From the NCBI GenBank assembly GCA_034667465.1, contig JAXDJV010000013.1, positions 188,303-252,302 of the forward strand: 64,000 nucleotides of DNA, given 5' to 3'. Positions 1 through 64,000 of the stretch are shown in pieces. Position 1 is the first letter of the stretch. Every line of letters begins with the position of its first letter. Made by a program: the position numbers and the translations under genes. The stretch comes from Acidobacteriota bacterium. GTDB lineage: Bacteria; Acidobacteriota; Thermoanaerobaculia; Gp7-AA8. The notes beneath the pieces are model-generated. The model was not told the DNA's origin. It saw only the letters and a program-made list of their open reading frames with translations, and ran no database searches.

Positions 1-1
1 T

Positions 2-598
2 GCCTCTACGCAGGCCGTTTCGACCGGCGCATATCGCGCGGTCGAATTCATCAAAGCGAACATCAAGCTCGACAGCGGCGCGACGAAAGCGTCGATCGAA
101 GACTCGAAAGCCGTCGTTGCCATCTGCACGAAGTACGCGCAGAAAGGCATGTTCAACATCTTCCTCACCATCTTCTTCTCGACGCTGGCCTTCGCCTGCT
201 TCGAGCCGTTCTTCTTCATCGGTTACCTGATCTCGATTGCACTCTTCGGTCTCTACCAGGCGATCTTCATGGCGAACGCCGGCGGCGCCTGGGACAACGC
301 AAAGAAGATCGTCGAGACGGAGCTGAAAGAGAAGGGCACGCCGCTGCACGCTGCATGCGTCGTCGGCGACACGGTCGGCGATCCGTTCAAGGACACGTCG
401 TCGGTTGCGATGAACCCGGTCATCAAATTCACGACGCTTTTCGGCCTCCTCGCCGTCGAGCTCGCGGTGGAGATGACGAAGAACGGACAGGGCAGTCTGC
501 TGCGCGTTCTTTCCGCGGTTTTCTTCATCATCTCGATGGTGTTCGTCTACCGCTCGTTTTACGGCATGCGCATCGGTTCGACCGAAGCTCAGGCGTAG
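2..598 (+). CDS. hppA: H+-translocating pyrophosphatase (HppA), C-terminal fragment; the 5' end lies outside the window
   Basis: The frame is open from position 2. The translation contains 'GGAWDNAKKIVE...GDTVGDPFKDTSSVAMNPVIKF', the conserved C-terminal core of membrane PPases, followed by C-terminal TM helices. Confidence 0.85.
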   Translation, partial: ASTQAVSTGAYRAVEFIKANIKLDSGATKASIEDSKAVVAICTKYAQKGMFNIFLTIFFSTLAFACFEPFFFIGYLISIALFGLYQAIFMANAGGAWDNAKKIVETELKEKGTPLHAACVVGDTVGDPFKDTSSVAMNPVIKFTTLFGLLAVELAVEMTKNGQGSLLRVLSAVFFIISMVFVYRSFYGMRIGSTEAQA

Positions 599-621
599 CT
601 CGCAAAAGATCGATCCAATCC

Positions 622-652
622 GGCCCCGGGCGACTGTGCCCGGGGCTTTTTG
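622..652 (+). terminator. Rho-independent terminator after hppA
   Basis: GC stem ccccgggc-gactgt-gcccgggg followed by a T-run (cttttt), about 25 nt after the stop. Confidence 0.6.
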
Positions 653-775
653 TTGCATGCGTGACTCTCATGAGGGACACATTTTTCGCCTGCTTGCATG
701 TGTCTGTGAGGTTTATGCACACTGCACGACGTCCAGGCCAAATTTTCGCGACCGCCCTCCGGTTCTGAGCAAAAG

Positions 776-3013
776 ATGATCGATCCAAACCAGCTGCTGG
801 ATGTAGTTCCTCAGGCGATCATCGCCACTGACCCGAGCGGAATCATCACCTACTGGAACGGTGGCGCCGAGCGGCTGTACGGATGGAAAAGCGAAGAGGT
901 CATCGGCCGCCGGATCTCTGAAGTCACGGTACCGGTACCGGCATTGGCGCGCGCCGGCGAGATCATGGAAAATCGCTGCGGCCGAAAGGACTGGTCGGGC
1001 GCATTTCGCGTGCGCCGCCGCGACGGCTCCGAGTTCGTTGCGCTCGTCTCGAACACGGCGCTCGCAAACGAAAACGGCGAGACCACTTCCATCGTCGGCG
1101 TTTCCGCGGCGCTCGAGCAGTTCGACGTTCCGCAGATCCGCGCCGAATCCGAAGCGTTCTATCGCGACATCGTCGAGAGCGCCCAGGAAGGAATCATGAT
1201 GAGCGACGTGAACGGACGCGTCATGTACGCGAACGACCGCTTCGCCGAAATGGTCGGCTACTCCGCAGAAAAAACGCTCGGCCGCCACATGCTCGAGTTC
1301 CTGCCGGAAGAGGAACACGCCCGCATCAATGAAAAGAATGCGCGCCATGGCGAGTCGATCTCCGAGCAGTACGAGCTCCGCATGCAGCGCACGGACGGCA
1401 CGCGGTTCTGGGTGCTGATCGAGTCGCGTCCGATGAAGGACCCCGCGGGAAACTTTCGCGGCACGCGCGCCACCGTCATCGACATCACGTCGCGCCGCGA
1501 ATCCGAAGAGCGGTTGCGCGGACGCGAACTGCAGTTGCGCGAAGCGCAGAAAGTCGCGCGCATCGCCAGCTGGGATCTCGACCTGCGCAAGCGCGTCTGC
1601 CACTCCGAAGAAGGGTGGGGCATCGACAGCGCATCGCTTCTTCTGCCGGCGGACGTTCCGCTCGACGAGATCATCGATCTCATTCATCCCTCCGATCGCG
1701 ACCGCGTGCTGGCGGCACTTGCAGAAACGGAACTGACCGGCCGCACGTTCGAAGTCGAATACCGGATCTGCCTTTACGACGGGAAGTACCGCATCATCCA
1801 TTCGCGCGGTGAGCTCGTTCGCGGCGACGACGGTGAGCCGCTGCGCATCGCCGGCGTCGTGCAGAACATCACCGAGCGCAAACGTCTCGAAGATCGTCTG
1901 CAACAGGCCGAGCGCGTCTCCAGCATCGGCCGGCTCGCTTCGTCGGTCGCGCACGAGTTCAACAACATCCTCATGGGCATTCAGCCGTTCGCGGAGCTGA
2001 TCTCGCGCCGCGCCAACGGCGACGAAACGATCACGAACGCCGCGACCCAGATCGCCGGCAGCGTGGCGCGCGGCAAGCGCATTACGCAGGACATTCTCCG
2101 TTTCACGCGCACGCCCGATCCGGTGCTGCGCAGCATCGACGTCGCGTCGTGGCTGCATCGCGTCGAGCCCGATCTGCGGCAGCTCGCGGGCCCGCGCGTC
2201 AGTCTCGCAGTTCACAGCGATCAGCTGACGATGCTCGCCGATGACGAACAGCTCCGGCAGGTCCTCTCGAATCTGGTCGTCAATGCTGCCGATGCGATGC
2301 CGCTCGGCGGACAGCTGTTCATCGATGCCTCAGCCGAGGGTAAATCGGCTCACATCGTCGTCCGCGATACCGGCAGCGGCATGTCGCCGGAAACGCTGGC
2401 GATGATTTTCGAGCCGCTCTTCACGACGAAAAAATCGGGTGGCAATGGACTCGGACTGGCCATCGCCTATCAACTGATGCAGCGTCAGGACGGCAACATC
2501 ACCGCAGAAAGCGAGCCGGGACGCGGCAGCACGTTCCACCTCCGCATCCCGCTGTCGAAAGAAACGCCCGCCGAAACAAAACGGACGAGCGGAGCGTATC
2601 CGATCGAGATGAGATGGCCCTTCGCACGCATCACGCTCGTCGAAGACAACGAGTCGGTCGCCGACGGACTCGCTGCAGTCCTGGCGCTGGACGGCGTCTC
2701 CGTCGACATCGTTCCCACCGGCGGCGAAGCGGTCAACCGCATCGAGGAGCACAAGCCTGAAGCGGTCGTCCTCGACATCGGCCTCCCCGATATCAGCGGC
2801 CTCGTCGTCTTCGATCGCATCTCCGCACGCTGGCCGAATCTCCCGGTGCTCTTCTCCACCGGTCACGGCGACGAGAAACTCCTCGGCGATCGGCTCGAAC
2901 GCCCGAACGTCGCCTGGCTGCAAAAGCCTTACGAAACCGACGCGCTCCTGACAGAGATGCGAAAGCTTCACAAGGCGATGGAAGACGGCGCCGTTAGAAT
3001 CTCCTCATCATGA
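776..3013 (+). CDS. Hybrid sensor histidine kinase: PAS/PAC repeats, HisKA, HATPase_c and a C-terminal receiver domain
   Basis: Multiple PAS-like blocks. H-box 'SSVAHEFNNILMGIQ'. ATPase G-boxes 'DTGSGM...GGNGLGLAI'. Receiver 'LVEDNESVADG...VLDIGLPDISG'. Confidence 0.85.
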   Translation: MIDPNQLLDVVPQAIIATDPSGIITYWNGGAERLYGWKSEEVIGRRISEVTVPVPALARAGEIMENRCGRKDWSGAFRVRRRDGSEFVALVSNTALANENGETTSIVGVSAALEQFDVPQIRAESEAFYRDIVESAQEGIMMSDVNGRVMYANDRFAEMVGYSAEKTLGRHMLEFLPEEEHARINEKNARHGESISEQYELRMQRTDGTRFWVLIESRPMKDPAGNFRGTRATVIDITSRRESEERLRGRELQLREAQKVARIASWDLDLRKRVCHSEEGWGIDSASLLLPADVPLDEIIDLIHPSDRDRVLAALAETELTGRTFEVEYRICLYDGKYRIIHSRGELVRGDDGEPLRIAGVVQNITERKRLEDRLQQAERVSSIGRLASSVAHEFNNILMGIQPFAELISRRANGDETITNAATQIAGSVARGKRITQDILRFTRTPDPVLRSIDVASWLHRVEPDLRQLAGPRVSLAVHSDQLTMLADDEQLRQVLSNLVVNAADAMPLGGQLFIDASAEGKSAHIVVRDTGSGMSPETLAMIFEPLFTTKKSGGNGLGLAIAYQLMQRQDGNITAESEPGRGSTFHLRIPLSKETPAETKRTSGAYPIEMRWPFARITLVEDNESVADGLAAVLALDGVSVDIVPTGGEAVNRIEEHKPEAVVLDIGLPDISGLVVFDRISARWPNLPVLFSTGHGDEKLLGDRLERPNVAWLQKPYETDALLTEMRKLHKAMEDGAVRISSS

Positions 3014-3462
3014 AACGACTCGCCGTCATTCTCTGCACGCTCGCACTCGCTCTGTCCGCTTTCGCCGCCGACACGATCGTCCGCCGCGGCTCGGCGATCT
3101 CGAAGACCGCGAAGAGCGCTTCGCTCGCCGACGTCCTTGCGAATCCCGACAAGTACACGACCGACGCCGTCATCGTCGAAGGCGTGATCGCGAAGTCGTG
3201 CACGCGCAAAGGCTGCTGGATGCAGCTCGCGCCCGCCGCCGACAAGGATGGCGTTCGCGTGACGTTCAAAGACTACGGCTTCTTCATCCCGCTCGATGCG
3301 AAAGGGATGAAAGCGCGCGCCGAAGGAGTGGCGGTGGTGAAGACGCTCTCGAAAGAAGAGGCCGATCATCTCGCCGGCGAAGGCGCCACGCTCGCGCGCA
3401 ACGAAGACGGCACCGCGCGCGAAGTGTCGTTCGTCGCGAACGGCGTCGAGCTGCGCAAGTAG
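3010..3462 (+). CDS. Secreted DUF4920-like protein
   Basis: Signal peptide 'MKRLAVILCTLALALSAFAA'. 'CTRKGCWMQL' CxxxGC motif typical of DUF4920. Its start overlaps the kinase stop by 4 nt. Confidence 0.55.
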   Translation: MKRLAVILCTLALALSAFAADTIVRRGSAISKTAKSASLADVLANPDKYTTDAVIVEGVIAKSCTRKGCWMQLAPAADKDGVRVTFKDYGFFIPLDAKGMKARAEGVAVVKTLSKEEADHLAGEGATLARNEDGTAREVSFVANGVELRK

Positions 3463-3464
3463 CG

Positions 3465-4682
3465 TTACTGCACGCGCAGCGGATCGCTCATCTCCGACGT
3501 TCCGGCGCCGGTCGTCGTCGCGGTGGCGGCGACAAATTCTCCCGACGCGGCTTCGCTGATGCCGTTACGGCGATCGACGTCGAAACGCGCTTCGCCGCGC
3601 GTATCGGTGCGAATGTCGATACTGCCGAGGAACCTGCGGCCTTCTGCAAGTCCGAGCGGCGTCCGATCGGCGCTCGCGAAAATCTCGATATGCACGTTCG
3701 TGTTCGGCGCGGCGGTCAGCACGCCATGCACGTTGAATGAACCGATGGTGTTCGCGAACGTCAGCAGCGGCGGCTGAATGGAGTTCGGTGATACGCCGTC
3801 GTGGCCGACGTCGATCGACATCAGCGCGTTGCGAAAGATCGTGTTGCCGATGACGCTGACGAGCGTCGTTGCAGGCTGCGTCGCGATGCCGCTCGCGCCG
3901 TTGTACGCGATGTGGTTCTGCGAAATGGTGATGACGGTACCGAACTTCGTGCTGCCGTTGACGTCGATGCCGTTCACGCCGTTTCCAAGCTCGACGTCAT
4001 CCGAGTTGCCGGTTCCGATCACGTTGTCGAAGATCATGCCGTCACGCAGTTCGGCACCGAAGATGCCGTTACCGCGATTGCCGGAGATCAGGTTGTGCTC
4101 GATGCGCGGCAGGAACGTCCGAATCAACAGCACGCCGTTGTATCCGTTCGGCAGCGCACGCGTGCCGGTCGGATCGACGCCGATGTAGTTCGACGGCTGC
4201 GTTTCGATCGGTGAGTACGGATTCGGACCGACGCGATTGTTGTCGCCACCTTCGATGACGATTCCGTTGCCGCCGAAGCGATTGATCGCGAGTCCGAAAA
4301 TCCCCGCACTGCTGTTGAAGTGGATCTTCAACCCGGGAGCGAGACCGGCGTTTTCACCATCGAGCTCGATCTCCGGACCGAGCGGATTCGTGTCGCCGGT
4401 GGCGAGCGTTTGCGAATGACCGTCGATCACCATGCGCCAGCCGGCGAGCACCGGCAGCGGCGACTGCGGACGGATCGTGAACCATCCCGATGCAGGCACC
4501 GGCGGCGGCAGATTGAAGACGATGTAGCACGGCGAATCGCATATGACGCGGCTGTTGGCGGCGAGGATTCCGTCGCGCAGCGAGCCGGGACCGGAGTCAT
4601 CGGTCGTCGTGACGGTGTAGAGCCCGGCGGACGCAACCGAAGCGAGGAGCAGCGACGCGAGAATGGCGGCGGCGAGTTTCAT
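3465..4682 (-). CDS. Secreted right-handed parallel beta-helix repeat protein
   Basis: Internal start 'MKLAAAILASLLLASVASA' (signal peptide). The longer ORF upstream is an Arg-rich extension. Repeated 'NxIxGNxGNGI' beta-helix turns. Confidence 0.7.
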   Translation of the reverse strand: MKLAAAILASLLLASVASAGLYTVTTTDDSGPGSLRDGILAANSRVICDSPCYIVFNLPPPVPASGWFTIRPQSPLPVLAGWRMVIDGHSQTLATGDTNPLGPEIELDGENAGLAPGLKIHFNSSAGIFGLAINRFGGNGIVIEGGDNNRVGPNPYSPIETQPSNYIGVDPTGTRALPNGYNGVLLIRTFLPRIEHNLISGNRGNGIFGAELRDGMIFDNVIGTGNSDDVELGNGVNGIDVNGSTKFGTVITISQNHIAYNGASGIATQPATTLVSVIGNTIFRNALMSIDVGHDGVSPNSIQPPLLTFANTIGSFNVHGVLTAAPNTNVHIEIFASADRTPLGLAEGRRFLGSIDIRTDTRGEARFDVDRRNGISEAASGEFVAATATTTGAGTSEMSDPLRVQ

Positions 4683-4722
4683 CGGAACTGATACGCAGTC
4701 CCTGCAAAAACCGTCGCTGTTT

Positions 4723-6048
4723 TTACTGGCGCCTGACCTGATCGAACCACGCCACCAGCTTCGGCGAGAACGATTTCGGATCGAGACGCAGGCTCGTGTT
4801 GAGCGACAGCGCCGCTTTGAGGTCCGCGTTCGCGGCCGCCGCCAGGTTCGGCTGACGCGAAAGCACCGAGCGCGTATACCGCGTGCAGCCGCGCAACAGC
4901 AGCGCTTCCGGCGAGCGCTTCGATTCGAGCAGCCGGCTGAGCAGTTCATCGGCGCGCGCAAGGTCGCCCGCCGCATAGGCGCGGTAAGCGAGCTCGAGCG
5001 TCGGATCAACGATCGTCACCGTCGCTGTTTTGACCTGCGGCATCCGCGCTGACAACGTCTTCTCGTTCGCAGCGATCCTGTCGGTGATCTTCCGAATCGT
5101 CGCATCGCTCGCATTCGCGGCGAGCTGCTTTTCGATCGACGTCACTTCTTTCAACTGCGCGTTCGATGCGACACCGGAATCGACGAGATGCCGCCGATAC
5201 TGCTGCACCGCGAGCCGCGCATCGACGAGCGCTTCGCTTTCAATCTGCACCGGCGCCGGAGCCGGAGCAGCGACGACAGCCTTTTTGTCCGCGACGGTCG
5301 CGGTGACCGTCGGCGGCATCACCGGCACGGAGACCGGTTGCGGCTGCGGTTGCGGCGGAGGAACCGGCTGCGGCTGAATCGCCGGCGTCGTCTGCTTCGC
5401 GACCTGCACCGTTCGATTGGCGCGTTGCTTCCGCGCGTCTTCCGCGGTCGACGCAAACATCGATGCTGCCTGCGAGGCGGTATCTGCCGCGCGGCGGAAG
5501 AGGCGTGAGTCAGTTCCCGCCTCCTTCGCCTGCTCTTTCGCTTCCTGCAGTTTTCGCTGCGCGGCGCGATAGCCGTCGGTGCGATCCGCGCCCGCCGCCA
5601 CGGCGTCGTTCTGCGCACGCATCGCCGCGCTGATCGCCGTCGTCGCCGCGTTCCGACTTTCCGCCGCCCCAGCCTCGGAGCTCTTCTGTTTCTGCGACTG
5701 CGCGCGCGACATCCAGTCGCGCAACGACGCGTAGTACTGCGTCGACTGCACGACGCCCTGATCTTCCGACGTCTTCAGTTCGCGCAGCGCGCCGTCGACG
5801 TCATCGAGATTCAGCTTTGCGATGCCGAGCCAGAAATGCGGCACGTACGTGATGATCTCGTTGCGCAACCGCAGCGCGCCGTTCTCGGTCGGATTCTCCG
5901 CGATGGCGCGCTGCAGCAACTCCGCGCCGGCCGCGTAGTTCTTCGCGCGTACGGCTTCGACTCCGCGCCTGTACGCATCGCCCGGTTTGTCGGCAGCGGC
6001 CAGCGGCAGCGCTGCAAAAACGAGCATCGCGATCAGGAGCCGCTTCAC
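4723..6048 (-). CDS. Secreted TPR-like protein with a Pro/Gln-rich linker
   Basis: Signal peptide 'MKRLLIAMLVFAALPLAAA'. Helical TPR-like N- and C-terminal halves separated by 'PQPVPPPQPQPQPVSVPV'. Its ATG overlaps the kinase stop (ATGA). Confidence 0.6.
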   Translation of the reverse strand: MKRLLIAMLVFAALPLAAADKPGDAYRRGVEAVRAKNYAAGAELLQRAIAENPTENGALRLRNEIITYVPHFWLGIAKLNLDDVDGALRELKTSEDQGVVQSTQYYASLRDWMSRAQSQKQKSSEAGAAESRNAATTAISAAMRAQNDAVAAGADRTDGYRAAQRKLQEAKEQAKEAGTDSRLFRRAADTASQAASMFASTAEDARKQRANRTVQVAKQTTPAIQPQPVPPPQPQPQPVSVPVMPPTVTATVADKKAVVAAPAPAPVQIESEALVDARLAVQQYRRHLVDSGVASNAQLKEVTSIEKQLAANASDATIRKITDRIAANEKTLSARMPQVKTATVTIVDPTLELAYRAYAAGDLARADELLSRLLESKRSPEALLLRGCTRYTRSVLSRQPNLAAAANADLKAALSLNTSLRLDPKSFSPKLVAWFDQVRRQ

Positions 6049-7649
6049 TGCGCGCTCCCTTCAAATCGCGGGAGCTCGGCACGATTGGGATCGGAGAAAT
6101 GAATGTCGACCTGTTCGTCGGCGCCGGCTTTCACTTCAATCTCTCCGCGCTTCGGAAGCCGGAACTGCGGATTCGAAAGCGTGATCTCGTACCGTCCCGG
6201 CGGAAGGTCGAGCGGCGCCGGCGTCACGAGCGGCGCTTTCAGTTCGACGGGTTCGCCCGTCTCGAGATTTTTGATGCTCGTCACTTCGCCCCACGGATAC
6301 GCGTTGATACCGATGTGTCCCTGCGCGGCCGGCGTGACGATCGACTGGCTCGCCACCGCCGGAAGACTGGACGGATCGACATCCGACTTGTGACGCATCC
6401 ACATCGCCGCGCCGCTGGTCATCGCAACGGCAACACCCGCGGCAATGAGCCACTTCACGATCGGTCCGCGATTGACAGGAGCAGACGCCGATTCCGCCGG
6501 CGGCACTTTCACCAGCTCTCGATCGTCGACCGGCGTCCGTCCGCCGCTGAGCGTCTTCACCGTCTCCGCACCGGCCGGACCGCTCTTCGTGAACACGGTC
6601 GCAACTTCGTCCTGCGCCGGACGCGAGACGCGCGTCGGCTCGAACGTCAGCTCCGCTTCGACCGGCAGTGGGGCCGGCGCCCCCGGCGTGTCGTCGAGCG
6701 ACGGCAGCAGCTCTTCGAGCGCTTTCGAAAATTCGCGCGCGGTCGCAAAACGGTTCGTGCGATCTTTCTCCAGCGCTTTGAAGATCAGCGCTTCAAGCGC
6801 CGCCGATGCGGTCGTCGTCGGATTCACATCGCGCAGCGCGCGAGGCCGTTCCGACGCGTGGAGCATCAGGTATTTGTGCGGCGTGTCGGCCTGGAACGGC
6901 GGAACGCCGGTCAGCATCTCGTAGAGAACGATGCCGAACGAATAGAGATCGGCGCGGCCGTCGATCCGCTCGTTCTCGCCGAGCATGCCGAGGTGTTCGG
7001 GCGAGCAGTACTTCCACTTGCCGACGAACATGCCGGTCTTGGTTTTGTTGTCGTCTTCGCCGTTGCCCTGCTTGGCGATGCCGAGGTCGATAATCTTGAC
7101 GCGCTCGTCGCCGTCTTCGCTGCGCGCGATCATGATGTTCTCGGGGCTGACGTCGCGATGGACGATGCCTGCGCGATGAACGGCGTCGAGTCCGAGCAGC
7201 GCCTGAATGGCGATCGTCGCCGCATAGCGCGGCGAAAGCGGACCACGCTGCGCGATCAGTTCGTGCAGGTTGATCCCTTCGATGTACTCCCACACCATGT
7301 AGCGCGCGGTGTCGTCGAGCGTGGAGAAATCGTAGAGCGCGGCGACGTTCGGATGGCTGATGCGTGTTGCAAGTCGCGCCTCGCGGAGGAAGCGATCGTG
7401 CGCGCCCGCGTCACCTGCGATGTTCGCGCGCATCAACTTGATGACGCGGATCGAGTTCAGATGGATGTGCAGCGCCTTGTAGACCTCGCCCATGCCGCCG
7501 ACGCCGAGGCGCGACAGGATCTGATACTTCCCATCGATCGGCGTCTCGAGATATTTGCGAAGAAAATCGGTGACAGCCTCGCCGCAATGGGGGCAGGCTT
7601 TATAGCGCGGATCGATTTCCGATCTGCAGTGAATGCAGAAGAAGGACAT
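6045..7649 (-). CDS. Hanks-type Ser/Thr protein kinase with an N-terminal zinc ribbon, one TM segment and an extracytoplasmic PEGA-like domain
   Basis: 'CIHCRSEI...CPHCGE' zinc ribbon. 'GVGGMGEVYKA' P-loop. 'HRDVSPENIMI' catalytic loop. DLG and SPE motifs. A hydrophobic helix, then a C-terminal beta-rich 'PPGRYEITLS' domain. Confidence 0.85.
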   Translation of the reverse strand: MSFFCIHCRSEIDPRYKACPHCGEAVTDFLRKYLETPIDGKYQILSRLGVGGMGEVYKALHIHLNSIRVIKLMRANIAGDAGAHDRFLREARLATRISHPNVAALYDFSTLDDTARYMVWEYIEGINLHELIAQRGPLSPRYAATIAIQALLGLDAVHRAGIVHRDVSPENIMIARSEDGDERVKIIDLGIAKQGNGEDDNKTKTGMFVGKWKYCSPEHLGMLGENERIDGRADLYSFGIVLYEMLTGVPPFQADTPHKYLMLHASERPRALRDVNPTTTASAALEALIFKALEKDRTNRFATAREFSKALEELLPSLDDTPGAPAPLPVEAELTFEPTRVSRPAQDEVATVFTKSGPAGAETVKTLSGGRTPVDDRELVKVPPAESASAPVNRGPIVKWLIAAGVAVAMTSGAAMWMRHKSDVDPSSLPAVASQSIVTPAAQGHIGINAYPWGEVTSIKNLETGEPVELKAPLVTPAPLDLPPGRYEITLSNPQFRLPKRGEIEVKAGADEQVDIHFSDPNRAELPRFEGSAQ

Positions 7650-7689
7650 GGGGGCTGGACCTCGGTTTCACCGATTATAAGATGCCCGG

Positions 7690-8082
7690 GTGCGGGAACA
7701 GACATTTACGGTGCGTACAGCGGCTCGGGAAGAAATTCGCCTCATAACCGCTGAGGTCGATAAAGCTCTCGGCGCGCTGACGCAGGACGACGGAATCTGC
7801 ACGATCGTCACGCCACACACGACCTGCGCAATCTCCGTGAATGAGAACGCTGACCCGGACGTCCCGCGAGACCTGACCAAAGCGCTGCGCGCCATGATCC
7901 CGAACGTGAAGTTCGAGCACGACGAAGGCAACTCGGACGCGCATCTGCTGTCGATGCTGATCGGTACGTCGCTGTCATGGCCCTACCGCAAAGGCAAACT
8001 CGTGCTCGGGCAGTGGCAGGCGATTTACTTCATCGAACTCGACGGGCCGAGGGAGCGGGATGTGACGGTGTATGTGACTTAA
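7690..8082 (+). CDS. yjbQ: YjbQ/UPF0047 family protein (secondary thiamine-phosphate synthase-like)
   Basis: 130 aa. 'ICTIVTPHTTCAISVNEN...DAHLLSMLIGTSLSWPY' is typical of the YjbQ fold. Confidence 0.8.
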   Translation: MREQTFTVRTAAREEIRLITAEVDKALGALTQDDGICTIVTPHTTCAISVNENADPDVPRDLTKALRAMIPNVKFEHDEGNSDAHLLSMLIGTSLSWPYRKGKLVLGQWQAIYFIELDGPRERDVTVYVT

Positions 8083-8087
8083 CCAAC

Positions 8088-8165
8088 CTGTGCTGAGTGC
8101 AGAGTGCTGAGTGCTGAGTAAAACCGGTCCCCGACTCAGCACTCTGCACTCAGCACTCTGCACCT
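8088..8165. repeat. REP-like palindromic element, copy A (GTGCTGAGTGCAGAGTGCTGAGTGCTGAGT arms)
   Basis: Inverted repeat of GTGCTGA/GTGCAGA heptads around a 14-nt loop. Closely related copies occur at about 24665..24760 and 41637..41730. Confidence 0.7.
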
Positions 8166-8177
8166 TCGAGGTTTGAA

Positions 8178-9608
8178 ATGCCCGAATCCTTCGACATAGT
8201 CGTCATCGGCGGCGGTACCGCCGGCCTCGTCACCGCCTCCGGCTGCGCGCGGCTTGGGCGGCGCGTGGCGATGATCGAGCGGGAAAAGCTCGGCGGCGAT
8301 TGTCTCTGGACCGGCTGCGTGCCGACGAAGGCGCTGGTCGCCACGGCGAAGCTCGCCGAGCAGATGCGTCATGCCGATCGTTACGGACTCTCGGCGCATG
8401 CGCCGGACATCTCGCCGCGTGCGGTGATGGAATCGATGCGTGCGCAGCGGCGCGCCATCGAGCATCACGACGACCCGGAGAAGTTTCGCAGGCTCGGCAT
8501 CGACGTCATTGAAGGCGATGCGAAGCTCGTCGCTAGCAGCGAAGTGGAAGCCGGCGGACGGCGGCTGATCGCAAAAGACATCGTGCTCGCCACCGGCGCG
8601 CGAACGAACGTGCCGCCGATCGACGGATTGAAAGAAAGCGGCTTCCTCGATCACGTCTCCTTCCTCGCGCAGGATTCGTTTCCGGCCTCGCTCGTGATCC
8701 TCGGCGGCGGCTACATCGGCATCGAGTTCGCGCAAATCTTTCGCCGCTTCGGCTCGCGCGTCGTCGTCGTCGAAATGCTCGACGAGATCATCAACAAGGA
8801 AGATCACGATGTCATCGCGCGCGTTCGTCAGCTGCTCGTCGACGAAGGGATCGAGCTCCGCACCGGCTGGGCGGCGAAGTCGGTTCGCGTCGAAGGCGGA
8901 AAGAAAATCGTCCGGATCGAAAACAGGATCGGCGAATCGCAGGAGGTCGCGGTCGATGAAGTCTTCGTCGCTTCCGGCCGCCGCGGTAACAGCGAAAACC
9001 TCGGGCTCGAAGCGATCGGCGTGAACGTCGAGAAGACATTCGTCACGGTCGACAAATACCTTTCGACGAGCGTCCCGCGCATCTGGGCGTGCGGCGACAT
9101 TCACGGCGGTCTGCAATTCACGCATGTCGCCGCGTACGAAGCGGTGAAGCTCGTGCGCAACATGCTCTTCCCCGGCCGCTCGGCGGTCAGCTACAGCGAC
9201 ATTCCGTGGGCGCTCTATACCGATCCCGAAGTCGGCCACATCGGCATGACCGAATCGGAAGCGAAAGCGGCGCACGGCGACGACGCGGTGAAGACGTACA
9301 CCGTCGAAATGGCGGAAGTCGATCGCGCCGTCGTCGATCGCACGCCGGCCGGTTTCATCAAGTTCGTCTGCGACACGAAGGGTCGCATCCTCGGCGCGCA
9401 CGCGCTCTGCGCAAACGCATCGACGGTCATCGCCGAAGTCGTCCTCGCACGAAAGAAAGGGATGAAGATCGGCGACCTCGCACAACGAATCTCGCCCTAT
9501 CCGTCGCTCGCCGACGCCACGCAAAAAGCGGCGTCGCTCTATTACCAGGACCTCGGCAGCTCATGGCTCGGCGCGATCGGCAAACGGATCGCGGCATGGA
9601 GCCAGTAG
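8178..9608 (+). CDS. FAD-dependent pyridine nucleotide-disulfide oxidoreductase (Lpd/MerA-like class I)
   Basis: 'VVIGGGTAGL' FAD-binding fold. Redox-active 'CLWTGCVPTK'. Second NAD-binding fold 'LVILGGGYIGIEFA'. Dimerisation domain. Confidence 0.85.
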   Translation: MPESFDIVVIGGGTAGLVTASGCARLGRRVAMIEREKLGGDCLWTGCVPTKALVATAKLAEQMRHADRYGLSAHAPDISPRAVMESMRAQRRAIEHHDDPEKFRRLGIDVIEGDAKLVASSEVEAGGRRLIAKDIVLATGARTNVPPIDGLKESGFLDHVSFLAQDSFPASLVILGGGYIGIEFAQIFRRFGSRVVVVEMLDEIINKEDHDVIARVRQLLVDEGIELRTGWAAKSVRVEGGKKIVRIENRIGESQEVAVDEVFVASGRRGNSENLGLEAIGVNVEKTFVTVDKYLSTSVPRIWACGDIHGGLQFTHVAAYEAVKLVRNMLFPGRSAVSYSDIPWALYTDPEVGHIGMTESEAKAAHGDDAVKTYTVEMAEVDRAVVDRTPAGFIKFVCDTKGRILGAHALCANASTVIAEVVLARKKGMKIGDLAQRISPYPSLADATQKAASLYYQDLGSSWLGAIGKRIAAWSQ

Positions 9609-10234
9609 AATCCGCGACGATGCTCGTGCCGTTGTTGCTCGCCGCCACGCTGATCGTCGATCGCACGCACGGCGAAGTTCGCATCTCAGCCATCGTTCAG
9701 CCTGAAGCGATGTCGCGTCCGTTCGGCGTCGAAGGACATCACGCCGTGGTCTGGAGCGGCGGACGCGCGCGGCACTGGGCGCTGTTCGTCGCCGACGCCA
9801 GCGATCACGACGTTCGCGTCGCACTCGATTCGCTCGGCGCAACGCGCGGCGAGAACCTGACGCCGAAATCGTGGAACGATCGCGACGACGCGAAGAGCAA
9901 AGAGCCGGACAAGCGCGTCGAAGGAACGCCGATCGACGTCTTCGTCGAGTTCGGAAATCGACGCTATCCGCTTGCCGAGCTCATCACTGAAAAGAATCGC
10001 AGTGCGCCGGCGCTCGACTTTCGCTACGGCGGTAACGAGCGATTTCAGAAGGACTTCCGATCCGGGTGCATCATTTGCCTGTACTCCTGTCCCGGAGGCG
10101 CCGTCGGGAACCACGCGCACCCGATCCGCGACTACGTTCGCGACGGCGTCGTCTACTCATCCATCGCAAAACGACTTCCCCCGAAAGGGACCAAAGTCAC
10201 GATCGTTCTCAAACCACGACTGGAGAAAAAATGA
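9596..10234 (+). CDS. Hypothetical protein (possibly DUF3047-like; not verified)
   Basis: Internal ATG 'MEPVESATMLVPLLLAATLIV' overlaps the oxidoreductase stop. The longer listed ORF (9089..) is an Arg-rich out-of-frame extension. Good codon bias after 9596. Confidence 0.5.
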   Translation: MEPVESATMLVPLLLAATLIVDRTHGEVRISAIVQPEAMSRPFGVEGHHAVVWSGGRARHWALFVADASDHDVRVALDSLGATRGENLTPKSWNDRDDAKSKEPDKRVEGTPIDVFVEFGNRRYPLAELITEKNRSAPALDFRYGGNERFQKDFRSGCIICLYSCPGGAVGNHAHPIRDYVRDGVVYSSIAKRLPPKGTKVTIVLKPRLEKK

Positions 10235-10770
10235 AGAAACTGCTGATCACACTCGTCGCAATGCTGCCGCTCGCCGCCTGCTCTTCGTCCAAGCCGATGC
10301 CGATGGCAATGGCGATGCTCGTTCCCACCGCCAATCAGACCGCCAAAGGAATGATTCACTTCATGGAGAACCGCGACGGCAGCGTCGAGGTGCAGGTCGA
10401 CCTCACCGGCGTTCCGGCCGGTGTGCACGGTTTTCACGCGCATGACAAAGGCGACTGCAGCGACAACGGCATGGCGTCCGGCGGACATTACAACCCGCTC
10501 AGCGCACCGCACGCCGGACCGGACGCCGCATCGAAACATGCCGGCGACTTCGGCAACGTGACCGCGAATGAAAATGGCGTCGTGAACACGACGTTCACCA
10601 CGCGCTCGATCACGGTCAGCCCCGGCCCGACGTCGGTCGCCGGTCACGCCATCATCCTGCACGCGAACGCCGACGATCTCACCACGCAGCCGAGCGGCAA
10701 CGCCGGCGCGCGCATCGCCTGCGGCATCGTGCAGTCGATGGAAGGCGGCATGGAGCACATGAGCCACTGA
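10231..10770 (+). CDS. sodC: Cu/Zn superoxide dismutase lipoprotein (SodC)
   Basis: Lipoprotein signal 'MKKLLITLVAMLPLAAC'. 'GFHAHDKGDC...GGHYNP...DFGNV...HAIILHANADD...ARIACGIV' Cu/Zn-SOD metal ligands. Confidence 0.85.
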   Translation: MKKLLITLVAMLPLAACSSSKPMPMAMAMLVPTANQTAKGMIHFMENRDGSVEVQVDLTGVPAGVHGFHAHDKGDCSDNGMASGGHYNPLSAPHAGPDAASKHAGDFGNVTANENGVVNTTFTTRSITVSPGPTSVAGHAIILHANADDLTTQPSGNAGARIACGIVQSMEGGMEHMSH

Positions 10771-10820
10771 TGGCAGGCGTGGTGCACCTCTGCGGCTCCG
10801 AGTCACATCGGAGCCGCAGA

Positions 10821-11291
10821 ATGAAACGACTGAGCATCGCCCTCGTGCTGCTTCTCGCCGCCTGCGCGTCGTCATCGACGACGCGGTCCGGCCCGTTCGT
10901 CGCGCCAGGTCACGGCGTAATCACGATCGAGATCGTCCCCAATCCGATCGTCGCCACGAAGATCAGCGACGACACGTACGAGTTCCCGTTCGAAGTCGTG
11001 GTGCGCGAAAGCGGCGGACACACCGTGAATGTAAATCGCGTCACGGCCGACGTCACCGCGCTCGGCGCGCTTCACGTCGCGAACGAGTCATACAACGCCG
11101 CGCACATCACGGCACTCGGCTACCCGACGAGCATCCCCGCGAACGGAACGCTGCGCTACCGATTCAATCCTCGCCGCGACGTGCCGGACGATCGTCTGTT
11201 CGGGAGTGTCGCCGCGGAAATCACGGTCGACGCGACCGATGACACTGGACAGCCGGTGACGGCGAGGACGACCGTTACGGTTCGTCGGTAG
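10821..11291 (+). CDS. Hypothetical lipoprotein
   Basis: 'MKRLSIALVLLLAACASSS' lipobox. No recognisable catalytic motif. Confidence 0.5.
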   Translation: MKRLSIALVLLLAACASSSTTRSGPFVAPGHGVITIEIVPNPIVATKISDDTYEFPFEVVVRESGGHTVNVNRVTADVTALGALHVANESYNAAHITALGYPTSIPANGTLRYRFNPRRDVPDDRLFGSVAAEITVDATDDTGQPVTARTTVTVRR

Positions 11292-11634
11292 GAAGCGGCG
11301 GCAGCATTGCGGTCACCGCTTCGATCAGCGGCGGTACGCTGCCGCTGATGATTTGCCAAACCACCGCGTCGTCAACGCGCTCGTACTCGTGCGCGAGAAG
11401 ATTGCGCAGCCCGACGATCTGACGCCACGCGATTTCCGGATGCGCAGCGCGGAACGGCTCACTAACGCGACGAGCGGCCTCACCAACAAGGCCGAGAACC
11501 CGCTCCAGCGCGCGCCGTCGCACCGGGTCGTTTGTGTAGTCCGCCGCGGACATGCCTTCACTGATCATGGAAAGCTCGATCGCGAACTTTCTGAGATCCC
11601 AAAGATTCGCGGCATCGCGTTCGTCAGGCTGCAT
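11275..11634 (-). CDS. hepT: HepT-like toxin (DUF86; nucleotidyltransferase substrate-binding, RNase)
   Basis: C-terminal 'RNLLAHEY' RX4HXY motif. 119 aa. Overlaps the upstream MntA gene by 11 nt. Confidence 0.8.
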   Translation of the reverse strand: MQPDERDAANLWDLRKFAIELSMISEGMSAADYTNDPVRRRALERVLGLVGEAARRVSEPFRAAHPEIAWRQIVGLRNLLAHEYERVDDAVVWQIISGSVPPLIEAVTAMLPPLPTDEP

Positions 11635-11932
11635 AGACGATCCTCCTCGTCCGCATGATGCTGTGCCGGCGAAACGGATTCGTCACGAGATCACGTTCGA
11701 CGAGATCCACTTCACGCCCGAAGAACGATTCCAGTTCGTCTTTCATGTCGAGGTAATCCGAAAAACTCCACGGCGCGTCGTCCTCGAACTTCACGAGGAC
11801 ATCCACATCACTATCCTCGCGAAAATCGCCGTTCACCACCGAGCCGAACAGCGACAGCTCGATGATCCTCCACTTCTTCGCGAACTCCGCGAGACGTTCC
11901 GTGGGGACTTCGATCGCGAACTCGGAAGGCAT
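11624..11932 (-). CDS. mntA: MntA-like nucleotidyltransferase antitoxin
   Basis: 'LFGSVVNGDFREDSDVDVLV' GSx10DxD minimal NTase motif. 102 aa. Immediately upstream of HepT. Confidence 0.8.
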   Translation of the reverse strand: MPSEFAIEVPTERLAEFAKKWRIIELSLFGSVVNGDFREDSDVDVLVKFEDDAPWSFSDYLDMKDELESFFGREVDLVERDLVTNPFRRHSIMRTRRIVYAA

Positions 11933-11967
11933 CGCGCAATAGTGTATCGGGTATCATTCGCGCCGCC

Positions 11968-12942
11968 ATGCCGGGACCGATTACAGAGTTCATCCAGCAC
12001 CACTATCGCCACTTCAACGCGGCCGCTTTGCGCGCCGCGGCCGACGACTACATCAAACACCTCAACGCCGGGAACAGGATGCTCGTCACGCTTGCCGGCG
12101 CAATGTCGACCGCGGAGCTCGGAATCTCGCTCGCCGAAATGATCCGGCAGGACAAAGTGCACGCCATCAGCTGCACCGGCGCGAACCTCGAGGAAGACAT
12201 CTTCAACCTCGTCGCGCACGACCATTACGAGCGCGTGCCGAACTATCGCTATCTCTCCGCCGCCGACGAGAAGAAACTTCTCGATCGCCACATGAACCGC
12301 GTCACCGACACCTGCATCCCGGAAGGTGAAGCGATGCGCCGCATCGAATCGGCCGTGCTGAAGCACTGGGTCGACAAGGACAGGCAGGGCAAGCGACTCT
12401 TCCCGCACGAGTTCATGTTCGAGATTCTGCGCGACGGCTCGATCGCCGAGTTCTATCAGATCGATCCGAAGGATTCGTGGATGGTCGCCGCGGCCGAGAA
12501 GAACCTGCCGATGTTCGTTCCCGGCTGGGAAGACTCGACGCTCGGCAACATGTACTCCGGCCACTGCATCTCGGGCGACGTGAAGAACGTTCACACCGTT
12601 CGCACCGGCATCGAGTACATGATCGAGCTCGCCGAGTACTACACGAAAACGACCGAGTCGCAGTCGATCGGTTTCTTCCAGATCGGCGGCGGCATCGCCG
12701 GCGATTTCCCGATCTGCGTCGTGCCGATGCTCCATCAGGATCTGCAGCGCACGAACGTTCCGCTGTGGGGCTACTTCTGCCAGATCAGCGATTCGACGAC
12801 GAGCTACGGCTCGTATTCGGGCGCGGTGCCGAACGAGAAAATCACGTGGGGCAAACTCGGCGTCGACACGCCGAGCCACGTGATCGAGTCGGACGCGGCA
12901 ATCGTCGCGCCGCTGATCTTCGCCTACGTCCTCGGACTCTAA
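11968..12942 (+). CDS. Deoxyhypusine synthase family protein (homospermidine-synthase-like)
   Basis: Similarity to the DHS/HSS family across the whole protein ('TLAGAMSTAELG', 'FFQIGGGIAGDFP', 'SYSGAVPNEKITWGK'). Confidence 0.75.
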   Translation: MPGPITEFIQHHYRHFNAAALRAAADDYIKHLNAGNRMLVTLAGAMSTAELGISLAEMIRQDKVHAISCTGANLEEDIFNLVAHDHYERVPNYRYLSAADEKKLLDRHMNRVTDTCIPEGEAMRRIESAVLKHWVDKDRQGKRLFPHEFMFEILRDGSIAEFYQIDPKDSWMVAAAEKNLPMFVPGWEDSTLGNMYSGHCISGDVKNVHTVRTGIEYMIELAEYYTKTTESQSIGFFQIGGGIAGDFPICVVPMLHQDLQRTNVPLWGYFCQISDSTTSYGSYSGAVPNEKITWGKLGVDTPSHVIESDAAIVAPLIFAYVLGL

Positions 12943-12978
12943 AGTCAACTTCGGGGGTCTGACCCCCGAAATTGACTT
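12943..12978. terminator. Bidirectional hairpin between convergent genes
   Basis: aagtcaacttcggggg-tctg-acccccgaaattgactt: a 16-bp stem between the DHS stop and the VWFA stop. Confidence 0.6.
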
Positions 12979-15008
12979 TACTGCGGCACGATCGCCGCCG
13001 TGCTCTTCATCGAGTCGGCGGCGTTTTTCTTTTTCACGACGACGTCGAGCGCCGACGCGCCGGCCGGAACGGAATCGAGCTGCATGACGAGCTTCGTCGC
13101 GCTGCCGTTCTTCACCTGCCCGAGGTTCTTCGCGCGCGGCGTCGCTTCCCACGTCAGTTCGTCGGGTGACGCGTTGTAGACGAAGACCGTGAACTTGCGC
13201 GGCTGTCCGTTCTTCACGCGCACCGCGGCGCTCGGGATGAACATCTCGCCGCCGATCTCGAACGGATAGCCGGCGTTGGTCTGATCGTGCGAGCCGCCTT
13301 TCACCATCACCCAGTTGCCGCCTTCTTCGATGAACAGCGGCGGCGTGACGGCGACCTCGTTCGCGCGCGGCACGGTCAGCTCGGAACGTGCGAAGCCGCG
13401 CGCTTCCGTCTCCGGTACGCGCACGAGTGATTTCACCGCGTACGTTCCTGGCGGCACGCTGAGCGTCCCGTAATACTTGATGCCGCTGGCGCGCAGCTTG
13501 TCGCCGACCTTCGTCAGATCGAGCGACATCTTCTGATAGAGGCGGTCGCGCACGACGCCGCTGTCGTCGAATGCGTAGATGAAGATCTCGGCGTTGAGCG
13601 TGTTTCCTTTCGCGTTCTTCGTTAGGTCCGTACCGTTGATCTCGAGGATGACCGGGACCTGCGCGTTCGCGCCGGTGGTCGGGAACGCCGCGGTCAGCGC
13701 GGCGACGCCGAGGCCGCTTTGCGGGATGTCGTTGAGGATGATCTCCGCGTTCGAAAGGGAGCGTTCCGCCGCGGTCTCGCCGCCGAGCTCGTAGTAACCG
13801 GCGCGATGCGACGCGCGCGAACCCGACGGCACATTGACGAGCTTCACTTTCAGATCGTGGAAGCGGCCCGGCTTCGCGGTCGGCGACTGGAAGCCGAGGA
13901 CGTAGACGACCTCCTGCTGGCGAAGCATGCGTGCGAAGTCGTCGCTGATGCTGTTCGAGTTGCGGAAGACTTCGCCGCCCGTCGGCTTCGAAACGAGGAA
14001 CAGCGCTTCGTTCGAATTCACGCGCGTATTGCCGCTGGTGTCGTTGCGCGCGCCGGTCTGCAGATCGCCGTTCACGCGCACGCCCTGAATGTCGAACGCG
14101 TTGAGCACGACGTCGGAGCCGCGAAAGATGCGCGCCATTTCCTCGATGATCGTGACGCTGCTCGAGCTGCCGTAACGCGCATCGGAATCGACGGTGTACG
14201 CCTGACCGGTCAGCACCGCTTCGTTTTCCTTCCGGACTTCTTCGCTCGATCCGGGACCTCGCCCCTGCACCAGTTTCGGATCGAACCCTTCCGACAGGAG
14301 GATGATCTGCTTGCGTCCCGAGACGGCACGCAGCGTTCGGGCGAGATTGCCGAGTGTCGTCAGCTGCTTCTCGATGCGGCCGCGATTGAATGCGTCGTTG
14401 CTCCGGCTGACGCCGCGCGAGATTTCCTGGACCTGCTCGGCGGCGGCGCCACGGCCGCCCTTCAGGTTCTGGTCCTTCGCGTCATAGGTCGTCGTTCCGG
14501 CGATCTGCAGCGGATCGGTCCCATGAAACGTTTGCGGATTGCTGATCGCGCTCGCGAGCAGATCGCGGTCGGTGGTGAACGCGGTCGTGAGCCGATAACC
14601 CTTCTCCGCGTCGATCGTCGCAATCGCGACGAGATCGCGCGGACGAACGCTCGTCTTCAGAAACGAACGCGCCGCGTCCTGCGCGCGCACCATCGACGCC
14701 GGCGACGAGTACGTCAGATCGAAGAGCAGCATGAAGTTGCGCCGCGCCGCGGGGTTCAGCGGCGAGATCGCTTTCACCGACTCTTCCGATGCGAAGTCGA
14801 TCTTGTCGAACGACGTCACGCTGATCGGCTTGCCGTCGTCGATCAGCTGGAAGTTCGCGGCCGTCAGTCCGCGCACCGGATTGCCGTCGCGATCGACGAC
14901 CGTCACCGGCACCTCGACGATCTGGACGTTCACCGTCTCTTTCACCTGCGCGAGAAGCGGCACACCAATGACGGCCAGCAGCAGCAAACGGCTCAGAATC
15001 GCTTTCAT
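12978..15008 (-). CDS. Secreted VWA domain protein of the Acidobacterial VWFA-related (TIGR03436-like) family, paralog 1
   Basis: Signal peptide. N-terminal 'VNVQIVEVPVTVVDRDGNPVRGLTAANFQLIDDGKP' motif. Central VWA fold. C-terminal beta-rich domain. Confidence 0.8.
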   Translation of the reverse strand: MKAILSRLLLLAVIGVPLLAQVKETVNVQIVEVPVTVVDRDGNPVRGLTAANFQLIDDGKPISVTSFDKIDFASEESVKAISPLNPAARRNFMLLFDLTYSSPASMVRAQDAARSFLKTSVRPRDLVAIATIDAEKGYRLTTAFTTDRDLLASAISNPQTFHGTDPLQIAGTTTYDAKDQNLKGGRGAAAEQVQEISRGVSRSNDAFNRGRIEKQLTTLGNLARTLRAVSGRKQIILLSEGFDPKLVQGRGPGSSEEVRKENEAVLTGQAYTVDSDARYGSSSSVTIIEEMARIFRGSDVVLNAFDIQGVRVNGDLQTGARNDTSGNTRVNSNEALFLVSKPTGGEVFRNSNSISDDFARMLRQQEVVYVLGFQSPTAKPGRFHDLKVKLVNVPSGSRASHRAGYYELGGETAAERSLSNAEIILNDIPQSGLGVAALTAAFPTTGANAQVPVILEINGTDLTKNAKGNTLNAEIFIYAFDDSGVVRDRLYQKMSLDLTKVGDKLRASGIKYYGTLSVPPGTYAVKSLVRVPETEARGFARSELTVPRANEVAVTPPLFIEEGGNWVMVKGGSHDQTNAGYPFEIGGEMFIPSAAVRVKNGQPRKFTVFVYNASPDELTWEATPRAKNLGQVKNGSATKLVMQLDSVPAGASALDVVVKKKNAADSMKSTAAIVPQ

Positions 15009-15028
15009 CGTTTCTCCACCTGTTGGAT

Positions 15029-17098
15029 TTACTTGACGATCAGCGCCACGCTCGCCTTGCGCGCGTCGGCCGATCCTTTGCTGCGAACGGTGACATCGAA
15101 ACTGGAGCTGCCGCGTACAAGTCCCTGCGGCGCGAGGTCGAAGACGAGCTTGGTCAGCTCGGCGTCGCGCGCGCGCACTTTCGATACGACGGCCGGCGTC
15201 ACGACGGCGCCGCCCGCGGCAGTCTCGAACGTCATCTCTTCCGCGTTGGCGTTATAGACGAACAGCGCGTATTTGCGATGCACGCCGTTCGTCACACGCG
15301 CCGCGGAGCTCGGCATGAACGGCTCGCCGTTGAGCATGAACGGATAGGCGGCACCGCTCCGATCGTGCGACGCGCCGCGTACGAGCAACCACTCCGACGG
15401 TTGATCGAAAAAGAGCGGCGGCAGCACCGACACATCATCGGCATGCGGCACGACGACGTCGACGCGCGCGAAGCCTTTGCGATCGCTGTCGATCACGCGA
15501 ACGAGACTCTTCACCTGGTAGTGACCTTCCGGAAGGCTGAGCGTCGCGTAATACTTGATTCCGCTGGCGCGCAACTGCGCTCCGACCTTGCCGACGTCGA
15601 GCGTCAGCCGCTGATAGAGACGATCGCGCACGAGGCCGTCGTCATCGAACGCGTAGATGAAGACATCGGCAAGCGCCGTCTTCGCGTTCGCTCCTTCCAG
15701 CAGCGACGGACCGTCGATCTCGAGCACGACCGGCACCTGCGACTGCACGCCCGTCGTCGGAAACGCGGCCGCCAGCGCATCGACATGGACCTCCGTCTGC
15801 GCGATGTCGTTCAACACGATCTCCGCGTTCGTGAGCGATCGCTCCAGCGCGGTCTGCGTTCCGGCTTCGTAGTAACCGGCGCGATGAAAAACGCGCGTGC
15901 CGCGCGGCGCGTCGAGCAACCGCACCTTCAGCTCGTGAAACGTTCCCGGCTTTTCCGCCGCCGCACGAAACGCGAGGACGTAGACGACTTCCTGCGCGCG
16001 CAGCATGCGATGCAGATCGTCATCGAGATCGTTGGAGTTCTGAAAGACGGCGCCGCCGGTTGGGTTGGCGACGAGGAAGAGCGCTTCGTTGGAGTTGATC
16101 TGTGCGCCGTGCGAGAGGTCGTTGTTGACGCGAACCCCTTTGGTGTCGATGGCGTGCAGCACGACATCGGCGGCGCGGAACTCGTGCGCCATCCGCTGGA
16201 GCGCGGTCTGCGTGTCGGACGTGCCGAATCGCGCGTCGGGATCAGTACGCCACAGCTCGCCGGTGAGGATCTGCTCGAGCTCTTCCCGTTGTTCGGCAGT
16301 CGAACCGGCTTCACGTCCGCGCACGAGCCGCGGATCGAAGCCGTCGGAGAACATGATGATCTGCTTGCGACCCGGTACTGCGCGCAGCGTTTTCGCCAGC
16401 TCTGCGAGTGCGCCGAACTGACGAAGGATCCGCGTGCGCATGAACTGATCGTCGAGCCGCTGCTGCTGCTTCAGCATTTCCTGAAACATGATCGCGCCTT
16501 CGTCGACGCGACCGGACGGCATCTCGCCGGGACGCGACATCGCGGCCATATCAACGACCGGAGTCCCGGCGATCTGCAGCGGATCGTTCCCGCGGAACGA
16601 GCGCGGATCGGCGATCGCAGCATTCAGCAGATTGCGATCGGTCGTGAACGCCGTGAGCATTCGGAATCCGCGATCGGCATCGACGGTCGCGACGCCGATC
16701 AGGTCGCGACGTCCGGCGCCACGCACGAGGAAGTCGCGCGCGGCGTTCTGCGCTTTCGCGATCGACGTCGGCGAGGTGTACGAGAGATCGAAGAGAAGGA
16801 GGAAGTTGCGGCGCGCGACCGGATTCAAACGCGACAGCGATTTCACCGACTCGAACGATGCGAAGTCGATCGCGTCAAACGCCGTCACCGCCTGCCTGTG
16901 GCCGCCGTCGAGCAGCTCGAAGTTGGCCTCCGTCAGTCCGCGCACCGGATTGCCGTCGCGATCGACGACCGTGACCGGCACCTCGACCACGTGAACGTTG
17001 ACGCTCTCCTGCAGTTGCCCGCGCGCCGCGCCTGCCATGAGCAGCGCGACACACGCAATACGAGCGAGCGGCGGCATCAGGATCTCCTGACGCGACAT
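15029..17098 (-). CDS. Secreted VWA domain protein of the Acidobacterial VWFA-related (TIGR03436-like) family, paralog 2
   Basis: Colinear with the paralog at 12978..15008 ('VNVHVVEVPVTVVDRDGNPVRGLTEANFELLDGG...'). Confidence 0.8.
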   Translation of the reverse strand: MSRQEILMPPLARIACVALLMAGAARGQLQESVNVHVVEVPVTVVDRDGNPVRGLTEANFELLDGGHRQAVTAFDAIDFASFESVKSLSRLNPVARRNFLLLFDLSYTSPTSIAKAQNAARDFLVRGAGRRDLIGVATVDADRGFRMLTAFTTDRNLLNAAIADPRSFRGNDPLQIAGTPVVDMAAMSRPGEMPSGRVDEGAIMFQEMLKQQQRLDDQFMRTRILRQFGALAELAKTLRAVPGRKQIIMFSDGFDPRLVRGREAGSTAEQREELEQILTGELWRTDPDARFGTSDTQTALQRMAHEFRAADVVLHAIDTKGVRVNNDLSHGAQINSNEALFLVANPTGGAVFQNSNDLDDDLHRMLRAQEVVYVLAFRAAAEKPGTFHELKVRLLDAPRGTRVFHRAGYYEAGTQTALERSLTNAEIVLNDIAQTEVHVDALAAAFPTTGVQSQVPVVLEIDGPSLLEGANAKTALADVFIYAFDDDGLVRDRLYQRLTLDVGKVGAQLRASGIKYYATLSLPEGHYQVKSLVRVIDSDRKGFARVDVVVPHADDVSVLPPLFFDQPSEWLLVRGASHDRSGAAYPFMLNGEPFMPSSAARVTNGVHRKYALFVYNANAEEMTFETAAGGAVVTPAVVSKVRARDAELTKLVFDLAPQGLVRGSSSFDVTVRSKGSADARKASVALIVK

Positions 17099-17131
17099 CT
17101 TAGGAGAGTCGCGCCCGCCCGCGCGACTCCG

Positions 17132-17770
17132 TCACTGTTTCGTGATGGCGCCGGCGTCGCTGCGCAGCATTCCGTGCCGCAGGATTCGCGAGATCTCGCT
17201 CACCACCGCCTCGGTGTCTTTCCCGAAATGTTCTTTGACGCCGAAGATGATCTCGATCGAGAAATAGTTATAGAAGATCCGCGTCGCCAGCATGACCGCT
17301 GCGGCCGGCGACAACCCTTCCTGCAATTTCGCTTTCAGCTCGTCTTCCATGTGATGCGACTTCAGGAAGGATTCGAACCGGCTCGACATGTCCGAATAGA
17401 ACTTGCGAATGTGCGAACCGTCGAACTCGACGACGTCGACGTAAATCAGCGCGACGTGATCGCGATATTCAGCGACCGTTTCGCGCGCCGCATGTCCGAG
17501 CTCTTCGAGATTTTCGGGAAAGGTGCTGCCGGCCAGCGCGCGATTGAATGGAAAGTCCGGCGTCGACATCGCCTGGAAATACTGATCGAGCAGCTCGCGG
17601 AAAATCGTCTCTTTGTCAGGAAAGTGGTGATAGACGTTTCCTTTGGAAACTCCCGCCGCCTCGGCGATGTCACGGACGCTCGTCGCCCCATACCCGTGAT
17701 GGGAAAAGAGTTTCAGCGCCGCTTCCAGGATCTGGGCGCGGCTCCGTTCGGAGCGTTCTTCCTGGTTCAT
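17132..17770 (-). CDS. TetR/AcrR family transcriptional regulator
   Basis: Internal ATG 'MNQEERSERSRAQILEAALKLFSHHGYGATSVRDIAEAAGVSKGNVYHHF' gives the HTH_TetR N-terminus. Last gene of the operon. Confidence 0.8.
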   Translation of the reverse strand: MNQEERSERSRAQILEAALKLFSHHGYGATSVRDIAEAAGVSKGNVYHHFPDKETIFRELLDQYFQAMSTPDFPFNRALAGSTFPENLEELGHAARETVAEYRDHVALIYVDVVEFDGSHIRKFYSDMSSRFESFLKSHHMEDELKAKLQEGLSPAAAVMLATRIFYNYFSIEIIFGVKEHFGKDTEAVVSEISRILRHGMLRSDAGAITKQ

Positions 17771-17777
17771 TGAATCC

Positions 17778-19217
17778 TCAGTGTATCGCTTCGCGCAGCT
17801 TCGCTTTTTCGACCTTTCCGTAAGGCGTCCGCGGAAGTACGTCCATGAATACGTAACGCTTCGGCAACTTGTACTTCGCAATACGCGCCGCGAGGTACGT
17901 TTCGAGCTCGTGCTGCGCGGCGCGGCCTACGATGAACGCGACCGCGACCTCGCCCCAGACGTCGTCCGGCACCGGCACGATCGCGGCGTCGGCGACCAGC
18001 GGATGCGTGACCAGCTCCGCTTCGATCTCGGCCGGATAAACATTGACGCCGCCGCTGATGAACATCTCTTTGCGGCGGCCGGCGATGAAAAAGAATCCGT
18101 CGGCGTCGCGCCGCGCGAGATCGCCGGTATGGAACCAGCCGTCGTCGCCGTACGCCGCGCGCGTCGCTTCTTCGTTGTTCCAGTAGCCGCTGCTGACATG
18201 CGGTCCGCGAATCGACATTTCGCCGATCTCGTCTTCCGCGACTTCGTTGCCATCGCTGTCGATCAGCCGTACTTCGGTGAAGAGCAGCGGCCGCCCGATC
18301 GAGCCCGGCTTCTGTGCCGCATCCTCGACCGTCATCGTGAAGCAGTTCACGCCGACCTCGGTCATTCCATAGCCCTGCTTCATCGGCACGCCGCGCGCGA
18401 GATACGCCTGTTGGATGTACGCGGGCAGCGGCGCGCCACCGCTGATGAACCAGCGGACGTGGCGGAGATCGGCGGTCGCAAATCCGGGATCGTCCATCAG
18501 CAGCTTCCAGATTGTCGGGACGCCGAGGACGACCGTGCAGCGCTCGCGCTCGATCGTCGGCCAGACGACGCGCGCGTCGAAGTTTTTGTGCAGCACGATC
18601 GTGCCGCCGACGCTGAAGATCGGGATGAGAAACGCCGCGACGCCACCCGCGTGATAGAGCGGCGTGAAAATCGGAGTGACGTCGTCTTCGCGCAGTCCCC
18701 AGTTCACGGCGGTGTTGTAGCCGTTCCACCAGAGCTGGCGCTTCGGGATCATCACGCCTTTCGGTTTGCCGGTCGTGCCGGAGGTGTACAGGAGACAGTA
18801 GATTGATTCGGCGTCGGCGCGGAGTGGCTCGCATGCTCCTTCACCGCTGCGCAGCGCGCACATCGCGACCGGCAAATCGAGCTTCGCGAACTCTTCACCG
18901 ACGAACAACACCTTCATCGCGCAGTCTTCGATGATGCCGCGCAACTCGTGCTCGGTCGCGCGCGTCGACAGCGGCACGACGATCGCTCCGCATTTCGCCG
19001 CGGCGAAGAAGAACGCGAGGAACTCGACGCAGTTGTACGCGAGGATTCCGTAGCGATCGCCGGCTTCAACTCCTGCTTCGCGCAGTGTGACGGCCGCCGC
19101 CTGTGCGCGCAGATCGAGATCGCGATACGTGAAACGCGCGCCGCTCTCGATCTCGACGAGAGCGAGCTTGTCCGGCGTAATGCGTGCGCGCTCGGCTAAC
19201 AGGTCCCCGTCAAACAT
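17778..19217 (-). CDS. AMP-dependent synthetase/ligase (acyl-CoA synthetase-like)
   Basis: 'LLYTSGTTGKPKGVMI' AMP-binding P-loop. 'YGMTE'. 'GWFHTGDLARRDADGFFFIAGRRKE'. C-terminal 'PKRYVFMDVLPRTPYGKVEK'. Confidence 0.85.
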   Translation of the reverse strand: MFDGDLLAERARITPDKLALVEIESGARFTYRDLDLRAQAAAVTLREAGVEAGDRYGILAYNCVEFLAFFFAAAKCGAIVVPLSTRATEHELRGIIEDCAMKVLFVGEEFAKLDLPVAMCALRSGEGACEPLRADAESIYCLLYTSGTTGKPKGVMIPKRQLWWNGYNTAVNWGLREDDVTPIFTPLYHAGGVAAFLIPIFSVGGTIVLHKNFDARVVWPTIERERCTVVLGVPTIWKLLMDDPGFATADLRHVRWFISGGAPLPAYIQQAYLARGVPMKQGYGMTEVGVNCFTMTVEDAAQKPGSIGRPLLFTEVRLIDSDGNEVAEDEIGEMSIRGPHVSSGYWNNEEATRAAYGDDGWFHTGDLARRDADGFFFIAGRRKEMFISGGVNVYPAEIEAELVTHPLVADAAIVPVPDDVWGEVAVAFIVGRAAQHELETYLAARIAKYKLPKRYVFMDVLPRTPYGKVEKAKLREAIH

Positions 19218-20023
19218 GCGATGAAGCGCTCCGGCTGCTGGCGATGCGGAATGTGCGCGGCTCCGTCGATGACATGCAGCTCCGCTCCTTCAATCTTCTT
19301 CTGCAGCGCTTCCGCGTAATCGAGCGGCAGCACGCCATCGTCTTTGCCCCAGATCAATTTCACCGGCACGCGCAGCTCGCCGAAACGTCCGTCCATCATG
19401 TGCGTCACGATGTTCGTCTGCATGACGCGCAGCATCGGCGAACCGTTTGCGCGCGCGAGGAATGCGTCGATGACGAACTCCGGCGTCGCGTCGGCGGGAC
19501 CGTTCACTGCTCGCATCATCACCGCCGCCTGCTCGCGCGTGTTCGCGACCAGCGGCACCGTCATCGGCCACGACATGCCGCCGGTATCTTCGAGCGCGAG
19601 TTGCGTGACGCGTTCCGGATGCCGGAGCGCGTACAACATGCTCATCCAGCCGCCCATCGAGTTGCCGACGAGCGTGACTTTCCCACCCGTCTCTCGATCG
19701 ATGATCGCGGAGAGATCGTCGACGACGCGCATCAGATCGATCGGGCCGTCGAGAGGCGCGCTTTCGCCATGTCCCGCAAGATCCGGAATGACCAGCCGAT
19801 ACTTCGCGGCCAGCGCCGGCACGACGGCGGCCCATGTTCCGGCCTGATCGTTCACGCCGTGAATGAGCACGATCGTTTCGTCGCCCTTTCCGCCGCTGAA
19901 CCAGACGCGGCCATCTTCTTCGTGGCGCGTTAGTCCCGACATCGCGAGCGCGGCGCGCGTGGCGGCGATGAATGTTGCGATCGGATCGACAGCAGTCGAA
20001 TCAGGCACGCTCGAATCAGGCAA
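19196..20023 (-). CDS. Alpha/beta hydrolase fold protein
   Basis: 'VLIHGVNDQAGTW' followed by the 'GNSMGGW' nucleophile elbow. Overlaps the downstream ligase by 22 nt. Confidence 0.8.
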   Translation of the reverse strand: MPDSSVPDSTAVDPIATFIAATRAALAMSGLTRHEEDGRVWFSGGKGDETIVLIHGVNDQAGTWAAVVPALAAKYRLVIPDLAGHGESAPLDGPIDLMRVVDDLSAIIDRETGGKVTLVGNSMGGWMSMLYALRHPERVTQLALEDTGGMSWPMTVPLVANTREQAAVMMRAVNGPADATPEFVIDAFLARANGSPMLRVMQTNIVTHMMDGRFGELRVPVKLIWGKDDGVLPLDYAEALQKKIEGAELHVIDGAAHIPHRQQPERFIACLTGTC

Positions 20024-21044
20024 GGAGTCTCTCCTCGTTTTTCGGCAGGCGAAACGCGACCGCGGCCTGGTTGTAGCCGACGCCGGAGCCGATCAGCACG
20101 ACGAGCTCGCCGCCGCGGATCTTCTTCTGCCGCAGCGCGTCATGAAACGCCATCGGGATGCAGGCCGAACCGGTGTAGCCCCATTTCTCCATCACGGTGT
20201 GCGTCTTTTCCATCGGAAGCCCGAGGTCGTTCATGACCAGCTCGATGGTCGGCTTGCGCACCTGGGTGAAGATCAGAAAATCGATTTCGCCGACGGCGAA
20301 TCCACCGTTCTTCGCGACGGCGCGGACGAGCTTCGGCCAGCCGTCGTTGTTGATCTCGGGCGGATAGCGCTCGATCATCTTCACGCGCGTCCGTCCGTTC
20401 GCGAATGAGTCGGCGGTGATCGGCTCGACGGTGCCGCCGGCCGGAATCAGCCAGTTGCGATGCAGAGTTCCGTCGGCCGCGAACGCCGCGGCGATGAAGC
20501 CCGGCTCGCTGCTTCGCTCGAGGATCGCCGCGCCGGCGCCGTCGCCGTAAAAGAACGTCATCGGATCGTCGGGATCGGCGAGCTTGTGCATCAGGTAGAC
20601 GCCGACGACGAGCACCGTCCTCAGCTGAGGATTCGTCGCCATCAAACCGGCCGCGTTCGCGAGCGCGGTCGGAAACGACGCGCAGGCGCAGGCGACATCG
20701 AACGTGCCGGCGTTCTTCGCGCCGAGCTTCGACTGCAACACGACCGACGTCGCCGGCGTGATGTAGTCGGGCGAATCGGTTCCGAGAATGATGAGGTCGA
20801 GCTCTTCCGCTTTGCGGCCCGCGTTCGCGAGCGCCTGTTCTGCCGCACGCTTCGCGAGATCGGACGCCGCCCAGTCCGACGGCGCGCGCCAGCGGCTGCG
20901 AATCCCGCTCGCCGCTTCCATCTTGTCGACGAACGTTGGCGCACTCTCGCTGAAACGCGCGCGCAACTCATCGTTCGTCACTTCCGTCTCGGGAAGGTAC
21001 GACGACGTCGCGACGATGCTCGCGTATGCGGGCTCAGGTGCCAA
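20016..21044 (-). CDS. 3-oxoacyl-ACP synthase III (KAS III/FabH-like). The start is uncertain; the listed ORF extends to a TTG at 21146.
   Basis: 'ASIVATSSYLPE' N-terminus. Active-site Cys in 'VACACASF'. 'HQAN'/'GNTSA'-type C-terminus ('EKWGYTGSACIP'). A TTG at 21044 preceded by GGGGGA fits FabH N-terminal length. Confidence 0.7.
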   Translation of the reverse strand: MAPEPAYASIVATSSYLPETEVTNDELRARFSESAPTFVDKMEAASGIRSRWRAPSDWAASDLAKRAAEQALANAGRKAEELDLIILGTDSPDYITPATSVVLQSKLGAKNAGTFDVACACASFPTALANAAGLMATNPQLRTVLVVGVYLMHKLADPDDPMTFFYGDGAGAAILERSSEPGFIAAAFAADGTLHRNWLIPAGGTVEPITADSFANGRTRVKMIERYPPEINNDGWPKLVRAVAKNGGFAVGEIDFLIFTQVRKPTIELVMNDLGLPMEKTHTVMEKWGYTGSACIPMAFHDALRQKKIRGGELVVLIGSGVGYNQAAVAFRLPKNEERLLA

Positions 21045-21762
21045 GGACGAGTCCCCCGTCAACTGACAGCACCGTTCCGTGGATGAACTTCGCGGCGTCG
21101 GACGCCAGCCAGACATACGCGTTGGCGATGTCGTCCGGCTCACCAAGCATCCCGAGCGGCGCTTTCTGCGCCATCGTGTCGAGCACTTTCTGCGGCATCG
21201 CTTTGATCATGTCGGTGGCGATGAAACCGGGAGCGACCGCGTTCACGCGAATCCCGAACTTCCCGAGCTCGCGCGCCCACGTCTGCGTGAAACTGATCAC
21301 GCCTGCTTTCGTCGCCGCGTAATTCGTCTGACCGAAATTTCCGTAGAGACCGACGATCGACGATGCGTTCAGCACGACACCGCTTCGCTGTTTGATCATC
21401 TGCGGCACGACCGCGCGCGTGCAGACGAAGACCCCTTTGAGGTTGACGTTGACGACCGCATCGAACGTCGCATCATCCATCGTCGAGACGATCTCGCCGT
21501 CCTTCACTTTCACCAGCTGCGCGTCGCGCACGATGCCGGCGTTGTTGACGAGGACGTCGATCCGTCCGTGTTGCGCCAGCACTTCCGCAACGGCCGCATC
21601 AACCGACTCACGACTGGTGACGTCGATGCGCGGTTCGCTGGTGATGTCCCATACGACGACCTTCGCTCCTTCATCAGCGAAGCGTTCGGCGGTGGCGCGG
21701 CCGATTCCTGCCGCGCCACCGGTGACGATGACGATTTTGTCGCGGAGCCCGCTCGGGATCAC
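21034..21762 (-). CDS. SDR family oxidoreductase (3-oxoacyl-ACP reductase FabG-like)
   Basis: GTG start overlapping the TonB-dependent receptor stop. 'IVTGGAAGIGRA' Rossmann motif. 'NNAG'. Catalytic 'YAATKAGV'. The 747-aa listed ORF is an artefactual upstream extension. Confidence 0.8.
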   Translation of the reverse strand: MIPSGLRDKIVIVTGGAAGIGRATAERFADEGAKVVVWDITSEPRIDVTSRESVDAAVAEVLAQHGRIDVLVNNAGIVRDAQLVKVKDGEIVSTMDDATFDAVVNVNLKGVFVCTRAVVPQMIKQRSGVVLNASSIVGLYGNFGQTNYAATKAGVISFTQTWARELGKFGIRVNAVAPGFIATDMIKAMPQKVLDTMAQKAPLGMLGEPDDIANAYVWLASDAAKFIHGTVLSVDGGLVLGT

Positions 21763-24512
21763 TAGAACACCCAGCGAAGACCGAGCTGGAACTCGCGAGC
21801 CGGGAGCGTTGCGCGTGCAGCGCCGTAGCCGGGATTCGGAACGTAAGCCGCCGCCGGATTCGCGATGGTCGGACCGCTCAGGAACTGCGCGCCGTTGATC
21901 GACTGCACGTCGTAGTTGACGACGTTGGTGAGATTGAAGCATTCGGCGATCGCTTCGACCTGACCCCAGCCGATCGCGAATCCCTTCGTCAGACGAAGCG
22001 AGAGCTGGCGAAACGGCGGACCGTTCTCGGTGTTGCGGCCAACGCCGAGCGGACGATCGGAGTTCTTGCCGTCGCCGTTGTAGTCGTAGCCGAGGCGATG
22101 CGTCCACGGCTGGCCCGAACCGTACTCGTAAATCGGCGCGACGAGAATGCCGTACGGCGCGTGGAAGATGCCGCTGACGACGACGCGGTAATGCTCGTCG
22201 CCGCGCGCGCGGCCGTATTCGGAATTGATGCTGGCCGGATCGCTCGGGTAGCCGGTCGGGAAGTCGGGGCTGAAGTCGTCGCTGATGTTGTCCTTGTCGG
22301 CGACGGTGAGCGACGCGGTGATCAGATCGTTCTTCCGGATCGAGCCGTTGAGGCTGACGACGATCGCGCGATAACGCGAGCGGCCGTCGTTCGTGTACAT
22401 GTTGATCTGGTCGTACGAGGTGTTCGGGCGAACGTGCGTGGCGTTGCCGCTCCAGTTCACATCGCGAATGACGATCTCGTGCTCGCCCTTCACGTAGATT
22501 CCTTCGGTGTCGAGATAGAGACGCGAGTCGCCGAGCTTCATCGTGTAGCCGAGTGAGACCTGCGTCGATTCCGGCGACTCGAGATCGGGCGCGAGCAGCG
22601 CGATGGCCGGCTTCGAAACGATGCCGGTATTGCGCGGGTTGTTCGGATCGAGCGCCAGCGACGGGAAGCCGAGGAGCGCGCCGTTGATGCGCGTGTAGGT
22701 GACGCGTCCGGTCTCGCCATTCTGCTGCAGTTCGGTGAGTGCCGGCACGAGGAGGAAGCGGCCGGTGAAGCGGCCCGCGCCGCCGCGAACGACGCTGGTG
22801 CCGTCGCCGCGCAGGTCGTAGTTGAAGGATGCGCGCGGCTGATAGTTGTTCGTGTCGCGCTTGCGCGGATTCGGAATCAGCGCGTGATGGAAGCCGGCGT
22901 TGTTGCCGTTCGTATCGAGGTCGTAGCGAAGACCGAGGTTGACGAGGAGCTTCGTCGACGGGCGCCACGAATCTTCGATGAAGGCGCCGTAAAGATTCGT
23001 GCTCGTGTCGACGTCCGACGATCCGACGCCGTACGCGTACGCAAGCGGCAGCGCCTTCGTATCGGTCAGATAGATGAAGAGCCCTTCCTGATACGTGTCG
23101 ATGCGCAGGCGCTCCGAAACGTGCTGCAGCGAAACGCCGCCTTTGAGGTCGTGCGAGCCGTTGCCGGCGGCGAGATGGTGATGCAGCGTGTCGCGCAGTT
23201 CCCAGTTCGAACCGTCGCCGAGCAGATCGCCGAGGATGTTCGAGCCGGTCATCAATGTGTTGCCGGACGAGTACCACTCCGCGACGCCGTTCGAATTCGT
23301 CGGCTCAAAAAAACGGCGCGTGCCGTATTGCGCACGTGCCTCGTTCGAAGTCGAGCCGGAGATGAACGTGTTGTGCTCGAAGGTCGTGTTCCAGTTCTTG
23401 CGCTCGAGCGTCTGACCGTACGACGCATCTGCGACGCCGCCGACGCGGAAGTTGTCTTCGGTGTAATTCTCGTAGACCGCTTTGACGCCGGCCGTCATCG
23501 TCGCGCTGAGGTTCGTGTCGAGGCTGCCGAAGACGAGCGTCTGATCGAACGGATGCGAAATGTCTGCGGCCCGCGATGCGAACGCGCCGCCGGGACGATA
23601 GAGGACGATGTTCTTCTCGTTGATCTGCTCGACGGAGCCGAAGTAGAACAACTTGTCGCGCATGGCCGGACCGCCGATGGTGAAGCCGAGCTGGCGGCGC
23701 GAGTAGTCATCGTTCTTCTTCAGGTCGAGCGCCCCCTGCGAACGGAGTGCGCTGTCGCGGAAGAAACCGAAGACGCTGCCGCTGATGTCGTTCGTTCCCG
23801 ACTTGGTGACGATCGAGAGCGCGCCGCCGGCGGAGCCGCCGATCTCCGTGTCGAAGCGATTCGTGATGACGCGGAACTCGCGCACCGCGTCCTGACTGAA
23901 GCGCGCGCGGGCCAGACCGTTGACCTGGTCGGTGAGATCGACGCCGTTCACAAAGATCGTCGTCTGCGACGCGTTGCCGCCGGCGCCGACGACCGGTCCG
24001 CCGTTGATGAAGCGGAAGCCGCCGCGCTCGCGCTGGACGCCGGGGGCGATGAATGCGAGGCGCTGGAAGTCGCGATCGGCGACCGGCAGCGCGGCGATCT
24101 GCTCGGGAAGAATGTTCGTCGAGCTGTCGGTCTTCATGACGTCGACGATCGGCGACTCGGCGCTGACCGTGATCGTCTCGCTCGCCTGCGCGTGCATCGC
24201 GACGCTCAGCTTCGCTTCCTGTCCGACGCGGATCGTCAGGTTCTGTTCGCGCACCGGCGCGAATCCTTCGAGCATGAACTGCACGCGATAGTTCCCCGGC
24301 GTCAGCGCGAGGAAGCGAGCGCTGCCGGCTGAGTCGGTGACCGCCGTGGTTGTGAAGCCGGTCTCCGGCCGCGCGACCGTGACGGTCACGCCCGGAAGCG
24401 GCGAGCGCGCCTGATCGAGCGCGATCGCTTCGATGGAGCCTTTGTCGATCTGAGCAAAAGCGTTAATCGAGAAGAGAAGGAGGAACGCGAGGAGCACCGC
24501 CGTTTTTCGCAT
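21762..24512 (-). CDS. TonB-dependent receptor with an N-terminal carboxypeptidase-regulatory-like domain
   Basis: Internal start 'MRKTAVLLAFLLLFSINAFAQ' (signal peptide). 'TVTVARPETGFTTTAVTDSAGSARF' CarbopepD_reg. Plug and barrel. C-terminal 'FQLGLRWVF'. Upstream AAGGA Shine-Dalgarno. Confidence 0.8.
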   Translation of the reverse strand: MRKTAVLLAFLLLFSINAFAQIDKGSIEAIALDQARSPLPGVTVTVARPETGFTTTAVTDSAGSARFLALTPGNYRVQFMLEGFAPVREQNLTIRVGQEAKLSVAMHAQASETITVSAESPIVDVMKTDSSTNILPEQIAALPVADRDFQRLAFIAPGVQRERGGFRFINGGPVVGAGGNASQTTIFVNGVDLTDQVNGLARARFSQDAVREFRVITNRFDTEIGGSAGGALSIVTKSGTNDISGSVFGFFRDSALRSQGALDLKKNDDYSRRQLGFTIGGPAMRDKLFYFGSVEQINEKNIVLYRPGGAFASRAADISHPFDQTLVFGSLDTNLSATMTAGVKAVYENYTEDNFRVGGVADASYGQTLERKNWNTTFEHNTFISGSTSNEARAQYGTRRFFEPTNSNGVAEWYSSGNTLMTGSNILGDLLGDGSNWELRDTLHHHLAAGNGSHDLKGGVSLQHVSERLRIDTYQEGLFIYLTDTKALPLAYAYGVGSSDVDTSTNLYGAFIEDSWRPSTKLLVNLGLRYDLDTNGNNAGFHHALIPNPRKRDTNNYQPRASFNYDLRGDGTSVVRGGAGRFTGRFLLVPALTELQQNGETGRVTYTRINGALLGFPSLALDPNNPRNTGIVSKPAIALLAPDLESPESTQVSLGYTMKLGDSRLYLDTEGIYVKGEHEIVIRDVNWSGNATHVRPNTSYDQINMYTNDGRSRYRAIVVSLNGSIRKNDLITASLTVADKDNISDDFSPDFPTGYPSDPASINSEYGRARGDEHYRVVVSGIFHAPYGILVAPIYEYGSGQPWTHRLGYDYNGDGKNSDRPLGVGRNTENGPPFRQLSLRLTKGFAIGWGQVEAIAECFNLTNVVNYDVQSINGAQFLSGPTIANPAAAYVPNPGYGAARATLPAREFQLGLRWVF

Positions 24513-24520
24513 CGTTAGTC

Positions 24521-24552
24521 CTTTTAAAGCAGTCCTGAGTCCTGAGTCCTGA
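24521..24552. repeat. Tandem heptamer (agtcctg x3, then agtgctc) in the TonB-dependent receptor leader
   Basis: gagtcctgagtcctgagtcctgagtgct, 10-40 nt upstream of the receptor ATG (minus strand). Related to the GAGTGCT heptads of the REP-like family. Confidence 0.6.
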
Positions 24553-24664
24553 GTGCTCGACGCGGGCATGACGCGCAGTTTCTTACTCGTCATTTGCCGT
24601 CCGGGCGGTCGGTTTGTTGTGATGGCGCGAATGTTAGGTCTGCCGGGCGCGTCTGTCAAGCCGG

Positions 24665-24760
24665 GAAAGGTGCTGAGTGCGAAGTGCTGAGTGCTGAGTC
24701 GGAAAATTGGCGGTCGCACCTGACTCAGCACTCTGCACTCAGCACTCAGCACCTCACAGG
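24665..24760. repeat. REP-like palindromic element, copy B
   Basis: ggtgctgagtgcgaagtgctgagtgctgagtc ... gactcagcactctgcactcagcactcagcacc, in the divergent region between the TonB-dependent receptor and pspA. Confidence 0.7.
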
Positions 24761-24776
24761 CTCGGGCGGCGGGACT

Positions 24777-25541
24777 ATGATTTACGGCATGTTCAATCGC
24801 ATCGGGAACCTCTTCCGCGGTTTCTTCGGCCTCTTCGTCTCCGGCATGGAGCGTCGCAATCCGGAGGCGCTGCTCGAAGTGGAGAAGGAAAATCTTCGCA
24901 AGCAGATCGCGAGCTACAACCAGGGGCTCGCCGCGCATGCCGGACTTTGCGAGCGGCTGATGACGCAGGTCCGCAAGCTCGAAACGGACGAGCGCGACGC
25001 GCGCGCGAAGACGGCCGCGAATCTCCGCGCGGGCAATCGTGAGATTGCCGCGCAGCACGCGCTGCGGCTGCAGAGCATCACCGAAAATCTCGCCGAGACG
25101 CGGCTGCAGCTCGAACATGGCGAGACGACCTATCGCGAACTGATCAAGGCGCGCGACGTCGCCGTGAAAGCGGCGCAGGTAAAGCTCGCTTCCCTCAAAC
25201 ATTCGCTCGACGATCTGAAGATCAAGCGCGCCACCGCCGAGCTTACCGAGATGGCGTCCGGAATGATCACGACCATCGGCGGCTCGGGCGACACGCTCGA
25301 TCGTCTGCACACGATGGTCGAAGAAGAACGCGAGAAAGCAGCAGGACGCGCACGCGTCGCGCGCGACACGCTGTCGACGTCCGAACTGGCGCTGAAAGAA
25401 GAAGAGCAGCGCGCGCTGGAAGCGCAGGCACTCGATGAGTTCGTCGCGCGCGAAGGCTTCCAGATCGAGGGGACGGGAACCGCGACGACCGAAGGCGCTC
25501 TGCCGCACGCCGTCGACGTGAAACTGATCCCGCCGAAGTGA
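24777..25541 (+). CDS. pspA: PspA/IM30 family protein
   Basis: 'MIYGMFNRIGNLFRGFFGLFVSGMERRNPEALLEVEKENLRKQIASYNQGLAAHAG' matches the PspA N-terminal amphipathic helix and coiled coil. The listed ORF start (24594) reads through the repeat. Confidence 0.8.
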   Translation: MIYGMFNRIGNLFRGFFGLFVSGMERRNPEALLEVEKENLRKQIASYNQGLAAHAGLCERLMTQVRKLETDERDARAKTAANLRAGNREIAAQHALRLQSITENLAETRLQLEHGETTYRELIKARDVAVKAAQVKLASLKHSLDDLKIKRATAELTEMASGMITTIGGSGDTLDRLHTMVEEEREKAAGRARVARDTLSTSELALKEEEQRALEAQALDEFVAREGFQIEGTGTATTEGALPHAVDVKLIPPK

Positions 25542-26155
25542 TCAGCGGGCTGGAGCTCTTCGGACTCGCTCTCCTCGCCGGCGGCGCGGCCACGATGTGG
25601 GTGCGCAACGCCGAGGCGAGATTTCGGGCGATGCACACGCTGCCGCCCAGCGAGCATGACGCGGCGCTGCGTCAGCTCGGCACGCCGGCGCGCGATCGCG
25701 CCAAAGCGCTGGCGGCGAAGTGCGCGAAGACGCTCGCGGCGTACGGCACGTCGGACGATCTCGTCATCGACGGCAATCGCCGGGCGCTCGAAGAGCTGAC
25801 GCGGATGCACCTCCGTCTCCTCACCGCGCATCGCGAGATCATCACGCTCGACGTCGTGAAGGACGCGCCGTCGCTGCGCAAACAGATCGCGTCGGCGGAG
25901 ACGTCGATCGCCGTCGCCGAGTCGGAAGAGCTGCGCGAATCGCGCGCGGCGACGGCTGCGATTCTTCGTCGCCGGCTCGACAACGTGACGCGCCGCGAGA
26001 CGCTCCTCTCGCAGATCGAGAGCGACCTGGAGCGGATCGAAGCGCAGATCGATCTGGCGCTCGAAGACGCGACGCTGAATCGGACGCCCGCTCCTGTCTC
26101 GCATTCGATCGAGCTGGCCAGCGGACTCTTCGACGAAACGCTGCGTCAGGCATAG
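25538..26155 (+). CDS. Hypothetical coiled-coil protein with an N-terminal hydrophobic helix (PspA-associated)
   Basis: GTG start overlapping the pspA stop (GTGA). 'MISGLELFGLALLAGGAATMWV' TM segment, then a helical region. Confidence 0.5.
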   Translation: MISGLELFGLALLAGGAATMWVRNAEARFRAMHTLPPSEHDAALRQLGTPARDRAKALAAKCAKTLAAYGTSDDLVIDGNRRALEELTRMHLRLLTAHREIITLDVVKDAPSLRKQIASAETSIAVAESEELRESRAATAAILRRRLDNVTRRETLLSQIESDLERIEAQIDLALEDATLNRTPAPVSHSIELASGLFDETLRQA

Positions 26156-26166
26156 AATCCCGCCGC

Positions 26167-26799
26167 ATGTCGCTCCTCGCTCAACGCAAGAACCCCAGTG
26201 CGCCGCCTCGCCTCGACGGAAAAGAGCTGCTCGTCGGTCCCGACCCGAGCGTCTCCCGCGTGAAGGGCGTGATGTTCGGCGCGCGCAAACAGTTTCTCGT
26301 CGACACCGTCGGCGAGGAAGGCCTGGCCCGCGTCGTAGCGCGGCTTTCACCGCGCACCGCCGGCTACGTGAAGACGCCGCTGGCGTCGAGCTGGTGCGAG
26401 TTCGAATCGCTGGTGGAGCTCGATCGCGCGATCTACGACGAGCTGAAAGCAAAGCATCCGAACGTGCTCGCGCTGATCGGCGCCGCATCCGCGGAGCTCG
26501 GCATCGGCAAGGTGTACAAATCGCTCGACAGCACGGAACTGCTGAAGTTCCTGGAGAGCATCGCGCTCTTTCACACGCAGTATCAGAAGTTCGGCCGCGT
26601 GAAGTTCGAGAAGACGCCGAATGGCGGCCGAATGATCTACACCGACTACCCCTGCTACTCCCCCATCTTCTGCGCCAGCGCCCTCGGCTTCTTCCTCGAA
26701 TCAATCCTCCGCCACGGCGGAACCGATCCGAGCGTGAACGAGACGAGATGTCAGACGCATGGGGATGCTTCTTGTACGTTTGAGATGGCCTGGAGATGA
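26167..26799 (+). CDS. V4R (4-vinyl reductase)-like domain protein, DUF2378-like
   Basis: C-terminal 'ETRCQTHGDASCTFEMAW' matches the V4R C..GD..C.F motif. The listed ORF start (25720) is an Arg-rich artefact. In-frame ATG at 26167 follows the previous stop. Confidence 0.5.
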   Translation: MSLLAQRKNPSAPPRLDGKELLVGPDPSVSRVKGVMFGARKQFLVDTVGEEGLARVVARLSPRTAGYVKTPLASSWCEFESLVELDRAIYDELKAKHPNVLALIGAASAELGIGKVYKSLDSTELLKFLESIALFHTQYQKFGRVKFEKTPNGGRMIYTDYPCYSPIFCASALGFFLESILRHGGTDPSVNETRCQTHGDASCTFEMAWR

Positions 26800-26935
26800 A
26801 GGCATGAGGTATGAGTAATGAGGCATGAGTAAAAGCCTCTGACTCACCACTCATGCCTCATCACTCATGCCTCATTACTCATGCCTCATTACTCATGCCT
26901 CATTACTCATGCCTCATTACTCATACCTCATGCCT
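26800..26935. repeat. Hairpin plus a tandem 14-mer array (atgcctcat[t/c]actc, about 5 copies) immediately upstream of, and running into, the MBL-rhodanese start
   Basis: Direct reading: 14-nt units at 26853, 26867, 26881, 26895 and 26909. The left arm (26803..26838) is their reverse complement. Confidence 0.75.
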
Positions 26936-28267
26936 CTCTTTAAGCAGTTCTACCTCCCCTGCCTCGCCCACGCCTCCTACGTAATCGCCTCCAACGGCGA
27001 GGCGGCGATCGTTGATCCGCGGCGTGATGTCGATGAGTACATCGAATTCGCGCGCGAGCATGGGCTGACGATTCGTTACGTCATTGAGACGCATCTGCAT
27101 GCCGATTTCGTGAGCGGGCATCGGGAGCTGGCGGAGCGGACCGGGGCGGAGATCGTGTTTGGGGCGCGGGCGGCGGCGGAGTTGCCGCATCGCGCGGTGC
27201 GTGATGGCGATGTGCTGCGCGTTGGCGCGCTGGAGTTGCGCGCCATGGAAACGCCGGGACATACGCCGGAGTCGATCTCGTGGCTGATCATTGAAGACGG
27301 CGTGCCGCGGCGCGTGCTGACCGGCGACACGCTGTTCATCGGCGACGTCGGCCGTCCCGATCTCGCCGGCTCGCGCGGATTCACGTCGGAGCAGATGGCG
27401 TCGATGCTTTACGACTCGCTGCACGAGAAGCTGCTCGCGCTTCCCGACGATGTCGAAGTCTGGCCGGCGCATGGCGCAGGGTCGGCATGCGGACGGAACA
27501 TCTCGAAAGAAACATCGTCGACGATCGGCGTGCAGCGCCGGACCAACCACGCGCTCGCGCCGATGTCGCGCGAGGAGTTCGTCAACATGATGACTACCGG
27601 CATCTCGGCGCCGCCGGCGTACTTTCCGTACGACGCGGAGCTGAATCGCCGCGGCGCGCGTCCGCTCGCGGAACTGACCGCGAAGCCGCTCGCTGCTGAT
27701 GAGATCCGCGCAATGCGCGCAACGATTCTCGACGTCCGCGACGCCGCGTCATTCGGCGCAGGTCATGTCGCCAGCGCCGTCAACATCGGTCTCGATGGTC
27801 AGTTCGCATCGTGGTGCGGCACGCTGCTTCGCTCCGACGCGACGCTCGTCGTCTTCGCCGCGTCCACGCAGAAAGCGGCCGAAGCGGTGATGCGTCTCGC
27901 GCGCATCGGCTACGAAAACGTCGCCGGTTACACGACGTCGCTCGATGGCTTCGAAGTCGCGCCGCTCGGACAGATGAGCGTCGCCGAACTGCACGCCGCC
28001 CCGCTGCGCGTGGTCGACGTCCGCGGTCCCGGCGAGTACAGCGCGGGTCACGTTCCCGACGCGATCAACATTCCGCTGCCCGAGCTTTCCGCGCGGCTCG
28101 GCGAGATCGATCGCGATGGCGCACTCGCCGTGATCTGCGCCGGCGGCTATCGCTCATCGGCGGCCGCGAGTCTGCTCGCGCAGGCCGGTTTCGCGCATGT
28201 GATCAACGTCGCCGGCGGTACGTCGGCGTGGGTGCGCGAAGGCTTCGCGACCGACGTCTCAGCCTGA
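26930..28267 (+). CDS. MBL-fold metallo-hydrolase (persulfide dioxygenase/ETHE1-like) fused to two rhodanese domains
   Basis: 'HLHADFVSGH' metal-binding motif. 'TPGHTPESI'. 'GDTLFIGDVGRPD'. Two rhodanese folds, the second with the active-site 'ICAGGYRS'. N-terminus 'MPLFKQFYLP' fits ETHE1-like starts. Confidence 0.8.
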   Translation: MPLFKQFYLPCLAHASYVIASNGEAAIVDPRRDVDEYIEFAREHGLTIRYVIETHLHADFVSGHRELAERTGAEIVFGARAAAELPHRAVRDGDVLRVGALELRAMETPGHTPESISWLIIEDGVPRRVLTGDTLFIGDVGRPDLAGSRGFTSEQMASMLYDSLHEKLLALPDDVEVWPAHGAGSACGRNISKETSSTIGVQRRTNHALAPMSREEFVNMMTTGISAPPAYFPYDAELNRRGARPLAELTAKPLAADEIRAMRATILDVRDAASFGAGHVASAVNIGLDGQFASWCGTLLRSDATLVVFAASTQKAAEAVMRLARIGYENVAGYTTSLDGFEVAPLGQMSVAELHAAPLRVVDVRGPGEYSAGHVPDAINIPLPELSARLGEIDRDGALAVICAGGYRSSAAASLLAQAGFAHVINVAGGTSAWVREGFATDVSA

Positions 28268-29113
28268 CGTGATCTCGACGTCGACCTGCTGGCGCCGCAG
28301 CAGCATCCGCTCGAGCAGCGCAACGCGCGCGATCAATTCCGACTGTCCGCGAAGCAGCGCCGTGATCTCCATCTCCGCTTTCAGATTCACCTGATAGTCG
28401 TTCTCGGCGAGGAGCTTGTCCTTCATCGACTGCCGGTTCTGACTCATCATGATGATCGGCGCCTGCAGCGCGGCGACGGTCGACAGACAGAGGTTGAGCA
28501 GGATGAACGGATACGGATCGAAGTCCGCTCGGCGCGCGATGTTCACGCCCATCCAGATCGTCATGATGGCCGCGAACATGAAGATGAACGGCCACGAGCC
28601 GCCGAACGCCGCGACGCGATCGGCGACGCGCTGACCGAACGTCAGCGCCCCTTCCTGTTCTTCGAGGACGTTGCGCGAGACCTGACGCGACATCAGCTCA
28701 TTCGTCTGCCGCAGGCGATCGCTCAGCTCCGCGATGATCCGCATCGACGCCGCAGGATTCTTGTTGAGGAAGTCGGCGAAATCATCGCGATCGAGTCTCA
28801 CCAGCCGCGCAGGTTTGATCGCTGTCGCCGTCGCCGAACGCGGCGCGCCGTCGAACAGCGACAACTCGCCGAAGAACTGTCCAGGATAAAGACTCGCCAG
28901 GCTGACTTTCGTCCGCCCTTCGCCGTACGAGATGTCGACCGCGCCGTCTTCAACGATGAAGAGCGACGAGCCTTCGTCGCCCTGGTTGAAGATCACCTCG
29001 TCCTGCGCGTACGAGATCTCCTCGAGGCGCGAGACGAGCGATTGCAAATCGTCCGCGGTCAGCGACTCGAAGATCGGGATGTTCGCAAGTAGTTCCTGAC
29101 GAGACATCGACAT
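28259..29113 (-). CDS. Cyclic nucleotide-binding domain protein fused to a DUF1003-like membrane domain
   Basis: 'IFNQGDEGSSLFIVEDGAV...GELSLFDGAPRSATA' cNMP-binding signature. C-terminal two-TM region 'WPFIFMFAAIMTIWM'. Confidence 0.75.
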   Translation of the reverse strand: MSMSRQELLANIPIFESLTADDLQSLVSRLEEISYAQDEVIFNQGDEGSSLFIVEDGAVDISYGEGRTKVSLASLYPGQFFGELSLFDGAPRSATATAIKPARLVRLDRDDFADFLNKNPAASMRIIAELSDRLRQTNELMSRQVSRNVLEEQEGALTFGQRVADRVAAFGGSWPFIFMFAAIMTIWMGVNIARRADFDPYPFILLNLCLSTVAALQAPIIMMSQNRQSMKDKLLAENDYQVNLKAEMEITALLRGQSELIARVALLERMLLRRQQVDVEITSG

Positions 29114-29141
29114 GCAAATGAGATTAGCAGATGAGACGCGC

Positions 29142-30944
29142 TCAATCCTCCGCGAGGCGCCGGGCGTGAGCGCTCAACAGATCGCTGCGCGTGATGATCC
29201 CGACCACGCGCCGCGGCGCATCGCGCTCGACGACGGCGAGCCGCCCGACGTGCTCGCGCACCATGTGATCGGCGGCGTCGCGCAGCGATGAGTCGGGAAA
29301 CGCGACGGCCGGCGGACGATGAATCAGCTCACCGATGTGCGTCGACGCGTCGCGCCCGAGCACGTCGCGGCGCGTGATCATGCCGAGGAGATTGTCGTGG
29401 CCGTCGACGACCGGAAATCCCTGATGCGAATTGACGATCGCCGTCACTTCGCCGAGCGTCTGAGTATCGCGGAACACGACGACGTTTCGTGAGCAGGCGT
29501 CGCCGACCGCAATTCGATCGAGATAGTCGGCCGAGTATTCGCTCGGCACGCGCACGCCGCGGCGCGCCAGCTTCTCGGTCATGATCGTGTTTCGCATCAG
29601 CAGCGACGAGACGAGATAGCCGGCGGTACAGCCGGCGAGCAGCGGCAGCAGACCGATCGGCTGCAGCGTCGTCTCGAATGCGAAGACGACCGACGCGAGC
29701 AGCGCTCGCGATGCGCCGGCGAACATCGCCGCCATCCCGACCAGCGCGCAGATCCGCACGTCGACGCCGACCGACGGAAACGCGCGCGCCGCGATTTCGC
29801 CGATCACGACTCCGGCGCCGCCGCCGATCGTGAAGAGTGGCGCCAGAGTTCCGCCCGACGTGCCGCTGCCGAGCGAGATCGACCATGAGATGAATTTGAA
29901 AATGCAGAGGATGAGCACCGCTTTGCCGGCGATGTGTCCCGAGACGAGTCCTTCGATGTTGTCGTAACCGACGCCGAGCGTGTGCGGCGCGAAGATGCCG
30001 ACGGCGCCGACGGCGAGACCGCCGAGCGCCGGCCACCACATCCAGTGAATCGGCAGATGCTCGAACAGATCTTCAATCCAGTAGACCGCGCGCGTGACGT
30101 AAACGGAGAGCCAGCCGACGAGCGCGCCGATCAAGGCGTACATCGCCAGCGCTTCTTCCGTAGGACGCGCGAGCAGCGGCATCGCGAAGATCGGCGCGGT
30201 GCCGGCGTACGCCATCCGCACGGCGGTCGCCGTCACGGCCGCAAGCGCAACAGGAACGAGCGACCGCGGACGAAACTCGAACAGCAGCAATTCGATCGCG
30301 AGCAGCACCGCGGAGACCGGCGAGCCGAACGTCGCCGCCATGCCGGCCGCTGCGCCCGCGGCGAGCAGCGTCTTCCGCTCCTGCGCGCTCATCTTCAATA
30401 CCTGACCAACGAGCGATCCGAGCGCGCCGCCGGTCGCGATGATCGGTCCCTCGGCGCCAAACGGTCCGCCGGTGCCGATCGAGATCGCCGCCGACAACGG
30501 CTTCAGAAACGTGACGCGCGCCGGGATCCTGCTTTCGTTGAGCAGGACCTGCTCCATCGCTTCCGGGATGCCGTGGCCGCGAATCGCTTTCGAGCCGTAG
30601 CGCGCCATGACGCCGACGATCAATCCGCCGATGACCGGAATGAAGAGGACGAGCCAGCCGAGGTGATTGCCGGCGGGCGAAACGAGCGCGGTCGAGAAAC
30701 GTCCGTAGAACGCGATGTTCGTCACGATGCCGATCAGCGCGACGAGGATTTGCGCGATGAAGCCGGTGACGAACGCGAGGAGCATCGCCCACATGCAGAT
30801 GACGACGACGCGCTTGTCGATGAGCGATCGTTCCACCGGGATGCGCGCCGCTTCGATCGAATCGGCCATCGACGGAGCGATCGGCAGTCCGTCGCTCGTC
30901 GCGCCGCGCTCCACTTCCAGATCAGATGCTTCGTGCTTTTTCAT
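29142..30944 (-). CDS. ClC family voltage-gated chloride channel/antiporter with C-terminal CBS pair
   Basis: 'GSKAIRGHGIPE'. 'GTGGPFGAEGP' selectivity-filter motif. 'GxFxP'-type 'GGTLAPLF'. Two CBS domains at the C-terminus. Confidence 0.85.
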   Translation of the reverse strand: MKKHEASDLEVERGATSDGLPIAPSMADSIEAARIPVERSLIDKRVVVICMWAMLLAFVTGFIAQILVALIGIVTNIAFYGRFSTALVSPAGNHLGWLVLFIPVIGGLIVGVMARYGSKAIRGHGIPEAMEQVLLNESRIPARVTFLKPLSAAISIGTGGPFGAEGPIIATGGALGSLVGQVLKMSAQERKTLLAAGAAAGMAATFGSPVSAVLLAIELLLFEFRPRSLVPVALAAVTATAVRMAYAGTAPIFAMPLLARPTEEALAMYALIGALVGWLSVYVTRAVYWIEDLFEHLPIHWMWWPALGGLAVGAVGIFAPHTLGVGYDNIEGLVSGHIAGKAVLILCIFKFISWSISLGSGTSGGTLAPLFTIGGGAGVVIGEIAARAFPSVGVDVRICALVGMAAMFAGASRALLASVVFAFETTLQPIGLLPLLAGCTAGYLVSSLLMRNTIMTEKLARRGVRVPSEYSADYLDRIAVGDACSRNVVVFRDTQTLGEVTAIVNSHQGFPVVDGHDNLLGMITRRDVLGRDASTHIGELIHRPPAVAFPDSSLRDAADHMVREHVGRLAVVERDAPRRVVGIITRSDLLSAHARRLAED

Positions 30945-31408
30945 TTTCCCTTTCGCTCTTCAAAGAACATCGGCGCCGGCGACGTGTCGGAGTCGAGCGA
31001 CGCGACGATCTTCTCGAACGTCTTCGCGAACGCCGCCCGCTCGCGCGCCGGCAGCGCTTCGATCGCTTCGATCAGTCGTTCCTGCGCGATCGGCGGCGCT
31101 TTCTGCAGCGCCGCATGTCCGCTGCGCGTGAGCGTCAGCACGAGACGCCGCGCATCTTCCGCATGGCGTTCACGCGCCACGAATCCCGCCTCGGCGAGCC
31201 GGCTGACGACGACGGAGACCGAGCTCTGATCGGTGCGCGTCCGTTCCGCGAGATCGCTGAGTGACTGCTCGGGCGTTCGGCCGAGCTCGGCGAGCACGAA
31301 GAGTTGCGCGGCGGAAAGCCCGGTGTCAGTTTGCGCGGCACGGTCGGCGACGCGGAGGAGTCGCACGAGGCGGCGGATCGATTCAAGGATTCTGCGGCTG
31401 TCGCTCAT
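30941..31408 (-). CDS. MarR family transcriptional regulator
   Basis: Internal ATG 'MSDSRRILESIRRLVRLL...SAAQLFVLAELGRTPEQSLSDLAERT' winged-HTH. Stop overlaps the ClC start (4 nt). Confidence 0.8.
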   Translation of the reverse strand: MSDSRRILESIRRLVRLLRVADRAAQTDTGLSAAQLFVLAELGRTPEQSLSDLAERTRTDQSSVSVVVSRLAEAGFVARERHAEDARRLVLTLTRSGHAALQKAPPIAQERLIEAIEALPARERAAFAKTFEKIVASLDSDTSPAPMFFEERKGK

Positions 31409-31478
31409 TACATGGGAGCCCAACCATTGCGATGGCGGACATCTTCCCGAACCCGCGATCTGAGCCCATACTTCAGTC

Positions 31479-32735
31479 ATGAAACGCGCACTGCTGCTGA
31501 TCGTTGCAACGCTGGCGACCTCCGCGTTCGCTGCGGAGCTTTACGTTCCGATGAGCGGTGACGCGGCGCTGCGGATCGTCAATCCGACGGAACGCCGCGC
31601 GAACGTCACCATCGAGTTGCTCGAGACCGCGGCGCTCGCGCCGTCGAAAACGACGCACGCGACTCTCGCGCCGGGCGAAGAGCTCCGCTGGAACGGATCG
31701 GGATTCGGCGCGGTGCGGATCGTGATGAGCGAGCCGCTCACCGTGAACGGCGGACCGCTGTTCGACGCGCAGAAAGCGTTCGCAGGCGGAACGCTCGATG
31801 CGCGACAGACATCGATCGGCGTCGTGAACCCGGCAAATGGGGAGGTCGTCGTCGGCATCGAGCTGACCAGCGACGGCAACCTTATCGATCGCGTCTCGAT
31901 CATCGTTCCCGCGCGCGGCATGCGCTTCATTCGGATGGATCGTCTGTTCGATGCGTTCGGCGATCGGCTGACGTTCACGTCGCCGCAGCCGGTCGTGATC
32001 TTCGGCTATGACGAAGAGCATTCAACCTTCCCCGCCGCGACGACGACGTCACGTCATCGAGTAGTCGCCGTCGCACCGGCGCCGCAACCGCAGCCACAGC
32101 CGCAACCTTCGACGCCGGAGACGATCGTCATCACAGCTTCGAAAGACGCCACGCTTTACGAGACCGGCGACGGCTCGCTCGCGAACAGCATCGGCATTCA
32201 CCTCTTCGCCGGCACGACGAACGGTTCGCAGGTTCGCCGCGCGCTGCTGGCGTTCGACGTCGCGTCGAAGATTCCACCCGGCAGCACGATCACGCGCGCA
32301 TCGCTGACGATGCATATGACGCGAACGATCGCCGGAACGGAGTCGATACAGCTTCGCCGCGTGCTGGCCGACTGGAGCGAAGGAACGTCGAACGCCGGCG
32401 GTGCGCGTGACGGGATCGGCGCGCAATCGAAGACTTCCGACCCGACGTGGATTCACGCGTCATTCCCGAGCAGAGCCTGGAGTAAAGCGGGCGGCGATTT
32501 CGACGCGGCGGCCGATTCGACGACGGACGTCAGCGACTTCGGCAACTACACGTGGGGAACGTCGGCGTCGATGGTGGCTCGCGTCCAGTCGTGGGTCGAT
32601 CAGCCGGCAACCAACTTCGGCTGGCTGCTCGTCGGTCCGGAGTCGACGGCCCGGACTGCGAAGATGTTCGACAGCCGTCAGATCGCGGTCGAAGCGAATC
32701 GCCCGTCGCTGACGGTGGAATTCACCAAACCGTGA
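31479..32735 (+). CDS. Secreted DNRLRE domain-containing protein
   Basis: Signal peptide 'MKRALLLIVATLATSAFA'. C-terminal block 'ASKDATLYE...LLAFDV...MFDSRQIAVEANRPSLTVEF' matches the DNRLRE domain. A 'PAPQPQPQPQP' linker separates the N-terminal beta domain. Confidence 0.6.
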   Translation: MKRALLLIVATLATSAFAAELYVPMSGDAALRIVNPTERRANVTIELLETAALAPSKTTHATLAPGEELRWNGSGFGAVRIVMSEPLTVNGGPLFDAQKAFAGGTLDARQTSIGVVNPANGEVVVGIELTSDGNLIDRVSIIVPARGMRFIRMDRLFDAFGDRLTFTSPQPVVIFGYDEEHSTFPAATTTSRHRVVAVAPAPQPQPQPQPSTPETIVITASKDATLYETGDGSLANSIGIHLFAGTTNGSQVRRALLAFDVASKIPPGSTITRASLTMHMTRTIAGTESIQLRRVLADWSEGTSNAGGARDGIGAQSKTSDPTWIHASFPSRAWSKAGGDFDAAADSTTDVSDFGNYTWGTSASMVARVQSWVDQPATNFGWLLVGPESTARTAKMFDSRQIAVEANRPSLTVEFTKP

Positions 32736-32779
32736 GGGTGCTATCCTGACAATTACTTCCGCAACTGAGGACCATCCAA

Positions 32780-33316
32780 TTGAATGATGACAAACGCACG
32801 CTCGACGCTTCGAACGAAGCGTTCGACGAGCGCAGCATCGCAAGGAAGTACGGGCTGAAGGAGCTCGTATATCCCGACTCCGAACAGACGAAAACTCTCT
32901 CTCAGTTTCTCGGCAACGCCGTCGAGACCGCGCGCTGCGGCCCCGTGCCGAAAATGGCCGTGATGGTCATGCTCGAGTTTCTGCAGGCGGTGCTCAACCG
33001 GCAGCACATCACCAAAGGGCCGCGCATGTCGCACGATGAGTTCGACCTGCTGCAGACGCCGTACTACCTCGCGGCGCGCATCGTCAGCAAAATCGTGCGC
33101 GAGCGAAAAGAGATCGCGGAGTCGCGCGGCAAGCTCTATCAGACGACCTACGTCAGCCTGAATCAGTTCATCGAATTGCTGCGCAGCCTCCTCGATCCCG
33201 GCTGTTACTGGCTGCGGATGCGGGAGATTCCGGAAGGGGTCGTGGAAGCGATGTCGGCTCTCCAGGAGTTCGCGCTCGCGTATCCCGAGCTCCGCCGCAA
33301 AGGGCGGGCGCTGTAG
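32780..33316 (+). CDS. Hypothetical protein
   Basis: 178-aa ORF with host-like codon usage and no recognisable motif. Confidence 0.45.
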   Translation: MNDDKRTLDASNEAFDERSIARKYGLKELVYPDSEQTKTLSQFLGNAVETARCGPVPKMAVMVMLEFLQAVLNRQHITKGPRMSHDEFDLLQTPYYLAARIVSKIVRERKEIAESRGKLYQTTYVSLNQFIELLRSLLDPGCYWLRMREIPEGVVEAMSALQEFALAYPELRRKGRAL

Positions 33317-33320
33317 CCGC

Positions 33321-33920
33321 GTGCCGAAGCATTACGACAAAGCGTATTTCGACCGCTGGTACCGCGGACGCAATCGCGTCAGCACGCGCGCCGAGGTGCG
33401 GCGCAAAGTCGTCCTCGCCGTTTCGATCGCCGAATACTTTCTGCGGCGTCCGATCCGCAACGTGCTCGACGTCGGCTGCGGCGAAGGCGCGTGGCTTCCG
33501 CATCTCCGCGAGCTTCGCCCGCGCGTCGCATACCTCGGGCTCGATCCGAGTGATTACGCCGTGGCGCGTTTCGGAAAAAAGCGCAACATCCGGAAGGCCG
33601 CATTCGGCGAGCTGCCGTCGCTCCGGCTCGACGACTCGTACGATCTGATCATCTGTTCGGATGCCCTGCATTACGTCCCCGACGCCGAAGTTGCGCCGGG
33701 CATTCGCGAGCTCGTTCGTCTTCTCGACGGCGTGGCATTTCTCGAAGTACTGACGAAAGAAGATGAGATCGTCGGCGATCTCGACTCGCTCCTGCGCCGT
33801 CCCGCGGCGTGGTATCGCAAGACGTTCAGAGCCGCCGGACTGATTCCGGTCGGACCGTTCACGTGGTCGGCACCGGAGCTCGATCCGACATTTGCTGAGC
33901 TCGAATCGCCCGCGCGATGA
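33321..33920 (+). CDS. Class I SAM-dependent methyltransferase
   Basis: 'VLDVGCGEGAW' motif I. 'LIICSDALHYV' motif II/III. Confidence 0.7.
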   Translation: MPKHYDKAYFDRWYRGRNRVSTRAEVRRKVVLAVSIAEYFLRRPIRNVLDVGCGEGAWLPHLRELRPRVAYLGLDPSDYAVARFGKKRNIRKAAFGELPSLRLDDSYDLIICSDALHYVPDAEVAPGIRELVRLLDGVAFLEVLTKEDEIVGDLDSLLRRPAAWYRKTFRAAGLIPVGPFTWSAPELDPTFAELESPAR

Positions 33921-34153
33921 ACGTCGTCCTGGGTCGAGGGCCGGGCATTCAGGCAGGAATTTCGCACCGCGCCGAACCATGAACGCTCTCGCTCTCATCA
34001 CGCTCAACGGCTGGAATGTCGCAGGATTGACGGCCGCCACCGTCGCCTCATTCGCGGTCGTCTGGGTCTCCATCCGGCTCGAAAAACCGCTGAAGTAACG
34101 AACGGGTTTCGCGTAACTGTCACATTCTCCTGGCGTAATTCTGCCGGGCAGAG

Positions 34154-35416
34154 GTGTACATTCGCTTCATGTCCGGCAACCGTCGTGCGTTGCAAATCGT
34201 CCTCGCTCTCCTCATCACCATCGGCGCCGCGGCGCTGATCGTCACCTGCACGACGAGCTCGCCGAAGACGCGCACGAGCGTCGTCGCGAAGAAACCGATC
34301 GTCGCGCCGGCGGAAACTTGTGCCGCGATCGATCCGCTGCCGCCCGCCGAACCGTCGCGAAATGTGCCGACGCTCGCCGAGGCTGCGCAAAGCGCGATCG
34401 ATCGTCGAGTGAAAGCGCTGGCCGGCGAGCTCGCCTCGATGTGGACGCGCAATCCGGAAGAGCTCGTGGCCGTCGTCGATGACGCCGCGAAGAGCGATCC
34501 GCGCTCGCCGTCCGTGACGCTGCTCCTCGCCATCGCGCACGCGGAAACAAACGGCGAGATCCTCGACGTCTCGGAAGCGGGAGCGGTCGGACTCGCGCAG
34601 GCGACGCCGGTGGCGATTCGGCAGGAAGAGCTCGACGGAAAAATGTTCGTCACCGCCGACTACCTCACCGGCTCGCGCGCCTACATCATGAAGAAGCCGC
34701 TCGGCGACGCCGACACGATCGCGTCGATGCTGCTGACGAAAGACGATCCGAAGCGGCGCGCTCGCGCGAAGCGCCTTCTCGCGTCGGCGTTCGAACTGCG
34801 GCGCGAAGGGGTCGACGAGCTCGCGCTGCTCGATCGATTCGCATCGCCGCGCTTCGCGGCCTCCGTCGATCGCGCCGACGAGCACAATCTGACGCGCCTT
34901 CGCGAATTGAAGAAGCTCCTCGCGCACCGTGACAAACGCGCGCTGCGTCGTTACCGCGACAACGTGCGCGGCGAATACCGCTCACTAAAACAGACGCAGG
35001 TCGTGACGTGGAAGCGCTATCAGGACGACCTCATCGCCGCTCGCGATCGCGCGCTCGAAGAACACTTCGGCCGCAGCGCCGCCGTCGTGAAGAAGGAACA
35101 GCCATACGAAGCCGGCGAATACCTTGCGTCCGAGCTCGACCTTCGTTTCTCCGCGCGACAGATGGCGGCGTTTCTCGTGCGCCATCTCGAACGGAAATCG
35201 GAGGAAGCACGACGCCTCTCCGATTCCGATGACGACGATCGCATCGAGGAGATGACCGCCGCGCTTTACAACGGCGGCTCGCACAACGTGAAGCGAATGC
35301 TCGCGGGACTGATCGCGTCGCTGCCGGAAACGCAGCACTACATGCGCAAAGTGCCGCAGACGCGGCGGCGGCTCGACGCGACGATCGCGCGCGTCGAACC
35401 GCTCGCGTCGCGCTAA
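34154..35416 (+). CDS. Lytic transglycosylase (SLT) domain protein, membrane-anchored
   Basis: N-terminal TM 'ALQIVLALLITIGAAALIV'. 'LLAIAHAETNGEILDVSEAGAVGLAQ' SLT catalytic Glu and motif. Confidence 0.65.
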   Translation: MYIRFMSGNRRALQIVLALLITIGAAALIVTCTTSSPKTRTSVVAKKPIVAPAETCAAIDPLPPAEPSRNVPTLAEAAQSAIDRRVKALAGELASMWTRNPEELVAVVDDAAKSDPRSPSVTLLLAIAHAETNGEILDVSEAGAVGLAQATPVAIRQEELDGKMFVTADYLTGSRAYIMKKPLGDADTIASMLLTKDDPKRRARAKRLLASAFELRREGVDELALLDRFASPRFAASVDRADEHNLTRLRELKKLLAHRDKRALRRYRDNVRGEYRSLKQTQVVTWKRYQDDLIAARDRALEEHFGRSAAVVKKEQPYEAGEYLASELDLRFSARQMAAFLVRHLERKSEEARRLSDSDDDDRIEEMTAALYNGGSHNVKRMLAGLIASLPETQHYMRKVPQTRRRLDATIARVEPLASR

Positions 35417-35461
35417 CGGCACACCAGCCAGGCTGGACGCGACCGGCGTGCGCGGCGGCAA

Positions 35462-35881
35462 TCAGGACCACAACGCTCTGACCCGCCGGGCCAGCACGTC
35501 TTCCGCTCCGCCGTTCTGCCGGAGGAAGACCATCAACACTCGCCGGAACGCGGTCAGGTTCCGTCTGCCGACCTCCGCTTCCAGCTTGCGCTCGAGACGC
35601 GCGCTCGTCGCCAGAGCGCGGCGCAGGACGTTCTTCCCTTTGTCAGTAAGCTCGAGGCGCACGGCCCGACGGTCGGTGAGATGCGCGGCCCGGCGGATAA
35701 ATCCCTTCCCCTCCATGTCGTCGACCAGCTTGCTCGCGGCCTGTTTCGACACGTCCAACGCTCCTGCGAGTTGCGTAACGGTGAGTGCCTCGGCCGCGAC
35801 GGCACGAATGACAAAGCCGTAGGCCGGCCGCATGTCGCCGAGATCAGCCGCGACCATCGCCTGCAGCAGCCGATCGACCAT
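35462..35881 (-). CDS. MarR family transcriptional regulator
   Basis: Internal ATG 'MVDRLLQAMVAADLGDMRPAYGFVIRAVA...LTVTQLAGALDVSKQAASKLVDDMEGKGFIRR' winged-HTH. Divergent from the cupin gene. Confidence 0.8.
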   Translation of the reverse strand: MVDRLLQAMVAADLGDMRPAYGFVIRAVAAEALTVTQLAGALDVSKQAASKLVDDMEGKGFIRRAAHLTDRRAVRLELTDKGKNVLRRALATSARLERKLEAEVGRRNLTAFRRVLMVFLRQNGGAEDVLARRVRALWS

Positions 35882-35934
35882 TCCGACATAAGCAGCCGTG
35901 ATCAGAAGGGCCAGATCCGGCTTCGGCGCTCGTC

Positions 35935-35975
35935 TATCTCGATTGACAGTCAATGTCTGTTGACTATATGTTTTG
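35935..35975. promoter_or_regulatory. Putative MarR operator in the divergent MarR/cupin promoter region
   Basis: Palindrome TTGACAGTCAA followed by the related half-site gtctgTTGACtat, about 25-60 nt upstream of both divergent starts. Confidence 0.45.
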
Positions 35976-35995
35976 GGCTGACTGGAGGTCAAGCG

Positions 35996-36376
35996 ATGCC
36001 CCGTACATTGTTTCGCCACGCCGATGCCCCACGTTTCGAGGTCGAAGGTGTGACCATCACCGGCTACGCATCACCGGCGCGCGGCTGCGCGAGCGTCAGC
36101 ACATGGAAGCTGGTGCTGCACCCGGGAGCGAGCAGCCCCGTTCACGAGTTGACAACCGATGAGGCGTTCGTGGCCCTTCGAGGCACAGCCGTCGTCATCC
36201 TGGACGGCGAGGAATTCTCTTTCTCGCACGGGGATGGCCTGTCAGTGCCGCCGTCCACGCCGTTCCAGATTCGCAATGACGGTGTGGAGACCTTTGAAGC
36301 AGTCGCCTGCATGACAGCCGGCGGAAAGGCGCGCGTCGGCCATGAGACACCGTTCTCACCACCCTGGGCGCTCTGA
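35996..36376 (+). CDS. Cupin domain protein
   Basis: 'WKLVLHPGASSPVHELTTDEAFVALRGTAVV...DGEEF' cupin motifs 1 and 2. Internal ATG of the listed ORF. Confidence 0.7.
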   Translation: MPRTLFRHADAPRFEVEGVTITGYASPARGCASVSTWKLVLHPGASSPVHELTTDEAFVALRGTAVVILDGEEFSFSHGDGLSVPPSTPFQIRNDGVETFEAVACMTAGGKARVGHETPFSPPWAL

Positions 36377-36420
36377 ATCTCACCGCTGACAGGCTCCGCG
36401 CGCGCCCTCGCCGGCCCTGT

Positions 36421-38295
36421 CTACTTCTCCACGTCCGCTTCCGGCAGCTGCTGCTCCGGATTGAAGTCCGGCAGGATCGCGGCGGTCGACGGCATTCCGC
36501 GGCGCGGCGGCTGCGGTCCGTCGTAGCGATTCGGTCCCGGCGTTCCCGGACGCATCACCAGCATCGTCAGAAAGAAAACGTTGTAGACCGGAATCCAGAG
36601 ACGCCAGTAATCGCGGCCCGGACGATCGATGTCGTGCAGGCGCCGCACGGTGAAGATGCCGGTGAGCACGAGCGACGCGGTGATGATCGCGATGATCGCG
36701 AGAATCGGAGTGGTGATCTGCGCGCGATGGTTCCACACTTCCCACGTGAAGAATGCGCCGATCGCCGCGATGCCGAAGAACGCCAGCGCGAACAGCACAC
36801 GCCCCTTGCGTCCCGCATACACGATCGCGCGCAGACCGTACGCGGTGTAAACCTCGAGTCCGACCACGAGCCAGACGAAGAACCGCATCCACGAGCTCGG
36901 CGGCAGGTAATACGCGAGTCCGATGCACGACAACGCGCCGAGAATCGGGAAGAGATACGTGCCGCCGGGAACGCGAAACGGCCGCGGGCGATTCGGATCC
37001 TTGATGCGCAGGATCATGATGCCCATGCAGACGAGGATGAAGGCGAAGAGCGTCCCGATGTTCGTCAGGTCGACCATCTCGTCGAGCGACGTGAACATCG
37101 CCGTGACGCCGACGCCGATGCCGGTGATGATCGTGGCGACGTGCGGCGTGCCGTACTTCGGATGCACTTTCGCCATCCAGCCGGGCAGCAGTCCGTCGCG
37201 CGACATCGCGAAGAAAATGCGCGGCTGGCCGAGCTGAAAGACGAGCAGCACGGCGGTGTGTGCGACGACCGACCCGAGCGCCACGACGCCGATCATCCAG
37301 TTCGGCATCGAGACGTACTTCATCGCCAGCGTGAGCGGCTCCGCCTGTTCGGTCGACAACGTCTTGACCAGTGCGTGATACGGAATCAGTCCGGTGAAGA
37401 CCGCGGCGATGAACGCGTAGATGATCGTGCAGACGATCAGCGATCCAATGATCCCGATCGGCATGTCTCTCGTCGGATTCTTCGCCTCCTCGGCGGTCGT
37501 CGAGACCGCATCGAAACCGATGTACGCGAAGAAGACGATCGCCGCGCCGGCACCGATTCCTTTGAAGCCGTTCGGCGCGAACGGATGCCAGTTCTCGGGG
37601 CGAACGTACTTGAAGCAGACGATGACGAAGAACGCGAGGACGACCAGCTTGATCGCCACCATCACGAAGTTGAAGCTCGCCGATTCGCGGATGCCCCAGA
37701 CCAGAACGACCGTGATCGCCGCGACGATCAGCACCGCGAAGAGATTGAAGATGATCGGGAAGCCGAAGATGTGCGGCGCCGATGCGACGACGTTCGGCAT
37801 CTTCCGCACCGCGGTGCCGTAGTCGACCGACAACCAGAGCGGGATTTTGAGCTTGAATCCCGCGAGAAACGTATTGAAGTAGTTCGCCCAGGAGATGGCG
37901 ACCGCGACGTTGCCGATCGCGTATTCGATGATGAGATCCCAGCCGATGATCCACGCCACCAGCTCGCCGAGCGTCGCGTATGAATACGTGTACGCGGAGC
38001 CCGAGACCGGCACCATCGAAGCGAACTCGGCGTAGCAGAGAGCCGTGAACGCGCAGACGATCGCGGTCAGCACGAACGAGAGCATCAATGCCGGACCGGC
38101 GCCGGGACGGAGGTGATCGCCGGCCGCCGCGGTACCGATCGTCGCGAAGATGCCGGCGCCGATGATCGCTCCGACACCGAGCGCGACCAGGTTCCACGGC
38201 CCGAGGACCTTCTTCAGTTGATGACCTTCCTGATGCGTCTCCGCAACGAGGTCATCCAGCGATTTCGTGCGCAACAGTTGACTGATGAGTGACAT
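36421..38295 (-). CDS. APC superfamily amino acid permease fused to a C-terminal DUF805 domain
   Basis: 'LGPWNLVALGVGAIIGAGIFATIG' APC N-terminal signature. About 12 TM helices. Then 'RRLHDIDRPGRDYWRLWIPVYNVFFL...GPNRYDGPQPP' typical of DUF805. Confidence 0.8.
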   Translation of the reverse strand: MSLISQLLRTKSLDDLVAETHQEGHQLKKVLGPWNLVALGVGAIIGAGIFATIGTAAAGDHLRPGAGPALMLSFVLTAIVCAFTALCYAEFASMVPVSGSAYTYSYATLGELVAWIIGWDLIIEYAIGNVAVAISWANYFNTFLAGFKLKIPLWLSVDYGTAVRKMPNVVASAPHIFGFPIIFNLFAVLIVAAITVVLVWGIRESASFNFVMVAIKLVVLAFFVIVCFKYVRPENWHPFAPNGFKGIGAGAAIVFFAYIGFDAVSTTAEEAKNPTRDMPIGIIGSLIVCTIIYAFIAAVFTGLIPYHALVKTLSTEQAEPLTLAMKYVSMPNWMIGVVALGSVVAHTAVLLVFQLGQPRIFFAMSRDGLLPGWMAKVHPKYGTPHVATIITGIGVGVTAMFTSLDEMVDLTNIGTLFAFILVCMGIMILRIKDPNRPRPFRVPGGTYLFPILGALSCIGLAYYLPPSSWMRFFVWLVVGLEVYTAYGLRAIVYAGRKGRVLFALAFFGIAAIGAFFTWEVWNHRAQITTPILAIIAIITASLVLTGIFTVRRLHDIDRPGRDYWRLWIPVYNVFFLTMLVMRPGTPGPNRYDGPQPPRRGMPSTAAILPDFNPEQQLPEADVEK

Positions 38296-38362
38296 GTGTG
38301 GGGCGAATGATAGGGGAATTGCGGCGGCCGCGGCACTGGAACCGCATACAATCCCTGGCCAG

Positions 38363-38890
38363 ATGCGCGGGCAGATGTGGATGGCCGGGGTGGCGCTGGC
38401 AATGGCCGGATGCGCAACGTCAACGTCATCGGTCCGCCAGTGCGCGCAGCTCAGCGGACTTTACGAACCGTCGAGCTGCATTCAGGAAGAGCCGAAGCCG
38501 CTCACCGATCTGCAGCTTCCCGACGGCACGCCGCTCGCCGGCGTCAGATTCCTCACCGTCGAACAGACGTCGTGCAATGAAGTGCGCATCGTCTCCAAAG
38601 GCCGCGCCGACATCGTCCTCCGTCCGGACGACGACGATCACGTGACGTGGGACGACAACGGCGCGCTCGCCGGCGGTTCGGAGCCGAAGAACAGCTTCGT
38701 CCCGATCGCCGCCGCGATGCGCTCGTTCCGCGAGTGGCGACTCTCGCGCTCGAACGCCGGCACCGGACTCACCTACAGCGACGCGCGCGAAGAGCGCGGC
38801 ATGGCGCTGCTGCTGATCCCGTTCCGCAATCGCATCGCCGCGACGTGCGAGTGGATCCGCGTCGCCGCGTCGTCGCTCGTGCGGCCTTAG
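38363..38890 (+). CDS. Hypothetical lipoprotein
   Basis: 'MRGQMWMAGVALAMAGCATS' lipobox. Start chosen among in-frame ATGs at 38363, 38375 and 38381. Confidence 0.4.
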   Translation: MRGQMWMAGVALAMAGCATSTSSVRQCAQLSGLYEPSSCIQEEPKPLTDLQLPDGTPLAGVRFLTVEQTSCNEVRIVSKGRADIVLRPDDDDHVTWDDNGALAGGSEPKNSFVPIAAAMRSFREWRLSRSNAGTGLTYSDAREERGMALLLIPFRNRIAATCEWIRVAASSLVRP

Positions 38891-38892
38891 GA

Positions 38893-39000
38893 CCGCGGGC
38901 GTCCTCGCCCGCTGGACAGGCCGGCGTCTCGCCGGGCTTCAGGGGCGAGGCGAGGGCGAGACGCCCTCGCGTCCAGCGGGCGAAGACGCCCGCGGTCCAA
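38893..39000. repeat. Long GC-rich palindrome (about 28-nt arms, 27/28 paired) between convergent genes
   Basis: ggaccgcgggcgtcctcgcccgctggac ... gtccagcgggcgaagacgcccgcggtcc, with an internal sub-palindrome cgtctcgcc...ggcgagacg. Confidence 0.65.
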
Positions 39001-39005
39001 ACCCT

Positions 39006-40255
39006 CTACGTTGCGATCACGAACTCCGCGCCGCCGCCGGCGCGATTGCGCAACGCGTACGTGAATCCGTGGTTCGTCAGGATTTCCTGGACGATCGTCA
39101 GTCCGAGCCCGCGGCCTTCGCGCTTCGTCGTGAAGAACGGCGTGAAGAGATCGGGGACCACTTCGCCGGCGATGCCGGAACCGCTGTCGGCAACGATCAG
39201 CGTCCCGTCGCGCAGCGTGATGTCGATCGCACCATCGCCGTCAATCGCGTCGATGGCATTGCGGAGGATGTTGACGACGACCTGCTCGAACTGATGCTCG
39301 TCGACGCCGGCGATGCTTTCGTCGGCGTCGACCGCGATCGTGATACCGCGCGACTCCGCTTCCGGCCGCATCAGCGCCGCGATGCGCGCCACGACGGCGT
39401 CGAGCCGGATCGGCACGCGATGCGGCAGCGGAATGCGGACGACGTCGGCGAAGGCGCTCATGAATCGATTCAGCGCGTCGATCCGCGACGAGGCGATGGT
39501 CAATGCGTTGACGAAATCGCTGCGATCGCTTTCGCCGACCTGCGGCGCGTAGCGCAGCGACGAATCGATCAGCGAGCGAACCGCCCCGACAGAGTTGTTC
39601 ACTTCGTGCGACATCATCCGAATCAGCTTTTCGTACGCGGCTTTTTCCGAGAGCCGCAGCTCGTCGGTCATCTCATCGATCAGAAAGAACGTCTTCGAGA
39701 AGCCGCGGTCACGAAACTCGGCGCGCCAGATTTTCAAACGCCGCGGTCCGGCCTGCGTGACGAGCCGTGATTCTCCCGGCGCGAGCGATTTCAGCTCGGT
39801 CATCAGCTCCGGCGTCATCAGCGTTTTCGCTGCCGGATTGAGCTCGGCTGCTTTTCCGTCGAAGTCGCAGATGACGATTCCGGATGGCGACGATTCGACG
39901 ACGCGCGCGAAGAAGTGATGCTGCTCTTCGACTTTCAGCCGCTCTTCGCGCAGCCGATCGATCATGCCGTTGTAGACGCCGATGAGGTCGTCCATCTCCG
40001 GCTGTCCGACCGGTACGAAACGCGAGGTGAAGTCGCGCTCCGCGATCAACTCCGCGCCGGTGCGAATCAAATCGAACGGGACGAAGAGCGCGACGACGAG
40101 CCGATAGCTGACGACGATCGAGATGATGAAGAGCGCTTCGACGCCGAACAGCAGCAGGCGGTTCTCAAGCAGGACGAAGAGCGCCGCCGTGGCGACGACG
40201 AGATGGAGCGCAATGAAGTAGATGGCGATCTTGCCACGTAGCGTAAGCAGCGGCC

Positions 40256-40259
<4 letters not shown>
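39006..40259 (-). CDS. Sensor histidine kinase (NtrY/NtrB-like partner of the sigma54 regulator)
   Basis: GTG start overlapping the regulator stop (GTGA) with a GGGGGAG Shine-Dalgarno. Two N-terminal TM helices. H-box 'MSHEVNNSVGAV'. HATPase 'DSGSGI...GRGLGL'. Confidence 0.8.
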
Positions 40260-41632
<1,373 letters not shown>

Positions 41633-41636
41633 AAAA

Positions 41637-41730
41637 TCAGTGCAGAGTGCTGAGTGCTGAGTGCTGAGTCGAAAAGCCTTCGTGCCGGCCGGTTTGACTC
41701 AGCACTCTGCACTCAGCACTCAGCACTTTC
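41637..41730. repeat. REP-like palindromic element, copy C
   Basis: agtgcagagtgctgagtgctgagtgctgagtcg ... gactcagcactctgcactcagcactcagcact, between the FtsX permease stop and the regulator start. Confidence 0.7.
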
Positions 41731-42925
41731 ATTCGTACCTGAGCGCCTCCGCCGGTTCCACCACCGACGCCAGCCAACTCGGATATGCGGCGCAAAGTAG
41801 CGTGATCGCGTAGATCAGAACAAGCGATGCGATCAGTCCGAACGTGAACGTGGCCGGCGAGACGAGCGCGAAGACGCCGAGGATCGGGAGCTGGAGCACG
41901 ATCACGACACCGATCGATACGGCCAGCGTCGACAACAACGCCACCTCGGCCAACACCTGGTGGCGCACGTCCGCGCCGCTCGCGCCTAGCGCGCGACGCA
42001 GGCCGAGCTCGCGCGTCCGCCGCGTGACGTTCTGCCACAACACGCCGGTCAGTCCGAGCGCGACCATCGAGATCAGGAAGAGCGCGACGATGCCGAGGAT
42101 GATGATCGGCGACACGCGCGACTGCAGCATCATCGTGCGCATCGAATCCATTCGGCGGATGCGAAACGACGCGCTCGGCTCCACGGCGTGCAGCCGCTTC
42201 GTCATCTCCTCTTCGATCTGCGCCGGAGTGCCGGGCTGCATCCGCACGAGGATGTTGCGCGGCACGCGCCCCTTGCTCGCGAATGACACGCGCGCGAACG
42301 CCATGTTCACGCCTGCGGTCGAGATCTCGCCGTTCTTGCGATACGGCGGCACGACGCCGACCACGCGCCAGACGACGTCGCCGTCGCTGTCGAACTTCTG
42401 TCCGATCGGGTCGCGATCGCCGTACATCGCCTTCGCCAGATCGGCGTCGATGACCATCGGCTTGAACGTCGCCGCATCATCATCAGGACGGAACCAGCGC
42501 CCGCGCACGACTTTCATTCTCATCGTGTTCGCGTAGGAGTCGGTGACTTCGTCGCGCGTCAGATCGATTTTCTTTCCGTCGATCTTCCAGCTGCCGGACG
42601 ACGTCGAGTTGCCGTACGGCGGCGTCATGCCTGCGGCCGCATCGACGACCTGCGGGAAGCTCTTCACTTCGTTCAACAGCTTCTGCATCGTGAAACGGAA
42701 CTCGCCGTCGTCTTCATTCGGATCGGGATCGTGTCCGTTCGTGTCGAAGCGGATGACCCAGACGTTCTGCCACTCGAACCCGAGTGGATCATTCCAGCGC
42801 GAAACAACGGTTGCGCCGGCAGTCAGCACGGTGAAGAGGACGAGGAAGGAGAAGAAGATCTCGGCCATCACGAGCGAGTTCGCACGCTTGCGATGCCAGA
42901 CCAGTTTCAGCAGATGAAGCGTCAT
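41729..42925 (-). CDS. ABC transporter permease (FtsX/MacB-like)
   Basis: ATG overlaps the upstream permease stop (ATGA) with a GGAGG Shine-Dalgarno. N-terminal TM, large periplasmic domain, C-terminal FtsX 4-TM bundle. Confidence 0.8.
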   Translation of the reverse strand: MTLHLLKLVWHRKRANSLVMAEIFFSFLVLFTVLTAGATVVSRWNDPLGFEWQNVWVIRFDTNGHDPDPNEDDGEFRFTMQKLLNEVKSFPQVVDAAAGMTPPYGNSTSSGSWKIDGKKIDLTRDEVTDSYANTMRMKVVRGRWFRPDDDAATFKPMVIDADLAKAMYGDRDPIGQKFDSDGDVVWRVVGVVPPYRKNGEISTAGVNMAFARVSFASKGRVPRNILVRMQPGTPAQIEEEMTKRLHAVEPSASFRIRRMDSMRTMMLQSRVSPIIILGIVALFLISMVALGLTGVLWQNVTRRTRELGLRRALGASGADVRHQVLAEVALLSTLAVSIGVVIVLQLPILGVFALVSPATFTFGLIASLVLIYAITLLCAAYPSWLASVVEPAEALRYE

Positions 42926-44163
42926 TGCACACCTCCGCGAAGAGCGTTGACGGGATTGAGGCGCGCCATGCGCCACGCGGGATAGACGCCGGAGAAGATG
43001 CCGAAGAAGACGGCGATGAGCATGCCGTAGCCGAAGATGCGCGGGTTGAGATCGAAGCGCATGTCGGGAAGCAGATCGGCCGCGTTCAGCACCTGAATGG
43101 CGATCGCGGCGAGCACGAAGCCGATCAGACCGCCGACGACGGTGATGACGATGTTCTCGAAGACGAACTGCGACATGAGCGCGCGGCGCGGCGCGCCGAA
43201 CGCTTTGCGCACGCCGATCTCCGACGCCCGCTCGAGTGTGCGGCTGAGGTTCAGCGTGATGAGGTTCAGCGCCGGCAGCGTCATGAACAGAATGCCGGCG
43301 AGCACGAGGATGAGCGCGAGAAAGAACGGCGCGCGATCGCGAAAGCGCGTACCGGCGAACATGCCGCGCGCCGACGCTTCGAACGTCGTGTCAAGTCCTG
43401 CCTGCACCTGCGTGAACGTTTTCGGATCGGGAGACTGCACTCGCTGCATCACCGCCGCGAAGTCACGTTTGACGCGAGGCAGATCGCCGCGGCTCTTCGC
43501 CATGACGATGGCGTTGAAGTCGCCGGTGAACTCGTCGCGATACGTCGACGAGCGCATCGTGCCGATCGGCGCCCAGATCTCCGCGTATGCGGCGATGCGC
43601 GTCAGCGCGACCGACGGCACGACGCCGATGATGCGGAAGCGATCGCCTTCGACCTCGATCGTTTTGCCGACCGCGAGCGCCTTGCCGAACAGCTTCTCGC
43701 GCAGCTTGTCGCTGATGACGGCGACGTGCGCGCCGGCGTCGTCTTCCTGCTGCGTGTACGGTCGTCCTTCGAGAAAGGTGAAGTCGCAGATGCGCCAGAA
43801 GCTGCCGTCGGTGCGTTTGAAGAACGTGTCGATGCGTCCGTCGCCCAGGTAGAGACGCGTCTGCCGCGCTTCGCTGTAGATCGAGGACGCTTCGATGCCG
43901 GGCAGCGGACGGACGTAGCGGTTGAGAAAACCGTAGCCGGGATTCGTCGTCATCGTGGCGGTCGGTCCGATCTGCGCCATCGAGAGAATGCAGAGCACGC
44001 GGTCGAACCGTCCCTCCGGCGTGCGCGGCGAGTAGACGTTGTCGAGCACCGCCGTCGCCACCATCAGCACGAGCAGCGTGACGCTGATGCCGAAGAGCGA
44101 GATGAAGGTGAAGAACTTGCGCCGCGCAAGAACCTTCAGTGCGAGTTTGAGTTGAGTTTTCAC
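42922..44163 (-). CDS. ABC transporter permease (FtsX/MacB-like), paralog
   Basis: 'MKTQLKLALKVLARRKFFTFISLFGISVTLLVL' FtsX topology. Confidence 0.8.
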   Translation of the reverse strand: MKTQLKLALKVLARRKFFTFISLFGISVTLLVLMVATAVLDNVYSPRTPEGRFDRVLCILSMAQIGPTATMTTNPGYGFLNRYVRPLPGIEASSIYSEARQTRLYLGDGRIDTFFKRTDGSFWRICDFTFLEGRPYTQQEDDAGAHVAVISDKLREKLFGKALAVGKTIEVEGDRFRIIGVVPSVALTRIAAYAEIWAPIGTMRSSTYRDEFTGDFNAIVMAKSRGDLPRVKRDFAAVMQRVQSPDPKTFTQVQAGLDTTFEASARGMFAGTRFRDRAPFFLALILVLAGILFMTLPALNLITLNLSRTLERASEIGVRKAFGAPRRALMSQFVFENIVITVVGGLIGFVLAAIAIQVLNAADLLPDMRFDLNPRIFGYGMLIAVFFGIFSGVYPAWRMARLNPVNALRGGVQ

Positions 44164-44829
44164 CTAAGCCACCTGCCGCCCGTCGAACAGACGCACGATC
44201 CGGTTCGTCTGCTTCGCGAAGCGGTCGTCGTGCGTGACCATCACGATCGTCGTCTTGTCGTCGCGGTTGAGCGCGTGGAGGATCTCCATGATCTCGTCGC
44301 CCATCTGCGAATCGAGGTTGCCGGTCGGCTCATCGGCGAGCAGCACGCGCGGACGTCCGACGATCGCGCGAGCGATGGCGACGCGCTGCTGCTGACCGCC
44401 GGAGAGTTGCGTCGGAAAGTGATGCACGCGCGACGCGAGTCCGACGCGATCGAGTGCCGCAAGCGCCAGCCGCCGGCGCTCCGCCGATCCCATCTTTCGA
44501 TACAGCAGCGGGATCTCGACGTTGTCGACGACCGTCAGATCGGGCACGAGGTGGAAGCTCTGAAAGACGAATCCGAGCTTCTCGTTGCGCACCTTCGAGA
44601 GTTTTTTGTCACCCGATTTTCCGAGCGCTTCACCGTCGAGCGCCAGCGTGCCGGAGCTCGGCGCGTCGAGCAGTCCGATCAGATTGAGCAGCGTGCTTTT
44701 GCCGCAGCCCGACGGCCCCATGATCGAGATGAACTCGCCCTGCGTGACGTCGAGATTGATGTTCTGCAGCGCCAGCGTTTCGACGCGTTCGGTCCGGTAC
44801 ACCTTGTCTACGTTTTCCAGTCTGATCAT
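44164..44829 (-). CDS. ABC transporter ATP-binding protein (MacB/LolD-type)
   Basis: Walker A 'GPSGCGKST'. Signature 'LSGGQQQRVAIARA'. Walker B 'LLADEPTGNLD'. H-loop. Confidence 0.9.
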   Translation of the reverse strand: MIRLENVDKVYRTERVETLALQNINLDVTQGEFISIMGPSGCGKSTLLNLIGLLDAPSSGTLALDGEALGKSGDKKLSKVRNEKLGFVFQSFHLVPDLTVVDNVEIPLLYRKMGSAERRRLALAALDRVGLASRVHHFPTQLSGGQQQRVAIARAIVGRPRVLLADEPTGNLDSQMGDEIMEILHALNRDDKTTIVMVTHDDRFAKQTNRIVRLFDGRQVA

Positions 44830-44836
44830 GCTTTCC

Positions 44837-46081
44837 TCACTCGAGCCGGAGCTTCTTCACTCCGGCGTAATCGTTCATGTTCGAGATGACGACCTCGTCG
44901 CCTTCGCGGAGGCCGCCCGTTACTTCAATCGTTTCTTCACCCGCCAGTCCCCACTGCGCCGGGACGCGAACGAGCTCGTCGCCGCGGACGACAAAGACCT
45001 CTTCGCGCTCGCCCTGTCCGAGCGCGCCGCGGCGAACGCGAAGCGCGCCGTTGCGGCGGCCGGTGACGACGAAGACGTCGACGCGCAGGTTGTTGCGCAG
45101 CTTCGCGTGCGACGGTTGCGCGAGATCGACGTAAAACCGCGCCGTCCCGTTCTCGATGCGCGGATCGATGCCGGCGATGGTGCCGTCGACGAGCGTCGAG
45201 TCGTCGAGACGAACGCGCGCCGGCATCCCGGCGGAGAGCTTCGCGACGTGCACGTCGGAGATCGTCGCCACCACCCGAAACGACGAGAGGTCGGCAATGC
45301 GCGCCACCACATCTCCGCGGCGGATCGTGGCGCCGGCGTCCTGCACCGCCCACGTCACGACGCCATCGCGATCGGCGCGCATCATCGCGAGCCCAACCTG
45401 GCGGTTGGACTCGGCCATCTCTTTGCGCAGCGTCCGCAGTTCCATCGCCGAGCCGGCGAGCTGCGCTTCGGCATTGCGTTGCGCACGCGTCAGCGCGTCA
45501 TGAAGCTGCGTCAGCTCGATGTCGGTCTTCTTCACCGCGGTCGCGGCGGCGAGATTTTCCTGCGTGGTGATCAGCCCTTCGCGGCTGAGCTTCGCGTTCT
45601 GTTCCGCTTTGAAAGCGACGATCTCGCGGTCGAGTTTCTTCTGTTCGATCTGCGCGCGCAGCGTCGCGATCGTCTCTTCGACGCGCAGCCGCAGCTGTGC
45701 TTCTTCGCTTTCTTTCTGCGCGACGCGATCGGCGAGCCGCTCGGCATCGAGTCGCGTCGCCGATGTGTCGAGCGCGATCACTTCATCACCGGCGCGAACG
45801 CGATCGCCGGCGCGGCGGACGATGCGCAATACTCGCGCTTCGACCGGACTCGAGACGACCTGCTCGGTCGCTGGCACGACGGTGCCGCTCGCCTGCAGCG
45901 ACGCGTCAACCGCGCCACGCTCGACGCGCGCCGTCTGAATGTTGCGGCGCTTCACCGACGGACGCAGCCACTGCACTGTCGCCGCGAATGAAAACGCGAT
46001 TGCCGCAATTGCGACGATCACCGTCGCCACGCGCCGGATGAGGCGCCGGCGCCGAATGTCTGCTGTGATTTCCCGATCCAT
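44837..46081 (-). CDS. HlyD/MacA-family periplasmic adaptor (efflux membrane fusion protein)
   Basis: N-terminal TM, long coiled-coil, C-terminal beta-barrel/MP domains ('RVRLDDSTLVDGTI'). Confidence 0.8.
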   Translation of the reverse strand: MDREITADIRRRRLIRRVATVIVAIAAIAFSFAATVQWLRPSVKRRNIQTARVERGAVDASLQASGTVVPATEQVVSSPVEARVLRIVRRAGDRVRAGDEVIALDTSATRLDAERLADRVAQKESEEAQLRLRVEETIATLRAQIEQKKLDREIVAFKAEQNAKLSREGLITTQENLAAATAVKKTDIELTQLHDALTRAQRNAEAQLAGSAMELRTLRKEMAESNRQVGLAMMRADRDGVVTWAVQDAGATIRRGDVVARIADLSSFRVVATISDVHVAKLSAGMPARVRLDDSTLVDGTIAGIDPRIENGTARFYVDLAQPSHAKLRNNLRVDVFVVTGRRNGALRVRRGALGQGEREEVFVVRGDELVRVPAQWGLAGEETIEVTGGLREGDEVVISNMNDYAGVKKLRLE

Positions 46082-46215
46082 GCTGAGCGCCGTTCACAGC
46101 GAACGGGCTGCCAGCTTATCTGTACGTATTTTCCATGACTTACGTTGATGCCGGTGTGCGCGACTGAACGCTCCTGTTCGGAAATGAACAGTCGTCGCAC
46201 TACACTGCACCGATC

Positions 46216-47685
46216 ATGAGCGCAATCAGCACATACCCTGACGTCCGCAACTACATCGGTGGAGCATTCGTCGATCCCGGCGAACAGAAACACCTCGATG
46301 TTTTCTCCCCGATCGACGGCCGCGTGATCTCACGCGTTCCACTCTCCGCCTCCGAAGAAGTCGACCGCGCGGTGGCCGCGGCGAAGAAAGCCTTTCCCGC
46401 CTGGTCGGCGACGCCGATCAAGGAGCGCGTGCAGGTGTTCTTCCGCTACAAGACGCTGCTCGAGCAGAACATCGACGAGCTCGCGCGCATCGTCACCGAG
46501 GAGAACGGGAAGATCGACAGCGAAGCGCGCGCCGAGGTGTTGAAGTCGGCGGAGCTGACGGAGTTCGCCTGCTCGCTGCCGCAAATCACCGCCGGCGAAG
46601 TGCTCGAAGTGAGCCGCGGCGTCGAATGCCGCATCGAGCGTTATCCGGTCGGCATCGTGGCGTCGATTACGCCGTTCAACTTCCCGAACATGGTTCCGAA
46701 CTGGACGATCCCGAATGCGCTGGCACTCGGAAACTGCATGATCCTCAAACCGTCCGAGCTCGTGCCGATCAGCGCCGGCCGCATCGCCGAGCTGTTGCGC
46801 GAAGCAGGTCTGCCCGACGGCGTGCTGAACATCGTGCACGGCGGACAGCAGACGGTCGAAGCGATCTGCGATCACCCCGATATCGAAGCGATCACGTTCG
46901 TCGGCTCGACCAAAGTCGCGAAGATCGTCTATCGGCGCGGCACGCAGAATCTGAAGCGCGTCCTCGCACTCGGCGGCGCGAAGAATCACCTCATCGTGAT
47001 GCCGGACGCGGAGCCGGAGATGACGTCATCGAACGTGGTCGCGTCGATGTCCGGCTGCGCCGGTCAGCGTTGCATGGCTGCGTCAGTAATGATGGCGGTC
47101 GGCAAAACCGATCACATCATCGACAAGATGGTGAACATCGTGCGCGCGATGGTTCCCGGCAAGCATCTCGGTCCCGTGATCTCGCGCGCGGCGAAGGAAA
47201 AAATCGAGGCGTACATCACCGAAGCGGAGCAGCAGGGGGCGAAGGTGCTGGTCGATGGACGCGGATACGTGGTCCCGGGCAAGGAAGAGGGTTACTACGT
47301 CGGCCCGACGCTGATCGATCACGTGAAGCCGGAGATGCGCATCGCGCAGGAAGAGGTGTTCGGTCCGGTGATGGTGATCATTCGCGCGGACAACGTCGAT
47401 GAAGCGATCCGCGTGCAAAACAAATCGCCATACGGAAACGCGGCCAGCGTCTTCACGGAGAGCGGCGGCATTGCCCGTCACGTGATGGAGAAGGCCAGCG
47501 CGGGAATGGTCGGCGTGAACGTCGGCGTCCCGGTGCCGCGCGAGCCGTTTTCATTCGGCGGCTGGAACGACTCGAAGTTCGGCGCCGGCGACATCACCGG
47601 CCGCGGCTCGATCGAGTTCCTGACGAAGCCAAAGAAGATGACGACGAAGTGGTCGAAGGAAGCCGGCACGAACTGGATGTCGTAG
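46216..47685 (+). CDS. mmsA: Methylmalonate-semialdehyde dehydrogenase (CoA-acylating), aldehyde dehydrogenase family
   Basis: N-terminus 'NYIGGAFVDPGEQKHLDVFSPIDGRVISRVPLSASEEV' is colinear with MmsA. Catalytic Cys in 'GCAGQRCMAAS'. 'ITPFNFP'. Confidence 0.85.
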   Translation: MSAISTYPDVRNYIGGAFVDPGEQKHLDVFSPIDGRVISRVPLSASEEVDRAVAAAKKAFPAWSATPIKERVQVFFRYKTLLEQNIDELARIVTEENGKIDSEARAEVLKSAELTEFACSLPQITAGEVLEVSRGVECRIERYPVGIVASITPFNFPNMVPNWTIPNALALGNCMILKPSELVPISAGRIAELLREAGLPDGVLNIVHGGQQTVEAICDHPDIEAITFVGSTKVAKIVYRRGTQNLKRVLALGGAKNHLIVMPDAEPEMTSSNVVASMSGCAGQRCMAASVMMAVGKTDHIIDKMVNIVRAMVPGKHLGPVISRAAKEKIEAYITEAEQQGAKVLVDGRGYVVPGKEEGYYVGPTLIDHVKPEMRIAQEEVFGPVMVIIRADNVDEAIRVQNKSPYGNAASVFTESGGIARHVMEKASAGMVGVNVGVPVPREPFSFGGWNDSKFGAGDITGRGSIEFLTKPKKMTTKWSKEAGTNWMS

Positions 47686-47703
47686 GAGTGACGGAGCGCG
47701 GCG

Positions 47704-50700
47704 CTACAAGCCGCGCTCCATCACGATTTCTTTCGAACTGCCGCCGTCGACCTGACGGAATCCCGCCTGGCGATAGAGCTGCGTCAGATTGTTGATCTCC
47801 TTCCGCCGTGACGGCAGATCGTCGATCTTCACGCGCGCCGGTCCGGTGAGCAGTTCGAGAATGTTGTTGCCGATGCGTGCGCCCCAGAAGCTCGGCGGCA
47901 CGAAGAGGTCACCATCTTTCCACTCCAGCACCGTCCCGTTTTTCTGCGCGAACAGTAGACCGACGCTGACGGTTCGATTCTCCACGGTGATCTCGTAGCT
48001 GCGGATGTCCGCGGCCGAATCGAGTGCGGCCGCCTTGCCGGGATACATCGCCTTCCATAGTTCGAACGCAACTCCCGCGCGGGTCGTGAGGGGGACGAGT
48101 TGCGCGCCGAGACGTTTCTTGTTTCGCGTCGACGACAGATCGAAGCGCTGTTCGATGAAGCGCACCATCTGCGGGTTGTACATCGGCGCAAAGAAGGGCC
48201 AGAGCTCGCGGAAAGCCTGCGTCGTCGTCCAGCGACCAAACTCGTTGAGCCAGCCGAGGTTCAGCGGATGCGTCGAGTAGCGTTCCATCTGACAGCCGAT
48301 GTAGACGTCTTCCATCAGCTGGATGACCTGCGTGAAGAGCGGAACGACATGCGCGAATTTTTCCGGCGTCAGTTTGTGTGTCAGCGGCGGCGTGTCCGCA
48401 TCCCACTTCAACTCCGGGAAGAGGTCGCGAACGAGTGACTCATCGGCATCGATGAGCTGCCGCTGCAATTGCTCGAGCTGGTTCGTGCGTCCGAGGAGTT
48501 GCGCTTCGAGATCGGCGGGAACCGGGAGCCACTTCCAGCGGGCATCGCCGAAAAGCTCGCTCGTGTCAGTCTCGGCGGCGCCGGCATCAGCGACGAATTC
48601 GAATGCGGCGCGTGCCGCATGCAGGCCGAGGCGACGATATGACTCCCACTGCTTCTCGTCGTAAAACTGATCGCCCGTCGATTCGTGCGGGAACTGCTCG
48701 TTGCGCGCTCGGTACTGCAGGATGTCGCCCGGCTCGTCGCCGACGAGCGTTGGCTTGAATAGCAGCAGAATGCCGCGATCGCCGTCCGGGTATTGGATGT
48801 CGCCGACCGCGAGGTGCTGCCGCGAGTAGCGTTTATCGTCCGGCTTGAGTACGCCGAGATCCATCTCGATCTCGACGCCGAAGTCCTCGCGTGCGCGGCG
48901 CAGCGCGTTGCCGACGTCGTCGAATGCGACGTCGGGATCGGCGCCGCAATCAGAGACGATGATGTACTTGCAGCGACGGCGCAGCAGTTCGTAGAGACCG
49001 AGGTTTTCGAAGTGGCCGCCGTCAGACAGATGCACCGACTGCGATTCGGGACCGGAGTAGGTGCGACTGAACATTTCCGCGAGGAGATCGGTGCCGGGCA
49101 GGCTCCACGCTTTCGTAAAGCGGTACCAGTAGCCGAGACGGAGATTCAGCGATGCCATCAGGAACGTCGCCGAGGGACCGATGTCCATTGAAACGGAACC
49201 CATGTTCGAGTTGAACGCTGCCGCCGATGCGGTCATCGCCGAAGCTAGCGAGACCTGAGTCGTCGCGTCTTTCCATTGCTGAAAGCGGTTCGCCAGCGTG
49301 ATTCCGAACGGCGACAACGTTGCGCTGCGGCCACCGCGGCTGAGGTTCGCGAGGTGATTGCCGGAGAGGTCGTTCGCCGTGCAGCAGACAAGATGAATCG
49401 GCGCCGAGGTCCTGAGATCCTGCATCAGGATGTCGTCGCCTGGCCGTTGTGTTGACTGCCGATTTTCGGTGGCGCAGCTCGCCTTTGTATTCGATGCGCC
49501 GAGGTAGGAACGCGCCAGCCGCGAGCGATAGAGCGCGTGCATCCCGATCTCGTTCGGGTTGTACAGCAGCAGCGCCATGACGACGATCGCGGCCGCGATC
49601 ATGGCTGAGATGAATGACCGGTAGCTGAGATCCGTGAATACCAGGAATGCCGCGGCGAGCGCGAATGCGATGAGCGCCGCGATCGCGAGCAACGGCTGCG
49701 CATACCGCTGCAGCACCTTGCCGACGAATCCTGTTTTCGCGCGGTTCGGCTGACGCGACAGAAACTTCTGGAGAACCGCGTAGAGCGCCGTCGCGACGCC
49801 ACCTGCGCCGGCGGTCACGAACTCCCGCTTCGTGTAACCGAACAGCATGAACGCGACGATCAGAAACGCGATCATGCCCATCCAGAACACGGAGAGACCG
49901 AGCAGCCTTGCGATGACACGATCGAACGCCGCGCGATAGGAACCGATCGTCGGATCGGAGATGAAAACTGAAGACCACGTCCGGACAAAGATGAGGGCGA
50001 CCATCGCGGCCAGCCAGCCAATCGCGGGCGCGAGAAAAGTCGGCCACCTCATCTCGGGACCTGGAAACTCTCCGAAATCCGCCACCCCATGCTTTCCGGC
50101 GACGTATCCGGTGACGCTGAGCGCCACGGCGATCGCGATCGCGCCGGCAGTCGCATACAGCCAGAGGTAATAAGGCTCGCCGCCATGGCGTTCCACGGCC
50201 GCCGTCTTCAACTCGTACGCCGTCAATACAAAGATCGTCGAGATCGCCATGATTGCGAGCATGGCCTGCACGTGAAGCGCCGCCCCCACGGAAATGATTG
50301 CGGGAAGCGGCAGCGCGGAGTTGAAGCCGAGGCTCGCGCCACTCACCACGACGGCGAACCAAACTACGAGCGTGAGCACCGAGAGGCCGACGATGATCGT
50401 CGGGAGGATCGCGGAGATGGCGCCGCCGAAAAACTGCCACGTTTCGAGCTCGAAGAGTCCCCACCGCGGCGCGAGAAATCGACTGAACTCTCGAAGGTGA
50501 CGAATCGCTTCGTGTTCGGATCGCGCCGCTTCCGCGTCGGCCGCGGTCGGGAAGGGCACCGGTCCGGGGCGGCCTTCCGACGTCGTCGCAGGTTCCGGGT
50601 GACGCGCGCGCCACGCACTCCAGAAGCCGCCAACATAGCCGCCGCCTGACACGGTGCTGACGTAATGAAAATGCCGAAGCACGTCGCGATCAGCGAGTCC

Positions 50701-50928
50701 CTGCAGCAGACCGAGGTTGAACGTCGCACTGCGGATCCCGCCGCCGGAGAGCGCGAGGCCTGCGAGATCGGCCGGCACTCCAACCGCAAACGGCTCGGCG
50801 CCGGGATCCAGCGGCGGTCGCTCCGTCGCATCCCCATCAGCGAGCGAGCCGCTGAAAGCAACCTTCGGCTCGCCCGCGACCTTGAGACTCTCCAACTCCC
50901 TCCGGAACGCCGCCTTGAATGTCGTCAT
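47704..50928 (-). CDS. Large (1074 aa) membrane-embedded patatin-like phospholipase family protein with a long C-terminal domain of unknown function
   Basis: N-lobe 'LSGGGIRSA' (GGGxR oxyanion hole) and 'STVSGGG' nucleophile-elbow-like motif. About 10-12 TM helices. C-lobe 'HLSDGGHFENLG' (catalytic Asp, DGG). Then about 400 aa with no recognised motif. Confidence 0.65.
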   Translation of the reverse strand: MTTFKAAFRRELESLKVAGEPKVAFSGSLADGDATERPPLDPGAEPFAVGVPADLAGLALSGGGIRSATFNLGLLQGLADRDVLRHFHYVSTVSGGGYVGGFWSAWRARHPEPATTSEGRPGPVPFPTAADAEAARSEHEAIRHLREFSRFLAPRWGLFELETWQFFGGAISAILPTIIVGLSVLTLVVWFAVVVSGASLGFNSALPLPAIISVGAALHVQAMLAIMAISTIFVLTAYELKTAAVERHGGEPYYLWLYATAGAIAIAVALSVTGYVAGKHGVADFGEFPGPEMRWPTFLAPAIGWLAAMVALIFVRTWSSVFISDPTIGSYRAAFDRVIARLLGLSVFWMGMIAFLIVAFMLFGYTKREFVTAGAGGVATALYAVLQKFLSRQPNRAKTGFVGKVLQRYAQPLLAIAALIAFALAAAFLVFTDLSYRSFISAMIAAAIVVMALLLYNPNEIGMHALYRSRLARSYLGASNTKASCATENRQSTQRPGDDILMQDLRTSAPIHLVCCTANDLSGNHLANLSRGGRSATLSPFGITLANRFQQWKDATTQVSLASAMTASAAAFNSNMGSVSMDIGPSATFLMASLNLRLGYWYRFTKAWSLPGTDLLAEMFSRTYSGPESQSVHLSDGGHFENLGLYELLRRRCKYIIVSDCGADPDVAFDDVGNALRRAREDFGVEIEMDLGVLKPDDKRYSRQHLAVGDIQYPDGDRGILLLFKPTLVGDEPGDILQYRARNEQFPHESTGDQFYDEKQWESYRRLGLHAARAAFEFVADAGAAETDTSELFGDARWKWLPVPADLEAQLLGRTNQLEQLQRQLIDADESLVRDLFPELKWDADTPPLTHKLTPEKFAHVVPLFTQVIQLMEDVYIGCQMERYSTHPLNLGWLNEFGRWTTTQAFRELWPFFAPMYNPQMVRFIEQRFDLSSTRNKKRLGAQLVPLTTRAGVAFELWKAMYPGKAAALDSAADIRSYEITVENRTVSVGLLFAQKNGTVLEWKDGDLFVPPSFWGARIGNNILELLTGPARVKIDDLPSRRKEINNLTQLYRQAGFRQVDGGSSKEIVMERGL

Positions 50929-50971
50929 CCGACCACTCCCCTTTCAGGGAGTGATCGGAGACGGCAAATCC

Positions 50972-53900
50972 CTACCGCGAGTTCGTTGCGGCGACTTTGT
51001 TCGGGAACGCGGGCCGCTTCATCGGCGTCGCCGGCGTCGCGGGCAACTTCTTCATGACCTCCGCGATCGCGCGATCGAGCTGCGGGTCGCGGCCGGCGAT
51101 GACATCGGCCGGCGTTTGCTCCACTTCAATATCGGGCGCGACGCCTTCGTTCTCGACCTTCCATCCCTCCTCGGTCCAGAAGCCGAAGTTCGGGGCGGTG
51201 ATGTTGCCGCCGTCCATCAGATCGGGGAAGCCGAGGATGCCGACGAGACCGCCCCATGTGCGGCGGCCGATGAGCGGGCCGAGATTGAGCTTGCGGAACA
51301 TCCACGGCAGCAGATCGCCGCCGGAGCCGGCGTTCTCGTCGATCAGCATCACCTTCGGACCCTGAATCGATGCGAGCGGCGTCTTCATGTCGGCGCCGTA
51401 GCGCGTCGCCCAGTTGGCGATGAACGGACGATTGAGAATGTCGATGTAGTAATCGGGGAACGAGCCGCCGCCGTTGTAGCGCTCATCGAGAATGGCCGCT
51501 TCGCGATTCGCCTGCGGGAAGAAGTAGCGGCGGAACGACTCGTATCCGGCCGTGCTCGTGTTCGGCAGATAGACGTACGCGACGCGGCCGTTCGTCTTCT
51601 CGGTCACGTAGCGGATGTTGTTCTCGATCCACGCGCGGTTGCGGAGATTCGCTTCGTTCTCGATCGGCACGACCTTCACGACGCGCGAGCCGCTGCCGTC
51701 GGCATTCGGTCCGACCGTGATCTCGACGATGCGGCCGGCGGTGCGCTCGAAACGCGCGTAGAGATTGTCCGGATAGCGGAGATCCTTGCCGTCGACGGCG
51801 AGCAGATACTCACCTTCGCGGACGTCGACACCGGGTTCGGTCAGCGGCGCGCGCAGTTCCGGATTCCAGTTCAGGCCGCCGTAAACCTTCGCGAAGCGAT
51901 AGCGGTTGTTGTCGATCTTGTAGTCGGCGCCGAGGAGACCGCCCGGGATCGTGTCGACATTCGCGAGCGACTCGCCGCCGGTCAGATACGAATGGCCGAC
52001 CGAAAGCTCGCTGGCCATCGCGCGCATCAGACGATTCAGATCCTGGCGAACGGAGACGTCGCCGAGCATCGCCGCGTACTTGTCGTGCATCGCCTTCCAG
52101 TCGACGCCGTGCATGGCCGGGTCGTAGAAGTAATCGCGATTGATGCGCCACGCTTCGTCGAAGATCTGTTTCCATTCGACGGTCGGCTCGATCTTCACCG
52201 CGATCTGATCGACCGGCAGCGGACGCTTCGAGATATCAACCTTGTCGCCCATGTCGGCGATCGACCAGCGCATGCCGGCTTTGACGAGGATTCGTTTGCC
52301 GTCGCGCGAGACTTCGAAGCTGTCGCACTTCTCGAGCAGCGTGTCTTCCTTGCGCTTCGTCAGATCGAAACGCATCAGGCTCGTGTCGAACTTGTCGTCG
52401 TGAATTTCCGGGCTGGTCGCTTTCAGATAGAGCAGCTGTCCGGTTTTCGCGATGGCGAGATCGGAGTAGATCGCCTCCGGCACCGGCAGCGCCTGAATGC
52501 GCTGCGAGAGGCGCTCGAAGTCGATGACGACTTTCACGTCCTTCGACTCTTCCTTCTTTTCGTCGGCTTTCTTTTTGTCGTCCGATTTATCGGCGGCTTC
52601 GTCGGCTTTCTTCGCCGCTTCCTCGTCGCTCTCTTTTGCCAGCGGCGAGACGACGCCCTTCGGCAGGACGACCATGTAGATCGCGCTCGTGGCGCGGAGA
52701 TCGGTGTTCGAGAGCGCGAACCAGTCTTCGACCGGACCGGCGTTTGTCGACGCGAGGAAGTAGAGGTATTTGCCGTTCGGATCGAAGACCGGCGACATGG
52801 CGTCGCTGTAGCCGTCCGTCACCGGCGATGACGTCTTCGTGGCCACCGACCAGACGTGGACGGTGTGGAAGAAGTTCTGCGAGTTCGTCGTGTAGGCGAG
52901 CCACTTCGAATCGGGCGACCAGTTGTGATCGAGGTCGCGGAACGGACCGTACATCGTGTTCTGCGAGATCTTCGTCGACGTTCCCGACGCGACGTCGAGC
53001 ACGTAGACCGAGCGGGAGTTGTCGAGATAGCTGATCAGCTTTCCGTCAGGCGACCACTTCGGATTCTCGTAAAAGCCGGCGCCGTTCAGTTTGATCTTTC
53101 GAACGTCGCCGCGGCCGTCCTGCGGCGCGATGCGCAGCTCGTACTCGCCGGTTTCATCGGTGAACCAGGCGATCGATTTGCCGTCCGGCGACCAGGCCGG
53201 CGAGCGGTCGTTTGCGCCGGGCGACTGCGTCAGATTGCGGTCGTCGCCTTTCTCGGCCGGCAGCGTGATGATCTCGCCGCGATACTCGAGGACGGCGCGC
53301 TGTCCGGCCGGCGAGAGCGATGCGTTGCGGATGTACTTCGCCCCCTTCACGAAACGCGGGCGCGTTTCGACGAGGTCGGCGGCGACGCCGATCTTCAGGC
53401 GCGTGTCGCGCGCGGCGGACGGTTCATACAGATGAAGGTAACCGGCCTGTTCGAAGATCAGCTTTCCGGCGCCGCCGTTCACCGCCGTCACCGGGAAGTC
53501 GGAGTACTTCGTCAACTGCTTTACTTCTTTCGTGCCGCGGTCGAACGAGTAGAGGTTGAACTCGCCGTTGCGATCGGAGCGGAAGTAGAGCGTGTCGCCG
53601 ATGAAGATCGGATCGGTGTCGTTGCTGCGCGCGGCCGGCTGCGGCACCTGTTCGACGGCGTTCGTGGCGACGTCGAAGAGGAAGATGCGCGCGGTGGCGC
53701 CGCCGCGGTAACGCTTCCACTGCGCGAACGCTTCGCGCAGCGGGACGAACGCGATCGTCTTTCCGTCCGGCGAGTACGCGGCCGTCGACGCATTCGGAAT
53801 CGGCAGCTTCGTGACGGCGCCGCCGCCGACCGGCACGGTGAAGAGCTGCTGGTAGCGGCGCGTGTAAACCTCGCGCGGCGACGTGAAGAGAATCGACTTG

Positions 53901-54259
53901 CCGTCCGGTGTGAAACCGAGCACGGCGTCGGCGTCGGGATGCCACGTCAGACGCTTCGGCACGCCGCCGGCGGCCGGCATCACGTAGACATCGACGTTCC
54001 CTTCATACGAACCGCTGAACGCGAGCAGCGATCCGTCGGGCGAATAGCGCGGCAGCGTTTCGACGCCGGGATGCGACGTCAATCGCCGCACGCCCGAGCC
54101 GTCGAGGTTCGCGGTCCAGATATCGTTCGCATATCCGAACGCGATGCCGTTCGCGCCGACCGTCGGCGTCGTGAGCAGCCGCGTGTCGGTGGTGTTGACG
54201 GCGAGAAGCGGAAGTGCGGCGGCGAGCAGGAAGAGCAGGCAAAGGCGTGCCGATTTCAT
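50972..54259 (-). CDS. Tricorn protease homolog (S41 family): two beta-propellers, PDZ and C-terminal peptidase domain
   Basis: Internal start 'MKSARLCLLFLLAAALPLLA' (signal peptide). TolB/WD40-like repeats ('YSPDGSLLAF', 'WSPDGK...'). C-terminal S41 region 'GGSFPDYYIDILNRPFIANWATRYG...MLIDENAGSGGD'. Confidence 0.8.
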   Translation of the reverse strand: MKSARLCLLFLLAAALPLLAVNTTDTRLLTTPTVGANGIAFGYANDIWTANLDGSGVRRLTSHPGVETLPRYSPDGSLLAFSGSYEGNVDVYVMPAAGGVPKRLTWHPDADAVLGFTPDGKSILFTSPREVYTRRYQQLFTVPVGGGAVTKLPIPNASTAAYSPDGKTIAFVPLREAFAQWKRYRGGATARIFLFDVATNAVEQVPQPAARSNDTDPIFIGDTLYFRSDRNGEFNLYSFDRGTKEVKQLTKYSDFPVTAVNGGAGKLIFEQAGYLHLYEPSAARDTRLKIGVAADLVETRPRFVKGAKYIRNASLSPAGQRAVLEYRGEIITLPAEKGDDRNLTQSPGANDRSPAWSPDGKSIAWFTDETGEYELRIAPQDGRGDVRKIKLNGAGFYENPKWSPDGKLISYLDNSRSVYVLDVASGTSTKISQNTMYGPFRDLDHNWSPDSKWLAYTTNSQNFFHTVHVWSVATKTSSPVTDGYSDAMSPVFDPNGKYLYFLASTNAGPVEDWFALSNTDLRATSAIYMVVLPKGVVSPLAKESDEEAAKKADEAADKSDDKKKADEKKEESKDVKVVIDFERLSQRIQALPVPEAIYSDLAIAKTGQLLYLKATSPEIHDDKFDTSLMRFDLTKRKEDTLLEKCDSFEVSRDGKRILVKAGMRWSIADMGDKVDISKRPLPVDQIAVKIEPTVEWKQIFDEAWRINRDYFYDPAMHGVDWKAMHDKYAAMLGDVSVRQDLNRLMRAMASELSVGHSYLTGGESLANVDTIPGGLLGADYKIDNNRYRFAKVYGGLNWNPELRAPLTEPGVDVREGEYLLAVDGKDLRYPDNLYARFERTAGRIVEITVGPNADGSGSRVVKVVPIENEANLRNRAWIENNIRYVTEKTNGRVAYVYLPNTSTAGYESFRRYFFPQANREAAILDERYNGGGSFPDYYIDILNRPFIANWATRYGADMKTPLASIQGPKVMLIDENAGSGGDLLPWMFRKLNLGPLIGRRTWGGLVGILGFPDLMDGGNITAPNFGFWTEEGWKVENEGVAPDIEVEQTPADVIAGRDPQLDRAIAEVMKKLPATPATPMKRPAFPNKVAATNSR

Positions 54260-54552
54260 GCGCGGGAGTGTAACTCCGGCATCGTGATGCGTTAGCGTTT
54301 GGTCATCAATGCGACACAGGATTGTCATCGCGGTCGCTGTCGTGCGCGCCGCCGAGCGCGCACGCCGCGCCGGTGATTCTGATGGTACGCGGCAGCGGGG
54401 AGCGCGGCGACAAAGCGATCGCGCGTATGTACGAGAGCAAGGTCACTCGCGCTCGCACAACGCGTGCGCGGCGATCCAAAAACGGAGTCACGTCCGATGC
54501 CTCTGTACGGCCACACCTTCGGCAACGCGCCGAATGCGCGCCGCGTCGCCGC

Positions 54553-55231
54553 TCATCGCAGAGGAGGCAGAGCCTCCAGCCTCTTTAACCATCCGTCGAA
54601 GTGCAGGCACTCCGCACGAATGCGGTCTACGCCGATGCATTTCGCAACGCCACTCCCGTGCAGCACCTTGTCGTACGAGGGCTGCAACTTCTTCAGTCGC
54701 GCGGAAGGGTGCGTGTCTGGCCCGTCGTTAATGTGTTCAGGCGAATCTGCCGCGTCGCGCACGCGCTGCAGTTCATCGACAAAAACGAGACCAATCCGAC
54801 CGCACAGTCGCGAAGCAAGCCACATCCGAGAAAAGCAGTGCCTCGAACTCGTAGGGCTGGACATGCGCGATGAAGCGGTCCGCGCGTCGATCGCTCACTT
54901 TCGCCACGGCTGCGCCAAAAACAGCTTCGATCACACGGCACCGGCTAATCGCATCGTTCTCTAGACGGCCTTCAGCGATGCCCGGGAAGTCGGCTTGCAA
55001 ACCATACAGATCGAACAGTGTCGTCACGTATGTGTCTGCGCGTTCGCGCAATGTGTTCCGAAGATGGCGCAGCACGCGCTCAGGCGTCAAAGCGCCGCCG
55101 ACCGCTCCTTGCGACGTGGCGATCAAGCGCGGCTGTAAACTGATATCGCGGTCCGCCAGCCTGGGCGCGAGCACGTCTCGAATGAACGTCTCTTCGGTCT
55201 GGCCTTCGCCGACGACCATGACCTCAATCAC
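54553..55231 (-). pseudogene. DUF4276-family protein gene, frameshifted
   Basis: Frame A (55231..54773) gives 'MIEVMVVGEGQTEETF...YEFEALLFSD', the DUF4276 N-terminal region. The C-terminal consensus 'PEHINDGPDTHPSARLKKLQPSYDKVLHGSGVAKCIGVDRIRAECLHFDGWLKRLEAL' continues in another frame (ORF 54553..54864). The shift lies between about 54795 and 54845. Confidence 0.6.
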
Positions 55232-56313
55232 CTCGTCGGTCTCCCACCGACGACGTTCATCTTCCAGAGTTCACCGAGCGCGTAGTCTTCCAACCATTCC
55301 TTCAGGTGCTCGGCGTCGAGTCGCCGGAAGACAGATGCGCCCTCGTGTCGCTCGGCGATGATCACATCTTCGGGCGCCAACTGATTAACCAGTTCGACCG
55401 ACTGCGTGGAGACGACGATCTGCTTTCGTTCCGACGCCTGTCGAAGCAATCCTCCGAGAACCGCCAGCGCGTACGGGTGCAAACCAAGCTCCGGCTCATC
55501 GACGATGATCGTGTCGGGCTGCAGGTTCGTCGGCTGCAGCAACAATGTCGCCAGACAGATGAACCGCAACGTACCGTCAGACAACTGCAGTGGTCCACGT
55601 GGCGTATCCCGGTCATCGACTTCCAGCCATTCCAACTCGATCTTTTCGCCGGGATCACTGCGCTCGACGAAGTCACCGAAGAACGGTGCAACCATCCGCA
55701 CGGTTTCGATGATCGAGCTATAGCTGCTCTTGTGCTTCTCCCGAAGCATCCGGAGAAACGGCGCCAGATTCGACGCATCCGGCTTCAATCGAAGATTGTC
55801 GCGCACCGCTTGCGCCAAACGAACGGGCGCGCTGGCGCTCGTATCGTGGAAATGGAAGACGCGCCAGCTGCGAACTGCCGGCAACACGTAGCTCGCGATC
55901 ATGTCGCCTTCAACTGTCGGCAACCTCGCCTCGGTGTGTCCGCTGCCGAGCGATCGATTCGAGTTCCCGTAGTTCCCCGCGAAATAGGTTTCCTCGCGCG
56001 AGAACGCGAGGTGGTTGGCGGCCGGGATCAGGCTGAAGTGATAGCCATTCTTCGCGAAGTACAGCTCAATGTCGATCTCGCGTGTTCGCTTTCGTCCCCC
56101 GAACAGGAGCGCGTCCGGTCCATATTCGCTCTTCACGTAGAGCTGCAGCCGGCCGTCCATCATCTCGGCCAGCATGCGAAAGAGGCTGATGAAGTTCGTT
56201 TTTCCGGCGCCGTTGGCCCCGATCAGGACGTTTAATTGCGACGCAAGCTGGAAGTTATCCAGCTCCCGGATCGACTTGAACCCTCGCACGCTCAGGCGCG
56301 CCAAACGTGTCAC
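55228..56313 (-). CDS. AAA family ATPase (AAA_15/AAA_21, OLD/SMC-like ABC ATPase), partner of DUF4276
   Basis: 'LNVLIGANGAGKTNFISLFRML' Walker A. Q-loop. 'TIIVDEPELGLHP' Walker B/D-loop. Stop overlaps the DUF4276 start (ATGA). Confidence 0.8.
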   Translation of the reverse strand: MTRLARLSVRGFKSIRELDNFQLASQLNVLIGANGAGKTNFISLFRMLAEMMDGRLQLYVKSEYGPDALLFGGRKRTREIDIELYFAKNGYHFSLIPAANHLAFSREETYFAGNYGNSNRSLGSGHTEARLPTVEGDMIASYVLPAVRSWRVFHFHDTSASAPVRLAQAVRDNLRLKPDASNLAPFLRMLREKHKSSYSSIIETVRMVAPFFGDFVERSDPGEKIELEWLEVDDRDTPRGPLQLSDGTLRFICLATLLLQPTNLQPDTIIVDEPELGLHPYALAVLGGLLRQASERKQIVVSTQSVELVNQLAPEDVIIAERHEGASVFRRLDAEHLKEWLEDYALGELWKMNVVGGRPTR

Positions 56314-56712
56314 GGCTGCATTCCTCGCAGCTCCGCAGTGATCTCACCGCAAAGTCCTCAGCTCAACATTAACACCTGAGCGCGACGAAACCGAGGTTAC
56401 CTGACCGACTACGAGCTCAGGCGCGGTCGGAGCCATACCACGCCGACCGAAGCCCTCTTACTTCGTCGTCTCGTGCGGCAGGACTCATCGCTGAGGCGCA
56501 ACCGCCGCTAACAGAGTTGAAAGAGCCAACCACATCGCAGACGTCCACGACATCGGTGCTTGAAGAGAAGCCGCATCGCGAGATCAACGAAGATCTCGAA
56601 AAACCGTCGGCATACACGAAGGCCGTCGACGCCTTCCTGCAGTCGCTCAGGCATTAATCGCGGCGTCCTCGAACATCAGTCGCAGCACGAGCGCGGCGGC
56701 CACGGCATGACC

Positions 56713-58209
56713 CTACGCCGTCGCCTCTGCCGCCACCGGCTTCGCGATCTTCATCAGCGCGTAATAGACGACGAGCGCCACGCCGAAGCCGACGAACCAC
56801 GCGTAGTCGTACAACGTCTTCATCGACGGCACGAATCTCCCGATCCACGCGAAGAAACAGGCGATCACCGTCGCGACGACCGCGCGCCAGTTCCATCCCT
56901 TCGCGTACCGATACTCGCCGGTTTCGCGATAGAGATCGGGCAGCACGAGGTTCTTGTCGCGGATCAGCCAGTAATCGGCGATGAGCACGCCGGCGATCGA
57001 GCCGAGACCTCCGGAGTAAGCGACCAGCCAGTCGAAGATGTAGCCGGAAGGATCGGCGATCAGGCGCCAGGGCTGCATGATGATGCCGAGGATGCCGGTG
57101 ATCAGACCGCCGGTCCGGAATGAGATCCATTTCGGGAACGCGTTCGCGAAATCGTTCGCGGGCGAGACCACATTCGCGGCGATGTTCACCGACAGTGTCG
57201 CGACCACGATCGTGAACATCGAGATTGCGATCACCCACACCTGCGTGAAGTGGCCGACGAGCACGATCGGATCCCACAGCTCGCTCATCTTTGACTGCGG
57301 ATAGATGACGACGGCGGCGGAGGTGATGATCACTCCCATCGCGGCGAAGAGCGTCATCGTCGACGGCAGCGCGACCGACTGTCCGATGACCTGCTCGCGC
57401 TGGCTCCGCCCGAAGCGGGTGAAGTCAGGCATGTTCAGCGACAGCGTCGCCCAGAAACCGATCATGCCGGTCAGTGACGGAATGAAGACCGGCCTGAACT
57501 CCGCCCACGTCCGAAGTTTGCCGGGATGATCGATGAGATATCCGAGTCCGCCGGCGCGCCAGACCGCCCACGCGAGGAGCAGCGCCGTCATGACGAGCAC
57601 GAATGGCGCGGCCCAGTTCTCGACGCGGCGCAGCAGATCCATGCCGCGATAGATGATGTAGATGTTCATCCCCCAGAAGAGCATGAATGAGAGCCATTGC
57701 GTCGTGGGGTGACCGCCGAATGAACCGAGGAGGTTCGTCCAGCCGGGGATGATCGCGCCGAAAAATGTTTGCAGCGCCTGGCCGCCGATCCACGCCTGAA
57801 TGCCGAACCAGCCGCAGGCGACGATCGCCCGCATCAGCGCCGGCAGATTCGAGCCGTACGTGCCGTAGGCGGCGCGCGCGAAGACGGGAAACGGGATGCC
57901 GTACTTCGTGCCGGGATGCGAGTTGAGGAGGATCGGGATGAGCACGATCACGTTGCCGAGGAGGATGGTGAGGAGCGCCTGCCACCAGTTCATGCCTGAG
58001 CTGATGAGAGCCGACGACATCATGTACGTCGGGATGCAGTGCGCCATCGAGATCCAGAGCGCGGCGTAGTTGTACGTAGTCCAGTCGCGTTTCGCGACCG
58101 GCACCGGCGCGAGGTCTTCGCTGTAGAGCGGACTCGATTCGATCGAGGAGCGGTCGCGCAATTCGACGCGGCCATCGTCGTGCTGGATCACTTCGGCTGT
58201 GTTCGGCAT
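56713..58209 (-). CDS. NCS1 family nucleobase:cation symporter (cytosine/purine/uracil/thiamine/allantoin permease family)
   Basis: Internal ATG 'MPNTAEVIQHDDGRVELRDRSSIESSPLYSEDLAPVPVAKRDWTTYNYAALWISMAH' is the characteristic NCS1 N-terminus. 12 TM helices. The upstream part of the listed ORF is Arg-rich artefact. Confidence 0.8.
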   Translation of the reverse strand: MPNTAEVIQHDDGRVELRDRSSIESSPLYSEDLAPVPVAKRDWTTYNYAALWISMAHCIPTYMMSSALISSGMNWWQALLTILLGNVIVLIPILLNSHPGTKYGIPFPVFARAAYGTYGSNLPALMRAIVACGWFGIQAWIGGQALQTFFGAIIPGWTNLLGSFGGHPTTQWLSFMLFWGMNIYIIYRGMDLLRRVENWAAPFVLVMTALLLAWAVWRAGGLGYLIDHPGKLRTWAEFRPVFIPSLTGMIGFWATLSLNMPDFTRFGRSQREQVIGQSVALPSTMTLFAAMGVIITSAAVVIYPQSKMSELWDPIVLVGHFTQVWVIAISMFTIVVATLSVNIAANVVSPANDFANAFPKWISFRTGGLITGILGIIMQPWRLIADPSGYIFDWLVAYSGGLGSIAGVLIADYWLIRDKNLVLPDLYRETGEYRYAKGWNWRAVVATVIACFFAWIGRFVPSMKTLYDYAWFVGFGVALVVYYALMKIAKPVAAEATA

Positions 58210-58251
58210 GGCGGCGATTGTAGCGCGGCGCTGAACGTACAATCGCCGTTC

Positions 58252-59946
58252 ATGAAACGACTGCTGCTCGCCGCTCTGATCACCCTCGCCGCCTCGCTTC
58301 CCGCATTCGCCGCGTCGAAAAAAACGCCGGCGAAACCGTTCTCCGTCGTCGAAGCTTCGATCTCCGACATGCAGGCGGCGCTGCGCGAAGGCCGCGTCAC
58401 ATCGCGCGAGCTCGTGCAGCAATACCTCACGCGCATCGCGACGTATGACGCGAAGCTGCACGCGGTCATCACCGTCAATCCTCGCGCGCTCGAAGAGGCT
58501 GACGAACGCGATCGCGAGCGCGCCTCCGGGCAGATTCGCGGTCCGCTGCACGGCATTCCGGTCGCGCTGAAAGACAACATTCATACGACAGACATGCCGA
58601 CCACCGGCGGCGCGCTGGCGTTCGCCGAGCTCGTGCCGCCGTATGAAGCGACGATCACGAAGAACCTCCGCGACGCCGGCGCAATCATCATCGCCAAGAC
58701 GCAGATGACCGAGCTCGCGAACTGGGTGGCCGGCAATCCGTCGATGCCGAACAACTACAACTCGCTGAACGGCTATGGATTCAATCCGTACGATCCGCGC
58801 CGCGATCCGCGCGAGGCGACGAACGACGGACGTCCCGTGCTCAACACCGGCGGCTCGAGCTCCGGCGCCGGAACCGCGGCGAGTTTCTGGGCGGCGAACG
58901 TCGGGACGGAAACGTCGGGCTCGATTCTCAGTCCGTCGAATCAGAACATGCTCGCCGCGGTGAAGCCGACCGTCGGCCGCATCTCGCGCTACGGCGTCAT
59001 TCCGATCACCGCCGATCAGGACACGCCCGGCCCGATGGCGAAGTTCGTCACCGACGCCGCGATCATGCTCGGCGCACTTGAAAGCGCATCGCCCGATCCG
59101 AACGATCCGGCGACGAAGAACTGCACGCCGGTGCGCGACTACACGCAGTTCCTGAAGAAGGACGGACTGAAAGGCGCGCGCATCGGCATTCCGCGCGCCG
59201 GCTACTACGACAAGATCACGCTGCCAGGCACCGAGAAGCCGCGCGGCGGTCTGAATCCCGACCAGACGAAAGCGATCAACGAGGCGATCGAAGTGCTGAA
59301 GCAGCAGGGCGCGGTGATCGTCGACCCGGCTGACATTCCGTCGGTCGTCGACAAGGATCCGAAGAACAACTTCTGGCTCTGGGGCGTCTGCGGCGACATG
59401 GACGACGTCAAAGAGAAGAAGTGCTCCGTCGATCTCGCGTACGGAATGGAGCGCGATTTCAACGCGTGGCTGAAATCACTCGGCGAGAAAGCGCCGGTGA
59501 AGTCGCTGACCGATCTGCGCGAATGGAACACGAATCATTCGAAGAGCGGCGCGATCAAGTACGGGCAGTCACTGCTCGACATCTCCGACGCGATGGATCA
59601 GGAGCTGTTCCGCGCGCGCTACGAATCGGATCGCGCGAACGATCTTCGTCTCTCCGCGACGCATGGAATCGATGAGGTGATGAAGGCGCAGAAGCTCGAT
59701 GCGCTGCTGTTTCCCGGACCGGGCGGTGCGTCGATCGCAGCACGTCCCGGCTATCCAACTGTCATCGTACCGTTCGCAACGATTCCGAATGCGCCGACGC
59801 CGGCGTTCCCCGATTCGTTCAAAGCGAAACCGCAGCCGTACGGCGTCAGCTTCACCGGAATGGCCTGCAGCGAGCCGACGCTGCTGCGGCTCGCGTACGC
59901 GTTCGAACAGGCGACGAAGCGCCGCGTCGCGCCGCAGCTACCGTAA
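58252..59946 (+). CDS. Secreted amidase (amidase signature family)
   Basis: Signal peptide 'MKRLLLAALITLAASLPAFAA'. 'GGSSSGAGTAAS' AS-family Ser-cisSer-Lys core. 'GIPVALKDNIHT'. Confidence 0.85.
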   Translation: MKRLLLAALITLAASLPAFAASKKTPAKPFSVVEASISDMQAALREGRVTSRELVQQYLTRIATYDAKLHAVITVNPRALEEADERDRERASGQIRGPLHGIPVALKDNIHTTDMPTTGGALAFAELVPPYEATITKNLRDAGAIIIAKTQMTELANWVAGNPSMPNNYNSLNGYGFNPYDPRRDPREATNDGRPVLNTGGSSSGAGTAASFWAANVGTETSGSILSPSNQNMLAAVKPTVGRISRYGVIPITADQDTPGPMAKFVTDAAIMLGALESASPDPNDPATKNCTPVRDYTQFLKKDGLKGARIGIPRAGYYDKITLPGTEKPRGGLNPDQTKAINEAIEVLKQQGAVIVDPADIPSVVDKDPKNNFWLWGVCGDMDDVKEKKCSVDLAYGMERDFNAWLKSLGEKAPVKSLTDLREWNTNHSKSGAIKYGQSLLDISDAMDQELFRARYESDRANDLRLSATHGIDEVMKAQKLDALLFPGPGGASIAARPGYPTVIVPFATIPNAPTPAFPDSFKAKPQPYGVSFTGMACSEPTLLRLAYAFEQATKRRVAPQLP

Positions 59947-60040
59947 CGTCATCCCGAGCGTAGCGAGGGATCCGGGTGGGCGGGGCGAACCGCTCTCTCG
60001 TGCCCCGCCCGCCCGGATCCCTCGCTACGCTCGGGATGAC
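59944..60040. terminator. Very long GC-rich perfect hairpin (about 40-nt arms) immediately after the amidase stop
   Basis: gtcatcccgagcgtagcgagggatccgggtgggcggggc ... gccccgcccgcccggatccctcgctacgctcgggatgac. No clean T-run, so it is REP/terminator-like. Confidence 0.55.
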
Positions 60041-60059
60041 TTCTTGCAGTAAGCTCTGC

Positions 60060-60192
60060 TCGGCTGGGGAGTAGCTACCCTTCACCGGGCTGATCCGTCG
60101 TCAACACGTTGCGAGAGCTTCCGGCGGATCAATCGCGCTGAACGCGCGAAGGCGAGACCACCGCGATTAACCATCGTGGGGTCTCGCTTTTT
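60060..60192 (+). ncRNA. yybP-ykoY (manganese) riboswitch-like leader with an intrinsic terminator, upstream of TerC
   Basis: 'GGGGAGUAGC' (60066..60075) and 'GUCGUCAACACGUUGCGAGAGC' resemble the conserved yybP-ykoY segments. Expression-platform hairpin gcgagacc...ggtctcgc plus ttttt at 60152..60192. The downstream gene is a TerC family member, the canonical regulated family. Confidence 0.6.
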
Positions 60193-60219
60193 CATTTGCG
60201 CGGCTCCACCGGAGGAACT

Positions 60220-61131
60220 GTGCAACTCGGTTTGTGGCCCTGGGTTTTCTTCAATCTCGCTGTCCTCGCTCTCCTCGCCCTCGACCTTGGCGTGTTCCAT
60301 CGCAAGGTCCATGTCGTTTCGGTGCGCGATGCGCTCGGCTGGAGCGCGGTCTGGATCGCGCTCTCGCTCGCGTTCAACGCGCTCATCTACTTCTGGCTCG
60401 GCAGCGGGCCGGCGCTCGAGTTCCTCACCGGGTACGTCATCGAGAAGTCGCTCAGCGTCGACAACATCTTTGTCATCGTGCTGATCTTCGCCTTCTTCCG
60501 CGTACCGGCGGAGCTGCAGCACCGCGTTCTCTTCTGGGGCATCCTCGGCGCGCTGGTCATGCGCGGCGGATTCATCGCCGGCGGCGCCGCGCTGCTCGAA
60601 CACTTCCACTGGGTGATCTACATCTTCGGCGGATTTCTCGTCATCACCGGCATTCGGATGGCGCTCGAGCGCGACGAGTCGTTCGATCCCGCCGACAGCA
60701 TGATGATGCGGATCGCGAAACGGATCCTGCCGGTGTCGAGCGATTACGACGGCCAGCGTTTCTTCACGCGCGTGAACGGACGCCGCGCCGCGACGCCGCT
60801 CCTGCTCGCGCTGCTGATCGTCGAATCGACCGATCTGATTTTCGCCGTCGATTCGATCCCGGCCATCTTCGCGGTGACGTCGAATCCGTTCATCGTTTAC
60901 ACGTCGAACGTCTGCGCGATCCTCGGTCTCCGCTCGCTCTACTTCGCACTGGCCGGGATGATGTCGAAGTTCGTCTACCTGAAGCTCGGCCTGTCGGCGG
61001 TGCTGACGTTCGTCGGCGTGAAGATGCTCCTCGCCGGCGTCTGGCCGATGCCGACGCTCGTGTCGCTCGGCGTGATCATCGGCATCCTCGCGATCGCGGT
61101 GATCGCATCGATCGTGCGAACGAGGCAGTGA
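60220..61131 (+). CDS. TerC family integral membrane protein (Alx/YkoY-like)
   Basis: 'LWPWVFFNLAVLALLALDLGVFHRK'. 'EKSLSVDNIFVIVLIF'. 'LIVESTDLIFAVDSIPAIFAV'. A GTG at 60220 has a GGAGGA Shine-Dalgarno; the listed ORF starts at a TTG at 60196 inside the terminator T-run. Confidence 0.85.
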   Translation: MQLGLWPWVFFNLAVLALLALDLGVFHRKVHVVSVRDALGWSAVWIALSLAFNALIYFWLGSGPALEFLTGYVIEKSLSVDNIFVIVLIFAFFRVPAELQHRVLFWGILGALVMRGGFIAGGAALLEHFHWVIYIFGGFLVITGIRMALERDESFDPADSMMMRIAKRILPVSSDYDGQRFFTRVNGRRAATPLLLALLIVESTDLIFAVDSIPAIFAVTSNPFIVYTSNVCAILGLRSLYFALAGMMSKFVYLKLGLSAVLTFVGVKMLLAGVWPMPTLVSLGVIIGILAIAVIASIVRTRQ

Positions 61132-61875
61132 TCACGGATTGATGGTCATCGAGAACTTGTCGAGCTGCTTCTCTCCGCTGTTGCCCACTCCGTAGAGAAC
61201 GACTTTGTACGAGCCGGGCGCGAGGAACGCGCGCGGCACGAGGATCACGAACGTATCGTTGTCGCGTTCGACGAGCGGGCCGCTCTTCCAGAGCGAGCGG
61301 TCGCGGGCGTCGACGATTTCCAGGCGGTACGCCGCGAAGATCGGCTGCGACATCAGTGGTGTGACGAGCGTGTACGCGTCGCCGCCAGGCGTCAGCGTCG
61401 CGGTCGTTCCTTCGCCGCGATAGCGATCGTCCGGCGACAGGTACCGCGACTCGGAAGCGACGCGCGGACGCCCGAGCTCCAAACGCGCCTGCCACAGCAG
61501 CGCGCCGAAGGTCAGCGCGATCGCAGCGGCAAGTGCGCTCGCGACGCGCCAGAACTGCAACACGCGCGCGCCCGGCTGTGCCGGCGGTGCATACAGATGT
61601 TTCTCGAGCGCGCTCCACCGCTGTTTGAGCTGATCGTCAGAAACGTAACCCGGCTCACCCGGCTTCGGTTCATCCGTCGGGAACGGTGCGGTCAGCGTTC
61701 GCGCAAGCTCGGGATAGCCGGCCAGCAGTTCGCGAATCCGCTCCTCTTCATCGGGCGACAGCTCGCCGCGGCTGTAAGCGAGCATCTCTCTCGCCGTCGG
61801 CGGATCGCCGAGCTGTGCGCGCTTTTCATCGAGCATCCTGCGATGCGCGTCGTGCAATTCGGATTTCGTGATCAT
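61132..61875 (-). CDS. Anti-sigma factor (single-pass membrane protein)
   Basis: Start overlaps the ECF sigma stop (4 nt). N-terminal cytoplasmic segment, TM 'VASALAAAIALTFGALLW', periplasmic domain. Confidence 0.6.
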   Translation of the reverse strand: MITKSELHDAHRRMLDEKRAQLGDPPTAREMLAYSRGELSPDEEERIRELLAGYPELARTLTAPFPTDEPKPGEPGYVSDDQLKQRWSALEKHLYAPPAQPGARVLQFWRVASALAAAIALTFGALLWQARLELGRPRVASESRYLSPDDRYRGEGTTATLTPGGDAYTLVTPLMSQPIFAAYRLEIVDARDRSLWKSGPLVERDNDTFVILVPRAFLAPGSYKVVLYGVGNSGEKQLDKFSMTINP

Positions 61876-62438
61876 TCGTCGTCCTCCGGGAGCTCGTTGT
61901 CATCTCCCAGTCGTTCGCGCAGAAGGCGCTTCGCGTCGCGCAGCCTCGAGCGCACCGCGTCCATCGAGATCCGCAACGCCTTCGCGATCTCTCCGTATTT
62001 AAAATCCTCGAGCCAGAGCTGCATGCACTGTCGCTGGCCCGGCGGCAGTTCCGCGATGGCGTCGTGCAGCAGTTTCCTGTGCAGCGCGTCCTGCTCACGA
62101 TCGGCGTAGTCGCGCTCCGGCGGCGCCGCCGGCTCGTACTGGCTGAAATCGGGATCGTCGATGTTGATCGTTTTCGCGCTGCGCTTCGCCGTATGCAGCG
62201 ACCGCAGGCGATTGAACGCGACGTTCCGCGCGATCGTTTCGAGGAACGCCCATTCGGCTTCGCCTCGATACTCGTCCATCGCTTCAAAGAATTTCAGGAA
62301 CGTATCCTGCGCGAGCTCCTCGGCTTCTTCTTCCGGCAGCCGAAAGGCGCGCACGTAGAAGTAGATGATCCGCCGGTAGTACTTCGCGTAAAGTTCACTG
62401 AACCGGTCGCCATTGCGGCTGCCAAATCGCGTCATCAT
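61872..62438 (-). CDS. RNA polymerase ECF sigma factor (sigma-70 family)
   Basis: Internal ATG 'MMTRFGSRNGDRFSELYAKYYRRIIYFYVRAFRLPEEEAEELAQDTFLKFFE' is region 2. Region 4 'LPPGQRQCMQLWLEDFKYGEIAKALRISMDAVRSRL'. Confidence 0.8.
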   Translation of the reverse strand: MMTRFGSRNGDRFSELYAKYYRRIIYFYVRAFRLPEEEAEELAQDTFLKFFEAMDEYRGEAEWAFLETIARNVAFNRLRSLHTAKRSAKTINIDDPDFSQYEPAAPPERDYADREQDALHRKLLHDAIAELPPGQRQCMQLWLEDFKYGEIAKALRISMDAVRSRLRDAKRLLRERLGDDNELPEDDE

Positions 62439-62467
62439 CGGCCGGTCTCGTTCCCGCGAGCGTATCC

Positions 62468-64000
62468 TGGTTGCTGCGTGAAAAAGCTCGTCTTCATTGC
62501 CCTCGTCCTCTGCAGTTGTGCAATGGCCTGCAGCAGAGAAGACACGAACGGGGTGAAAGGGTGGCGACGCACGACGGAGTCGCGTTTCGCCGGCGTGACC
62601 TGGCAGTCGTGTAATGACGGTCGCTGCGGCAATGCAGCATCGACGGCGAATCGCTCGTGCAATAGCCTGATCGGTTCTCGCGGAGCCGCGGTAAAGCTGT
62701 TTCTCTCCAGCGATTCCTGCATCGACCACGCGATCGCCGCGCTCGAGAATTTCGCGGCCACGGACGCAGCGGCAAAGAGCGATCTGGCCGCGGCGTATTA
62801 CGTTCGCGCACAACGCGATCAGCAGCCGCTCGATCTGCTGCGCTCACTCGATGCCGCCGATGGCAATTCGCCGCAGGCGCTCTTCAATCGCGCACTCGCA
62901 CAGGAAGCGCTCGGCCTCAGCGAAGACGCGATCGGGTCATGGCAGCAACTCCTGAAGCTCGATCGTACCGACTGGACGAACGACGCTCGCGAACACCTCG
63001 CGCGCTTGCACGAGATCGCAGCGAATGACGCCGCTGCACAATGGATTACCGCGAAGGAAGAACTTCCCGATGCCCTTCGACGGGGCGACCGCATCGCCGT
63101 CGCTGCGCTCATCGCGGAATTACCGTTCAGCGCGCAGAAATACTTTGAAGAAATCGCGTTGCCGCGATGGGCGACCGAACCGACACCGGAGCATTTCGAA
63201 GAAGCGCGCCTCCTCGCGACGGAGCTGTCGCAGCGATTGAGAGATCCGTTCGATGTTGAAGCGATTCAGGCGATTAAACGCGCGTCGTCTCAAAATGCCA
63301 CGACGCTGCGCGAGGCTCATCTCCGTCTGGCCGACGCGCGGAAGAATACGCACGTTTACAAGACGAAGAACGCCGCCGAGGCGTATGCGCAGGCGGCGGC
63401 GATGTTCGCGAAGAGCGACAGTCCTTTCCGGCTGCTCGCGGAGCTCGGCAACGCCAACTCGCTGCGGTTCGATCGTCCCAATGACGCGCTCGCAACGATC
63501 AACGAGCTCGAGGCGACAGTGCGGATACACAACTATCCGCATCTCCTCGCTCGCATTCACGGCAATCGCTCGAATCTTCTTTTCTACGAAGGGCATCCGA
63601 TCGAAGCACTGTCCGATCTGGAGAACTCGCTCGACGAATACGAACCTCTCGGCGATCAGGAAAGCATCGATAACACCGCTATTGCGGCGATCGGGCTTCA
63701 CCGCACGGCGGGACAGCTCGACATCGCGTGGCGCGAAGCCGTGCCGGCCGTTCGCCGGGCAATGCGCATCGTCGATACCGCGCGCCGGCACGCGCTCTTC
63801 GGCGAGGCCGCGGCAACGGCCGCCGAGGCCGGATTCCCGCGCATTGGGCTCGCATATCAGAACGCAGCGATCCGTCTCATTCAGCGAAGCCTGATCGCGA
63901 CGGTCGAGCCGGCCGAAATCAGTCATCTGCAATCGAATCTCGCAATGGCATTGCGCGCACGCGCCGGCATCAAGGCAATCGGCCATCTGCCTGATGCGCC
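62468..64000 (+). CDS. TPR-like repeat protein, 3'-truncated at the window end. Absent from the ORF track because no stop lies inside the window.
   Basis: Own translation from GTG 62468 (first ATG at 62513): 'VKKLVFIALVLCSCAMACS...' signal or lipoprotein-like N-terminus. 511 codons without a stop, high GC3, helical repeat-like sequence ('AIAAIGLHRTAGQLDIAWREA'). Confidence 0.5.

Follow-up and report, generated by a model that had tools for sequence, protein, structure and literature searches.

The locus described here raises the question of whether the leader of a TerC-family gene contains a yybP-ykoY-type Mn2+ riboswitch that acts through an intrinsic terminator next to the start codon, as the first-pass annotation of this DNA had proposed. 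The gene lies in a 64,000-nucleotide stretch of an acidobacterial contig, which is referred to below as the window. We conclude with high confidence that positions 60061-60163 form a yybP-ykoY Mn2+ aptamer and that, together with the terminator at 60150-60192, this aptamer makes up a transcriptional ON switch for an Alx-type TerC gene; the Mn2+ ligand and the direction of regulation are assigned by analogy with studied members of the family. The leader is an ordinary addition to a known riboswitch class and is biologically routine. It adds one Mn2+ riboswitch annotation and, for an uncultured acidobacterium, lends support to the view that its Alx-type TerC protein works in metal homeostasis.

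The TerC gene and its leader

The gene call itself was upheld. The ORF is real, and its product matched PF03741 (TerC) at 178.8 bits against a cutoff of 27.8 (E=1e-52) and the NCBIfam model TIGR03718 (R_switched_Alx) at 425.4 bits against a cutoff of 246.4, with residues 5-302 of 303 aligned. As listed, the ORF runs from a TTG codon at 60196 to 61131, and the GTG codon at 60220 in the same frame is more likely to be the start. Mn export has been ascribed to E. coli Alx (PMC12153347), and given this likeness and the riboswitch linkage it is reasonable to regard the window TerC as a putative Mn exporter. When plasmids were searched with the protein by tblastn, all matches were remote TerC homologues (<60% identity). 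Among the GTDB genomes, the protein had 482 confirmed relatives, the best 80 of which were fetched; the closest among these 80 were encoded in an Acidobacteria MAG (locus L001, 95% amino acid identity) and a Thermoanaerobaculia MAG (locus L002, 74%).

In the minimum-free-energy structure from RNAfold, the Shine-Dalgarno sequence and the GTG codon are placed in a hairpin within 60196-60225 (UUGCGCGG.../...CUGUGCAA). The sequence of this hairpin is identical in L001 and is not conserved in L002, and the hairpin may be an artefact of the folded fragment ending at 60225.

Two of the leader blocks on which the riboswitch proposal rested were found as described, GGGGAGUAG at 60066-60074 and GUCAACA at 60100-60106, and UUGCGAGAG is present at 60109-60117. 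UUG..GAGAG, which had been read as a further block of this kind, is not a conserved motif; in relatives it corresponds to the variable P3.2 stem and its GNRA loop, the sequence of which is GUUGCGAAAGC in L001 and GGAGUGAAAGCUCC in L002. The block that is truly conserved on the 3′ side is GCGAGACC at 60152-60159, where only a terminator arm had been seen before. An exact GGGGAGTAG is expected by chance 0.06 times per window. A second exact copy at 26655-26663 on the minus strand was rejected as a chance occurrence; it lies antisense inside a long coding ORF and gave no match (E up to 10) to the covariance model R1 described below.

The proposed terminator was confirmed as an inverted repeat of GCGAGACC and GGUCUCGC (60180-60187) followed by UUUUU, and its hairpin proved to be longer than first described, with 10 + 7 bp and one bulged A (Table 1). 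The hairpin alone has a predicted energy of -27.5 kcal/mol (RNAfold) and is conserved in L001 and L002. A simple terminator scan of the window missed the hairpin at 60150-60192 because of the bulge. Between GGGG and the U-tract, the entire leader shows ~90% nucleotide identity in L001 and L002, the TerC protein of L002 being only 74% identical, and all of the stem substitutions in these two leaders keep or improve pairing. The rarity of GGGGAGTAG and the conservation of the leader exclude a chance origin.

Table 1. Coordinates of the leader and gene features (window positions unless a locus is named)
Feature	Position	Strand	Details
Whole aptamer	60061-60163	+	P1.1, L1, P1.2, P2, P3.1, L3, P3.2, P4
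P1.1 switch helix, 5′ strand CGGCUGG, C60064 bulged	60061-60067	+	pairs with CCACCG 60158-60163
L1, 5′ strand GGAGUA, predicted A-minor adenosine A60070	60068-60073	+	faces GAGA 60154-60157
P1.2, 5′ strand GCU	60074-60076	+	pairs with GGC 60151-60153
P2 hairpin CCC-UUCACC-GGG, short	60078-60089	+	family P2 has 6 covarying pairs
P3.1, 5′ strand UGAUCCGUCG	60091-60100	+	pairs with CGGCGGAUCA 60122-60131
L3, predicted metal-binding loop UCAACAC, candidate Mn-contacting A60103	60101-60107	+	7 nt, follows UCG/CGG pairs
P3.2 hairpin GUUGC-GAGA-GCUUC, GNRA loop, two tandem U.U mismatches	60108-60121	+	family P3.2 has 5 covarying pairs
P4 hairpin UCGCGC-UGAAC-GCGCGA	60133-60149	+	RNAfold
3′ strands of P1.2 (GGC), L1 (GAGA) and P1.1 (CCACCG)	60151-60163	+	include conserved block GCGAGACC
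Intrinsic terminator	60150-60192	+	5′ arm 60150-60167, loop 60168-60172, 3′ arm 60173-60189, U-run 60188-60192
Shine-Dalgarno GGAGGA and GTG start	60211-60222	+	60211-60216 and 60220-60222; sequence
TerC/Alx-family membrane protein gene, 303 aa	60220-61131	+	PF03741, TIGR03718
Sites of RF00080 shortfall	L081 5462-5558 and 20 metagenomic loci
Aptamers at non-transporter genes, examples	L095 194-316; L097 1113-1228; L120 5954-6061; L159 2220-2328	+; -; +; +

Family models and covariation in relatives

The first-pass annotation had named a cmsearch score below the gathering threshold of Rfam RF00080 as grounds for rejecting the riboswitch. Run on the aptamer region alone, RF00080 gave 11.0 bits where gathering is set at 45, which formally counts as a refutation, and controls show that this yardstick is unreliable here. 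No Rfam 15 family matched anywhere in the window at the gathering threshold, and a search of 401 nt at E≤10 returned only spurious miRNA-precursor matches, which arose from a palindrome upstream of the leader. As a positive control, the E. coli mntP riboswitch scored 41.6 bits with RF00080, also under 45. RF00080 accepted only 2 of 20 related aptamers, those with an exact GUCAACAUACU; these control aptamers lie upstream of MntP, P-type ATPase, GDT1 and TerC genes and all belong to the subtype with UCG/CGG pairs and a UCANNAC loop. Because mntP and 18 of the 20 aptamers fail as well, a sub-threshold RF00080 score is not evidence of absence. The gathering score is a detection threshold and not a defining feature of the family.

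Inspection of the RF00080 copy (177 positions) showed that the 5′ GGGGAGUAGC is left unpaired, that the 3′ strand of P1 is not modelled, that the conserved 3′ GCGAGACC is treated as a loop and that a long 'P4' stands at the end. The model also expects the proteobacterial P3 register GUCA/ACAUACU/.../UGGC, so the difference in P3 register between the window and mntP is penalised. The more useful lesson of this locus is one of method, as a verdict by the Rfam threshold alone would have discarded a genuine riboswitch. Since RF00080 misses the validated mntP and most members from soil phyla, negative scans for yybP-ykoY need a positive control.

We scanned metagenomes with the pattern GGGGAGTAGC-N(15-45)-TCGTCA-N(25-55)-GCGAGACC and found at least 120 loci with the same three blocks and spacing, where a rough estimate of chance matches is a handful; among the matches listed there were 119 distinct cores. 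Within the best 80 of the 482 TerC orthologue loci, an aptamer stood directly upstream of the gene in three and was lacking there in the other 77. In three more TerC loci (L034, L059 and L052), a match to R1 lay further upstream. At L023, a GGAGTAG upstream of TerC turned out not to mark an aptamer.

The pairing was then examined in a plain MAFFT alignment (A3) of 105 non-redundant metagenomic aptamers, from which the window, L001 and L002 were left out. The six-helix structure, comprising 34 pairs, was imposed on this alignment, which had not been fitted to the structure. Paired cells amounted to 84.0%, compared with 60.7% after shuffling and 31-45% when the partners were slid, and cells with double changes numbered 864 versus 336. 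The covariation score was 0.511 versus 0.165, a value that 0 of 500 shuffles reached. All six helices were thus conserved with compensatory changes in the 105 relatives, which answers in the affirmative the earlier call for conserved P1-P4 pairing. In addition, unguided RNAalifold of 17 sequences recovered P1, P1.2, a 10-bp P3.1 and a 5-bp P3.2.

Individual helices gave the same picture. The flanks of P1.1 covary, the third pair being AU in 47, UA in 41 and CG in 8 of the 105 relatives, and the third pair of P1.2 covaries likewise (CG 52, UA 30, UG 7), with U.G in the window and U-A in L002. P3.1 is a 10-bp helix that is 91% paired in the relatives and shows double changes at 7 pairs; in the window it was predicted without guidance by RNAfold, and RNAalifold also predicts it. 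The family P4 contains 4 covarying pairs in the MAFFT alignment despite its length variation.

A3 then served to train a covariance model (R1), so that the lineage of the window was excluded. R1 matched the window over its full length at 60057-60168 with 73.4 bits and E=2.7e-17 (filters off), a score that is partly by construction, the window itself containing the three exact blocks by which the training set was picked. The next best match on either strand of the 64 kb reached 12.6 bits. L002 scored 74.0 bits, and a Gemmatimonadaceae locus (L028) with the same outer blocks and different stems scored 76.9. R1 also recovered E. coli mntP, which falls outside the collection pattern, at 55.3 bits (E=1e-11). 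A sequence-only model of the same alignment gave 49.2 bits for the window and 13.5 bits for mntP; because these scores are lower, the fold adds ~24 and ~42 bits, respectively, although scores of the two kinds of model are only roughly comparable and the E-values, from short calibration, are approximate, the margins being large. The mntP match and the sequence-only comparison answer the concern that R1 merely re-detects the three collection blocks. Homology to validated members is therefore significant, as a model trained without the window lineage matches both the window and mntP. With the R1 match, the covariation of six helices and the TIGR03718 assignment, the proposal of a yybP-ykoY-type riboswitch with a terminator before TerC is supported.

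These data also bear on the alternative that there is no riboswitch at all, the hairpin and U-run serving to terminate the amidase gene upstream and GGGGAGUAG and GUCAACA being chance resemblances. This reading would fit the sub-threshold RF00080 score, the position of the hairpin downstream of the amidase stop (59946) and the failure to find a separate promoter in the window scan. It does not fit a full-length 73-bit match (E=3e-17) where the background does not exceed 12.6 bits, the covariation of all six helices in a family whose model recovers mntP, or the at least 120 metagenomic loci with the same blocks and spacing where roughly a handful would be due to chance. Moreover, conservation spans the whole aptamer and not the terminator alone. 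The amidase-terminator alternative is effectively refuted by the covariation and by the R1 matches to the window and mntP, and we give it almost no weight.

Aptamer architecture and the proposed switch

By the published definition, to which the window conforms, yybP-ykoY aptamers have two coaxial legs that meet at a four-way junction; L1 carries an A-minor adenosine, L3 forms the metal loop and P1.1 acts as the switch helix (PMC12153347, PMC6754395). In the R1 alignment, the six helices of the window form a four-way junction with the legs P1.1-L1-P1.2-P2 and P4-P3.1-L3-P3.2. L1 consists of GGAGUA opposite GAGA, followed by the CC of P1.1, and L3 is an internal loop beside conserved G-C/C-G pairs of P3.1. 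The 5′ strand of L1 is identical to the RF00080 consensus GGGGAGUAGC and to E. coli mntP, and both of these also share GUCAACA with the window. Roles of G8, G9 and A10 in L1 have been described, and the N7 of an invariant L3 adenosine contacts Mn2+ (PMC6754395); by this analogy, A60103 is a candidate for the metal-contacting adenosine of the window. Nearly all relatives have a 7-nt UCANNAC L3 loop, of which UCAACAC is the third commonest form. On the 3′ side, GAGACC lies at 60154-60159, within an AGGCGAGACC identical in mntP, and the 3′ half of L1 and P1.1 in X. oryzae is likewise GAGACC (5′-GAGACCAGGGAU-3′; PMC6754395).

The R1 alignment flagged non-canonical pairs in P1.1, P2 and P3.2 of the window. 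The aptamer may be weaker than typical because P3.2 contains two U.U mismatches, P2 has only 3 bp (4 bp in L002) and P1.1 a bulged C. A true yybP-ykoY homologue with these features might have decayed into a constitutive attenuator without a Mn2+ response, or been retuned to another cue, such as a divalent metal or metal plus pH as in E. coli alx. Such a reading would be in line with the perfect P3.2 of 62 of the 105 relatives in the aligned columns (23 of 105 have at least two mismatches), and with reports that L3 varies among members, for which affinity tuning has been proposed, and that alx couples Mn2+ to pH (PMC12153347, PMC13594968). However, the U.U pairs are kept in L001 together with the remaining aptamer (L002 has a perfect GGAGU-GAAA-GCUCC), purifying selection on the whole element is evident out to L002, and every residue is retained in L1, in L3 and at the UCG/CGG top of P3.1. 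The R1 score of the window is comparable with those of L002 and L028, and the alx aptamer works without any P2. We consider decay or retuning improbable, and a Mn2+-responsive yybP-ykoY aptamer remains the preferred reading.

The 3′ half of P1.1 (60158-60163) lies inside the 5′ arm of the terminator (60150-60167). Because this arm contains all of 60151-60163, P1 and the terminator are mutually exclusive, and the overlap matches the published antitermination mechanism (PMC6754395). The computed energies of the leader were -58.5 kcal/mol with the terminator (OFF) and -39.0 kcal/mol with the aptamer (ON). Secondary-structure energy hence favours the terminator fold, which fits a default-OFF switch with an 'inherently weak' P1.1 that needs ligand stabilisation. 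The plain RNAfold minimum-free-energy structure of the leader likewise contained the terminator, with a non-conserved alternative 5′ hairpin in place of P1 and P2; we did not count this against the aptamer because tertiary and ligand energies are outside the model.

By default, the nascent RNA would form the terminator, whose 5′ arm would capture the 3′ strands of P1.2, L1 and P1.1, and transcription would stop before TerC. At elevated cytoplasmic Mn2+, both legs are predicted to dock around the metal via L1 and L3. Mn2+ would then stabilise P1.1 and block the terminator, RNA polymerase would read through and TerC would be switched on, its product probably exporting or otherwise handling excess Mn2+. 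In single-molecule work on the X. oryzae riboswitch, Mn2+ binding stabilised P1.1 and prevented strand invasion by the terminator (PMC6754395).

The closest studied counterparts are the transcriptional Mn2+ riboswitches of X. oryzae and L. lactis, which have been crystallised (PMC6754395). They share with the window the four-way junction with two docking legs, the L1 of GGAGUA and GAGA with a 3′ strand GAGACC, the L3 with its conserved adenosine, and a weak P1.1 that has its 3′ half in common with a terminator further downstream, which provides ON-type Mn2+ antitermination (predicted in the case of the window). Unlike them, the window has a P2 of 3 bp, two U.U pairs in P3.2, a bulged C in P1.1 and an L3 of UCAACAC, and its host is an uncultured acidobacterium. 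The L. lactis aptamer (4Y1I) reportedly has an L3 of UCAAUUC and a P3 in the register seen in the window.

The E. coli mntP riboswitch (RF00080) carries identical GGGGAGUAGC, GUCAACA and AGGCGAGACC blocks and has the six-helix architecture under R1. It has been validated and crystallised, with an apo structure available (PDB 4Y1M, cited in PMC12153347). In mntP, UCA pairs with UGG, which extends P3.1 and leaves an L3 of ACAUACU, whereas P3.1 of the window ends in UCG/CGG with an L3 of UCAACAC. In addition, the mntP element precedes MntP and acts on translation, in contrast to the terminator switch upstream of TerC in the window. The E. coli alx riboswitch belongs to the same riboswitch family and controls a protein of the same subfamily, TIGR03718 R_switched_Alx. 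It differs in being translational and in having a three-way junction without P2, whereas the window has P2 and a classic terminator. The alx element, confined to Enterobacterales, links the sensing of Mn2+ to alkaline pH (PMC12153347).

Upstream context and aptamers at other genes

The amidase stop codon at 59946 lies upstream of both the terminator and the aptamer. In L001, the aptamer begins ~25 nt after the amidase stop (about 2310-2350 of L001, corresponding to 59944-60067 of the window), and a sigma-70 promoter scan of the window found none. Because of this short spacing and the lack of a sigma-70-like promoter, the riboswitch may be an intra-operon attenuator between the amidase gene and TerC; alternatively, a promoter may lie inside the 3′ end of the amidase gene.

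Between the amidase stop and the riboswitch of the window, an 87-nt near-perfect palindrome was observed at 59946-60042, with arms at ~59948-59986 and 60002-60040. It appears as a clean indel (59954-60040) relative to the sister MAG L001: window positions 57637-59953 are colinear with L001 1-2320, and 60041-63493 with L001 2322-5777. The palindrome has a single copy in the window, is absent from all 201 fetched loci and may be a MITE/REP-like element.

The difference in P3 register noted above opens a further reading, in which the window copy represents a distinct and widespread subtype with P3.1 extending to UCG/CGG and a UCANNAC L3, as opposed to the proteobacterial form with GUCA/UGGC and ACAUACU. 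Such a subtype would be systematically missed by Rfam, would perhaps have another metal affinity or selectivity, would extend its control to non-transporter genes (M48/HtpX peptidases, LysR regulators, GlgC), and might serve at this locus as an intra-operon attenuator right behind the amidase gene, preceded by the 87-nt palindrome. We hold this reading only tentatively and judge it unlikely as a whole. If it were true, the number of Mn riboswitches in Acidobacteriota, Gemmatimonadota and further soil phyla would be seriously underestimated.

Genes following the metagenomic aptamers, as assigned by targeted Pfam scans, included TerC, MntP (PF02659), P-type cation ATPase, GDT1/UPF0016 and Na/Ca exchanger genes, which is the classical yybP-ykoY regulon. 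Some aptamers were also located upstream of non-transporter genes, namely those for an M48/HtpX-type peptidase, LysR-family regulators, GlgC (glucose-1-phosphate adenylyltransferase) and Zn_peptidase_2 (examples in Table 1), and those linked to LysR form a distinct 'ccaaaGGGG...GAGACCuuugcc' subgroup. At L034 (136-232) and L059 (927-1024), the aptamer stands upstream of GDT1/UPF0016 with TerC further downstream on the same strand, a layout that suggests a riboswitch-controlled GDT1-TerC operon. Locus L153 contains two aptamers on opposite strands within 360 nt, at 621-720 (+) and 259-369 (-), which apparently drive divergent genes.
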